Shown here piece after piece: positions 1 through 64,000 of a DNA stretch of 64,000 nt. Position numbers and translations under genes: made by a program. The DNA is taken from NCBI GenBank assembly GCA_051294905.1, contig CM119375.1:17980001-18044000 (forward strand), in the 5' to 3' direction. The stretch comes from Botryllus schlosseri. Its lineage: Eukaryota. The notes beneath the pieces were generated by a model. That model saw only the letters and a list, made by a program, of their open reading frames with translations, did no database searches and was not told the origin of the DNA. How positions within the stretch are numbered: position 1 is the first letter of the stretch; each line of letters opens with the position of its first letter.

Positions 1-369
1 GTGGGTAGAATTGTGATGTGCGCGTTCTGTATGTCATACATGCCCGTATAGTAGCATACCATTATATTATTAAAAAGAAATTCATGAGTGAGACCTGGGT
101 CGCAAGATGCCACAAAAAACTCAGATTTTGGTGGTAGTCTAAAAGCTACTTTACCGTTATTAAACTGTTATGAATTCTCAAGTTAGATTGAGCTAAAGAG
201 TCGAACACATAGTACCGTGAGTTATTTGCTCTTCTCGTTAACTTACGAGACAGAAGTTGGAACAACGTGTCATCAGGTAGCGAGCTCTAATGTGCCTACT
301 CTCCTTGATCGTTTTGCACCTTATGTTCCAAAGACATAAGGCAAAGCCTCTAACAAAGCAAAGCACTAA

Positions 370-803
370 CATGTGGGTTTTTCATCCTTTCGACAAACTG
401 GAGCCTCGCGGGACCTTTGCGTCAGCTCTCAAAAACGATTTCTTTCTGCAAGCATTTTTCACTCGCGAAAAATACGCTGTATTTTGGATAGGAGTGCAGA
501 ACAGATTTTAAGACCTGGTCATCCAAGCACTAGTAGACGTTCTTGTACAAATTCCCAACAACATTGTTTGGCCGAGAAGGATTTTAATTGAAAGCATAAC
601 GAGCGAAAAAAGTTGCCTTTTTAATGAGACACTTGATAGCTCAAGCTACATAGTGGCCAATTTGTTGCACATCCGAACAAAATGTTGTTAAGTAGGCCTA
701 TCTTTATCTTCTTTTTGGATAACAATTTTCGATTGGTTTGTGCGAATGAAATCTATTTTACAAAAAAAGTGCGAATGGAGCTCAAAAAGGTTGAAAAGCA
801 CTG
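370..803. mobile_element. Degenerate hAT-type MITE (right end clear, left end uncertain)
   Basis: Ends in AAAAGGTTGAAAAGCACTG (hAT-like TIR); about 700-803 resembles the reverse complement of the repeat end at about 11654-11730. No TSD verified. Confidence 0.4.
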
Positions 804-3800
804 ATATAGTGTATTCGTGCTCCTATTTTTGTTATATCGTTTACCTGCCATCTACGCACTTTGGGTTAATATTAGAACATGATGCTTAACCACAAAAGAT
901 CGGCTACGGCGCGAGAAGCTCCATTTGACCAGTTTTCGTCAACGCCAATGTTGATAATATTACTCACTCGGGTGGCAAATCCCAACGTGAACTTTCACTT
1001 CGACAGCTGTATCGTCGCTTGCGTCTGACGAATGAGCACCAAGATGGTAAGTCATGTCTGGTCTTCCTCTGTCGAAATGGCGATATTGCGATACATGTCT
1101 ACGTCGTAAAGTAACATGGATGTAGCGGATATCAGATAAAATGGGTGTGACACCGATTCCATCAAGGAAAAGCTCCAGACTCCGACCACACATCCGAAGG
1201 TGACAGAGGTGCTAGTCAATTAGTGGTATCAAAAAGAAAGGTTCCAGAGAATATATGTCGCATTAGAGTTACAATTTCCTGACGGATGGTATTGAACAGT
1301 CTATTCCTATTGTGTGGACTTCAGAGCGAGTCTTATGTGCGAAAATCACAAACAACATCATTACAGCAAGCAGTGACTCTAATTTCAACGATGCTGAAAA
1401 TATTTATCACTGTTTATCATATCTGTGAGGGGTCACGGACACTTTCGAAGAATAGAAGCTTTTGTGATGAATAAGACATGGGAAGGTCTTGTTTAGCTTA
1501 CGACAAATGACAGTGTGCAGCGGTCAACATGTAATCCTCCGATATCAGTGCTGCTCCACATATTGATATTCCATTGCTCTGAATCATGACTTGCCACGGC
1601 CAACTTCCCATTACCGCTTCAGAACCTCCGACTATTCGCCCGGAGAGTGCCGAGACTTTCCGAATCCCACATTTCCCTTTGAAAGAAAAAAAACATATAA
1701 ATTCCGAGGACTGTTTATGATATTGAATTTGCAGTCCTGGACTGATTTAAATTATATGCAGGGATGTTTTATATTGAGAATTGCCTGCGTGCACAAATTC
1801 ACTATCGCTCCCTAGTGTTATCCATTCAATGTACCAGGAATTCTTACTTTAATAGTCTAACTTTTGTACAGGGTGGTCCAAACCTGGCATGTAGCGCGTG
1901 TAGCGCGTATAGTGCGTCTTTTGTAAGATATCAGGTGTTAAGAACTCTTTAGGATGCTATCAAGCCACGAGCAGTTTGCCCTTTCAAAAATACATGTGTT
2001 CCATGTTCGATGACACCACTATTTCCCAAAGTAGTTCTTAGGTATGAAGCGACACATGAAACTGAATCTCGAAAGTGAACATATGCAAGTTTGTTCAGTT
2101 CTGTCGCGTACCGAAAATAATCAGACATTGTCCCCATTATGAGTAGAAATTGCCAATAGATTCCTGTACTGTGATACGTGCGATGCTTCAGGTCCACTAT
2201 AATGCAATCAGCTTTTAGTTGGCATGTCAACTCGATGAATGGATTAACGTTGTTCATTATGTTGTTGTACCGTTTGTTCGGCGATTACAACGCAAGTGTT
2301 TTGTTCGTCATATCAAATTCTTCTTCTGCATAATTTACTAATTTAGATATGCATAGGGGGACGATCAGTAATGCAGGTATATGTAAACTTAATCGTCTGG
2401 TTTTGTCTGCCGGACAAATTAAACAATGTGCGACAACGTCTGCGCGTCCTTCATTATACAACTGTGACTAAACGACAATTAATATTATCATTTGGATCAT
2501 ACGTTACCTACAACCTATAATAAACCAATCACTATTCGTCACCGTTAGTATGATAGAGTAACTTTTACATAACATACGACGAATTGCACATACAGTATTC
2601 TCTTTTCGCTGATATGTAAGTCAGCTGATATCATCAACCATGAAATTCCCCTACCTGAACCAATCTCATACGACGCGACTTTGTATGCCGCTGCCAATAA
2701 TATAAACCGTAGCTTGACGAGTAATATATTCTTCTGCATGGCTGTCTCGACGCAAACGCTAGTTACGAAAGACCCTACCTATGTAAATGGTCTCGTTTCT
2801 GATGCTCAATTTGTGACCTGAAGGAATCAATTCAACGAACACCCCATATGTACTCAGGTGTCTCGCAGAAACATGGTCACGGTAGACCAAGTTGAGTAAG
2901 CGAGGCATTCTCCAATCTTTTCTCTATCTTACGTCACGTTTGTGGATTTCTAGTTCAGGTAAGCTAACTAGGCTATGACTTTCTATTTACACTGACTCAA
3001 TGTGCCCTCGTTTGACAGTGCATGGGTGGTAGTGGTATATGCTTATTTAAATGAATCGTATTCCTTCGTATGGAATATTGGAAAAACTTGTTTCTTTCGA
3101 TACTGATTAAAATATGATTGTGATAGTTGTATTTGCCAGTGCACAACTGAAATGATGATCGGATTCACCAAAAATAGCGCCATTCAACCGTTCGGATTAC
3201 CTGTCACTAGATAAACAGCCGACCGTATAGGCCTATGCACCTACGCACCTATGGCCTACGGCCTACGCAATACGAGTGACACACGGCGTTAGTAAGCGCT
3301 CACATGCGGAAATGGCATTGTGAAGTGTCTATTAGATCTTGATATTTGTTGACGTCATGACATCATCGTACCACTCGGAATCCAGTGGCTCGGACGGATG
3401 ATAAGCCATATTCCATCATGTCCACGCTGATACACGGTAAGCAAAATGCGTGCTACCTGCGTAATACGCGGTGCTCCCTAACATTACCTACTCGGGTAGA
3501 GTGGGGCAACATGCCTTCCCTAAGCGGTGGAAGCGTCATAATACCCACCAAACTAGTCGAAACGGATTGAATTTCGGAATTTGCGCGCGAGATATCTTCC
3601 CCACTCTATCACGATCGTCTGGAAAGTCCAAGTATCAATTTTCATATGTAAAATTATCATTCGTCCATGTACATCAATTTGACGTTTTGCTACATGGGTA
3701 GGGAAAAACGCCTCCATTGACATTTTACATCGTTATACCCTACTAAATACCGGATGTCACTCAGTAACCGATAAATATGTAATCCATACGCAGACCCATA

Positions 3801-4424
3801 CATGCTTCTCCGCCTCATCATGGCGTACCGGATATTCTTCTTAAATTCATCCAGAAACACCAACTGATTATGATAAGTCAAACAACAAAGTAGGACACGT
3901 TCTTGAAATGTATCTTTTTGTTTAGTTAGCCTATATTCGCCAGCGGAATAGCAATGGAAACTTGAGTGGAAACCCAAGTGACAGTTTCGTCAGACCATTA
4001 GGCGATATTTGCTATAGTGTGACCCATTGAACGCTCACTCTGTTCCGTTGTATTGATGGCGGACGTCTTATCTCGTCGAAGCGTTTTACCCCATTCTACC
4101 CTAAACCCCATAAGAATTGGTTTATCTGACTCATTTTGACCTACCAGTACGCGACGAGTCGAGTATTTGTAAATTCACTCATTATGACGTGTTATCACTA
4201 TAAATCACCAGGAAAGTTGTAATGTTCATTTCATGTAACCACAAAATAACAATATGTCAGTTATACATCACATTAAAAATCTTTTTCTACCACACCTATT
4301 CCATTGGCAATGCTGTGAGTTGATCATGACTTCACATATATGGCATTTTCGGTAATACCGTAAACTTCGATGCTTGTGTGGACCTCGGTAGGATCCTCAC
4401 CAGCAACCCAATGGTGTTGCAACC

Positions 4425-4740
4425 GCGTCACATTACACTACGCTACTCTTAACTTCTAAGTTATTAACCGTTACCATTTTGAGAGATAAAAAGGGTAAGA
4501 AACAGTTACCTATACCAGCTCATTGTAATAATAAATCAACATATCTGTCATTGCCGGCACCCAGGCATATCTAGAGCCGTGTCGCATAGCATTACGCTAC
4601 TCGCCATTTCCAAATTATTACCCATTACCGTTTTAAGGGATGAAAAGAATAAGAATCAGTTCATTGTACTCGTAGATCAACATATGCGTCATTGCCGGCA
4701 CCCATGAATATCTAGTTCTAGATATCCCTGCCGGCACCTC
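4425..4740. repeat. Diverged tandem duplication, period about 154 bp
   Basis: Two copies of ...acgctactc...gataaaaag...atcaacatat..gtcattgccggcaccca...atatctag, starting at about 4425 and 4579. Confidence 0.7.
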
Positions 4741-5071
4741 TAAAGTAGTTATCACGTTCACGCTTGTCAATCACAGTATCTGAATCTAGGTACATAATTT
4801 TGTCGCGCCAATTTATCGTTTGGCTGCACGGATTCTCAATTGTTACAATGTCTGTATATATTCAAACACCCGTCTGAGGGATGACAATAATGAAGTATAG
4901 TACAGTGGTTATCAATTCTTTTGATCTCGCGGATCGGTGAAACATCAAAAATGGTGCGGATCGGTGAACTTTCAAGAATATAAACTAACCATAATCATAA
5001 TTATGACGAAGGTATGCAGATCAAATGTAACATTGGAAACTTTGAAACTTCATTTAATGCTTATAATAGAT

Positions 5072-5865
5072 CAGTGGTTCTCAACAGGGGGTCCGACAAA
5101 TTTGAAAAATGTGCGCTAACCTAAAAAATTAATATTTTTTTAATTAGAGAAATCTCGAAGCAGTTTCGTTTCATAATTGCTAAAACTCAAGGACTCACAT
5201 AAGCAGAATAGCAGTTTGAGATGAATTTGTCTACTGTGTAAACTCATTTTAATTGCCGAATCGCCAATAGCCTAATTAATGATACAGACATATTGCTGTT
5301 TAGAGATGTTTTGCTGGGGTTTTTGAAATAATTCGCTTGCAAAAATAAAATCCGATTTCTTTGTGATATACATATTCGCTATTCCAGAATAACTTCAATA
5401 TGAGCTGCTATATAAAAATGACTAAGCTGGACGTATATTGGTGCCATGTATGTTGCGATAAGACCCAAAGGTGTCGTCGGAAACGTTGCGCGTTATTATT
5501 TCAATCGCCACGACCTATCTTTGCGCAAGTTAATGCGTTTACGACACTCGTTCATGTCAAATGGACGGCGCAGAGCCAGATTTTCGAGACACGGCAGTGT
5601 ATTTCAAGAAATGCAGCCACATAATTCGCTTTGAAATAATAATCGTCTTCACAGTTTCTACATAAATATAGTATGGTGGTAATTTCAAGAAAGGTGATGA
5701 TTTCTGTTTATCACTAGCCTAGAGTAATATTTGCATAGGAAAGATTTAAATTTAAATTTAAATTTAATTTAAATAGAATTAAATTTGAACTAAAACTTGG
5801 GGGGTCTGCGGGCGTCCGTGATGGTCCAAAGGGGTCCGCGTAGCCCAAAAGGTTGAGAACCCCTG
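5072..5865. mobile_element. Non-autonomous hAT (Buster/Charlie-like) element
   Basis: TIRs CAGTGGTTCTCAAC ... GTTGAGAACCCCTG with GGGGTCCGCG subterminal motifs; flanks taatagat/cattagac (degenerate TSD, central TA); interior homologous to 6022-6886. Confidence 0.8.
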
Positions 5866-6021
5866 CATTAGACATTTACACGTGGTTCTGTTGAAGTTAC
5901 TGCAAGGCGAAGATCGCGGAGTCCTATTAACGACAACTAACTTGATTATAATTGTTTGGTATAAATTGAAAGAAACCCGCTTTGCTTTTTGCTCTCGCAT
6001 TTGTCTACATAGCCTCTATTA

Positions 6022-6886
6022 CAGTGGTTGTCAATCGGTGTCCGCGAAGCATTTTCAGGGGGTCCGCGAAACCTCTAACTTTGTAAAGTTATTATAAACC
6101 CAATTTTTATCTTTTTTAATAATAAAAACCTGAAACAGTTTCGCTTCATAAATGCTAAAACCTTAGGACTCACATCATTAAAATGGTCGTTTGAGATGAA
6201 ATATCCAACAGTGAAAACTCCTTTTAATTATCAGGTTACCAACAGCCTGCCTATGTCAACATATTGCTGTTTAGAGATGTTTTGTTGGGGTTGGTGGAAA
6301 AAATGAAATGTTTGAGATAGCATTTTGGATCTGGAGTTCTCAGTCTCAGCAAATTAGTAAACAGTCGTTTGAAACAGAAATTCCTGATTTTTTTTCCTAA
6401 TCTGTCCCGATGAAGGAATTGAAACCTCGCCACAGAATCATTTTTTTCTGTGATATAACCACTAAATAACTTCAAGATGAGATGCTAGATAAGAATAATT
6501 AGGCTGGACGTGGTATGTTCAATAAAAACTCACACCAAAAGCTGTCGTCGCAAGCGTTAGGAGTTACCTATATATCTTTGCGAAAATGGATTTTCAGCAC
6601 TCGTTCATATCCTATCGAAGCCGCGGATTTTCAGGACAATAAATACAGTTGCAAAATTCGTTTCGAAGTAATAAAATTCTGCCCAATTTCTACAATTAGT
6701 GTGGTGTTATTTCCAAGAAAAGTCATTTTGTGGCTGTTTATCACTAGCCTACAATTAATATTTGCATGGGACAGATGACGGTTGCCCGATACTTGGGATA
6801 ATTTTTAACGAAAACCTCAGGGGGTCCGCGAGGGTCTGTGGCGGTCCAAAAGGGGTCCACGAAGACAAGAAGGTTGCTAATCACTG
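6022..6886. mobile_element. Non-autonomous hAT (Buster/Charlie-like) element, same family as 5072-5865
   Basis: TIRs CAGTGGTTGTCAA ... TTGCTAATCACTG; TSD ctctatta/ctatatta (7/8). Confidence 0.85.
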
Positions 6887-7108
6887 CTATATTATACTGT
6901 CAAGTGTCGCTTATTGCATTGTCGGAATGTAACAAGTTTGTTAAAAAGTCTCTGTCTATTAGGTCACCACGCAGAAAAAGACGTTCAAAATTACGAAATC
7001 CATTTAACATTTGATGTTCAGCACTCCAATAATCGAAGCGTCCATCCTTCTGCATTTTGGAATTGAGTTTACGAGTTCAATAAATATTTTATCACAATGG
7101 AATAAAAG

Positions 7109-7444
7109 TAGGGTTACCATACGTCTTCCTTAAAGGATTTGTCCTCCTTTTTCGGGTTTTCGAAAATGTCCTCCGAGGACGCCTGAACGTCCTCCTTTTT
7201 GGCAATTCGTCCTCCCTTACAGGTTTTAGAGCTAATATAAAGGACAGATTCTACTGAGAAGGGGCATAAATGATTCTGATAATGTGAAAGAACAACTGTA
7301 TTTCTGGTGTTGAGCCTGAAAGTTGACATTTTTTTAGTCTACCAACCACAAAGTCGGGAAAATTCATCATTTTTCCGAATTTTACTCCACAATTATGAGT
7401 GAAAAAGCGTCCTCCTTTCCCCATTCCAAAATATGGTAACCCTA
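7109..7444. mobile_element. hAT Blackjack-like MITE
   Basis: TAGGGTTACCATACGTC ... ATATGGTAACCCTA TIRs with GTCCTCC repeats; related copies at 9413-9800 and 18643-19049; TSD not conserved. Confidence 0.75.
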
Positions 7445-7852
7445 TTGGTTGAGTAAGCATCATTCGCTGACTACCTACATGTAGTGTATTTCGCCCTTGA
7501 CGTTGTGTGATTGCGGGTCAAGCTCACAGCAGACTCCCACTAAATATTCACAAATGGAAAGCTGGATATTTTGATAAACTTTAGTAACAAAGCAAGTAAA
7601 AATTTTGAGATTGTCAAGGTGCAAGCTCCTCTAAATGTTGATATTTTATGCCGCCAGCGCCATGCATAGAGTGGCCCGCAGTTGAAATGAAATACATTTC
7701 AAACACAGATGTTATAATTGTGTTAAAATTGTAATATATGAAAAAGGTCACAGTTCAGAACCTATCAAGGTTCGTTTCTGAACGTGAACCTCTAAATCTC
7801 GGATGTTCACACACAGAACGCGAACGTGAAGCTCACGTTCACACCATCCCTA
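7445..7852 (-). mobile_element. Partial copy of the TAGGGATGGTGTGAAC hAT family
   Basis: Reverse complement of the left arm of 51151-52748, ending GTTCACACCATCCCTA. Confidence 0.75.
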
Positions 7853-8080
7853 ATAGCAAGCTCCCAAAGTTGCATAGATTACAATATGGTGCATGGGGTC
7901 AAGATCAGTGTTCATTTGGGCGAGAGGGGCCTGAAAAATGTCCTGAACCGGATCGTGACCACCTCCGGACGATCGGCAAAACTTTGGTAGCGTGACGTCA
8001 TATCGACGTCATTTCCGACATCCGCAAGTGGGGGCTAAAGAGTGTCGGGAATTTGAGCAACAAAATATGGTACTATTAAT
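7853..8080. mobile_element. Right-end remnant of the Blackjack-like family seen at 14656-15730
   Basis: Shares cctgaaccggatcgt.accacctc...gacgtcat...gaattt...aaatatggta with 15500-15730. Confidence 0.6.
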
Positions 8081-8911
8081 ACCCCTAAACCAGGGGTGTC
8101 AAAAAGGACCCGCCAGATGATTTCATCCGGCCCGCGAAGCAATTTCGAGTAGATTGAAAAATAACAAACGTTGAGATTTTTACGAAGAAATAGGCTACAA
8201 TAAAATAATTCCTCAGGACAGCAAATGTTGAGTATGTTCAATGGCCACTTTCATGAAACGAAATGTTTAACGTTGAAAATTGATTGGCCCTCATACAATT
8301 CAAGACCAGTAACGGGTGCGGCAAACTGCACGGTAAGGCAGTAAAGCAGGTTTCGATTGAGGGGAAAAGAAAAAGCATTCGATTGAGGGGAAAAGAAAAA
8401 GAACTTTGATCTCCCAAATTTTTACTGGTAATCTTGACCGCTATGCGAAAGTGCACGAACCTGTCGCGGACCAGTAACGAGCTCCTCGTCAACCCGCCCT
8501 GGTCCACGGACCATCGGCTGCCGATAACGTGACTTCATGATAAACCGTTTTTCGGTATTATTATCTAGTCTGCATGCACCACCGACATTTTTCTCCATGC
8601 TGTAGAACCCGGCACGGCGAATGTCTAGCATGAGAGCCGCAGATGCCAGTGTTAACCGGCCGGAGATGGTACCCACGACCTACAGCTTCAGAAGCCAGAC
8701 GCTCCATCTATCATTACCCTATCTCGCTCAGTTAGTCGGGTCAAACCCTTAACCGATTAAAAGTTCTTTCAACAGTACGAGCTGTGCAATTGTCAACTTC
8801 TGAAATTGACACTTTCATCGTTTAAGTCGAAACAGTGTCGTTGGACAATGGACATTTAGTACTCGTTTATTTTCACTTGTCAAGACTGATACCGGTGCTA
8901 TGATATATTAA

Positions 8912-11900
8912 CTATATTGCATGGTAAGGATGATGTCCCGCATCGATAACGATCGTGTGCCCAGTGATGCAGTTTGCCGATGGTGAAGCCAGAAATACCA
9001 CTGCTTTAGCGACGTCGTCTGCAGAGATGAGCCCGCTCAGCGTGCCCAGTGGCTGGCATGCAGCCATGAAGTTCACGGTCTGGAATACGAGGCAAGAGTC
9101 ATTTTAACCCGCGTGTTTGACCTGCGTGTGACTAATCATGTAGCAGTGCTGTGGAGTCGGTAAATAATACCACCGACTTCAACTCCCGACTCCGGACATT
9201 TTCATTATACCGACTATACACATTTTCAATATACTCACTACAACTCCGACTGAGTCTTTAAACGTACTACAAATTAAGTTAAAAAATTATACGCCCTAGT
9301 GATGCGCACGATATATGCCTCTAAAACTGTTGTTGTGTCTGTCAGAAAGCATTTGCCACTCGCGGAAAATACGGTGCATTTTGGATATGAATGTTGGATG
9401 GTTCTTCTGAAGTAGGGTAACCATACGTCGTCTATAGGAGGATTTGTCATCTATTTTCGGTCAAAATGTCCGCCTTTATGGCAATTCGTCTTCCTTTACA
9501 GCTTTCAGAGCTAATATAGTGGACTATAGTGGAAAGATTGTACCGAGAACGGGCATACACGCGACGCTACATAGGAAATTCGTGGTTGGGATGAAAGTGA
9601 CGACCTTTACCAATGGAGAGAATGTGGAAGAAGGACTGTATTTCTGAAGCTGATCGGGAAAGTTGACCTTTATTTTTTCTAGTCAACCAACAGCAAGTCG
9701 GGAAAAATCTATCATTTTTCCGAATTTTACCCCACAATCCTGGGTCTGAAAATTTTGTCAAAGTGTCCTCCTTTCCCGATTCCAAAATTTGGTAACCCTA
9801 CGTCCAAATGACTGCCATATAACCTTTGAACATATGCAATCATATATTATACATGGCATGCAAAATTGTTGTGGCACAGCTCGAATTATCCACTATGCAA
9901 TTAACATGAAAGAATGCATTTCTCATAAAAACTTATAAAACATGCGGGTATAACATGGACTCTCTAATATCCTAATATGTTTGAATCATTCAAACAGGAC
10001 ATACATCCAATCCCGCTTTAGCTAAAATGTGGATTAGTCAGTAACTAATACAGAGATGCAACTTACTAATTTTTTCATTACACACTATACTGATTCCAGG
10101 TACACACACTCTCACTAATAATAAACTAGGATGTAGTGAAAAAGCATATGTCTAGTCTACATGCACTTACTCAAGTATTCATAGACATGTAGTTTATCTC
10201 TTAATCATTTGTTTGACCCCAGCAGCTAAGCTACGCTACAAATATTTTCAAATATTTTGAATTTTGTCAAGTGGGAATCAGCGTTTGGTTATATTTTCAT
10301 CAATTTTACAAAACGCACCAGATGATGTATCTACTCCGTTGCAGTACCACGGCATGATTCCAAAAATTGCATCAATACGTGACTGCATCGCGAAGATGCA
10401 TATTGCGATTTTCTTCCCCTATGCAACTGAATTATAATTTGCAAATAATGTCCAATTTCTTCTTTATCGTTACCAATAGCAATGATTGATGCAGTGTTGG
10501 GATCAAGTCACTACCTTCGAGTCACAAGTCATCTCGAGTTATTGCTTATTTTGACTCAGGTCAAGTCAATCGATTTTTTAAAGTGACTCGAGTCAAATCA
10601 AGTCATTCGATTTTTAGAGGTGACTTGAGTCAGGACAAGTGATGAGTCGAAGTACGCAGTATGATTAAGTCATTGCATGATTTTACATCGATGATCGAAT
10701 ATAGAATTAAATAGATATACAAAAAGAGTTGTACAGCTCGCACGCGTAGGTAAAATTGGTAAACTAAGCAAGTAACTGTATACCCTACATCTATAATTAT
10801 CCGCCGAAATATAGAATAGAATACGCAACCCCAGATAGTTTGACGTAAATGATATGATGCACTACCCAATTACAAATTCATGTGATACAATTCAAGCCTG
10901 CGCTAATGGTTGACGAGTAAGAAACTATATTCGAATTCAATTCAAATCATACAAGAGGTTGGGCACCGAGGACCAATGACCAGTCGACAGAACGCAGATG
11001 GATACCTAGCTATTATATTGTTTTCCTGCTAGTTAGCTATTATATTGTTGTCCTGCTAGTTAACGACAACGTACGCTGTGACCCTCAATCACTTCGTTTG
11101 CAGTCAATCTATATTTGTGATAGAACAATGGAGTTTTAGTAAAACGCAAAATCATTCAATGATGAAATTGGCCGCTCTCGCAGGTTACACCAACGTATCG
11201 AGAGCAATCCGAACATATGAAAGATACGGCGATTTTTATCGACACAAAATACTCGACGACCTAAATTGACTCGGAAATTGTGGTTCGGGTCACGATTTGA
11301 GCTGCATTTTTGAAAGGTAGAGTCAAGTAAAGTCATTTTTGCAAAGTGACTCGAGTCAAGTCAAGTCATACGAAATGGTTGACTCGCAAGTCATGATTTG
11401 ATTCATTTCAACAGTGGATTGATGGTATATAAAAATCCTGTTTCAAGTATAGTAGTCGTAAATTGACGATACCTTTGTGAATGCAATTGAAAGCATTTGT
11501 TTTGAGTCTGTGAATCAGGGTGATTTTCCACGACTCCGACTCCATCCACTATAGTTTTCACGACTCCGACTCAAAGGCGTGCTACAAAGAGGCCCCGACT
11601 CCATTAAGCGAAAATTAGCCGGATATCTCCGACTCCAGTCCTGTCATGTAGCCCAGTGCTTTTTACACCTTTTTGGGCACCATCTGCTCAAACCAACCGA
11701 AAATTGTTATGCAAAAATAATATGAAGATCATCGACAATACTTTGTTCATATGTGCGAGAACTAGTCTACTGATTTAGGCCATCAAGTGTATCAACTATC
11801 TTTCCTCGTTTTGATTTGAACTATAGAGGGCAACCAAGTCGGTTTTGTACAGGAACGGCTAGTGCTTGGATGGTCAGGTCTTTATAAGAACCATCCAGCC

Positions 11901-14900
11901 AGGGATATCTAGAAACTAGATAGATGTCCTGCATCCAGCACTCATTTTCCAAATACAACGGATTTTCACGAGTGAAAAATGCTTGCTCGCAGAATGAGAG
12001 TCAGCAATGATGGTATTCATTACTGCTGTCTTGCGCTCCGTGCTAATCGAGCCGTTGTTACGAAAATATGATGATTGTTCAGAGAAAGAAAGCAGGAAAC
12101 AATTTGACGTCATTTTCTCGCGTACCACGGGCTCAGACATGCTGATGCATACCGTGTGTCTTTCACTACACCCACTTTCGCGCCGTACTTTTGATTACGT
12201 GATAATTATAGTGCGCGCAAATAGTTCACCACGGCTGGTGCGAGACAATTACAATTACGATTGCCTCACAGCAGCAATAAAAATTGTGGTACGATTGTGC
12301 CACAGCGACGAACTTGTAGGGGTACGATGGCGCCACAGCAACAAAAGTTGAGGAGCCAGTGCACGTGAAGAGATTCCACTGCACTTGAATTTCCCATCAG
12401 GTTCATTTTAAATATTCCACGTCAGAAAAAATTCACAATCATATGATTTTCCTCTGGACAAGTGCGTGCCATCCCACAGGTGTAAAAGCACGGATGCAGC
12501 CCATGACAGGCTCTCCCCATCTACCGAATTTGATTACAAATTCGTGCATCAAAGTCGTCACGGTGCAATTGGCGTAAGCCAGTCGTAGACATACAATAAT
12601 GACGATAGAAAGACAGTTAAAAAGAAGACAATTACCGCGTCGACTTCCTGTTGAGATAACTTGTTCTCGCCGCCCTCCCCTGCGAGCTGTCTTGTTTTCA
12701 CTGTTCCAGGACTGGAAAACAGATACAATCATTTGGGGCAAATTAGAATTAGCGAGAGGACTTGTATATTCACCTGACGCCGTTCACCCGCACACCTTTT
12801 TTTGAACACTCTGTTGAAATAGCAAGATAGTGAACATAGGTGCAGCCATGATAAAAATTTACTAGAATTCCCGACGTTTTCTGCCCGCGACTAGGCCTAT
12901 GTTGAAAAACGTGCGTCACGCGTCTTACCGATCGTTTAGGCATTTTGGCTCCTTCGTAAAGCAACGTAGAATAACGTTAATTAAACCTGGAAGCTTAATT
13001 TTCACCTTAATCAGCTTGCACGTTGCACAGCCTGTGCTCTATGCGAAATTCGTGACATATGGAACGAGAAATATCTGCCATCGCACGTGCAGAGTAAGCC
13101 CTACTATAGCTGCTATAAAATGCAGTTAGTTGCTCTTGCCTTATAGGAAAGTAGTTGATCCGATATGTTGAAGAAAACTTGACATATAGGACCGTCGATC
13201 AAAGCGCTCGAGAACCACTGGTATGGATTGTAATATACATAGCTTTATGTATAGAATTGCAAAGGCAATCACAGGGTCAGAGGGAAGGAGTTACCGCATT
13301 GAGGAACACTCAAATGGCTCACGTCATATTGAGCGGTAGCGAGGACACCGAATACCAGATGAATATTTGTGGACAGTTTTTGAATCGGATCTAAATTTTT
13401 ACGGGCCGAGGTCAACGTTTCAATTATAGACTTCACTAATCACTATTGACAATCGCGACTCTGTCTTCCAGAGATGAGCATGGATTAGGATTAGGACTTG
13501 AAAAAAACGGATTTGTGAAAATATTTCGGATTTGGATTGGATCAGGATTAGAGATTTTTTTCAGAGTGGATTTGGATTGGATTTACTAATTTTCTGTGAG
13601 ATTGATATGCCGTGTGGCGAATGGTGATAAACTTTGTTCAGATCCGTTATGTACTTGAGAGGTGCAGCTCTATGCCAAGTTATCTTAAATCAATAGAATT
13701 GTTGGTTGTGAAGAAAAAAAAAACTATTACTCCCTTGCAAAAATTAATATTTATACTGAATATCAAGTTAGAATCGGATTAGGATTGCATACGGATTTGA
13801 ATATACAAAAGCTATGGATTTGGATCAGGATTTGTGGTTTCGGATTTGGATTGGATTAGGACATAGAAATTCCTAATCCGCTTATCTCTGCCGTCTTCCC
13901 GTGCCGCCTTGTGGCGAGCTGCTCTCACATTCGCTATATGATTGCGATCCTGTGTTACTTGAAAAATAAGAAACAGCTAAACTTCTAACGAGCTTTTAAG
14001 CCTTGGTCACACTCTTCCGAAGTTTGTAAAAGTATAAGCCAGATGGATTGTTTACCGAACGCCAGAGCTTCAGTAAAGTGATTCAAAGCAGCCTTGCTCA
14101 TGCCGTACGCAAGTCCCTTGGGAAATATCTGCGATGCAGCAAGACTGGATACGTTAACGATGCAGCCTGAAAAAATTCAACTCAGTAGGCTATCAAGAAA
14201 AGAAGATATGCTCTCATACCCGTACCTTCAGCCTTTTCTAGTGCAGGAAGCATGGCTTGGCACAGTAAAAATGGAGCACGTGCGTTAACATTGAAGACTC
14301 TTTCGAATTCTTCAACTTCTGTCTAAATAATTACCTCGCTTAGCGCCAGCGTGATTACATATACAATGTGAACTACATGCAAACTACTGAACTTGCAGCG
14401 TACTCGGTTCCAGAATAGCACCTATTCAAGTTACCTCTTGGAAAGTACACACGACGGCGGAACCAGCGTTATTTACGAGAATATCAATTTTACTGAAAGT
14501 TTCCATGGCAGTTTTCCCAAGCTTTCCGACATCATCAGTGTTTGAGAGATCAGCGATAACTTGAACGACCTGAAAACAAACCTTCATAAGGTAATCTATC
14601 ATTACATCCAGCTGTTCACTCCGCAAATACGCAGTGCAATATGCGGATGATTACATAGGGTTGCCATACGTCCGGAATTTTCCGGACATGTCCGGAATTT
14701 TACTGTTCAAGCTAGCGTCCGGGAGGAATTTCTTAAATATGCCAAATGTCCGGAATTTTGAAGACTTGACGTAGGCTCATAATTTATTCGTAAATCAACA
14801 TAAAAACATTATTTCTGGGACTATTTATGCTGATGCACGATATATGTTTCTTCGCGCTGCGCGCGATTTACTATCACATTCATTGATTTTAATATGGAGA

Positions 14901-17900
14901 CTACCACCCTCGCAAAAACTGCAATAACATATAAATAAAATCAACCTTCGTTTACTGGAATAAGCCTAATTGTAATCGTAATTATAGGAGAACGGTATAT
15001 TCCTTGAAATCGTTAAGACCGTTTAAATGCTTTATTCAAAGATAGTGGTTCCAGACGTGGGGTTCGTTTGCCTTTATTCTGTTTGTTTGCGAATATATTG
15101 AACGTAATCAGATCCAAAATAGCCCGCGAGTAAGTCTGGGCAAAGGTGCTGACTTCGTTTAGTAATCAGCTCGTCAAATTTTGATCGGGGCCACGGAACA
15201 TTTTCAAATTAGAGATGGAGTCGCAACCATAAAAAGTTAGAAACCACTGGATCTCGGGTGTTTATGAAGCTCCGTGGTGCGCACCGGCAAAAGGCTGATA
15301 AACAATCTTATCGGTAGGACATCAACATGACCTAACGATGTAAAATCCGCACCCTGTATTTTCGAACTCATCATCCTCTACCAGCTCTACCGCCAACTCC
15401 GACCATGTGGGCGGAGAGTAGTATCTATATAGTAATGTATGGAACAACCAATATTATTGACAGAATTCCAGACCAGATGCATATAGAAACCAGATTCATA
15501 TAGCAAGCACCCCCCCCCCCAGAAGTTGCGTCGATTACCTCATAGTGTGGGCTCAAAATCGTTGTAAGGGGCTGGTTACACAACACACAACCATACTCCT
15601 GAACCGGATCGTTACCACCTCTGGTCTATGAGCAAAGCTTCGATAGTGGGACGTCATAACTCATTTTGAAATCCACTAGTGGGCGCTGACGAGTGCCCGG
15701 AATTTAGGTCGCAGAAATATGGTAACCCTAATTACGTAGGCAATATGGGCACGGAGGAGAAAGGAATGTTTCCCAAAAGTCCACCAACATTGCTTCGCAG
15801 AGCAACTAAAGTGACGAGATATAGCGTAGTGGTATAATCCAGAGCCGCAACACCAATGGGCACTGGCGTAGCAGCACGTGCTGCCGCCCCTGGCTCTCGA
15901 ATAAAATGCCGCCCCCTAAGTAGACCGCAGCAAATTTCGACATAGATTCCTGTTCAAGCAATCTTGTCAATAAAAATAATTACAAATAATACGCCGCGTT
16001 TCAGCGTCAGCGTCTCAACGTTAATAAGGTCAAAAATAATAAAGACAAGAAATAGCGAACGAATGTATTGTGCACATAGGGGAGGCGAGTGGCGCAGTGT
16101 GTAAATCAACTGCGCTGCGACACCAATGGTGGTTAATCCGAACCCTTGTTCAGGCTAGTTTCTATGTATCGGAGGTTTATCTTGGCTCTTCATCGCTGAT
16201 CCCGCTGTACCAACAGTGTCTTGAAAAGACCCAGAAACACAGTCACCTGAGACCAGAAGTTGAATGCATGGGAGAGTGAAATGAAGAGTGAATAGTGAAT
16301 AGTGAAATGAAAGTGAGCGATCGCGAAGCGCTTGAAGAAAGACGCAAATATCAACGATACTTAAAAAGACAATGACACTTAACTGTATAATTTCCATGTC
16401 GTGATGTACAAGGCCGAACCGAACAAGCGTCATTGAAGTGCCTTGAATTCATAATAATAATAATATTGTGCAAATAGAAAATCAATAGCCGCCATAAAAC
16501 ATAACAATTTGGGCTTTCGCCGAAACAAAATCAGCGATAATATCCTCAAATTCAAGTTTCAAACATAACATTTTGGACTTTCGCCGAAACAAAATCAGCG
16601 ATAATATCCTCAAATTCAAGTTTTTGAACGTAGTCTCTTTCTATAGACAGATTGTATAGATCTGATGGGCGATCATCATTCACGGCAGAACGTAAATGCA
16701 ACCTAATCAGTTTGAGCTTTGAGGAGCTCATCCTCTCACAGCTCGCAATTGAAACACCAATGGTCAGATAAAGTTACAGACACGAGCATAAATATGGTGT
16801 CGAATCAAGTAGCTTTGCATTAAGTAACCACTGTAAAACATCGAACGCTGTTGCACTATACGATCAAACGTGGTTTCACTGCTCCGCACCAGCGTCTGCC
16901 AAATTCCGCAGCTAACTCTAAAAAGTCCACCTCGGTGTTGTCATGAGTGCTGGTGAATAAATTGGGACTTTCGCTTTGCAGCAGCGCCTGGGGATTAAAA
17001 TTCCAAACATATCATTTAAGTGGTGTAGGCCGGTAAACCTAGTTTCAGCTTCAAGTTTAAATCTGTTTCTGTATTTCTACTTGTCTTGCTTTCTTCTTCT
17101 TTCTAAAGAAAGCTCCACTCTCTTGACACGTTTCATTTTCGAGTCTTAATTAACACTTGTATAAATTTAAGCACGATCTGTCAATCTGACAATTAATACC
17201 AACTTAAGCAGTTCCTAGGACTGGTTTACCTTCACAGCTATCTCGGTCTGCTGTAACAAATCGTAACTCAGAGTATAGAATAGATCACTAACCTACGAAT
17301 AGATGCGCAACTTACTTGTCACACTTGAATACCAAGACAAGCCTACTGCGGAGCCAGCTAAAAGCAGCATAATTGGTCTTGGTCATCCTATAGTTCGCAA
17401 GGCCCCCCGAGCGCTCAAATTTAACAATATTGATGTTAATCGAAAGCTATTGGTGCCCTGATACCGGAAATACAATTTAAATGCTGGTCTGAAAATCGGC
17501 ATAGTTCCGAATAATCGCTCGATATAATTTCTATTATCATGGTCAATTGGTCATTGTGTTGCGATTGTTAGGAACAACCGGCCATGACGGCTATTTCGGA
17601 GTGGTTCCATTGACATGTTAACTTATCAATTCGTGTTTTCGGAATCGGCGCCACACCTATCTTTCGATTGAGAGTAGTTTGATTAAATTTAACTCACGGG
17701 ACGCCAGCTATAGGACTACCAATTACGCTGCTTTTAGCCGGCTGTGTACACTGTGCAGCCTCATTTTGCCGCCCCCTAAGAGCCTGCCGCCCCTGGCGCA
17801 GAGCCAGAACCGCCAAGTGGCTGCTACGCCACTGCCAATGGGTTGCGTGTTTTGAGTCCGACCACGGTCTTCTCCAGAATTCCTACCTAACTGTTGTAGA

Positions 17901-18209
17901 TTTCGGCTGCTCCTCACCGTTTTTTTTTATAAAAGCCTAGAAGTTGGCTGTATTACAAGTCGGCAGCTGCGGGATAAACATGAATAAAATTGGCCTGGTG
18001 CAAACAAACAACAACAGAGCAACTCTATCAATTGAGCGTTTTACCTCGGCCGCACCCTGTCCCGCGCATTCCGATGCAACGTCCGCAAGCCTATCTTCGT
18101 TTCTTCCGGTGACCAACAGAGATGCTCCTTCACAGGCAAAATGCAGCGCGATTGCTCGGCCAATACCACTAGAAGCCCCAGTTACCACTGCTGTCTTTCC
18201 CTTGAACAT
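8912..18209 (-). CDS. Classical short-chain dehydrogenase/reductase (FabG-like SDR), 262 aa, 7 coding exons
   Basis: complement(join(18045-18209,14435-14569,14226-14322,14056-14166,12774-12810,12636-12711,8912-9079)); all introns GT-AG with matching phases, 789 nt. Motifs: TGASSGIG, VNNAG, catalytic VSS and YGMSK, GVRVNGVSPG, and C-terminal DDVAKAVVFLAS...ITGHTIVIDAG. Confidence 0.96.
9413..9800. mobile_element. hAT Blackjack-like MITE (nested)
   Basis: TAGGGTAACCATACGTC ... TTGGTAACCCTA; homologous to 7109-7444. Confidence 0.75.
10492..11416. mobile_element. hAT MITE with GACTCGAGTC arrays (nested)
   Basis: CAGTGTTGGGATC ... TTCAACAGTG ends; perfect TSD gattgatg (10484-10491, 11417-11424). 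Confidence 0.88.
13469..13890. mobile_element. hAT MITE with GGATT(A/T) arrays in SDR intron 4
   Basis: TIRs CAGAGATGAGC ... GCTTATCTCTG; TSD ctgtcttc/ccgtcttc (7/8). Confidence 0.88.
14656..15730. mobile_element. hAT Blackjack-like non-autonomous element in SDR intron 1
   Basis: TAGGGTTGCCATACGTCCGG ... ATATGGTAACCCTA; degenerate TSD gattacat/aattacgt; a related left arm lies at about 49996-50800. Confidence 0.8.
16079..16315 (+). mobile_element. tRNA-derived SINE nested inside the hAT element
   Basis: Box A-like TGGCGCAGTGTG, degenerate box B, body similar to 29945-30180, GTGAA(A/T)-type tail repeats. Confidence 0.6.
16497..16624. repeat. 64-bp direct tandem duplication
   Basis: aaacataaca..ttg..ctttcgccgaaacaaaatcagcgataatatcctcaaattcaagttt occurs twice (16497, 16561). 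Confidence 0.95.
16497..17140 (-). pseudogene. hAT transposase remnant (N-terminal basic segment plus C-terminal dimerization domain)
   Basis: Minus-strand translations MKRVKRVELSLEKKKKARQ and LYLTIGVSIASCERMSSSKLKLIRLHLRSAVNDDRPSDLYNLSIERDYVQKLEFEDIIADFVSAK, matching the hATC consensus (TIPVTVASCERSFSKLKLIK..LRS...RLS.L..LSIE). Confidence 0.8.
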
Positions 18210-18642
18210 GTTGCGACTGTGCTGACTCGTTAGTAGTGTTGGACCGGTGTTGAAACAAACCATTCAGTCACTCTGTTCAGCGTTCAAAACTGTTCATGAA
18301 TCGCAATTAAGGCTAATAACTATTCCGTGTAGCGCACTCGCAAGCAATCATTGCTTGATGACACTGCCAGTCGGCCACTACCGCAGCAATCAACGTCCCG
18401 ATCAGCAGTACAGCTAGGCATGACGATTCGAGTACTCGAATGTGAATCGAATATTGATTCTTATGATTCTAGTCGAGTAGTCAAATATGATTCTTTGTAC
18501 TGAAATACTGAAGTTATACATTCCTTGCCACTTGGGGTTAATTTATGAATTTATGAGAATGATAATTTCGATACTATATTCTACTATGAACTACCATATG
18601 ATCAGGACGGAATATACAAGAAAACGCATTATTGCTCTATCA

Positions 18643-19049
18643 TAGGGTTACCATACGTCCTCCTTTCGAAGGATTCGTCCTCCTTGATCGGGTTTTTGAA
18701 AATGCCCTCCGAGGACGCCTAAATGTCCTCCTTTTCGAGATTTTGTCCTCTTTTTTAAGAATTTTGGTTAAACAGAGGGCAAAATTCGACATACCGTAAA
18801 ATAGCACTCAAGCAACGATCAGGCGGGTATTTCGGGAGCAGAGCAGGAAAGTTGACTTTTTTTTTTAGTCAACCACCTCATAATGTGAAAGAAGATACTG
18901 TAATTTGGGCGCTGAGCGAGAAAGTTGACCTTTTTTTCAGTCAACCGACCACGAAGTAGGAAAAATTTACCATTTTCAAGATTTTCCTCCGGTATTCTAG
19001 GTTTGAAAATTTTGTCCTCCTTTCCCGATTCCAAAATATGGTTACCCTA
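18643..19049. mobile_element. hAT Blackjack-like MITE upstream of the SDR start
   Basis: TAGGGTTACCATACGTCC ... ATATGGTTACCCTA; internal duplication of gaaagttgac(c/t)ttttttt.agtcaacc. Confidence 0.8.
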
Positions 19050-20355
19050 ATTAAAAGCTAACTTCAAGTTTTGTACCACGAACCAGCTATTCTGATATAT
19101 TCCACGGACCGGCAGGAAACTTGCAACGGACTGGCAGTTGAGAACCACTGGTATTGGATATACCAAGCATAACTCCCTTTGTGGATTTCGCACCAGGATT
19201 CCCGTCATGTCACCTCAACACAGTAATATGGGACTCACATAATCTCTTCGTCGCATTTTTCAGCGACTTCCTTGATGAAACACAAATCCACGTGAAAATC
19301 AGGCATTTATTTAATGTAGAATACGACACGATTATAATTACAAAAGGCATATTTATCAGCTTGTGAAAAATTCAGAACTGTGGTAAATCGCGATGTACAA
19401 TGAAATAAATGTTTTCACGAGTAATATCAGGCAGAGATATCATCACTCTGGGAACAAGTCCAGAAACCATGGCACTCCTGCAAAGCTTTCGCAGTGCTTT
19501 TCATTTTGCATGCAATGCTCAGTGAGTCATATCCAATTGTCCATGTACATGACTCTGATTATAGTTGTAGCTACTGAACTCTAATGAACAGCTTTATACT
19601 CATTAGGTATCGCCGCTACAGAGAAATTAAATTGGGGAATTCATTACCTGCAGGCCGGCATTACGGATGAGACACGGGGCGTAGTTCGCCATCGGATTGT
19701 ACCCATAATGAAGTCAAAAGAGGCAGAGGTGGTCAATAACGATGTAGACTTTTACTTTTTGCGAGTAGGTTTTGCCTAGGCTACTTTTACTACTTTCTCG
19801 AGAATAGGCTTACTTCCACTTCTACTTAAACAGGTATCAGACCAAATTACTTACTTTACACTTTGGATTTTGTGGAGCAGAAAGTAGTTTCGGGATAGGC
19901 TTGCATCAATTTTGCGTGAAATCGACATGACAACCGAGCTTATTTATCACGGTAACTGAATATATTTTCGAAAATTGCAGTTTTTTTATTGTCGTTGGTC
20001 GTTTTGATCCTTTCGCGAATATGCATTCCACAATTTGAAAAGTGGCCACTTCTTATTAACTACTAAAGTTTGCGATCCATCGAACAAATCTACTTGATTT
20101 AGTTGATATTGGAATAACAAAACCTGTCCAATATGGTTCGTGGAAGAGCACCAGTTACAGTGTAATAATATAACATACTTTTTATAGCATATAGAATATA
20201 GAGATAGATCGATATGCTTTGACACAAAATATGCAGAAATTACTGCCGAAATTCCACAGATACAGTCCTGATTAGCTGTTGAGTATTAGTCTGTATACAT
20301 TGAACCGCGCCACGAATCTAATGCCGAGTAAACGACGAAGTTTGGCTTGCCGAAT

Positions 20356-23300
20356 TCACGCCTTTCCACGGGAGTCCACCAACTTTTCGCACACCACTCC
20401 CCTTGTCATATATTCCGGCTCACGATTTATCATCCCCTGGTGACGCGAACGCTTCATCCGCTTTACCTCAATATAAACGCGGGTAAATCTATAAACGTTC
20501 CGGCTGTATGCCCAAGGAATCTGCATTCGGCGGTCTCTAGAGTGAACTGGGAACCAATGCCAGTATCCATCGACCGGCGTCGATTGCAGTGTCTAAATAC
20601 AATGTATAATGTTCACACTGTTACAATCAATGTAGCTACAGTATATAGATATATTACCCGTGGATCAAACTCCATCCCAATCCATACCGAGGTCCACGAT
20701 TGCGTGTACGGTATCAGCGCTCTGACTTGTCCCAAGACAAGATCAAATGTCTCACGGTCGCGAATGATTGCAGGCGTGGCTTGCTGTTCTTCGCATAATG
20801 AAACCGCCGACTCGTAGGTGATGAACGTCACGTTTTGCACGTAAGACCCGTAACAACGACCCGCGACGCAGTCAACTGAACGTATAATGTTGTTTAGCTC
20901 TTACAATATATACTGGGCGATATATCATTGCGATCGTGGTGGTAAACAGAAATGGAAGGACCAATCTCATGGAATTGGCCTTTGACCACGATCCTTCTAT
21001 TATTGCGATAAATACGCTGTGCATAGTTTGCATAGCCTTATAGGTTGCATTTTCGGTGACGAAACCACTGCCAGCGATTTCGAGTTTAAGACAGGTACGG
21101 GCAATGGAGATATGCGTCAATTCGCGGTCTCATTTAACCCGTTGTAAAGCTGCCATGAGACATACTTCTCTCAAATGACACTCGATACAACATCATGCAT
21201 CATTGATTTCTATGTCAATGAAAGCGATAAAATAATATCCGAGTGACTTGCGTCAAGATTCAATATTACTTTAGACCGCCTTAAAACTTATGCGTATTGT
21301 ATAATAAGTTTTACAAGTCTACGAGAGTACAATCTGTTCAATGATGCAGTTGAAATAAAATAGCAACTAGGACACGGTTATAGTGTTGTAACGTGAAAAT
21401 TTGATTTATAAAAGTATATTGCCTATTTTGGAATTTCCTTTACTTCCTACCCAAAATGTAATTTCATCTATTTTATCCGGACATTGATGTATATTGGTAA
21501 ATTGACAATTTAATTTGAAATCGACGACTGGACAATTAACCGTTGTAAACCGATTGTCATTGCGTCTACACCAGTGGTTCTTAACCTTGCCTCCAGCGCC
21601 CCCCAAGGGGCGCTGGCGATTTTGAAGGGGGCGGAAACGTTGAGGGGCGATATGGGGGGCGGTATGGGGGGCGCTGGAGAAAATGGCTTCGCAGTAGATG
21701 ATGTGCTGGAAGGACATATCCTTAATGAGTATTCAGAGCAAATTAACACCGAAAACTTCGTTATATATAGCCTACAAAAGACATATAGGTTTAATTGTCC
21801 ATGGGCGCCTGAATGACTGGCACCGAATGTTCCTGTCTTGGCAATCTGAACCCTAGAAGACGAATTCCATCTGGCAGGGAAAAATTATATGCCAGTGAAG
21901 AAATTCCAATTTGAAATCGTGTACGTCTTTTAGTTTAGTACGATTGGGCCACAGGGATATCTAAAACTAGATATTCCTGTTGGGCGATATCCCTGTTGGG
22001 CGATTCTATATTTTTTGATATAGCAGACAGGAGGTCACGAAATAACATCATGCAACGAAGACATACCAACGGGTTCGCCCGCCCGAATATTTTTATTTAT
22101 TAGTTACGGGCCCTACAGTTTCCAAGACACCTCACAATGTTCGCTCTAAGTTTTGATGAGTCTGCGCACACTCAACAACTCACTGCGCTGACCCTTGGAC
22201 AACAGTGCGTAACGATTAAAAAAGGTCATAACTTCGGATTTGTTGTGCGCAACGTAGATTTTCCGTGCGCAGAGACCGTGTCAGCACTGCACACGAGCGT
22301 AGCTTAGAGGGAACATTGCACCTCACTCAGCTCTACCGGTAAATCTGGTAACGTGAGCAGAGAGGACAAGAAATTGATAGCAATATATATGCAATTCCCG
22401 ATCTTACTGACCGATTTTATCATGAATTAACGGAAGTTTTCGCGCTTCGCACTGGCTCGCTAAACAGTACAGCTGATTCCGTGGTAAAAGCGAACCACGT
22501 GATGGGGGCGGTCGGTTTATCACCCTATGGGAGCCCAAGACCCAAGTTTTTTCGGGGGGCCCGACGAAGTGCCGTTTCGTTCCTGCCAACGGGTATACGC
22601 CCGAAGATGTATAATTATTATTGAGGGGTCCTACCTTTTCAATCACACATCACTCAGCTCTACCGGTAAATCTGTTTACGGGAGCAGAGAGAGGATAAAA
22701 ATTGATCTCAATATACATGCAATTCCCGATCATATTGACCAATTCGGTCATTAATTAGTGAAATTTTCGCGCTTCGCGCTTCTAGGCGAATAGCTGCCCC
22801 AGTAAATGGACACCCAATGGTGATGACTAGTATCAGCAAATAGCGTACAGCCGAAGGGGGGTCTGGGGGCGAAGCCCCCCGGAAGTCTGGTTTATCACCC
22901 GATGGGGGGCCCAAGACCAACGTTTTTTTTTGGGGGGGGGGCTGACGAAGTGCTGTTACGGCCCTGGTAACGAATTAATTGTACCTAAGGCAGTGGTTCT
23001 AATACTTTTTAGACCGCGACCCAAATCTGAGTTTTAGTGGTATCTCGCGACCCAAGCAACACACACCAAAATGAATGCATTTGGGTGCCGACCAATTATA
23101 TCAATAACGAATGGTTTGGCCACCCAACGACGGTCAATTATCGCCACCGAACTTTTTGGCACCGCACTTTGCCCAGCCGTATGTTGGCCCAACGCCATAT
23201 ATTCATGTGTCCAAGCGTGGACGGGTTTTGGCCTCATAAACCGGCAACCGCTCGTTGGACAACTCTGCACTAAAGCGTCCCAGGTCTCCGACGGTGTTTT

Positions 23301-24229
23301 CCAGAGAAACCAATGTTGAAAAAAATCTTATCATGAAATCAAACCAATTTGTTCAATACAAAGGTCGGCACATTTTCATGATCAAGTCATGTTGTGGTGG
23401 CGACTTCTCCGCGTGTCTCGCTTATTGGCCGTGGTACCAAACTCAGTGACCTCTGATATGCTCAAACCAACTACAGTAAATCGCGCGAAAAGCGAAGATA
23501 TTTTTGTTGTTGCAATGACCTCAAATAATATTACATACATATTAAAAGACCGCTCTGGTACAGTCGCGACCCAAAATTATACCCTTCGCGACCTATGTTT
23601 GGGTCGCGACCCATACTTTAAGAACCACTGACCTAAGGGCACGCCCGAATATGTTTAGTTATTAATTACGTGCCATTTATTTTCCCATACAACAGCTCAC
23701 TCAGCGCTACTGGTAAATCTGATTACGTGGGCTGAGAGGATAAAAAGTTTATAGCGACATATATATGTAATTACCACCTATTCATTCATGCATTATAGAA
23801 AATTTTGGTACCTAGGGCGACCAGGTCACACAAACTTTGCTGACCATCGAAATCACGCTACGGGGTTCTTGGGGGCGAAGCCCTTAGAAGTTTGGATTAT
23901 CACGCTATGGGTGCGCAAGGCAATCGCTTTGAGGGGGGTTGACGAAGTGCTGTTACGGCCCTCCCTCTTACTCATTGTCATTATTACATTCCTTACAGTA
24001 TGAGGTTGGGGGGCGCTGGAGCACGATAATTTTTGAAAGGGGGCGCTGGAGGAAAAAAGGTTAAGAACCACTGGTCTACACGAACAACCAAGATGAGTGA
24101 CACAAGAGTAACATTGACATACTTACATTCAGGTACATCTTGGGTGCAGCAGATCTTTGAATATACGAGCAGTACAGCAACGGATATCCAATACCCATAT
24201 GGGGATATGCTGTTTGCTGTCGACATCAT
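20356..24229 (-). CDS. Secreted atypical C-type lectin-domain protein, 185 aa, 3 coding exons
   Basis: complement(join(24127-24229,20658-20875,20356-20592)); GT-AG introns, phases 1 and 0, 558 nt. Signal-like N-terminus (YWISVAVLLVYSKICC); CTLD marks DCVAGRCY, SLCEEQQ, VWIGM, GVVCE. Confidence 0.88.
22135..22318. mobile_element. Nested MITE (CAATGTTCCCTCTAAG-type TIR)
   Basis: CAATGTTCGCTCTAAG ... CTTAGAGGGAACATTG flanked by duplicated cacctca; second copy at 37834-38046. Confidence 0.85.
22991..23630. mobile_element. Nested Buster/Charlie-like hAT MITE
   Basis: CAGTGGTTCTAA ... TTAAGAACCACTG; perfect TSD acctaagg; CGCGACCC motifs. Confidence 0.92.
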
Positions 24230-26745
24230 CACTATTATACTCTGCGCCAAAATAACCGTAAAACTTATGGAAGGTATACCGCTTCAAAACCTACGTTATA
24301 TATCGCCGATAAATGTCAACGGAAATGTTAATATAGCATCTCGCGTTCTTAATATTGATGTTAATTATGATCGATTTCAACCATGGGTGGTAAATGAGGA
24401 TTTACGATCCCGCATGCATCAATTTGGAAGCGAAAAGGTCCGCTTCCCGTGAATAGCAATGGGTTTTTAAAGACTTCGTCGAATTGCAAAAGGCTGTTCG
24501 ATCCAGAACATTCGGCAATTGGAGATAGAGTCAATTACATGATTCTCGAAAAGAAGCGATTAGCATTTGTTGTTGACATTTCGCTCGTGGAATTGCCGCG
24601 TATATTCGTACGTAAAAGATGAGTGTGTGCTCGTTGACGCATTTGCTAATAGCATTGCATGGCTAAGCTGGCATGCGCGGAGTCATATCGGATCACTTCA
24701 CCACATATATCATATATCCTCACTCGTACGTAATTATGTTCATTTAAAGCGGATTGATATTGCTCGCAACTGCTATTCCTCTGCCATGATAGAGATTAAA
24801 ATATAGCATTGTATCATATTATATATACGTGGAATATTTCTCGTCTGACATAATGTTAAGTATTTGTCGATACTTGTCGAGTTCCCAGGATTTTCCACCC
24901 AGTCCTTACCATTCACACTACAATGGGAAATGAGGTTTTGCGTATTCTTTACCCTACCAAATTTGAGAAAAAACTTTGGGACTGCATCGATTGGGCAGCT
25001 CGCGATTGCCCGATACGTTTAAACAAATTTGCATTATTTTTTCATATCTGTGCAGTGTAGTGGCGTAGCAAAGTAGATTTAAGGCGCCAATTCCCCTTAA
25101 TCTTGTGCCTTGGGTATAGTGACGGGATTCGTTTTCACTACCTCAAAATATGGATGGTCGTGATGTGACTTCCCTAGTTAAAAGAATTAGCCGTGCAAAA
25201 TTTCTTTTCTTGTGCCCATATGGAATAGACTAGACGATAATTGGAATATATAAGTGGCAGTTGGTGGTTCAGTGGATGTGTGCTTCAAATGTAAGTATAT
25301 TGCCAGGAGGAAAATTTCGTTATGGAAAACTTCATAATCCATAATTCAATTGCTGTCTTTAACTGCTAAGATTGTTATCTTTTATTGTATATTGCAGTCT
25401 CAGTACTTAATATTTACTTTAACTTTTATGAAATATGAGGAACTGGGCCGCACAATTTCCACCAGATTCGACCCGTGTCACTCAATCGACAATAAAATTG
25501 CTGTAAAGTTGAATTTCGATTACCACCTTATACAATCAATTGTTCACTTCCTAGATTGAACATCAGCCGCCAAAATTAAGAATTTTGACAGACAAGGAGT
25601 TTCCCGAAACTAAAAACGGCCCCTACGGGAAATGCAGATATAAAGTTCCGATTTGAGAATAACGCAATCGTGGAGCACTAAACGCATCCCAGAACTGATC
25701 ATCCCTCTCTCTTGCACAGTTGCATGACAAAGCACACGTGTTGCCTCTCGCTTCAACTATCAAACTTGCCAATCCTACCTATCCCAGGTTTCAGAACGTG
25801 GAGTAATTACATTCAATGATTACGTAAGAAGATACTTATATCGACATGATCGGGCAAAGATCGGTAAGCCAACTAGCTGTTCCGTCTCAGTAAAACATCC
25901 ACGGAAACTTGCACTGGCTCTTGCACCAAAATATGTTCACTGGTGTGAATTTTCATATAGAGCATTATATATATCGGGTTGAGACCGGGCTTTGTAAGAT
26001 CTCAATTTTAGTAACAGTAGACAATTTCAAACAGGTGCGGTACTAAGAACTAATACGGGCGTGCCGGTCAAATAACACCCCGTGACGGAACAACTGACAT
26101 ATTGCACTCTCGAATCAGTCTTTATATGTTAGTATAACACGAGAATGGCTAAAACAACTGTTGGCTCAACAAACGCGATATTATCTCAAAGTAAAAATGT
26201 CAAAGGTATATATTTGCAGGAGCTCGGCAACAAACCTTACGTTTGTTGACGCGTGAGCAAGGTATATACGGCGTGAGTCTAAAACAGGGTCAGTATGGGT
26301 CAAGCGGGGTAGGCGTTAACTATTGCTAGGTATACACCGAAACGCGACACATTGCTTCCACGAGTTTGCTGTAATACGTAGAGATGAAATATCACGTAGA
26401 TTAAGATGATATGCGCATCTATGACCTTTAAATATATACCTGTAGATTATTTTGCTGATATTGAATTTCACATGATATTTCAAAGACGTGTTGCAATTCC
26501 AGGTGCGAATCGAGGAAATCTGGGATCATAGTTGGAATCGCAATTTCGGAGTATGTTTCATGTGTAATTGTATAGTCGAAGCCAATATTATCTGCTATTT
26601 TTATCCGATGCGTAAATCCTACCAACATTGTTGCAGCTGTGTACGAATCAGTCCGTAACTTTGTCCGGTATGGCTAGCAGATTGTGAATGCACTCGGAAT
26701 GTCCAATAACTACCATAGATTATACTTTTCGATTTTACAGTTGCA

Positions 26746-27002
26746 GTGACGAGATAGCATAGTAATATAATCCACAGCTACAACGCTAATGGCTTGCGGG
26801 TTCGAGTCCGACCGAGGTCGACTCCTCCTCGCCATCTCATCCGCGTAACGGCGTAATCGGTGACTTAAAAGAAAAGCCTATAGAAGTCGACCGTGCTACA
26901 AGTCGGCAGCTACGGAATCAAATAATAAGAAATATCGGCCTATGGTGTAAATGACCATTGTTCTCGACAAAAACCATGAATACAATAAACAAACAAACAA
27001 AT
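26746..27002 (+). mobile_element. tRNA-derived SINE
   Basis: Box A-like TAGCATAGT, box B GGTTCGAGTCC, shared body aaaagccta.agaagt...tacaagtcggcagct, and (CAAA)n tail. Confidence 0.75.
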
Positions 27003-29619
27003 AGTTTAGCCTATAGCGATATCGACTTATATGACTTCACCCCCCATGTGGCCATCTGTTGTAAGTAGGATATACCAATATAGTGCAACACAACGTTATA
27101 GACCGTTTTTCAACCTTCCCAACCCCTCTAAGCATTGCCAAAAATTGTGGGTCATCCGAATAACTCGATAATGATACATTGAAAAAGAAATCGAAGCAAT
27201 TTTTGCACTTTTAATCTTTGTCAATGCGTTGTCTGGACCAGTTTAAATCAGCTCAAGTTGATATTCGGGCATAATCATAAAAAACACTAACGTCAAGCTT
27301 TGTTATCATCAGTATACTTAACTTTTCACATTCATTAACTTCATCCACCCTCCTATAAAGCTCATTCTACACATAAGACGTTTGGAATACTACAACGCAT
27401 ACTCGTTCGAAACATTTCCAAGGATGGTTTGTATATCCTCATCTTTAGGGTGCTATCCTGTTAGGGAAAAAATTTTCATGCTCCCATACTGTCATGTGTT
27501 GCTCGAAAGTTGTTGACGTACCCTAAGGGTTTCCGATCCACTTGAAGTATTGTGAGTTAATATAGAGGAAATCTAAGCAAGGGTTATAGACAAGAAGTTT
27601 CGAATTTCGATTTTATCGTTTATCGAAGAGCAACAGCATTCGCGAGTCTTGGAAATTGACGGGAAGTGGGGATATAATAACAATACAACATTGCAATTTC
27701 CTTAAGCTGCATCTTCGACCTGTAACCTGTTCAGTGTTTATGTTGTCGGTGGAAGTCAAAATATTATCATTTCGTCACTTCATCTGTATATGTACGTACA
27801 GTTCATATAAAAGCTGGAATACGGCAGCGAGGTCGGGTTGCTATGTTATTACTGCGCAGAGGTGGTCACTAACGATGCATACTTGTACTTTTTCGTAGTA
27901 CTCAAGTCGTTTCCACCTACTTACAGTACTTGATCAAACAAAGCTACTTCATCATACTTACTTACTTACCTTTCCCTGTTAAGAGTTTGTCAGGTAGAAG
28001 TACCATATATGTCATTCCAATAAGAGAAGAGAGAGAGAGAGAGAGAGATCAAGTCAGAGAAATTGAAGGGCTTTTTCCACGAAGAATCCAGAATTTCCAT
28101 TATGTCACGCGCGAAATATATTGAGTCGCCAATCTGATTTCACGAAATTATCGGTCAATATAATAAACGTAGAAGTGGCATGGTTCATGTGAGCGATTTT
28201 AGGCCACATTGTCGCCTATAGCATATTTTGATCACAGTAAATAGAGCTCACCACAAAGTTTGGAACTATACGATCAGCCATACTTCTATGCCTTCCTAAT
28301 CGCGCAAATCGTTTATATAGCATCGGTATATCTTTTCCGTATCGCTCATCGTCTTATGAACTATAGACGGGTCTTGTAATACGAGGGTAGGCGCCATATT
28401 CTCTGAAAGAGGGCATCAGGGTGAAAGAAGATATAGGACCATTGTTCTATAGCAAAACTATCATCTGTATCATATATTGCGGTGGAATCCTTATGCTGTA
28501 AAACAATATATATCTTCTGTTCCGCTCTCCGCATCGTCGGCATATGCCAGTTTCCAGGTGTTGAAGGTTCATGGAAGCGTATTTATGAATGCTATTTACT
28601 CACACCAATCGTTTTATCTCGCCATGTTAAATGATATACTATGTAAGTATCAGCAGGGATATCTAGAACATTTTCTTACAGTAAACTTCTCGCTGAACAT
28701 CATTCAGATAGCATAGGTGATAAAGCTATCCATCACCGATAGCTTTTCTAGATATTCACTTGATAGAATTCATATTGACGGTATATTGGAGCCAAGAGAG
28801 ATGATTTGACGCTTAACTACAATAGAACTATCGAAAATGAAATCGGAGATGTAGCATATAGCAGTGCTCTTCAACCGAGGTGATGTACCACTCGGATGGG
28901 GTGTACAGGGGTGTACCAGATCCGAATTACAATGAGCCGATGGCTAGCTATCACAATCAGGTTTATGCGTCAGTACAGGTTGACGCACTGGTTAATGAGC
29001 AATATGGCAGTGCTCTTCAAACGGATGTTTCGTACACCCCACGGTGTACCATAATTTGTAAAGGGTGTACGACTCGGATTCGGTGTACAGGGGTGTACCA
29101 GATCCACATAATGATGGACCGATGATACGATGACTATAGCTATCACAATAAATACGCCAGTTGATGCTTCAAAACAGATTGACTGGATGTGTAATATCGT
29201 ACAATGTGATGTCATAAGCAAATGTTTCTAATCATTTAACCTTTGGTAATGGACTTATTACTTCCTTTTCGAGTAGAGTAGGGTGGAGTTAGCATGTGTT
29301 CAGCTTGCGATATATGTCTGATGATTCTCGAGGAAAACACCGCTACAGCTCCGACATTTTGAATTGGTGCTTCCTGTGGCCAGCTTATGAATAGCGCAGA
29401 ATACATGCTTGCGCACTGCGCAGCCAGGGGGTCTAGTTTGCGAACCACTGCGTTAGATGGTGGTCCAGTAACATCGAGCCCTGATTCGTATTTAGCATTT
29501 CCTATACGTTGCAGCCTTGCTCAAACGTTCATCCTTATTTCGGCTAGACCAGGGGTTCTCAACCTGTGGACGCACGGCCTCATTCAGCCGCAAAACCATA
29601 ATTTTGCGACCTTCTACAC

Positions 29620-29930
29620 CAGTGGTTTCAACCTTTTTTTAGACACGCCCCCCTTTATGGTAGTGAAATATTTCGCGCCCCCCTTATGGTCATATCACAA
29701 AATCCAACTGGGATGCTAGCAACCCCAACAGATTGTTTGATGGCATGGAAAGTTATGACTGTTGACGAGAGAATTCAAAAATATGAAATTCGGTCTATAC
29801 ATAGAGAAACACGCGTGAATTGGAGGCAAATCGCCCAGCGCGCAAAGAAAAATTTCAGCTGACCGCTTCTTCGCACCCCTCTTCCGATGCTTTCACGCCC
29901 CCAAGGGGGGCGCGCCCCCAGGTACCACTG
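29620..29930. mobile_element. Nested hAT MITE (agacacgcccc family)
   Basis: CAGTGGTTTCAACC ... CCACTG; perfect TSD ttctacac; related fragments at about 32692-32980 and 49119-49308. Confidence 0.88.
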
Positions 29931-29944
29931 TTCTACACATATTT

Positions 29945-30180
29945 AAATAAGTGTGTGTTGGCGGCCGTAATTATGCAACCAATTTTTGCTGGTTCGAGTC
30001 TCGGCTCTGCCATGTTTCTATGTGTTTTATGCGGTTTATGTAGGCTCCTCGTCGCCGACCGCCCTGTTAACGTAGCGTATTGAAAAGCCTAGAAGAAGAG
30101 TGAGCCGAGCTCTAAAGTCAGCAGCTGAGTCCTGAAAGTGGACTCACGTTAGCGAGAGAGAATGAAGAATGGAAGTGCGC
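29945..30180 (+). mobile_element. tRNA-derived SINE (nested)
   Basis: Box B GGTTCGAGTCT, followed by a body shared with other SINE copies (gtttctatgt, aaaagcctagaag). Confidence 0.65.
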
Positions 30181-31145
30181 GTACAAGCGAAAGTCGTCCT
30201 CATTACCCAAAGCAAAGACACTGAACTTTAAGAAATGCGCTGTCGTGGCGCACAAATTCTTAACAGGCGATTATCGCCACTGTCACTGATGTGTAATAAA
30301 AATATTATTATTAACAATACAAACAATCCTGGTGGGAGGCCGAGAAATAACAACATGCAACTATGTGATTAATATGAACCGGAAGATGCATCATCATTAA
30401 TATTGTACCCAATATTTTCGCTCCGCGCGTCTACGCACAAAATTCTGGTGTATTTTCTTGACATTTATACTCGCGATTTTGGTACATGTATTATATATTT
30501 TAAGCCTGCTGGGATGTTTTGCTTCTACAATAAGAAAATTTGCGCATTGCATATCTCAAGAAACAACTGAAGGCACAGAATACCACAACGGCTCTCTGCG
30601 GTGTTAAGTTCCCAGTATCAAATTTCATATGAGTATTTGTCGTCCATGCGCCATGGCGACTCCCCGCTGGAATCCGGACGTATTGTATATGTAATCAAAA
30701 TGCGGCTTTCTGCGTTATCGGTACATTATACCTTCAGGAGGGGTGTACGAGTTTTGTGAAAATGTTAAAAGGATGTACCAGGACGAAAAAAGGTTGAAGA
30801 GCACTGGCATATAACATCCAATCTCGAGGTTTTGGTGAGAATGCTAGCGAGCATTTTCAAAAGCCTTTATCGGGTAAGTTTACAGTAAACGATATGCTGC
30901 GCCACTAAACCCCTTACTGATAAGGTAGAACATCCAACGCACCTATATATAACATAGAGTAGCGGTACCCATACTGATTTTATTGTCGGCGCCCTAATGA
31001 ATTCGAAATTTCGAAAAGTATTTAGATGTGAAATTAAAATTATGTAATCCTGTTTGCTCAAAATTAACAATACTGCTTGTTGATTTTGCACCCGTAAGAA
31101 ACCTACAACTATGCATTTTATTTCATGCAGATTACTACTATCAGA

Positions 31146-31345
31146 CAGAGTTGGATCAATTACAATAATTCAGTTCAATTATATTTACAATTACAATTAC
31201 TTCCTTGCATGTTTCAATTACATTACCATTACAATTCCTCAATTCTAAAAATATCAAATTACAATTACAATTACAATTACTGTTAAACATGTATTTAATT
31301 ACAATTACAATTACAATTACAATTACTGTTAAACATGTAATTGAC
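31146..31345. repeat. (AATTAC)n array, probably the subterminal array of a hAT-type end (CAGAGTTGG)
   Basis: More than 10 AATTAC/ATTAC units, including a duplicated aattacaattacaattactgttaaacatgta. Confidence 0.7.
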
Positions 31346-31474
31346 TCGGTAGAGAGGTGTTCTTGGACAACCGTAGCGACGTAATTAGTAACAATCTCAA
31401 GCTATTCATGTTTCATTCATGATACGTAGAATACCCTAACTCGAACGTATTCGAACTATTCGTAATCATGAGTA

Positions 31475-32109
31475 TGTATGTATGTATATTGGGGTTATGG
31501 TGCTTAGCAACTATGGCCTTGTGCACCAGACCAAAGTGTTGTAGGCATGTGTACTAGATTCTACTGCTACATTATAGTTGCCTCTCGGTGAGGAAAACAT
31601 CATCAATCACAGGCAAAATTGTGTAAGGGTTGCCGAGAAGTGACACAATGTCTATGGGCACATGGTTTCGTAGTACTATGTCCTTAAAATAGTTACGCTG
31701 TGAGCTATATCGAGAACATTGTGACAAGAAATGCTCAACCGTCTCTATAACGCCACATGTTTCACAAAGGCCATCGTTGTGACATCCAATTCTATGTAAG
31801 TGCCCGTTAAGTTTGCAATGCCCAGTCTGAAGCCGTAACGATATTGCTGTTTCCCTTCTTGATAGTCCCAGTGACTGCGACATATCATATGCGCCGTGAA
31901 TTAGCTTGCAGATATTTTCGGAATCATTCGTTTCAAATTCGTTTTTCCATCTTTCGTGAGTCAGTTCTTTGATAATTATTTTGGCCTCTTGTAGGGAGAG
32001 TGGGATGTCACTGGATGATCATTGTGTTGGAAACGTAGCCGCTTCCTTGGCGAGTTTATCGGCTATACCGTTGAATCCAATCCCGCAGTGACCTTAACAC
32101 AATCAATAT
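31475..32109 (-). mobile_element. 5'-truncated I-group non-LTR retrotransposon (RNase H end plus CCHC knuckle)
   Basis: Translations GHCGIGFNGIADKLAKEAA (RNase H end) and RRETAISLRLQTGHCKLNGHLHRIG...LCETCGVIETVEHFLSQC (ORF 31572-31883); (TACA)n tail; perfect 13-bp TSD gtaatcatgagta (31462-31474, 32110-32122). Confidence 0.93.
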
Positions 32110-33869
32110 GTAATCATGAGTACTGAAAACTACAAACACAGAAAAATGTTTCAAGCGACTGTTAACAACCAAAAGTTTGAGCGACTTACAGCGAGTAGGC
32201 TACAGGACAGTTAATGAAATGCAATCAAACGATTAGGCTACTCGTAGGACTGAGTGAGGATAATGAAATGTAATTGGTAAGGCGACAGCGATAAGAATGA
32301 TACCGATAAGGTGTGTAAAATTAAAATAAATGCAGAAGGAAAGAACCTCCTGATAACTATGAATTACAACATTTCGGTTCGCATTTGCATTTTCACTTGC
32401 TCGGAAACTGTTAGATTGCGTCTGATGAACATTAGGATGCGAAAAGTTTCTGGCCCCAGTAAATGTGGCCAAGATTGGAAGTAAGATTGCGATAACACCT
32501 CTATAAATGTGTGATCAAGTTTGATAAAGTTTTATCAAACTTTTTGCAAGTGTTGCAGCAAGCCTCGGTAATGGTCAGAGATGTAAAAAAAAACTCTGAC
32601 CGGCGTGGCGTAGGAAATGGTTCAGCACAGCTTTCAAAAGAGTTTATTTGCTGTTCATTCATTTTTGAAATATTAGGATTTAGTTTAGCCCACTGGTTCT
32701 TTAACTTTTTTAGACACGCCCCTCTTTATGCCAGTGAAATATTTCGTGCCCCCCCTTATCGTCATATCACACAATGAAACCAGAATGTTAGCAACCCTTA
32801 CAGATAGTTCCATGGAAGGTTATGACTGTTGATGAGAGAATTCTTCAATATGAAATTCAGACTATACACAGAGCAATAACTATAAAAAGGAGGAGAATCG
32901 CGCAAAGCGCGGAAAAAATTTCAGTTTACCGGAGCTTCGCGCCTCCCTTCAGATGTTTTCACGCCGTCCAAGAACAAAAAATTTGAAATAGTATTTACTG
33001 TGGGCACCACTATAATAAATAAATATAGAATTGGTCACCGTAAATACTATTTTATTCATAATCCAAATTTTTGGACGGCAATAACTCCGCTTCCACTGGT
33101 TGGAATCGAGCAAAATTTGGTGAACATCGTTTCTATAGACAACCTAACACTTTAATGGGGTGAATTTTTTGTTTAATTTCAACTAATAAATAGAAACTTT
33201 TTTCTCCTGTAGCAATGCGGCTACTGGTTAGAATTGAACCAAATTTGGTGTGTAGGCTTAAATTAGGTAACCTAACAATTTTATCAAGTAGCCAGTAGGA
33301 TTTGAGAAAAAAAGTTATTTTTGAAGACCCCTAACGAACAATTCCTGTTGATCGTCACCACGAAGATAATATAAAACTCGTAAAATTCTACGGTACAGCA
33401 TCAGTTCCAGTTTCAACAGATCTTGGCATTGTCCGGCCAACGACAAAATTCTTACCGGCCCACGGAAAGTTCCTTGTAATTTAGACCATACAATTTTTTG
33501 ATCAATGTTAATGCGTGGACTGAAACTGTAGGCTGTATACTGAACCGGACATGCGTTTACTTTAAAGTCTGATGTATTTATGCACCGTGATTACGTAACC
33601 TACAAAAGTCGTATGCGTAATCCAGGTTCAAAATTAGGCCAATTTTGGGAAGCATGTCGTATCCATTATTAAAGTTACAAGACACTGTTTCCATATTCAT
33701 GCTCAAATCTTTTGTGTTACCACCTTATACATTAGGTATTACATACAAGCTTTGTGTTTTAACTATTATGTCATACGTTTCCAAATGCTAATTCGTACAG
33801 TATTGTCATTAGTAGGCGTTATTAGCGGTCATCCTCACCTCACTTATAAACGATGTTTTGTCAAGCAAT

Positions 33870-34240
33870 GAAAGGTGCGAATGAAGGCCGACATTTAAAC
33901 AAGATTTGGAGCATTAAATCGTTGTTTAATGAATTCAGCCGCGAAACAGACATTTTTAGTTTATGATGAGTACCGAGCAGGTCTGTGTGTTTAAGGAATT
34001 GTATTTCAGTCGGCATTATGACGAAAACCATCCTACGAAATATATAAACTCGGCTGATGTGGAAGTCCTGCTAGCGAAGCTAGCAAAATAGCAGGGCTGT
34101 TGTACCAAGCCACACAGAGCTCGGCATGTAGCCTAATATTAACGCCTTTATTTGGAAGCATGTCTTAACAATGTCAATTCACTGATTTCGATTTATATAT
34201 GAAACATTTGGCCCGCCGGAAAAATAATTGCACACCTCCG
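33870..34240 (+). pseudogene. GTF2IRD2/SPIN-like (Buster hAT) transposase N-terminal remnant with right TIR
   Basis: Frame-broken EGRHLNKIWSIKSLFNEF...SVCL...KELYFSRHYDENHPTKY, resembling the zinc-finger N-terminus of Buster transposases; ends ggcccgcc...ttgcacacctccg. Confidence 0.6.
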
Positions 34241-36885
34241 ATCTATACAATACAGGTCACGGGGACAGTGCAATGTGGGATGCTATACGGTTACCTCGTT
34301 GTAACAGCGGTGGTGACGTATATAAATTTGTGCGTACAAAATCAGAATTGAAACATCACTAATTCTGTGTCATGCACCAGTCTACTGTATACACAAATGC
34401 TATTACAAATATACATTCTTTCCGGCATGTATAGTAATACCTACAAGATATTCATTCAATTTCTCTATGTAAAATTTTCTCTATCGTCTTATGATGTGCC
34501 CATCTGTTATGGTAGTGGCGATAATTTATGTAGGCCCATATCAGGGGTGTCAAACTGAGCCTGCGTCGCGGGCCGGATTCAAACCTTCAGATTGCTCGCT
34601 GGCTGGACTAGTCAAAGTTATGACATCTCAAACTCAATGCCCTTGTTTTTCACTTGAATACGTTAGTACCAAGCCTATATACATAATTACATTATATTCC
34701 GGATCATGGGGGTTCTATTCTATCAACCCTTTTATTCGAAAACATCAGAATTGATGAAATATGACGACTAGTCGGTTGAAAACAGTTATATACCGCTAAA
34801 ACAGTGGCTCTAACGACGATATAAGTTGGAATATTTCTATGTTCCCTTATTTTTAATCGTAATCTGATGGTAGCCCTGCGTATGCGTTGGGAGGTGTACA
34901 AGAGAGTTAACTCTACACACGTATTTTGGAATTTGGCTCAGTATTATTAAATCGGGTTTCTCTTGAGGCCAGGAACCTTTGATTCAGAAGTATAATACAG
35001 CAGTGTGGCCACTGTTATATAAATTACTTATCTTTGTGTAACTATTACAGTCTTCATGTCACCTGCAAATAACGGTTTCGCATTGGCGTTTTCATGAGCC
35101 TATTATCAGTGGCCGAATTTCTTATCCTCACCGGCAGACAGTTGTAAAACTGATGAACTTCTAGACTCTCTAGACCTGGTGTAAAAGGCCCTAGAAGCCG
35201 ATCGCCATATGTCCTAACATTAACAACTACAACAACAACAACAACAAGAGTATATGGTTTTATGCCTTGTCCGTGATAGGGAGTATTGAAACCACAATAC
35301 CGTTGTCGCATAGTTATAATGAGCACATCCGACATTTGCTTTCTTGATGGAATATTTAATGAAATTATTTCTTACTAAAAACCTCAAATATATTATAAAT
35401 GTGCTGGGTGATGCAAACATTGTGCAACCTACCCATAATGAATTGCTTCGCGGGCCGGATGAAATCGTCTGGCGGGCCGTACGTTTGACATCCCTGGCTG
35501 AGACACGTAAAAGGGACGATATGCGCCAATGCGTTGCCCAACTTTGTGACTTTAATCTTGTGACGTGATTCGCTTTCGAACGTCACGAGATTGTTGAAAA
35601 AAAACTACGCGAAAAATTATATCTCTACTGCTGCGCATATATGGATGTTCATATGCTGTAGTTGGAATATTCATAAGTAGCAGTTAGGGAGTATTTGAAA
35701 TGTTAGAATTTATCACGTCAAGCAGTATCAGAAACAAAAGTCTCGCTAATTTCTATACTTTATGTAGAGAAAATCTTTGGATATCAGAAGTGTCATTTCA
35801 GAAAACCTTCTTATCGATAATTGAATTATTGCCTTTAGCGATTCAAAGTGCTATCTTGTGATGTATATCAATGTCTCATTCCATAATATCTACTCGGGTT
35901 TATCTAAAATATGAGGTATACGTAAGATAGACCTTAAAATGTGCTCTCCACTCGTCTCTTTCTTGTCTTGTTAGCACAAACTCGTTGTCATGGATGATGA
36001 ATATATATCAATAAGCTGAAATGAACTGGAGCTCAGCAGCAGATGTATAAAATGAACTGTACATCACCATATAGTGACGCGATTGGCTCAGGAGCACAAG
36101 AATTGAAACGACGTATGAATTTCGAGCTGATCTGTCCGGCGGGGCACAAATACTATCAGCTAACATTAGGGTTGCATTTAAAACAAAAATCAATTTAAAA
36201 CACACATGTTTAAAACAATTAGGCCCTAATTTACAACATGTTTTTTATTGTTTTTTTTTTCAAGTCATGACGTCACAAATATTCAAGTGTGACGTCATAG
36301 TGGATTGACATTTACAATTGAAAATATAGGGTGAAAATGGCTCATTTGACGAAATATATGTACTATTGCTGTTGAACCGACTATTTTGAGGGTTCCAACC
36401 ATCCCATATCGATATCCGTCGGCTACATCGGGTGTTAATTGTCCGTAGGCTCATACAACATGTTTTTTGTAAAGTATTGACAGAATTATGGCATAATTTA
36501 CAGCTTAAAAAACACAATTTCTTTTTCAAAAAAGGCCTAAAACACCGGTTGCTGCAATCCTAGCTAACATTAATTTCCATTTACTGTGCAAGTGTACGTG
36601 CCTGTTTCAACATGTTAATACTCTTTTTGTTATCTATAGGGCCAGTGCGGTACTTGATTGATAGACGTTTCTATCACGATTCTATACTATTTCCAATGAT
36701 TTTATGGCATAGCCAACTCGTGTTCATGAATGTATGATATAGCAATAACCTAAGCTGAACTGTTCTGAACGTTTTCTCAGTCCGGATGACAATTCACAAT
36801 GTAAAATTGGTTATAATGAGAATGAACCATTGATAAACAGCACACTGTAGGACTAGACAAGACAGCTATACGTCGTAAAATCAAT

Positions 36886-39800
36886 CTATCTTTCGCAGAT
36901 CACTCCTCTCAGCCCTTCCGATCTTGCGTTGAACATGTGCTGATCCAAACTGGTCCACTTTTGATCGATTGATATCGCCATGCAGCAGCAATATGCGTCA
37001 TCCTCATGTGGAAGTCCGGGATGCCATTTTACAAAAGGTGCAGCGGTCCCGTTGGAGAGTCGGACACTCTGTGTCTGTGGATAACACAGAATTTGTCGTT
37101 TTAGTTTCACAAACTTTTAGTCTTTACCACAGGGACGGGCAAGATACGGCCCGCGAAGGAATTTTGAGCTGCCCGCAGATATTTTTTACCCTGAAAGTGA
37201 AATTTTAATATAAAAGTATTGAGAAATTTCAAGTTTTTTACCCTGAAAGTGAAATTTGAATATGAAAGTATTGACAAAATCCAAGTTTGCCAACCTGCGA
37301 AAGATGATCATGAAATGACTTGCTCTGTTCGGGTGTACAGACATTTTCGACCATTAGCTTCAACGAAACAAGGCTGCGTTCCAATATTATATAACTGATG
37401 TTCACGTGCAGTCGTTACTAAGGGTTTGTACATGTGACATGCAGCCAGAGTTCAAGGAACTCGTTGACAACTTTGACCGACCACAGATGTCTGAATGACT
37501 TCAACAGTTAGTGTTAATAAATTCATTAAATACTGTTTCTTGGTCTCTGTGCTTTAAACCTAAAGTTTACATTAAATACGATTTATTACTTGTATAGATT
37601 GATAATTACGCGATTTATGTATATATTATATAATCCGGCCCGCCAACAACTTCCTTTTTCCATATCCGGCCCGCCGACCGGAGTAGTTACCCGCCCCTGC
37701 TTTACCATATACACCAGTGGTTCTCAACCTTTTTGACCTCGTGGCACACTTTGAAAATGAGAAATATCTCGCGGCACACTTGGTTCTCAACTTTTTAGGC
37801 TTACGGCACCTGAGAAGTACCAAAATTTTCCAGCAATGTTCCCTCTAATTTTTCGCGAGTCTGCGCGCACTCACCAACTCACTGCGCAGCCCTTGAACAA
37901 GAGTGCGTAATGATTAAAAATAATTTTAAAAAAAAGATAAAAAAGGTCATCGCTTCGGCATTTTGTGCGCAGCTTAGATTTTCTGTGCGCAGAGACCGTG
38001 TCGGCACTGCAAAATTGAGCGTGCGTGCAGCTTAAATGGAACAGTGCTTAACAGCAACCATAGTCGTACAGACGGGGTCTCTGACGAAGTACTTCTGCCT
38101 TTTCGGAGCACTCAATTAGGATTTTCTCAGCTTGAAAGAGAAAATTATGTTATCTTCTATATCTGCGGACATGTTACAAATATGTCCACGAATGGTGTCA
38201 TTTGACACGGGAATCATTTTAAATTCTTTCGCAGCTTTGGCCCCAAAGATTATTTTACAATTCTAGTGCAAACCGAAGAATAACTTTCTACGCTTCCGTG
38301 TGAGGATTTGAAATTTTAGCTATTACCTCTGCGCCACATAACTAGCCTGCTGCGATCTCGTTGAAACTTTGGTCTGCGCTTATATACCATATTTCATAAG
38401 ATTTGTTTGACAATGAATCCTGCCCACTACCGTCTTTGTCGATGTAATTATAACCATCGTATCGAACAGGCCAAGCACGATCGCCACAAACGAATACGAA
38501 GGTTTTGGGACGTATACGATGCCAAAGGCATGTTCACCCATGTTGCATAGCACGCGTAATGATAGCAATACCTCAGCAGTTCTACTGGCAGGGACAGCCA
38601 CACAGTTCAATTATAGTTCCAACAAACCCCGATAATAACCGCAGTGGAGAGAAATTTGGTAACTGATGTAATAAGATCAACTTTACTTCTCAATTCTCAA
38701 ATTTGTCTCCGGTAAAGTAACGTTGCGCTCCGACCCCGCATTTTAACGGTAGTACCGACACGCTGTCTAACAATCGCAACGTGGGTGTCTATTCTGTGTG
38801 ATTAGAATTTGGAAATGTGAACATCACTTCCAAAGGAATTCATTCCTCGGTAGTAATTAGGAAAACGATGTGTATTTGAAAACTGCATTGTCATACAGGC
38901 GCCGTCATGTCTGCTCTTCTCTGCGTCCAATCATCGCAATGTGCAAAACTTAATTCAACCTTCACGGCAGGCTATATGTCGGGAAAAGCGAATTCGCGGG
39001 GGTATTGATTGCAGGCATGACAGTAATTTTGGTTTGTCAAATTAATCAAATTTCAGCTTTCGTTAGTAACATCACGGTAAGCCAGAGGTCTCAAAGACAC
39101 GGCCCGCGAGTGCATTTTGTGCGGCCCGCGACGGCATTTTGGAATCTCAAGTATTCAACAATATATTCAAGTGCCTTATATATCTTTTTTAGATATAGGA
39201 ACTTAAAATTCACCCTGAAACTGTTATAAAAACCACTCAAATCTCAACAAACTTCACTCTGACGTCACCTTCAAAAGCTTCCATGCGGTAGAAGATCAGC
39301 TATTACGTCACATTTCTAGTTCATGATGATAAAACATGACCCGTTGATGATTCGTGACTGAAAATTGTTATTTGGTTTGGTGCGACCTTCTCGTAAAATT
39401 GCTCGATTTCGGATTGAATGGGTGGTTAAATAAAAATGACTCGAGTTGAGTCCGGTCAGACGTTAAAATCGGAGACGGACTTGCGACTCGGAACGGTATC
39501 TATGACACTATCATAGGGAATAGTAATACATCAAAAAGTCGTAGCTTGCTTAAGTAGGGTATATGGCTATCTAATCAGGTCAGCATTGAAGCCATTGGCA
39601 TTTTGTGACTCCCGTGACATATAGTTGGTAACATGCTGGGTGTTGTTTGTTCTCTTTATCCATGTTATTATCGGTGGCGAGCAAGATAGTAGTACGCTCT
39701 GCAGCTGTAACACAAATGAATTCTTCGCTGATTGGACATTTTGATTCCAGGGGTTCTTAATCATGGTCCGCAGACCCCATCGGTATACGAAGCACCACAT

Positions 39801-42800
39801 CAGGGTGTACGAAATGCATTGTGGAGTTAGGCCTATATGCTGTGGAATATTTTCCTGGCCAATTTATTCAACTGGAAAATAGTCTTCGCGCTACGTGCGA
39901 TTTTATGTGAATGGGCTTTCTGATTTTAATATAAGTAGGCTACCATCAGAAATTGTATTGAAAATGGGCAGTAGCTACGAGAAATCATATTGGAAGCACA
40001 GCGGGTACGATCGTCAAAAAAGGTTAAGAAGCAATGCTATTACTCTGGCTCAATAATGATTATATTCAAGTCGTTATTGATATGCTCCAATATTAATTGA
40101 AGGCAAAATCTAACGCTGATTTAATTTGACTTTGGCAATGGCAGTAACAATAGCCTATATTTATCACGACTATATCAAAACCAGGATTAGGCTTCACCGC
40201 TCGAATGCTCTGATATCAGATCAATCTTCAGTAGATTTTCAAATATTCTACATAAAATTGTGGCACGTCATAGGTTCACTAGCTTAAATATTATAACCCG
40301 ACAGTTTTACGATGTCATGATAATATCTATGATATCTATCACTCATTAATTAAAAGAATTATGCCCGGCACAAACACAATTTTATTAAAATATTTGAAAG
40401 TGTGATTTTTTCCGTGTCAAGCGTGAATAATACAATGGTAAATTACATTTCCACGATGTTTGTGGAATGCTTGCCTGCAGGGTCCCGTCAAATACGGCCT
40501 ACTAGGAAATTATACATAGAATATCCCTAGAATTGATGCTGCGGACAGCAGTGTCATCAAAAACTTGGAATTTGGCCCGCGAGGACATTTGAGTTTGGGA
40601 GCGGTAAGCATACAACAGCAACAGATCAAATATTGTTATTGAAATCATCTGTCATTAAACCTGGATTGTTGTAGTACAGAATGAGTGAATTTTCGGTGAA
40701 CTTGAATCTAGTAATTCCTTATCTTCGTTTAATCAGGAGCTCTATTCGACCATAAAATTACACTGGTCTAAGAATTTCACAAAGATTTCGCCCCAATAAT
40801 TTCATTGATTGATACAGGCTAACTTTAGGTTGCTGAATCCCATTTTGTCGTCAGAATTTCTCTATCACGTCAAAGTTTTTCGGTATCTATTTTTCTCATT
40901 TTAATAAATTAATCAAATCTAGGCTTTCGTTAGTGACATTACGGTCAGCAAACAACGGCAACAGATCAAATATTGTTATTGAGATCATCTGTAACGTTGA
41001 AACCTGGGTTGTTGTAGAACAGAATAACTGAGTTTTCGTTGAACTTGAATCCAGTAGTTTTCTATCTTCTTTCGATCAGGACATCTTTTCGACCTATCAA
41101 TTTATACGTGGATGCAACTATTTTTAGTCGGTAGCAGTTATCATCTTTATACATCACTCTTCGTTTAAAGATTGTTATTAGTAGCTCCGTACCTAATTTA
41201 GTTCCTGACGTTATCTATCTGTGTACATCCGTCCTGCAGACTTAATCGGTCAATGCATTTAGTGACGGCACACTGCTCTTTCGTAAAACGTAGAAGTTTT
41301 CAAACAACAAACTTTGTATTGTTGGTATATTACGTTGAAGAAATTGTTCACTCTGGTACATAACCCGAATATGTGGCCCTTTAAACTTGTTTTAAAATTA
41401 AAAGGAACAGGATGTCTGCTTTTCCAAAGAAAAAAGTGCTTCATGATAATTTGAAAGAAGTTATCATCATTAAGCTCCACCTGTACTTATCATGCTAATT
41501 CTTATTCTCCAGTTTCCATATATTGTCACATTTTACCGGAATCGAGGAAAGTTGTTTCTGAAGTGTTTTTCTTTTGGTTTATTGCCATGATATAAAAGGC
41601 TTCCTTTACATTGCCTATTATAGGCAACCAGATGAATGAAGACTGGTTCCTAACAGCTCAACACGATTGAAATAAATATGCATTGGTTCTAGGACAGTCG
41701 ATCTCTCTCGACATAGGACAGTCTTTGACCTACACCAAATACCACGTGTTCTAAGCTGGAACAGAGCCAGAGATTAGCATTGGTTAATTTCGACGCTCTT
41801 TGTAAGTGTTTTGCATGATCAAACGCCAGTTCTAAATACAAAAAGCTTTACATTTTTGGTGGTTTCTGATTTGCCGTAATATTTTATTATGAACTATAGT
41901 CGATCGAAGTGATCAGCGTTGCTACTCAAGTAGCACAAGTAACGCCTTCCATTTATACTCAGTTACCAGTAGAAGTAGTCATTTCTTAGACATGTCAAAA
42001 CTACTTCAAGTGGAAGACGAAATGAAAGGTATTAGGATTATTAAAAGTCAATAAATATGCAAGCATACTTGATCGGGTGAAGGGTGGTCGCACACTCTTA
42101 ACAGTTCGGAGGTGGCTACATACGAAATCGCAAGATGTATCGCCGTATATGACGCAAAATGACCTTAGTGACACCACCCAAGGGTAAAATCGCCGACAAA
42201 ATATATTCAGTTACCGTGATTCAGAGGCTATTTTACTCGTTTTTATGACAATTGAACTAATGACAATGGTGCAATATTATCCCGAAACTACTTTCTACTT
42301 TACAAAAACCAAATTGCAAAAGTAATTAGTTCATCCAGAACACTGTTTATGTGGATGTTGAAGTAGTTGTGAAACATTACCACTTCAGGAAGTACTGCTA
42401 GCAGCAAAAATCTACTTGAGTACCTCGAAAAATTAGAAATATTCAACATATACAATATCTCAAAAACGTGACGTGATGGAGCAAAAATAACGTCAGATTC
42501 GTATTCAGCACCCCCAAATTAGGTATAATTGACCCGAAGAAGTCCTGGCGCAAAAATCGTGTAGACTAGTGTTATTGATCGTTTGCTATGGAATAGAATT
42601 ATTTATCGCATAATTTCAAAAATTTCGAATAAATCTCTCGCGGCACACTTGAGAGACGTAAATGGCACACCGGTTGAGAACCACTGATATACACTGATGG
42701 TTCTTATAAAATACGCGACAATGCTTCTTCTCGATGCAATATGAAAACCTACTTCACGATCATACGTCATTCCGATCCACGCGTGGAAAAACCCAACAGC

Positions 42801-43441
42801 CGATGCAAATTGCCGCATGTTTGCGGTCATCATGTAGTAGTGATCCTCCGAATAAATATCCGCCATTCTGCCGCCTTGGGAAACGCAGATCTTCCTAGCA
42901 TAGTCGCAGCCTATTCCATCGAAGCCAGTTTCGACCCAAAAACATTTACCCTTGTATACCATTTGACAGATATTCGTCGGCGCTACAAATAAGGATAAAT
43001 ATCTGAGTCTTACGATAGGTTAGGCTTATAATTCAATGTATCATATTTCGAAAATCCTGGTATAAAGAAAGATAGACAAAATAGTTACTTTCGCTCCCCA
43101 GGCGCTTCACTTTCGCCGTCAAAGTTTCCAACAAGATTGACAGAACTTCCACTTCACGCGAATAATTTCTCAAACCTCGGAAAAAGACACATCTTGTCAT
43201 TGTCGGCTTATAATTCCCTCAATTCACGTGACTCACCTAAACCCGCCATCTCTAAAGTCATTACGGCGCTGTTGCTGGTGTCTGGAATAGCTTGGGATTG
43301 ATCATCGGTGCTGGTCGACGAGAGAATTTCCTGTTCCGAACATGCAGCTTGGTGAGCATTGCGGAGTCTCTGGCACCATGGATTGGAAAGCGCGTGCGCT
43401 TGTGCCACCAGCAACAGGGTGACGTATTCGAAACACTTCAT
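36886..43441 (-). CDS. Secreted C-type lectin-domain protein with Ser/Thr stalk and coiled neck, 236 aa, 4 coding exons
   Basis: complement(join(43237-43441,43089-43175,42753-42982,36886-37074)); phases 1,1,0; 711 nt. Signal peptide MKCFEYVTLLLVAQAHA; CTLD marks ICQMVYKGKCF, KICVSQGGRMADI, AWIGM, RLSNG...KWHPG, GVICE. Confidence 0.9.
37130..37699 (+). mobile_element. Buster-type hAT deletion derivative with transposase C-terminal remnant
   Basis: CAGGGACGGGCAA ... TTACCCGCCCCTG; perfect TSD ctttacca; 37286-37498 translates FANLRKMIMK*LALFGCT...ITDVHVQSLLRVCT..MQPEFKELV (GTF2IRD2-like C-terminus); short tandem duplication at about 37170-37275. Confidence 0.9.
37834..38046. mobile_element. MITE, same family as 22135-22318 (nested)
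   Basis: CAATGTTCCCTCTAA ... GGAACAGTG; collinear with 22135-22318. Confidence 0.8.
39083..40601. mobile_element. Nested 1.5-kb hAT (GGCCCGCG family) with damaged right TIR
   Basis: CAGAGGTCTCAAA...GGCCCGCG left end; GGCCCGCG...GAGTTTGGGAG right end; perfect TSD cggtaagc; empty-site paralog at about 40908-40976. Confidence 0.8.
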
Positions 43442-44414
43442 TGCTCTCGCTGGTGATTGTGGGCACGGCGCTAACAATCGTCCTTTCACAGATAGCTAAA
43501 TCGTCACCATTAGATTACAGATCGCGTATCATCGATGAAAGGAGGATCTTATCCGGAACTCTCGACACCGATCGAAGCCTATACTGCACGTTACGGCGCC
43601 TATACCCCAAATGAAGTAGAAGCTTGATAACACAGGTACCGGAAATCATTAAAATTGTGTGAGCCATTTGTCACCGAAAGTCGTGCAGCCTACTCCTTTT
43701 CACCCGCCGCTTTTGCATTATCGACAAGACTTGAATAACTAGAAGTTATATGGTGGTATGATAAGATTAAACTTGAGCGAAATGCCAGTAATCTAATTTG
43801 TGGAATGTTTATATGCTCTAATTTTGACTCTCCCCTAATTTGGAAATATTGTGTAGCTCTAATTCTCCTTCTTAGCTAATTTGGAAAACGGAATATATTC
43901 TAGTTGTCTAAGTCTTTTAATGACACAAGCACACACACATTTAGGTATAGAATTTGCAATTATCAAATAAATTCTCGAATTTGCGTAATGGCCTAGCAAT
44001 TTTCATTTAAACCTATCGAAACCGGATAAACTTCTGATATTCCTGGTCAAGTACCAACACATTTCAAATTGTGCTTTTCGATATACATGGATAACAATAC
44101 CCGATGCAAATAGTTTTGTCTTTTATCAATGAGACTGAATGTAGATATTTACTATATGTCAAATATCTGTTAATCGATTATTTGGAATTAGAAGCACACA
44201 TGGCACGAGCTTTGTGAGCATTGTTTTGGTATATTCATGGTGTTGGTCCATATCATATAAAAATCTTTCATCATATAAAGCCAAATGCTCGATTGAATTG
44301 TGTAGAAAAAAGGCACTGGTATTCATCCAGGCCGTTGCTTTCGCCCGTTTTTGGTTAGAGGATGCAATCATCCGAGGATATTTCACTCACATAATTGATG
44401 CAGACTGTAGGATA

Positions 44415-44920
44415 TGACAGAGAGACAGTTTTTATTGAGCAAAAAATTACATTCAAAAACAAAATACATGTTGCAGCGATACGGTTCCTTAGGGACCATC
44501 TAGTCAGCTGCAGCGATGGAGTACAAAAATCGTCTTTTAATAGAGTCTCGCGTCAAGAATAAATTAAAAACAGGTAGAACAGTGGTAAGTTGGAACAACA
44601 ACAGAGTAACAGGCAACAATAATAAAGAAGTAAACTAAAGAATGAAATGCAATGAAAACAAAAAATAAATAGAAGATGGATAAATGTACGGAGTTGTCAG
44701 TTCAAATTATGAAAAAGAAACAATTTGGCAACATAAGATTATCTAATCCAATATACGGCAATTACAATGCAAATCTAACTAACTTCAATATGACAAGAGT
44801 AAATGAGATTTAAATTCGCGACAAAAGGCTGAAAAAGACATTTCCCTCATGGCTAAAGGAATGTCATTCCATATTTTTGGTCCATGATATATGATTGATC
44901 TGCGGCAAGAAAACTAAACA
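44415..44920 (-). mobile_element. 3' fragment of a CR1/L2-type LINE
   Basis: Minus translation SIIYHGPKIWNDIPLAMREMSFSAFCREFKSHLLLSY* (stop at 44785-44787), typical of CR1/L2/Crack ORF2 C-termini; followed by an AT-rich 3' UTR ending near AATAAA. Confidence 0.7.
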
Positions 44921-46036
44921 TGGCATTTACTATCAGCTATAGGTCCAATGCCCCATTCAGCTTATCCAGTGTGACCTAAAACACCTATACGCTCGATAAT
45001 TTGAATAAAGATGAAGATCTTAGGGATAGCAGACCTAATGATGAAGATTTTGAAATCGAAGTTGATTCAGAACGCAGAGTAGTCCATCAACACGAATTAT
45101 TGATTTGACATAAGCTTTGGGACTTGGAATAGAAGGAATCTTAGGAACTTTTAACATCCTTACGAAGTGAGAAAAGATTACTTGGCAAAGTAGAGAAGGT
45201 ATCTCATTTTCGATCAGGAGAAACGGACTCTTTTCGTAGGCCTACTTTCGGTAGCTTCGAGTATTGCCATGATACTGGCATTGGCATGATACCGTTACCA
45301 TGGATTACTGGAGGAGTTAGGAATACCGATTTAGAGTTTAAGTGAATGGCAAACGCCTCTAGGTAGCCCAAAAAGGATCCTTAATTGTGGCAGTAACAAT
45401 TGCACACTCAGTTAGTCTTCGTGAATTATACAGAAACATTGAGTATATTACAGAAACATTGAATTGTTGCAATATCACGAGCACGATTGGATCATATGTG
45501 TCAGCTTTAAAATATTGTGTTTTCTTGGTGGTCAGACAATAAGAATGCACATTGCACATGAAACCCTGACACACATGCGTCACTGCCATATGTTTGTGTC
45601 GGAAAGCAGACATTCAAAAAAGTTACAATGTCAGAATAATTCCCTAAAAACCTTGACATAATCAGATATGGGCAAGGAGAAAATGTCTCCTAACATCTGA
45701 AGATGATGGGAGCAAGTTACCAGAATAGATTGAAGCTTACATATGTTAGCTGACTATTTCTCGAGTATCAAACTAGACAACCTACAAAATTATATGTTAT
45801 AAGCCTAAATTTGGACCCTGAAACTCGCACTGTCCGGTAGAAGCAATGTTAGTTTAAATCAATCAAATAAAGCAGTGCAAATGTTTATTTGAAGTCTGTT
45901 GAATTACTTTCGACTGCTTGTGGTTTTTTAAACGTTTGATGCACTAAACACAAAATATTAAAAGTAGTGATATTATGTGGGTTATGAGACAATGTGGTGG
46001 GTGCATAACCCAAAAACATGACGTGATAGAGAAAGA

Positions 46037-47992
46037 CAGGGTTGTAATGACTCGAGTCACGATTTTTTTGGGACTCGACTTGACTCGAGTCATTTTCTTG
46101 AAATGGGAGTCATTACGCATGACTCGACCCAAGTCATTGACTCGGCTTATTATATATGACTTGTAGATGAAGAAATTTGCGAATCGTAATGTCTAGATCA
46201 ACGCATCTGACGAATTCTGCCGACATCGCTATTTGTCACCACTGCTTTCGTTGCACTCTTCTTATATCAGATATGCCGCCGGGAAAACAACAGACAATGG
46301 TACATAGTAGCAATGCATTGTACAAAATCATCGAGTGATGAAGAGGTAATAGTTCATCCGCAATCAAAGTACTCAAGACTTTTCAATTATACAAGCAAAC
46401 AGTCGAAGCAAAGTTCAATTAGAGCCAATGAAATGACTCAGATGGTCAAGTACTTGGAGGAGACTGATAAGCTCATGTGTAGATTTAAAGGCGATGATTC
46501 TTTATATTTTTGGGCGACTAGAAAGAATGAGTTACCAATGCTCTTAAGTGTGGTTCAAAAATGCTTGTCAATACCTGCATCTAGTGAACCAGTGGAACGT
46601 GTATTCAGTAGATGTGGATGTATTCTAAGGTCATGCCGCTTTAGCATATCTGAGGATCTCCTTTCCACTTTAGTATTTTTGAAGTGTAGGCTACCTCATT
46701 GATTTGATCTGCTGTCTGTGAGAACACACAATACCCTCCGTCCATTTGACGTTTTGTTAGGTATGTGCATTGTGCAGGTGAGTAATAATGAATGGCTAAT
46801 GTTTGTACAATAGGGCTGTTCAAACATGACTTATTTTTATTTTACTGGGTGGCTACTTGATAAAATTGTTATGTTGAATAAAAAGAACACTGAATCTGGC
46901 CTAATTTTAAAACGTATAGAATCAATGATATGAGAGGAGAAAATTTTGGATTTGAAAATAAATGGGGTATTTTTAGTGAGAAATTCTTTCATATAATATA
47001 ATTACAATCTAGTAGTAAGCCGACTATTTTTTCATATCCAAAATATTCCACTCTAATAACTTCGCTTCTTCTAGTTGGAATTGAGCCAAATTTGCTATGA
47101 ATCATATTTCACACAATCTAACAATATCATGAGGCAGCCGGTAAAATTACAAAATCTCTATTTGCAATTGATCCAAAATTTCCTCTCAAAGCATTGCTTT
47201 CTACTGGTTGTAATTGAGCCAAAAAAGTTTTTTTAGGCAATCTAGCAATTTTAAGAAGTAGCCTCGTTTTTGCGATTTTGCCCTCTTTTTCTGAGAATTT
47301 TTGTTAAATTTAGGGCAAATTCGACTAAGACACAGTAAATTAGCACTGAAGTAACGCTCCGGCGGCTATTTTGGGAACTGAGCAGGAAAGTTGACCTTTT
47401 TTTAGTCAACCACCTGATAATGTGAAAGAAAAACTGTACCTCTGCATAAACATGCATCTGTTGATTCTATATCAGCTGGTAGACGTGAATTCGTTGGTTC
47501 TCTATAAGCTATTTGTAAGCTGTCGTCGATGTGCTCGTAATAAAAACTGAATGTTTGTATTTGTGATGGATCAGACTGAAAAGACTGATATTTTAATAAA
47601 AGTTCTAAGATTAGTAATGTTATCATATTGGCGGCCTGTCTCGTCTATTTGTAGCATCGGTAAATGCGGCCAGGAACTGTCCGTTATCTGTCTAAATAAA
47701 CATGTGCCAAGACTCTGATTGGGACAAAATAAGCATGTTTGGCAAGCAAGGAATTCGATATCACCCAAGCAGGTTTGAAAACATAAGTTGAACATGACTT
47801 CGATACTGTGACTTGGACTTGGACTCGGACTCGAGTCATAACACCATGACTCGGACTTGGCCCTTGAAACGATGACTTGGATTCGGACTCGACTCGGCGA
47901 TGAATTGAAAATGACTCGACTTGACTCGAGTCAAAACCACAAAAGTAAGATTGACTCGTGACTCGGAACCGTGTGACTTGGTTACGACCCTG
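46037..47992 (+). mobile_element. Internally deleted hAT transposon (GACTCGAGTC family)
   Basis: TIRs CAGGGTTGTAA ... GTTACGACCCTG; perfect TSD gagaaaga; carries a hATC-domain ORF; other repeats inserted at about 46810-47430. Confidence 0.92.
46313..46702 (+). pseudogene. hAT C-terminal dimerization domain remnant (129-aa ORF)
   Basis: DSLYFWATRKNELPMLLSVVQKCLSIPASSEPVERVFSRCGCILRSCRFSISEDLLSTLVFLK matches the hATC consensus; no catalytic core present. Confidence 0.88.
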
Positions 47993-48039
47993 GAGAAAGA
48001 CGAAGTCATTTTTGAATGCAGCGCCCAAAAGTCAGTCAA

Positions 48040-48919
48040 AATCAATTGTCTGATCAAAGTCAACAAAATTTGTGTTGACCAGTGATATCAGTCTTGAGAT
48101 GACCCGAGCCATTATTTGACCTGGTCAACAACTCTAACATGACTTTACTTTACTCGGGCTAGAAGTCTGAGTAAGATGAAATGACTCGTGAAGCTGAGTC
48201 AACATTGAAGGGATCTAATATTCTATATCTATCGATCTATATTAATGGTTCCATTGCACACCGATTAAAAACCACTGTTCTACATAGTAAAGCAGTTTGA
48301 ACCTCCAAACCGCTCTTCGGATTGTCCACGCCATCAATGCTAATACATATAAAACTGGATTTCATTTACGTTAACGATAAGGTTCATTTCATCAGCAGCT
48401 CCAGACTGCCATGGCTGGCAATATAAAATGACTACTTCATGCATAAAATGCAGTAAAAATGCAGCTTCATGCAGTAAATCCTAGTTTTCACTCGAGACAT
48501 TTCAACTCACCGCTGAGTCATGTCCGAGTTCAAGTCAGGGAGCAAATTGCCGAGTCCGAGCCACAATGTTGAAATTTGAGTCAGAATCTTAGTCATATCG
48601 TCAACTGTTTATTATCGTGATCAATTCAGGTTCAGCTCACTCCTGGTGATATCGAAGGCCTGGTATTCATAATATACTCAATTTTCACACTCTTAACATG
48701 TTTATTCAATAAGATAAGTGAAGTGAAAAGTGCCAAGATAAGTGAAATTTCTTGGCATATTTGTCAAGTGTCGGTACTGATACACGATGCATGAATCGAG
48801 TCAAATAAGCTGTCTTGATCAGGACATGACTCGAGCACAAGTCGAGTCATCTTCATTTCTGGAAAATGAACCAACTCAAGTCGAGTCAATGAAAAATGAC
48901 TCGATTTATTACAACCCTG
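48040..48919. mobile_element. Degenerate GACTCGA-family hAT remnant (right end only)
   Basis: Ends ...gactcgatttATTACAACCCTG; GAGTC arrays; left TIR and TSD not found. Confidence 0.5.
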
Positions 48920-49995
48920 AATTTAATAAGTTAGTTTCGTTTGTATGAAACTATTTGAGTCTCCGCAAACCGGTATCCCTGCGTATATCACTATGTCTGA
49001 ATATATCTTTGGTTACATGCGGCATTGCAAAGAGGATTTACCAGAATTTGGCGATAAGTTACTGAGCACGCTGTTTAGTAAGTCAGTTGTTGAGTTAGAA
49101 TACACAAGACTCTAGAGTAGTGGTTCTCAAACTTTCTTAGACACGCCCCTTGATGATAGTGGAAAAGTTCGTGCCCCACTTATCGCCACATTAAAAAACA
49201 ACTGAAAAGAGCAAAAAATGTATTTGCGATCCCAACGCAGAGTGTGATAGAATTTAAGGTTATGACGTTCCGGAGACCTCTCCAATATGAAATTCGGACT
49301 ATACACAGTAGGGCGGAGCATGGACCGGAGCCGGATTGGATATACTGCCGAACTTTTTCATTTTTGGCCTGTGCCGTATCAGAACTTTTTCTGATACTGC
49401 CGGAGCCAGATAGGAGCCGGATCAGTACTTATTTGATACGGCTAGAATCGGTTTGGTTAAGCATGACTTTTGTAACTAAATAACTACCAACCACACGCCG
49501 GTAACCGCCAAGCCTGTGCGAAAATAAACGAGCCATATTTATTAATTCAAGGAGTCACCGCGCCGTACCGAATTCTGTGCAGTCATCACAACACTCATTT
49601 TCTAACTAGGGATTTTCCCTCCGATATTCTACTTTCGGTGTGCAGTGTAATGATCTGTGTTATCAAAGAAAGTAAGAGCTCTCTATTCAGAAGAGAAACT
49701 GAACGTCGAGGATATCAAGGGCAATAAAATAAATAAAATAAAAGTGAAGTATGGAACAATTTTACCTTGCTGAATCGCACCTTTGAAGATAATTATTCTG
49801 TATTTGTTTTGTGTCGCTAGTGTCATGGTGGCACATTCAAACGACAGAAAGATCAGTGGCACATCACATTTATGCACCCATATTAAAGATAGATGCATTG
49901 TATCCCAAAATACAGCATCAGGGCAATCTATGCGATGTCATCTTTTGTGAGAAACAAAAAGATCTGCTCCGTTGCAAAGTAGGCTAATGCCAAAG

Positions 49996-50800
49996 TAAGG
50001 GCTGCCATACGTCCGTAATTTCACTGTTTATACTGCGTCCGGAAGGAAATGCTGAAACATGCTTAAATGTCCAGAATTTTGAAGGCTTGAAGGGAACTGA
50101 AATTTTTTTCATAAATCAACATAAACCATATCATATTTTGGGGGAGATTTATGCCAGTTGAAAGTTTTCTTCGCGCTGCGCGCGATTTAGTATCATATCT
50201 GGATACACCTGACCTCTCTAAAACTACAATAAAAATAAATTAGGATAACTATCATTTACTGTAATAAGACTGATTCCAATCGAAATTATAAGAGAGCTGT
50301 ATATTCCTAGTGTCGGTGAAGCCGTTGGATGCTTTAATCAAATATAGTGGTGCTGAAGCTTGGCGTCGTTTGACCTTTTCTGGACATCGCAAAGATGTTT
50401 AACTCGACTTTCGACATAGACCGTGAGTAAGAAGTCTGCACAAAGGTGCATGCTGACCTTTAGTTTAGTAATCTAAACAGCTTACCATATTTTGAGGTGG
50501 GCCACATTTAATGCAGTCGCGACCATAAAAGGTTGGAAACCACCGGATGAGCAACCTGCCGTTGCGGATCGGCATTTAGGCTCGTATGCAGTCATATCCG
50601 TGTGACATGAACATGAATTAGCAATTTACAATTACTTTCCCTGCATTTTGAAAGTCATCTCATCATCTCCACCAGCTCTACAGCTAACTTTGACCACGTG
50701 GGCTGAGAAAGGATAAAAATTTTATACTGATACATGGAAAAGCCAATATTATTGACAGAATTCATTCACAAAATTTAACAACCAGATGCACATAGTAACC
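49996..50800. mobile_element. Left part of a Blackjack-like element (nested)
   Basis: AGGGCTGCCATACGTCCG start; collinear with 14656-15500. Confidence 0.7.
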
Positions 50801-51150
50801 CAACCAGAAGTTGCATTGGTCACCCCAAACGAGTGTTTTGGGGGCGACAGTTGGCCTAAAAGCGTTGTTTACGGTCCTTGCTACAACACACCGATCCAAC
50901 AGTATAGCAGGGCTGTTAAACACACGGCCGGCGGACTAGACTCTTTCATCTGTTCCGTGAAGAAGTCTGTGGCAAACGAAATGAGAATACCGAACCTAAA
51001 AATCACCTGAGCTCGAGATGGCCCAATTCAGGATCTATAGTTTAAAAAATCTAATCCTGTATACAATCGATAGGCAAAGCAGTGCCATTGATCGACATTG
51101 AGTTTTCCTTCAATACCAGCATCTAATGCTGCCAGTGAGTGACTATTTAG

Positions 51151-52748
51151 TAGGGATGGTGTGAACGCGAGGTTCACGTTCGCGTTCTGTGTGTGAACCT
51201 CGGAAATTTAGAGGTTCGCGTTCACAACAGAACCTTGGTAGGTTCTACACTGTGAACCTTTTTCATATATTACAATTTTCACTTCGTTACAACATCTTTG
51301 GTTCATATTTATTGCATTTCAACTGCGGGGCACTCCATGCATGGCGTTGGCAGCATTAAAAATCAACACTAAACGAGCATGCACCTTGACAATCTCATAT
51401 GTTTTACTTGCTTTGTTACAAAAGTTTGCTCGAAACATCCAGGTTTCCGTTTGTGACTCTCTGTTGTGAGTTTTCCCCGCCATCAAAAACATCACGAGCA
51501 AAATACGCAGTAAGCGAATGATTCTTATTCAACCAATCAATGAAATTGATATCGTTTTCTGATGAAAAAAAATCTAGCAGGCGTGCGGGGTCAATCTTGA
51601 CTTCGTATCTTTACTGCATCATTGAAACCAAATCCGTGCGATTGAGGTGTTGGCCACTGCTGTATAGTGTACAACTTTTGTAGCAAGTATATAGAAACCT
51701 GTTTTACATTCAGCTCAATATCAATGTAGCGATACTCTGACGCCGAATACATTGTCCGGTCTGGTCTCGACCGTTATGGCGTAAGTTTATGTTCACTGGT
51801 AAGTACTCGTCGAAATTGTTGGCAAAGCGACCTAAAATATTGATTTTATGGGAGTATTATATCCTTTAATTGCCTCAGTTGATACATTTAGGGCAAAGAT
51901 AATAAAGTTGGATTAGCAATAAAGTCGATTAGCGCGTTCGTCAGGATTTATCAACCCAGGATTAAGGAAACCGGTTGATCGCGGCGCATAAAGTTAGTGT
52001 TAATCTCATGATTCAACAAACTGGAACAACTATAGATTTCTAGTTATCTATAGAAACTGCGTACCATTCCTACGTCTAATTATTCCCGATAATGACCGTG
52101 CCGATTGTCTCCTAGGTTATGGCTTCACTAAACAATCAACGAATTATGTAGGACTACCCGCCATTGCAAAGCGATATCCGTTTCTTAGCTGTACCGTACT
52201 AATTGGTCACGACTTTCATTTCGCGATGATGATAATTCTACCTATTACAGTGGCAGTATCGTCGTTAGCAGCCTGCTGTTTCAGTATGGAGATTGTGGGA
52301 TCTCTAGTTTTATTCACCAACTAGCAGCCAATATATAACGCATTTTCGCATTATGATGTAACAGATAACGCCACTTGATTGAAAACTCGGGACACCGCGA
52401 CTAACCATCGCGCGTAAGGCGTAACCCTTTTCCCCTTCATGCGTCGCGATTAGCAGTATTTAATCACACGATTAGCATTCTCCCGAATCAGCTAACTTAA
52501 TTATCTCCGCACTCAGCGACGTTTAAAACACCAATATGTACTTCGCCATTGTGGCATTATGTATAGCCCGAGTCGTCACTAGGTATCGTGTACATTAGTA
52601 GGGTATCACTTCATTGAAAGATAGGGTTGGAATTAGCAATATGACGTCACGTGACGTCATGAGGTTCACGTTCGTGTTCACACAGAACCTTTCAAAAAGG
52701 TTCGCGTTCACACGAACCTGAACCTTTCAGAGGTTCACACCATCCCTA
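51151..52748. mobile_element. 1.6-kb Ac-type non-autonomous hAT (nested)
   Basis: TIRs TAGGGATGGTGTGAAC ... GTTCACACCATCCCTA; perfect TSD ctatttag; GTTCAC/GTTCGCG arrays. Confidence 0.94.
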
Positions 52749-53435
52749 CTATTTAGTACAAGTGGCAATTCCGTTGCAAATAAAGGGGCAGCCTTGTCCT
52801 CTTCGCCCTGGAATCAATAGTTACATCGAATAGTCCACGGAAATAAACCGCTTGCTAAGTCCAGGATGGTATAATCACTTCAGATAAAAGTTGGGCTTGC
52901 TTGGTCGTAAAGTTTTTAATTTATTGTTTGGTTTGTTTCAATTAATATTCAATAACAACCTGCGAACTTTTTAGTGTCCTATTGTTTTATTTCAGTTCTC
53001 AAAAACAACCTGTGTCAGTGTGTCAAGATTCCTTTTGTGCAATATAACCTGAACCCGCGTCGTATAAGACAATGTTTATGTGGTTGAATAGGAATAGTTA
53101 CTCGCAGTTGATTGCTATCGGAGTTGTTCGGATCGGATATTGCTCATTTCAAGAATCCAGCCTCGGAGTCGAATCGGAGTCGGTCAAGAGAATTGAAGAA
53201 CATGATCGGAGTCGGACCAGAGTCGATCCACTCCGCCCTAATACACAGGGTGGTAATTTATCAGATGGATGTAAATCGCACGGAGCAAGAAAAATATATT
53301 TTGATAATTTGTGAAAAATAATCATGTTCAATGGTAGGGCGTAGCATATACATATTTTAGCAATTTAGTGTCTAATACCTTCTATCTACTGACTTTGACT
53401 TGGCTGTAGCGTATATCTGACCATAAGCCAAAAAA

Positions 53436-53564
53436 CAGTGTTGGGATGACTGGAGTAGTGACTCGACTAGTGCGTTGACTCGTTACTTGACTTGACTTGA
53501 CTCGAGTTTACTCCAAAAATCGAGTGGCTCGTGACTCGACGGTAGTGACACGATCCCAACACTG
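53436..53564. mobile_element. 129-bp hAT MITE (GACTCGA family)
   Basis: CAGTGTTGGGAT ... ATCCCAACACTG; TSD ccaaaaaa/tcaaaaac (6/8). Confidence 0.85.
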
Positions 53565-54368
53565 TCAAAAACCAATGGCGTGGCCCCGTTCCCTACCACT
53601 TCGATTTAAATCCTCAATTCTAAGATCCAAAACGCATGTTACACATGTCATTACGCGTGACCTTATAAGTAAATATTTCATTTCTTCATAACGTTGTGTC
53701 TTACTACACGGTCTGCACAGATGCTTGACAGACAGACAGACCATAGAAGCATCACCTAACACCTACACGCAATTACCAGTTACTCCTAATTCAAAGACAT
53801 GTTCGGTGCAAGGTCCGGGATTAGTCGCAATCCAGCGTCGTTGTATGGATGGTACGTTGCAACCATGTCATTTCAAATCGTATTAGTATCAGGCTATAAT
53901 TCGTGATATTTCCGTTGTTTAAACTTGGAAAGCTTCTGCACTTCAGCACCGAGTTCAAGAAACCTAATTTCTCTCAGGCGGCTTCGCGCCTCCCTCAGAT
54001 TAATTGTGATTCAAAGGTATAGTGACTTCCTGACGAAGTTGGTAAAAATTTAGTTTACCATCATATCTCCTGGCGAATAACTTGCTAGATAGAAATGCCT
54101 GCATCTAGCTGACTGCAACTGATCTGGATACCCTGTTGGTATTCGGTTATGCACAAACATTCGCATACTTCAGATTCATGTTGATGGTAGAAATATTTGA
54201 TATTGCGAGCAGAAGTTAACTGCATCTCCTGACTGAATACTGGAGTCGATTATGACAATGATATTCCATACACGCAGCTTGATTTACAATGTCAAAGTAT
54301 GCGCGGTTAACCGCTGAAATTACAGTCAATGCTTAGCCCATTGTAATGAGAAGTGACCATAATGCCTA

Positions 54369-57300
54369 TCAGTCAGCTGCCCCGAAACATTCCAATTTCC
54401 CCAATGTGTGCCATCCTTTCTCCCCGTCTTCCCCCATATCACCGAAACGCATTTCGGAGACAGGCAATTTAGACTTATCTGTCAGATATCCCTCGTCGGA
54501 TGTCACTGGAGCTGAATTTTTATCGCAATTGCATTTCGTCGACTTGCCCTCGCAAATTCCTGTATTATGAATTGGCATTTTGTTTATCCGATGGTAGAAA
54601 TGGAAGCATCAATACAACTTATATTCGAAGATTTCTCACCCGCTTCGCCACAAGCACAAAATCCAGGTCTCTTTGAAGAAGCCCCTCCCCAATATTCCAT
54701 TTTCTCGCCACTTCTTGACAACCAGTATCCAACGGGATTTCCAATCTCGTAGAGCAAAACAGTAGACAGGCACCTGAACTGGATGGTGACACATGACGTT
54801 ATGATTAGAGCTATTTTTTGACATGTCAAAATAAGTCAAAATTTTGACATAGCGTTAGGTCAAACAATTGTCAATATATTTACGAAGTCAAAATTTTCAC
54901 GTGAAAAGTTGTCAGTTTTCAAGTGAAGAATGTTATTTCAGGCCAAACTACTTCGAAAGGACAGACAGTTCCAACCAGACACGATGATAATTAGTCCAAT
55001 TCTAACATTATGTGGGAAAACACCTATTTAAATACATGAGGTGAGAATTTGGTCAAAGTTCAGTTTTCTAGTGTCAAAAAATGTCAAAATTTTGATTTTG
55101 AGGTCAAAACCTTCCGCCGGTCAAAAAAGTCTCCCTAGTTACAATATTCCGAATAATATTCTTTACACGGTATTTTAATATATATCCTTGGTCGACATAC
55201 GACTTTTCGCATGTAGGAAATGCCACAACGGACTAGAGATCTACATTAAAGTCGGGCGGAGGCTTTTGCACCGGATGTCCTTCCTGCCGCTACCTTATCT
55301 ATTTGTCCATGATTGGGACAGGTGCTGGAATGGTTTGCGCTCGTATAGTTGCTCGGTTTTAGTTTGATAAGCATCTGATGGCATTTGGACCAACGATGTC
55401 AGATCGCAAGACCACTAACTTATGAATGACGGCTGATTGACGGAATTATACTACATCTCTGCATATAAAATTTGTTGCGTGAGGTATACTCGTCGTAGAA
55501 TATGTGGTCTGTGGTTCAGCATTTTTTTCCGATACCATACGGATAAATCCAGCGCTTTATATTACCAATTCTTATTTCACTATACATATTATCTTCGACA
55601 GAAAATATATGTAGAGTGACGGGGAATTGACATTGACCACGTTGTGAAGGCTACACAGAAGGATTTCAAAGCTATACCGTAATTCTTCATATCATTATAA
55701 CATACGTACAGATTGCAAATCCAAAGTGTGATAGATTCATTGTACCTTGATGAATTGCTTGCATTCTCTGGAATTATTCACGGTCTTGACAATTTTATCC
55801 AAACTTATGGAGTACTGAGGCCGATGTGAGTAGCAGCCATGGCTCTCACAACGGGCAGCCTCCTTTTCAACCATGGAGTCGTGCCAGATTTCCGTGACGG
55901 CTGAAAAATTGTGGGACTATGACGAGGCGCAACAAAAACTGCTTCGATGGCGAGCAGTGACTACGAGACAATCGAGCTTATTGACTGATTCAATCTTGAG
56001 TGGGGCATTGGCGGAGAATCAATTTATTTGATGAGCCCCATTATCGGGTTCTTATTGGTTTGGTATCAGTGGTGATTTAACACAATGAAGTTATTGTTAT
56101 TTAAAAATCTTAAACCGTTGACTATGAGACAACACCCCGTGTGCCCCATGTCACGAGCCTAATCACCGACCCGTATCACTCAATCGCGGGTAAAATCTTA
56201 TGGTATTACTTTCAATTTTACTTTGCTTGGATCATTCATAGACATAGACCCGCCTTCAGTTTGATGGTTTATCGAGGAAGCGAGTGACGCAATGTGTTGA
56301 ATGGAAGAAAGCAAGAGTAACAGAAGAGCGAGAGATGGTTAGCATGAAAGTCGTCCATGATACCGAATCAAATAACTTCATCAAATGCATTGTCATGGCG
56401 CACAAGGTCTGAACAGGCGGTAATCACCACAATCTGAGTTGTATTACAATAGTAATAGTATGCTTTGTCGTATATATCACTCACCAAAACCTGGAGATAA
56501 ATTGCAATACACCTGATATTGATCGTCAGGCGTCCCAACTTGATAAAAACCGGATTCGGTGATTCCGTCTCGACGCACCAAATCGTGACAGGTGTATGCA
56601 TCTGTGATTTAGCTTTCAATCAATAAAGGTTTATCTATACGAAGATAGATTTCGTAGGATTCATGACAATTATCCGACATACGCAATATAATAAATACGT
56701 TGTTATCGCGCTGAACTTCCCATTGCAAGAACTCGAAAGCTGTAACAGTTGGCCTTTTCGCTATATCTTCGAGACATAATCCTCATCAAACTGCGTGCAT
56801 GTGCTACCAAAATACGCCGGCCTATTTTAGCATTGCTCCTAAGGACATCAGGGTACATAACGTAGCATTGGGTTCAATTTCCCAATGTATCTCCAGACGA
56901 TCCAAGTGTATAACGTGATCTGTAAAACTGACCCCAATCCTCAAACATCACATGTATTTATTTGAACAGAACGTTCATAACTATATCGAAGGTAACATTC
57001 AAATTTGAGATTCCTAGTCACACATTGCTCGAGCATGTATTTAAAATTTTCCGCAATAAGCGTGTCCCTTGATTGATTGCAATTATGGTGTGATGAAATT
57101 GTTGATTGCAATAAGGTGCCAATATGTAATATGAACATTTGAATATAATTCAACAAATTCCATACCGGGACAATACTGGAATCTCCTAGATGTCCCCAGA
57201 AGGTAATACCCGTAGGTCACGATGTTGTAGTTTGAAGTTAACTGTGCACATGTTGACACACCTTGTGATAAAAACGTAAAACAATATTATTTCTATTCAA

Positions 57301-60300
57301 TTATTACACTGGTCAACACATATTTTAGGCAGACGAAGCAAGAGTGGTTTTGGGGGTTCTGAAGGGCACTGATTCCGAATATAACCTTATAGTTTTTTCA
57401 AATTGGCTCTTGTTTTGGAGATAACCCATGGGGCTATTTTGACCAAAATCTCCTATTTTAGATGTATTCGCTGGATAGAAAATCGGCTCAGTCATACTAT
57501 CAAGTTTAGAAATTCAATCTACTTGTTATTTTTACACACAGAACACTATTTTAAATCAAAATACAGCAATAGAACTGCATTTAGGGGTATTAGATTTATC
57601 ATAGTTATAGACCAGGGGTTCTCAAAGGGTGGGCCACAGGACCATTTGAGGTGGGCCACAGAGCTGTTTGGAATATTGTAGAACTAGTGAAAATTTGGGT
57701 GCATTTGTTATGTTATTCGCTCAAAAATAGATTCGTATTATCAAATTAAACGTAGGCTACCTGACGTTTTTCATCCGACTTTGATGGGACGTAATGGCAC
57801 GTATGGAGTCGAAAATGGGAGGGGAAACGGATGCTTTTATCCCCCGGCTACGACAACCTACGGCTAACGGCAACGAAAATAATTTCGATTATATATTAAC
57901 TTGAAGTAAGTGCTGAAGTGATCAAGTATTCCAGCAGGGCCGTATGCCGTTGAAAGGGGTGTGCATTAGACTCGTACAGAAGTGTAGTTGAGGTAGATTT
58001 ACGGTACCTTTGCAGGTCGTATTATTGTAATATAAAAATAGCCATAATCGCAATTTATTATCAATTCAACTTCCTATCGAAGTATACGGCACCACCGCAA
58101 CCAAGCGTAATGTATTGAGGATTTAGAGCAGTACGCGCATTAATGTTTGGAGTCGGTTTGAAATTTCCGGCCTTGAAATCATTGTACATAATGGAAAAGT
58201 CACATGAAATGATTATACAATCGGATTGAATGTTCTGACAGCGCACTCAGGTAGATACTGGATATACTATATGTACGTTGTACAGCTTGAATATTGAAAT
58301 ATTCTTTCTCCACGTCTGTGCAGTATCCCTTTTACCAAATAATTGTTTGAAACTGTCCAGCCCCAATCTGCACTACAGTGGAAGTAAAACCGCAATCACA
58401 CAGTTGATGCCGGAATTAGATTATTGGGTTTCGCAACATGAGTGGAACAGCGGCCATATTAATGTACACAAGAGTTATACGATCTACCAGGACGGTACCT
58501 GCCGCACTCAAAACCCCCAATTTGGGGGAGCTCAAAGGGGCCCAAATTTCTTTGGTCGTTTGTTTGTTGGAGGAGATTTATTCAACTTGAAAATTTACGT
58601 CGCGCTTTGCGCGATTTCATTACTCTGAAGGTCTACATTTGTAATGATCAGTAAGAGAAAAATGCGCAGATTTTAGAGAAATAGGCATATCGGCGCCAGC
58701 GATGACCATGCCTTGGACGGGACTATGACTCTAGTATAAGAGGTGGGCCACAGAACATTTTCAAACGGGAAAATGGGCCACGGGCAAAGAACGGCTGAGA
58801 ACCCCTGTTATAGACTTTCACGGATATCATGTACGTAAATAAACTCACGCCATGTATATAAGTAGCCTATTTACCTAGTTACTCAAATAACGTGGGATTA
58901 ATTCAATCAGTTTTACGCCAACCACTTCTTGTGAATTTGAAATATTCAGTTGCAATATAATATTATTCATTTATTTTAATGCACAATCGATTTTTGTACG
59001 ATTTTCGCCTGTAAGCATTTTAGTGCAGTTACTCGAAATGTTCCAGCAAAGGTCTGCCATAATATGTTCATCCCATCTGCCCTAATATCTTTCTTTTGTT
59101 TTTTTGATGACTTGGTAGAACCTCTGCTCTTGCTAATCAACAAGATCATTAGGAAATTTATCCAGATGGCTGAACAGGAAGAGAACTTCTATGCTCATAC
59201 TTGTTCCAAGTTTTCCATAGGCAGATACGAATTTTCGGACCAACTGTTTGTAGTTGGGTGCTTTGTGGTCATTTAAAAAGTTTTATTCACTACATCTTAG
59301 GATAAATTCCATGCTGTGAACTCCTTCCTAATATGAAAATTAGAATCTTTCATCCTGATTCGAATCTGAATCCATCAAGGATACCAGATTTAAGCTTCTC
59401 GTTGGATAGGGATAGGCTACTATAGGTAGGGGTGGGCACAATGATTCGAGTACTTGAATCTGGATTGAGTACTCAAATCTGAATCGAGTAATAATTTTAA
59501 TGATTCGAGTCGAGTAGCAAAGGACGATTTTGTCGAGTACTGAAACTATACCCTACTCGCAACTGAAAGATAATTTAATAACGAGAATTATAGTTTTGAT
59601 ACTAATTGTCACTTTTGAAGCCTTGAAACCATGATTCGCCGTATCGTAGCATACGAACAGGTCGAACACATATAGTACAACGCTACGAACGTTACTGGAA
59701 ACAGCACATTTCCGAAGTCATGATCGTCCCACAACATTGTCACCAATTAAAAAGGTATGGCTAAAAAATACCAAAGTATCTTTAATTGTGATGGATAACA
59801 GGCATTGTATTGTTTGTGGTCGCATAAAAGGTACATATTTGAACTTTGACATATTACATTTAGTAATGACGTTATAATGAGTGATACTCGGTTACTCGAT
59901 TCGACTCGAGGCATATTATGTGATTCAGAATCGAATCACTCAGGTACTCGATTTTGCCCAGCCCTAACTATAGGTATACCCACTTTGTGACTCAGCGAAA
60001 AATTATCCATTTTCAAGCCAAAATAAATGAGACGCATGTGAGTATTGTAATTAAGCTTTTCAAGAACAAATTTTACAGCTTTACCTTCCTCTTCAATTTT
60101 GGTAGAATGACCAATTGATACAGGGGAATATGCATTTCCCTTGTGCAAAAGTACAATTTTTAGGCTTGAGAAACTGCTTTTTTGGCAAACAAATATTTTG
60201 CACCAGGTTATGGTAATATTGATATAATGACTGAGACCGACATGAGTGCTCTTCATAGTCAATTATCTATTTATGCGCAGTATAAAATTAGAAAGAAACA

Positions 60301-63300
60301 ACGATTTTCTTCCTATCAAGTGAATTATTCAAGGGTAGTACTCAAGTAATTTTAGGCTTTTTAGGGGTATAGATATCTTCACAACAAGAGCCAATCTGAC
60401 AAAACTAATGTGATATTCGTAATCACCGACCTCGAAAACCCCAGAAACGGCTCTCAGATGTGCTGCCAACAATTTTTTTTCATTTTTTTGACCAGTGTTA
60501 TCAATTGCTTCCCGGCTTGTCGGTCGCAAGAGCCTTCCGATACGGGTCAAACAGCTATTTTTAAAATTATGGGGTTGATAAATAAGAAAGATCTGGAAGG
60601 TCCCAATATACAATTCATATATATGTCATTTACACTAACGTAGATCGCTTTGTAGATTGTACTAGCCTACATGTGACGTATGCTGCAATGCGGCCAATCG
60701 AGGTTTTAAGGCTTCTAGAGTGAAAAATGATTCGAAATTATAATTATCATGGATAGAATAATTCTTAGCGACAAGGAGCGTATAATTTTAGTACTCGGGA
60801 AACTCATCTCTTACTGCTCAACTCGAATCATTAGAATTACAATGTCTACGCAATAGAGCAGTAGTTTTTAAACATTTTAGGCCCCGACCAAAATTTTAGT
60901 TTAGTGGCGTAATGCGACCTAAGCGCTACACGCCAAAATGAATGCATTTTAATATTATTATACTACGGCGTGATGAAGAGAACGCGCGGACGACAGTTGT
61001 GCGCAACGCAGTTCTATAAACATTTATCAGATTGGAAGGACGGAACTGTGCCAGTACCGTCCATTTCTACAACCGAACACATCAATATGCAATCTCAGAA
61101 TCAATATACGCTCGTACGATTGATGCATTATAGCAGGTTACCGCGTTTGGACTTGCAAACTTGATATCATTTCATTTCTTTGAGGGTTCCTCAATAGCCA
61201 TTGCATGAACTTGGACAAAGTTTGGATGGAAAATGCGCGGTACTTATTGACTGGAATCCATGAAGCACTATGTTAATTGTGACATTTTACAAGGTATATT
61301 ACATTGGAAATTTTTTATAAATTGGTTGGAATTTCAGGTACTGTAAAGTACTGTTGACCTATTGCAATTATTGATAATCTACCTGCATATTGTTTAAAAT
61401 CACAGTATATGTATATCGCCTGATTTGCTTCGTAGTAGTTGCCTCTCATCATATAGTAACCTGCTTCGGTAATCCCATGAGAGTCCCTCAACTCAGAGCA
61501 GTTTCCGGTACCTATAGATACAAGACTAAAATACTATATTCCAGCACTTAAAACATGCGGGTCATTACAATTATTGCTTGCAAAGCGGTGAAGATTTGGA
61601 GATCCAAATCGTGTCCTGGAGATTAATGCTTTATGCTTTATGGTGATACGCTCAAGAAGACGAAGATAAACTGAAACAGGCATATGCTGTGTTTGTACAT
61701 GCATATTACATACGCATTACAAAATTTATGCTATGATCCGGGGCGATTTTTCGTCCAGCTATCTGTGGTCGTTGCATGTAATCAGAGCGAGCACTGTATT
61801 GATAAGTCTCGCCACAATCAGCTCCTAGACAGTGATTTGTTCAATGAAGGCGTGCACTCAGCTGACATGATTATTTCGGTTGCATAAGCTATACTATTGT
61901 CCGGCGACTCTGTATGTCTCTTATACTATAACACAAAAAGTAATATTTTCAATATTGTTTATGTAGATGTTCAACGGTTGCAATTTTTAAATATCTTACG
62001 TTGGCAATGTCACCTTCGGTAGCCTACTATAATATCTCCTTTATGGGGTAGGCTAAATCCGGATGATAGAGTCCATTGCATAAATACTGTGATATTGGGA
62101 CGATGCGAACACTCGGTTTCCATTCGTGTTTGGTATGCGAAAATTGGTACTTCTGAGATTCATGATCGCAAAAGAACCTTGGTAGATGCTACTCCGTGTA
62201 CATTATTGTGAAATATCAGCATTATTCCTCAGAATTCCTTGAATTTTAACTTCCTATCACACATGTCATCAAGGTGGATGCAAGAAAAGGAATTCAACCA
62301 TAAAATTTAAACAAAACTAGTAAAACCAACAATGATGGTGATTCTCCGGAGTCGTGCTTCAGATGTCATGCAACGCAGTGAGCTTATTCTGATCCAAATG
62401 CAAAGTATATTGGGGTCCGGTAGTGCATTACTGATCCTGGCGTCAGCGGGTCCACTGAGCAATAGTATGGATGCGATGGCTTTTATGCGCCAAAAACCAA
62501 CACAGAATAATTAAACTTTTACCACCAAGTTGTTATAGGATCAATCCATTTTGTCATGAGTGTCAGTTTTAGAACGACAGCAAGCGTAGGCATACTCAGA
62601 GCAATGACTACAACTCCGGTAATATATGATTCAGATAAGAGGCAGTTCGCAACGCAAAAAGCGATTTTGATATGTTCGTGATCGCATTCGTGTACACTGA
62701 GAACATTTGATAAAAGTTTGGATTTACATTAATCATCCATACCGTGATATATAATTAGGATCTGAAGACCCCCACCAAGCATAATATTCAAGATTGTAAC
62801 CAAGTAAATGGTTCCGGGTCACAAGTCAATAAAATTTCTTTTTTTGTTATGACTCGAGTCAACTCAACACCGAATCAAGTCCGTCTCCTATGGTTGGGGT
62901 GCAAAAAGTCGAGTCCGAGTCACAGTGTTGAGACTCAAGACCGAGTCCAAGTCATAATGTCCACTGACCAGAATCGAGTTCAAATCTCGCTTAACACACT
63001 TTTGTGAAACTCCTGGGTGCATTCACAGTCCTCACATTTATAATGCGAGTCATTCTACATTTTTAAGAAAATGACTCGAGTCGAGTCATGACGTGAGTAG
63101 CCTACTTACAGCCCTGATAATATTATATTGATATAATGTTATGTGTTAAAATCAACATACCTCTCCGTAATATGTCCATTTCTCTCATGTTATCTTTGAC
63201 GTTATTCATTATTTCATATCCACTTTGGTTCAAAGACGATGTAGCACCTGGAAAAGTGTTTTCAAAAGGGCTCTGTATTGGAAATTTAGTTTAGTGGAAT

Positions 63301-63579
63301 GAATAACAATATAATTGGCATCGACGGATAAAATCAATCCTATACCCTACAGCCCAAATAGAATATATGTGTACCTTCCACCATGCCGACGAGATTACGC
63401 TCCAATTCCCTAGACGCATTCCGAGATTCACTTTTCAGCTCTATTAGTGATGATTATTATGTTAGCGATAAATGTCAGCGGGAGGTAGGAGTCCGGGAAA
63501 ATGAACTGCATACCTGCTACGCTATCGATGAGATCTCTTTCCTGTGTTCGCGTCTCTTCAGCTAGCAATTCCTTCAGCT
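54369..63579 (-). CDS. 5'-incomplete gene: coiled-coil exons, three tandem Cys-module exons and a Caspr/COLFI-type fibrinogen-like domain (about 350 aa resolved)
   Basis: complement(join(63514-63579,63375-63440,63161-63247,61383-61511,57166-57261,56485-56601,55746-55900,54640-54778,54369-54559)); all GT-AG and phase-compatible. Domain marks TCHDL...GITESGFY...VYCN, TEIWHDS, CKQFIKFRC, YWLSRSGEKMEYWGG, FCACG, KCNCDKN...DEGYLTDKSKLPVSEMRFGD...TLGKLECFG*. The last four exons are high-confidence; linkage of the upstream exons is inferred; start codon not found. Confidence 0.8.
54806..55137. mobile_element. hAT-type MITE with GTCAAAA arrays
   Basis: TAGAGCTATTTTTTGAC ... GTCAAAAAAGTCTCCCTA; TSD gttatgat/gttacaat (6/8). 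Confidence 0.7.
55230..55430 (-). mobile_element. Probable tRNA-headed SINE fragment with V-SINE-like core
   Basis: Minus strand TAGTGGT...GGTCCAAATGCC (A/B-box-like), then GGCAGGAAGGACATCCGGTGCAAAA, resembling the GGAAGGGCATCCG core; recognised from memory only. Confidence 0.4.
57613..58807. mobile_element. 1.2-kb Buster/Charlie-like non-autonomous hAT in an intron of the fibrinogen-like gene
   Basis: CAGGGGTTCTCA ... TGAGAACCCCTG; perfect TSD ttatagac; GGGCCAC motifs. Confidence 0.92.
59030..60262 (-). pseudogene. DNA transposase relic, probably Chapaev-3 (CMC), interrupted by a hAT MITE
   Basis: Upstream piece SSLKIVLLHKGNAYSPVSIGHS...FVLEKLNYNTH; downstream piece LSNEKLKSGILDG...APNYKQLV...YGKLGTSMSIEVLFLFSHLDKFPNDL...QRFYQVIK...RY*GRWDEHIMADLCW. 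Matches the recalled SLKAVLLH / MSLKxHFLxSHLDxFP / ERFHQDI..ME.RYQG.W...DYCW motifs. Confidence 0.7.
59427..59966. mobile_element. hAT MITE with CGAGTA/GATTCGA arrays
   Basis: TAGGGGTGGGCA ... TGCCCAGCCCTA; perfect TSD actatagg; a related left arm lies at about 18411-18640. Confidence 0.92.
62789..63116. mobile_element. hAT MITE (GACTCGAGTC family)
   Basis: CAAGATTGTAA ... TTACAGCCCTG; perfect TSD ataatatt (62781-62788, 63117-63124). Confidence 0.85.
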
Positions 63580-64000
63580 CTGTATTGGATATATGATAAA
63601 TTCAACCAAACGGTGAGGAAATGGTGAGTGATGAAATTTAATCGAATATATGGAAATGAGTCACATCTCACCAAAACACAGCCGTTAGAATACCCTTGTC
63701 AGAACAGTACGAAAGTTTAACATTTCGTTTATGGGATTTTAAACGGTGTCGGACAGAAAAACAAGGGACATTTTAATTTTCACACAGAAGTATCTTCTAG
63801 CTGTTATGATCTGAGGATTGAATCATGTGATAACTCACCACTTGCCATTGGTAAAGTAGATTGTTTTGTGTCAGTGTGTGTTGGATTTGCGAGACGTCAG
63901 TCGAAAACCTATGTACTATTTTGTGGGAATGACTAGATTATTGCGATGGCATTGACAGACCGGTGAGCGGTTGTTGTTGTTGTTGATTATTATTTGATTG

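What the first reader, a model, noticed from the sequence alone, without database searches (positions are those of the whole stretch)
56485..61511. Array of three homologous, frame-interchangeable Cys-module exons ahead of one fibrinogen-like domain: possible splice-diversified recognition protein
Seen: three separate phase-1/1 exons encode clearly homologous modules: GTGNCSELRDSHGITEAGYYMMRG...IYIYCDF (61383-61511), GVSTCAQLTSNYNIVTYGYYLLG...FQYCP (57166-57261) and DAYTCHDLVRRDGITESGFYQVG...QVYCNL (56485-56601). The rest of the domain (55900-54369) is present only once. Known: C-x2-L-x4-G-x4-G-x-Y...YC is the N-terminal subdomain of fibrinogen-related/COLFI/Caspr-type domains, normally one copy per domain. 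Inference: any one module, or any subset, splices in frame onto the single C-terminal part. The locus could therefore make alternative versions of the domain (mutually exclusive or cassette exons) or a constitutive beads-on-a-string protein. Either architecture looks unusual, and the gene sits near secreted lectin genes.
Basis: partly seen in the sequence, partly recalled or inferred. Interest (0 to 1): 0.75.

Follow-up and report, generated by a model that had tools for sequence, protein, structure and literature searches.

The report
Three stacked half-domain repeats, sea-squirt protein
A sea-squirt gene encodes a secreted protein in which the small first piece of a Caspr/collagen-propeptide-type globular domain is repeated three times in a row, and the only transcript found carries all three repeats together, so they are not used as alternatives.

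Summary
Three AG/GT-flanked, phase-1/1 exons on the minus strand (61383-61511, 57166-57261, 56485-56601) encode homologous Cys modules: 26-34% identity, z 5.5-6.2 against shuffles. One C-terminal part follows.

The splice-diversification reading is not supported here. One 1475-nt transcript contig joins A, B, C and the next exon in series, and it accounts for all exon depth in that run.

The A-B-C order, splice phases and open frames recur in about eight of some eleven paralogues clustered over 0.7 Mb. dN/dS is about 0.1-0.3 for each module type. A transcript-derived protein of a related species and Styela clava RefSeq models carry 2-4 tandem modules. The triplication is therefore old and constitutive.

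The last module plus the C-terminal part forms one complete CNTNAP/neurexin-IV-type "fibrinogen-like" domain (Foldseek E 1e-18). Its nearest solved fold is the fibrillar procollagen C-propeptide (Z 14), not fibrinogen (Z 4.4). Modules A and B are extra copies of the N-terminal subdomain.

The predicted product is 376 aa: signal peptide, coiled coil, three modules, head.

One Styela RefSeq isoform skips exactly one module exon, so minor cassette use remains possible. No other note of this scan covers this family. It is an undescribed variant of a known domain, of moderate interest.

The parts
63514..63579 (-). Predicted coiled-coil exon cc1 (66 nt, phase 1/1), encoding ELKELLAEETRTQERDLIDSVA
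   Evidence: AG/GT flanks and frame continuity. Conserved in two paralogues. Not covered by the reads laid, so its inclusion is inferred.
63375..63440 (-). Predicted coiled-coil exon cc2 (66 nt, phase 1/1), a tandem duplicate of cc1
   Evidence: AG/GT flanks and frame continuity. Paralogue conservation. Inclusion is inferred.
63161..63247 (-). Predicted exon cc3 (87 nt, phase 1/1), encoding GATSSLNQSGYEIMNNVKDNMREMDILRR.
   Evidence: It is 59-68% identical at the protein level in paralogues. Inclusion is inferred from phase and from contig length arithmetic.
61383..61511 (-). Module A exon (129 nt, phase 1/1): first copy of the N-terminal Cys subdomain
   Evidence: Present in the spliced X1 contig. 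Weak COLFI hit, E 0.013, profile positions 32-69. A-type exons occur in 13 other places.
57166..57261 (-). Module B exon (96 nt, phase 1/1): second copy
   Evidence: Present in the spliced X1 contig. B-type exons occur in 9 other places.
56485..56601 (-). Module C exon (117 nt, phase 1/1): third copy, the true N-terminal subdomain of the complete head domain
   Evidence: Present in the spliced X1 contig. In the relative P0162 the CNTNAP match starts at this module, residues 131-326.
55746..55900 (-). Exon D (155 nt, phase 1 in, 0 out): first exon of the single C-terminal part
   Evidence: Present in the spliced X1 contig.
54640..54778 (-). Exon E (139 nt), carrying YWGG...CACG
   Evidence: Homology to P0014 and P0162.
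54369..54559 (-). Exon F with the stop codon, carrying CNCD...LPV..FGD...LGKLEC
   Evidence: It found 618 relatives at E<=0.001 and 16 paralogous exons in the genome.

Best explanation
This is one minus-strand gene of an ascidian (sea squirt). It encodes a secreted protein of about 376 aa. The parts are a signal peptide (exon 1 lies outside the window), about 75 aa of coiled coil from three small phase-1 exons, three tandem disulfide-closed modules (A, B, C), and a single globular head.

Module C together with exons D-F makes one complete CNTNAP/neurexin-IV-type 'fibrinogen-like' domain, whose fold is that of the fibrillar procollagen C-propeptide. Modules A and B are extra copies of that domain's N-terminal subdomain. 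In a relative's model each is predicted as helix plus two strands.

The three module exons are spliced constitutively in series. This is shown for one transcript. The array arose by old tandem exon duplication, before the family expanded into a cluster of about 11 genes and before the split from the Styela lineage.

Inferred, not shown: the coiled coil (replaced or joined by a short collagen triple helix in paralogues) oligomerises the chains. Modules A and B would then form a stiff stalk or an added binding surface that holds the head away from the oligomerisation region, as in other stalk-and-head secreted matrix or recognition proteins.
For: Splicing. X1 contig record 1 (1475 nt, depth 9.35) covers 55746-55900, 56485-56601, 57166-57259 and 61381-61513 as consecutive record positions 510-1008. 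All three joints have CT..AC ends, which is GT..AG on the minus strand. Bin depths over the exons equal what this one contig contributes, so no second contig covers them. The contig length fits the predicted mRNA: 1131 nt of coding sequence plus untranslated ends.

Gene model. All splice sites are canonical, the frame is unbroken and the product is 376 aa.

Conservation. A-, B- and C-type exons occur in the same order next to about eight paralogous heads on C5:18.03-18.71 Mb. They keep AG/GT and phase 1/1. dN/dS is about 0.1-0.3 for each type in unsaturated comparisons. Modules group by position together with Styela modules.

Relatives. P0162 is a 326-aa protein from a 1528-nt contig of another species, at most 73% identical to this genome. 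It has a signal peptide and A-B-C in tandem. Styela clava RefSeq proteins carry 2, 3 or 4 modules.

Fold, from the model of P0162 (pLDDT 83, pTM 0.75). The best matches are CNTNAP2 residues 596-793 and neurexin-4, E 1e-18, 27-33% identity, over model residues 131-326. Procollagen C-propeptides score Z 14.0 with rmsd 3.8 over 182 residues, while fibrin scores Z 4.4. Each module shows the same helix-strand-strand pattern.

The module profile matches the N-terminal segments of fibrinogen gamma, FGL1, angiopoietin-like proteins, tenascin and collagen I/III propeptides.
Against: Only one run gave a spliced contig, and contigs drop rare isoforms. Two bulk RNA runs read as raw reads had no reads on the exons, so there are no junction counts.

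The 5' exons (cc1-cc3 and exon 1) are predicted, not seen in reads.

A RefSeq isoform of a two-module Styela gene skips exactly one module exon, so skipping can occur in the family.

Oligomerisation is not shown. The trimer prediction gave no verdict.

This gene has no collagen stretch, unlike paralogues and Styela members.

The structure model is of a 54%-identical relative, not of this protein.
Confidence: 0.7

Rival explanations
1. Regulated cassette or mutually exclusive use. Transcripts with one or two of the modules are made in some tissues or after challenge. They would give heads with different N-terminal subdomains or stalks of different length.
For: All three exons are phase 1/1 with lengths divisible by three, so every subset is in frame. 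Styela clava RefSeq lists XP_077965822.1 and XP_039259675.1, which lack exactly the 41 aa of the second module. That stretch is one 123-nt AG/GT exon in the Styela locus.
Against: The only transcript found here has all three modules, and no other contig covers the exons. The relative's transcript-derived proteins P0162 and P0014 also carry them in tandem. The introns between the modules are 564 and 4121 nt, so steric exclusion cannot apply, and inclusion of all three keeps the frame, so nothing enforces exclusivity. The Styela isoform is an automatic model whose read support I could not check.
Confidence: 0.2
2. Modules A and/or B are decaying pseudo-exons or belong to another transcript, and the real gene has a single module.
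For: Some paralogues do have degenerate copies. One A-type copy has lost its first Cys and its AG, one orphan A-type exon has no AG, and one whole copy carries stop codons.
Against: Both exons are in the spliced contig. They are open with canonical sites. Both are under purifying selection among paralogues, dN/dS 0.13-0.48.
Confidence: 0.03
3. The spliced contig comes from a processed retrocopy in DNA, or from a close paralogue, and not from mRNA of this locus.
For: Run X1 is labelled RNA only by a guess, and it also holds intronic pieces.
Against: Genome searches with each exon and with P0162 find only exon-by-exon matches and no contiguous intronless copy. The contig differs from the window by 2-3 letters per exon, far closer than the nearest paralogue, which is 84% identical at the protein level in module C.
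Confidence: 0.03

Closest known systems
Fibrinogen-like domain of contactin-associated proteins (Caspr/CNTNAP1-5), Drosophila neurexin-4, C. elegans nlr-1, axotactin
   Same: Module C plus the C-terminal part aligns over its full length with CNTNAP2 596-793 and its relatives. This was measured on the relative P0162, residues 131-326: E 1e-18, 27-33% identity. The motifs YWGG, CACG, CNCD and LPV..FGD are shared.
   Different: Caspr proteins are about 1300-aa transmembrane proteins with discoidin, laminin-G and EGF domains and one N-terminal subdomain per domain. This protein is a 376-aa secreted product with a coiled coil and three copies of the subdomain.
Fibrillar procollagen C-propeptide (COLFI, PF01410; PDB 4AE2, 5K31, 6FZW)
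   Same: It is the nearest solved fold: Z 13.5-14.0, rmsd 3.8 over about 182 residues. The modules give weak COLFI hits at profile positions 28-74. Paralogues and Styela members have a collagen triple helix and a coiled coil just upstream, as procollagens do.
   Different: Pfam scores are below the curated cut-off: 13.8-23.6 against 26.2 bits. This gene has no Gly-X-Y run. Trimerisation was not shown. COLFI domains have one base region, not three.
Fibrinogen-related domain proteins (fibrinogen gamma, FGL1, angiopoietin-like, tenascin, ficolins, snail FREPs)
   Same: The family profile matches their N-terminal A subdomain, the C..L..G..G.Y...YC motif, at E 2e-7 to 6e-3. The overall layout is also shared: an oligomerising stalk and a globular head.
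   Different: There is no Fibrinogen_C hit at E<=1. The whole-domain fold match is weak: Foldseek E 0.02, Z 4.4.
Styela clava RefSeq models named contactin-associated protein-like 4/5, neurexin-4-like, collagen alpha-1(XI)-like or uncharacterized (e.g. XP_039248885.1, XP_039258580.1, XP_039259674.2)
   Same: They belong to the same family: 40-45% identity over the aligned length, 1-4 tandem modules before one head, and module exons in phase 1/1.
   Different: Most carry a short collagen stretch that this gene lacks. They are automatic predictions named by best hit. I found no paper describing the tandem-module layout.
Tandem arrays of alternatively used exons (Dscam-type mutually exclusive exons, tandem duplicated exon substitution)
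   Same: Homologous, same-phase exons stand in a row.
   Different: Here the exons are co-included in one mRNA. The introns are long, and no feature enforces exclusivity.

Membership tests
CNTNAP/neurexin-IV-type fibrinogen-like domain | Full-length structural and sequence match to the domain of CNTNAP proteins | tested here: met
   The model of relative P0162, residues 131-326, matches CNTNAP2 596-793 at E 1.1e-18 and 31% identity. Twenty-four CNTNAP, neurexin-4, nlr-1 and axotactin rows rank above the collagens. The window protein is 54% identical to P0162.
CNTNAP/neurexin-IV-type fibrinogen-like domain | Conserved Cys framework and the motifs YWGG, CACG, CNCD and LPV..FGD | tested here: met
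   All are present in exons E and F. The corresponding columns are invariant or nearly so in a 53-sequence alignment.
Caspr/CNTNAP proteins (whole-protein membership) | Discoidin, laminin-G and EGF domains and a transmembrane segment around the domain | tested here: not met
   The predicted product is 376 aa and ends 3 residues after the domain. Pfam finds none of those domains in the pieces or in relatives.
COLFI (PF01410) | Pfam score at or above the gathering cut-off (26.2 bits) | tested here: not met
   Module A scores 15.3 bits, module C 13.8, P0162 16.5 and P0038 23.6. Only a coral relative, P0183, reaches 27.4.
COLFI (PF01410) | Fold of the procollagen C-propeptide | tested here: met
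   Z 14.0, rmsd 3.8 and 182 aligned residues with 4ae2_C. The next unrelated fold scores Z 7.2. Foldseek E 1e-7, probability 1.0.
COLFI (PF01410) | Position directly after a collagen triple helix, and trimer formation | tested here: inconclusive
   There is no Gly-X-Y run in the gene or in the first 10 kb upstream, and no paralogue-type collagen-bearing first exon within 30 kb upstream. Paralogues and Styela members do have one. The homotrimer prediction gave no verdict.
Fibrinogen-related domain (PF00147) | Fibrinogen_C profile match over the domain | tested here: not met
   No hit at E<=10 on the exon pieces or at E<=1 on four relatives. Only the N-terminal subdomain matches by profile. Whole-fold Z is 4.4.
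Alternatively spliced tandem exon array | Transcripts that carry one exon, or a subset, of the array | tested here: not met
   The only transcript contig carries all three, and no other contig covers the exons. Raw-read runs had no coverage, so minor isoforms remain untested.

The most novel reading that the evidence does not exclude
The three modules may be interchangeable partners for the single head. Occasional exon skipping could achieve this, as modelled for one Styela gene. So could competition or swapping between chains of an oligomer, with different modules docking onto the head. Across a cluster of about 11 fast-diverging paralogues this would give a combinatorially varied recognition surface in a sea-squirt humoral or self/non-self recognition system.
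Probability: 0.1. Interest if true: 0.75.

Novelty: new variant of a known kind. Interest (0 to 1): 0.4.

Why it matters
It shows that the roughly 35-aa N-terminal subdomain shared by fibrinogen-related, Caspr-type and procollagen C-propeptide domains can be copied on its own, as a phase-1 exon, and kept for a long time as a separate bead. That implies it is an autonomous, disulfide-closed folding unit.

It also defines an unstudied, locally expanded ascidian family of secreted stalk-and-head proteins that databases currently mislabel as contactin-associated proteins, neurexin-4 or collagen XI. For genome annotation, the practical point is that these homologous exons should be modelled in series and not as alternatives.

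Tried and rejected
Alternative splicing at this locus.

Homotrimer prediction of P0162 residues 45-326 in three copies. Score 0.00, no verdict, so it counts neither for nor against.

Collagen exons. There is no run of four or more Gly-X-Y triplets on the minus strand of the window or in the first 10 kb upstream.

First exon. No exon like the signal-peptide/CNVV/collagen first exon of paralogues 5 and 11 lies within 30 kb upstream. A different candidate exon 1 was found by paralogue conservation.

Lectin neighbours. No listed C-type-lectin hit lies in the window. Pfam on the eight longest ORFs gave only a hAT transposase remnant.

Rfam: nothing in the window.

Exact look-up of the Styela skipped isoform's locus failed. 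The full isoform's locus was used instead.

Literature searches found no description of this architecture. CTHRC1, another short-collagen protein, was considered and dropped because its head is C1q-like.

The spliced protein of this window could not be submitted for folding or for length-matched database search, because it has no single reference. The relative P0162 served as a proxy.
Full report
OBSERVATION

Each is preceded by AG and followed by GT. The lengths are 129, 96 and 117 nt, and all three exons enter and leave in phase 1.

The pairwise similarity is modest, at 26-34% identity, but well above chance. Local alignment scores are 40-49 against shuffle means of about 20, giving z 5.5-6.2, and at most 1 of 2000 shuffles reaches the observed score. 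A six-frame motif scan found no further copy in the window.

The remainder of the domain occurs once, split into exons 55746-55900, 54640-54778 and 54369-54559, the last of which includes the stop codon.

ARE THE MODULES ALTERNATIVES OR USED TOGETHER?

I laid four runs on window 55700-61600, a 5901-letter stretch within the operators' limit.

- In run X1, one 1475-nt contig (depth 9.35) covers 55746-55900, 56485-56601, 57166-57259 and 61381-61513 as consecutive record positions 510-1008.
- Its three joints (55900/56485, 56601/57166 and 57259/61381, the last with a 2-base ambiguity) all have CT..AC ends on the plus strand. That is GT..AG on the coding strand.
- All three modules and the next exon therefore sit in series in one spliced molecule.
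- The depth in each exon bin (7.17, 5.41, 4.46, 5.03) is what this single contig contributes. No second contig covers these exons in X1.
- The contig differs from the window by 2-3 letters per exon. It is therefore an allele of this locus, not a paralogue, since the nearest paralogue is 84% identical at the protein level in module C.
- No intronless copy exists in the genome, so a retrocopy is unlikely.
- Runs X7 and X11 (bulk RNA, raw reads) placed no reads on the exons. The gene is silent or very low there, and junction counts were impossible.
- X2 holds only unspliced pieces.

It is met as far as the data go, but the data are one contig from one run.

CONSERVATION OF THE THREE-MODULE LAYOUT

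The window is G000:C5:17980001-18044000. The last exon has 16 relatives in the genome, 10 of them on C5 between 18.10 and 18.67 Mb.

Searches with each module separately find A-type, B-type and C-type exons. Each is most similar to its own type. They lie in the order A-B-C next to about eight of these heads, for example at 18.277-18.279, 18.334-18.345, 18.498-18.500, 18.534-18.537 and 18.643-18.655 Mb. The copies keep AG/GT and phase 1/1 at the same positions.

There is also decay:

- A whole copy at 18510489-18515702 carries stop codons.
- One A-type exon has lost its first Cys and its AG.
- One orphan A-type exon has no AG.
- One partial C-type copy exists.

Nei-Gojobori dN/dS between this gene and its two closest paralogues is 0.26 for A, 0.27 for B and 0.18 for C. 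Other unsaturated pairs give 0.1-0.25. The counts are small, and the youngest pair gives higher, noisy values. All three module types therefore evolve as coding sequence.

A tree of 66 modules has only 31 columns and is weakly resolved. It groups modules by position, not by gene or species. Last modules of this genome and of Styela form one group (91/95), first and middle modules form another (95/93), and middle modules of three-module Styela proteins join the B type (99/79). The triplication thus predates both the local gene expansion and the split from the Styela lineage.

THE FAMILY

A search with the last exon against 1.84 billion representatives found 618 relatives. The nearest named ones are Styela clava, Clavelina lepadiformis and Ciona intestinalis RefSeq proteins. 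They carry best-hit names such as contactin-associated protein-like 4/5, neurexin-4-like, collagen alpha-1(XI)-like, EGF and laminin G domain-containing protein-like, or uncharacterized. The genome is therefore an ascidian's.

The shared layout is: signal peptide, a CNVV..CG motif, usually a short collagen Gly-X-Y stretch, a coiled-coil linker, then one to four modules and one head.

- Styela proteins have two, three or four modules.
- Clavelina and Ciona mostly have one.
- P0162 (326 aa, from a 1528-nt contig) has a signal peptide, no collagen, and A-B-C in tandem. It is at most 73% identical to anything in this genome, so it comes from another species. It is an independent transcript-level example.
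- A brittle-star protein also shows two adjacent modules. Subdomain duplication may therefore have happened more than once.

WHAT THE DOMAIN IS

Pfam gives only sub-threshold COLFI hits on modules A and C (E 0.013 and 0.037, profile positions 30-69 of 233). It gives no Fibrinogen_C hit.

An AlphaFold2 model of P0162 was built with a 53-sequence family alignment. It has mean pLDDT 83 and pTM 0.75, with the head above 94. Each module shows the same pattern of an 8-residue helix followed by two strands.

| Library | Best match | Score |
|---|---|---|
| Reviewed UniProt models | CNTNAP2 596-793, neurexin-4, CNTNAP1-5, nlr-1, axotactin; model residues 131-326 | E 1e-18 to 4e-12, 22-33% identity |
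| Reviewed UniProt models | Fibrillar collagens | E 1e-9 to 1e-7 |
| Solved structures | Procollagen C-propeptides (4AE2, 5K31, 6FZW) | Foldseek E 1e-7; Z 13.5-14.0, rmsd 3.8, about 182 residues |
| Solved structures | Fibrinogen | E 0.02; Z 4.4 |

Model residues 131-326 are module C plus the C-terminal part.

A sequence profile of the family matches only the N-terminal subdomains of fibrinogen gamma, FGL1, angiopoietin-like proteins and tenascin, and the equivalent part of collagen I/III propeptides.

In short, module C plus exons D-F is one complete Caspr-type domain with a COLFI fold. Modules A and B are supernumerary copies of its first subdomain. That subdomain is the one piece shared with true fibrinogen-related domains.

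GENE MODEL

Upstream of module A lie three small phase-1/1 exons that encode heptad-like, charged sequence: 63161-63247, 63375-63440 and 63514-63579. The last two are duplicates of each other. They are conserved next to the A-type exon of the closest paralogue.

A candidate first exon lies 9 kb further upstream, outside the window, at L003:8394-8478 on the minus strand. It encodes MVAVLFIATLALFVLLVSLDSRSNIQDN, has a phase-1 GT donor, and is conserved upstream of two paralogues.

Joining all ten exons gives an unbroken 376-aa frame with canonical sites throughout. The coding length of 1131 nt plus about 160-180 nt at each end matches the 1475-nt contig, which has 509 nt downstream of exon D and 467 nt upstream of exon A. 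The 5' part is nevertheless predicted, not observed.

Unlike paralogues 5 and 11, whose first exon ends in GPPGKRGPIGP, this gene shows no collagen stretch.

MECHANISM

- **Shown:** the three module exons are co-spliced, the layout is old and under constraint, and the head is a Caspr/COLFI-type domain.
- **Inferred:** the product is secreted. This rests on the signal peptide in the candidate exon 1 and in relatives.
- **Inferred:** the coiled coil, or the collagen helix in relatives, brings several chains together. Modules A and B act as a disulfide-stabilised stalk or an extra binding surface between that region and the head.

The homotrimer prediction gave no verdict and carries no weight either way. 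The ligand and the biological role are unknown. A matrix/tunic role or a humoral recognition role are the obvious candidates, by analogy with other stalk-and-head proteins.

WHAT REMAINS OF THE SPLICE-DIVERSIFICATION IDEA

The arithmetic is right: any subset of the modules is in frame. In Styela clava, two RefSeq releases list an isoform of a two-module gene that lacks exactly the second module (XP_039259675.1, XP_077965822.1). In the Styela locus those 41 residues are one 123-nt AG/GT phase-1/1 exon.

A head built with the "wrong" module is therefore at least modelled in a relative. I could not check the read support for that model. At this locus the introns are 564 and 4121 nt, and co-inclusion keeps the frame, so nothing enforces exclusivity. 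I put regulated alternative use at about 0.2 and the wider combinatorial-recognition reading at about 0.1.

NOVELTY AND SCORE

The domain and its relatives are known. The tandem-module proteins already sit in RefSeq as automatic models with misleading names. Three literature searches found no description of the repeated subdomain or of this ascidian family.

I class it as a new variant of a known kind. A structural or evolutionary biologist would find the autonomous duplication of a sub-domain and the clustered expansion worth a note, but it is not a major surprise. Interest 0.4.

Noticed in passing
window 59246-60033: A repeat inside the A-B intron has contig depths in the thousands in X1 and X2. 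It draws many partly fitting reads with varied loose ends in both bulk RNA runs. It is probably a high-copy, transcribed transposable element.
   Followed up: no
window 46313-46699 (+): This ORF matches the hAT-family C-terminal dimerisation region (PF05699, E 5e-8). It is a transposase remnant.
   Followed up: no
window 63375-63440 and 63514-63579 (-): Two 66-nt phase-1/1 exons, both starting AGCTGAA, encode similar charged heptad-like peptides. This is a second tandem exon duplication in the same gene, in the coiled-coil part.
   Followed up: partly
G000:C5:18510489-18515702 (loci L012, L018, L033): A complete A-B-C module set with in-frame stop codons in all three module exons. It is a pseudogene copy inside the paralogue cluster.
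   Followed up: partly
G000:C5:18238347-18238478 and 18252379-18252907: In paralogue 4 a collagen-type first exon lies 6 kb upstream of the A-type exon, and the coiled-coil exons lie a further 14 kb upstream. Either two alternative 5' ends exist or a remnant of another gene is present. The 5' ends of this family vary between collagen and coiled coil.
   Followed up: no
L049:5012-5134 (Styela clava, OZ123513.1): The 123-nt second-module exon is exactly what RefSeq isoforms XP_077965822.1 and XP_039259675.1 leave out. The intron between the two module exons there is only about 90 nt.
   Followed up: partly
P0013 residues 192-279 (Amphiura filiformis XP_072037188.1): Two adjacent N-subdomain-like modules occur in a brittle-star multi-domain protein. 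This suggests that subdomain duplication also happened outside tunicates.
   Followed up: no
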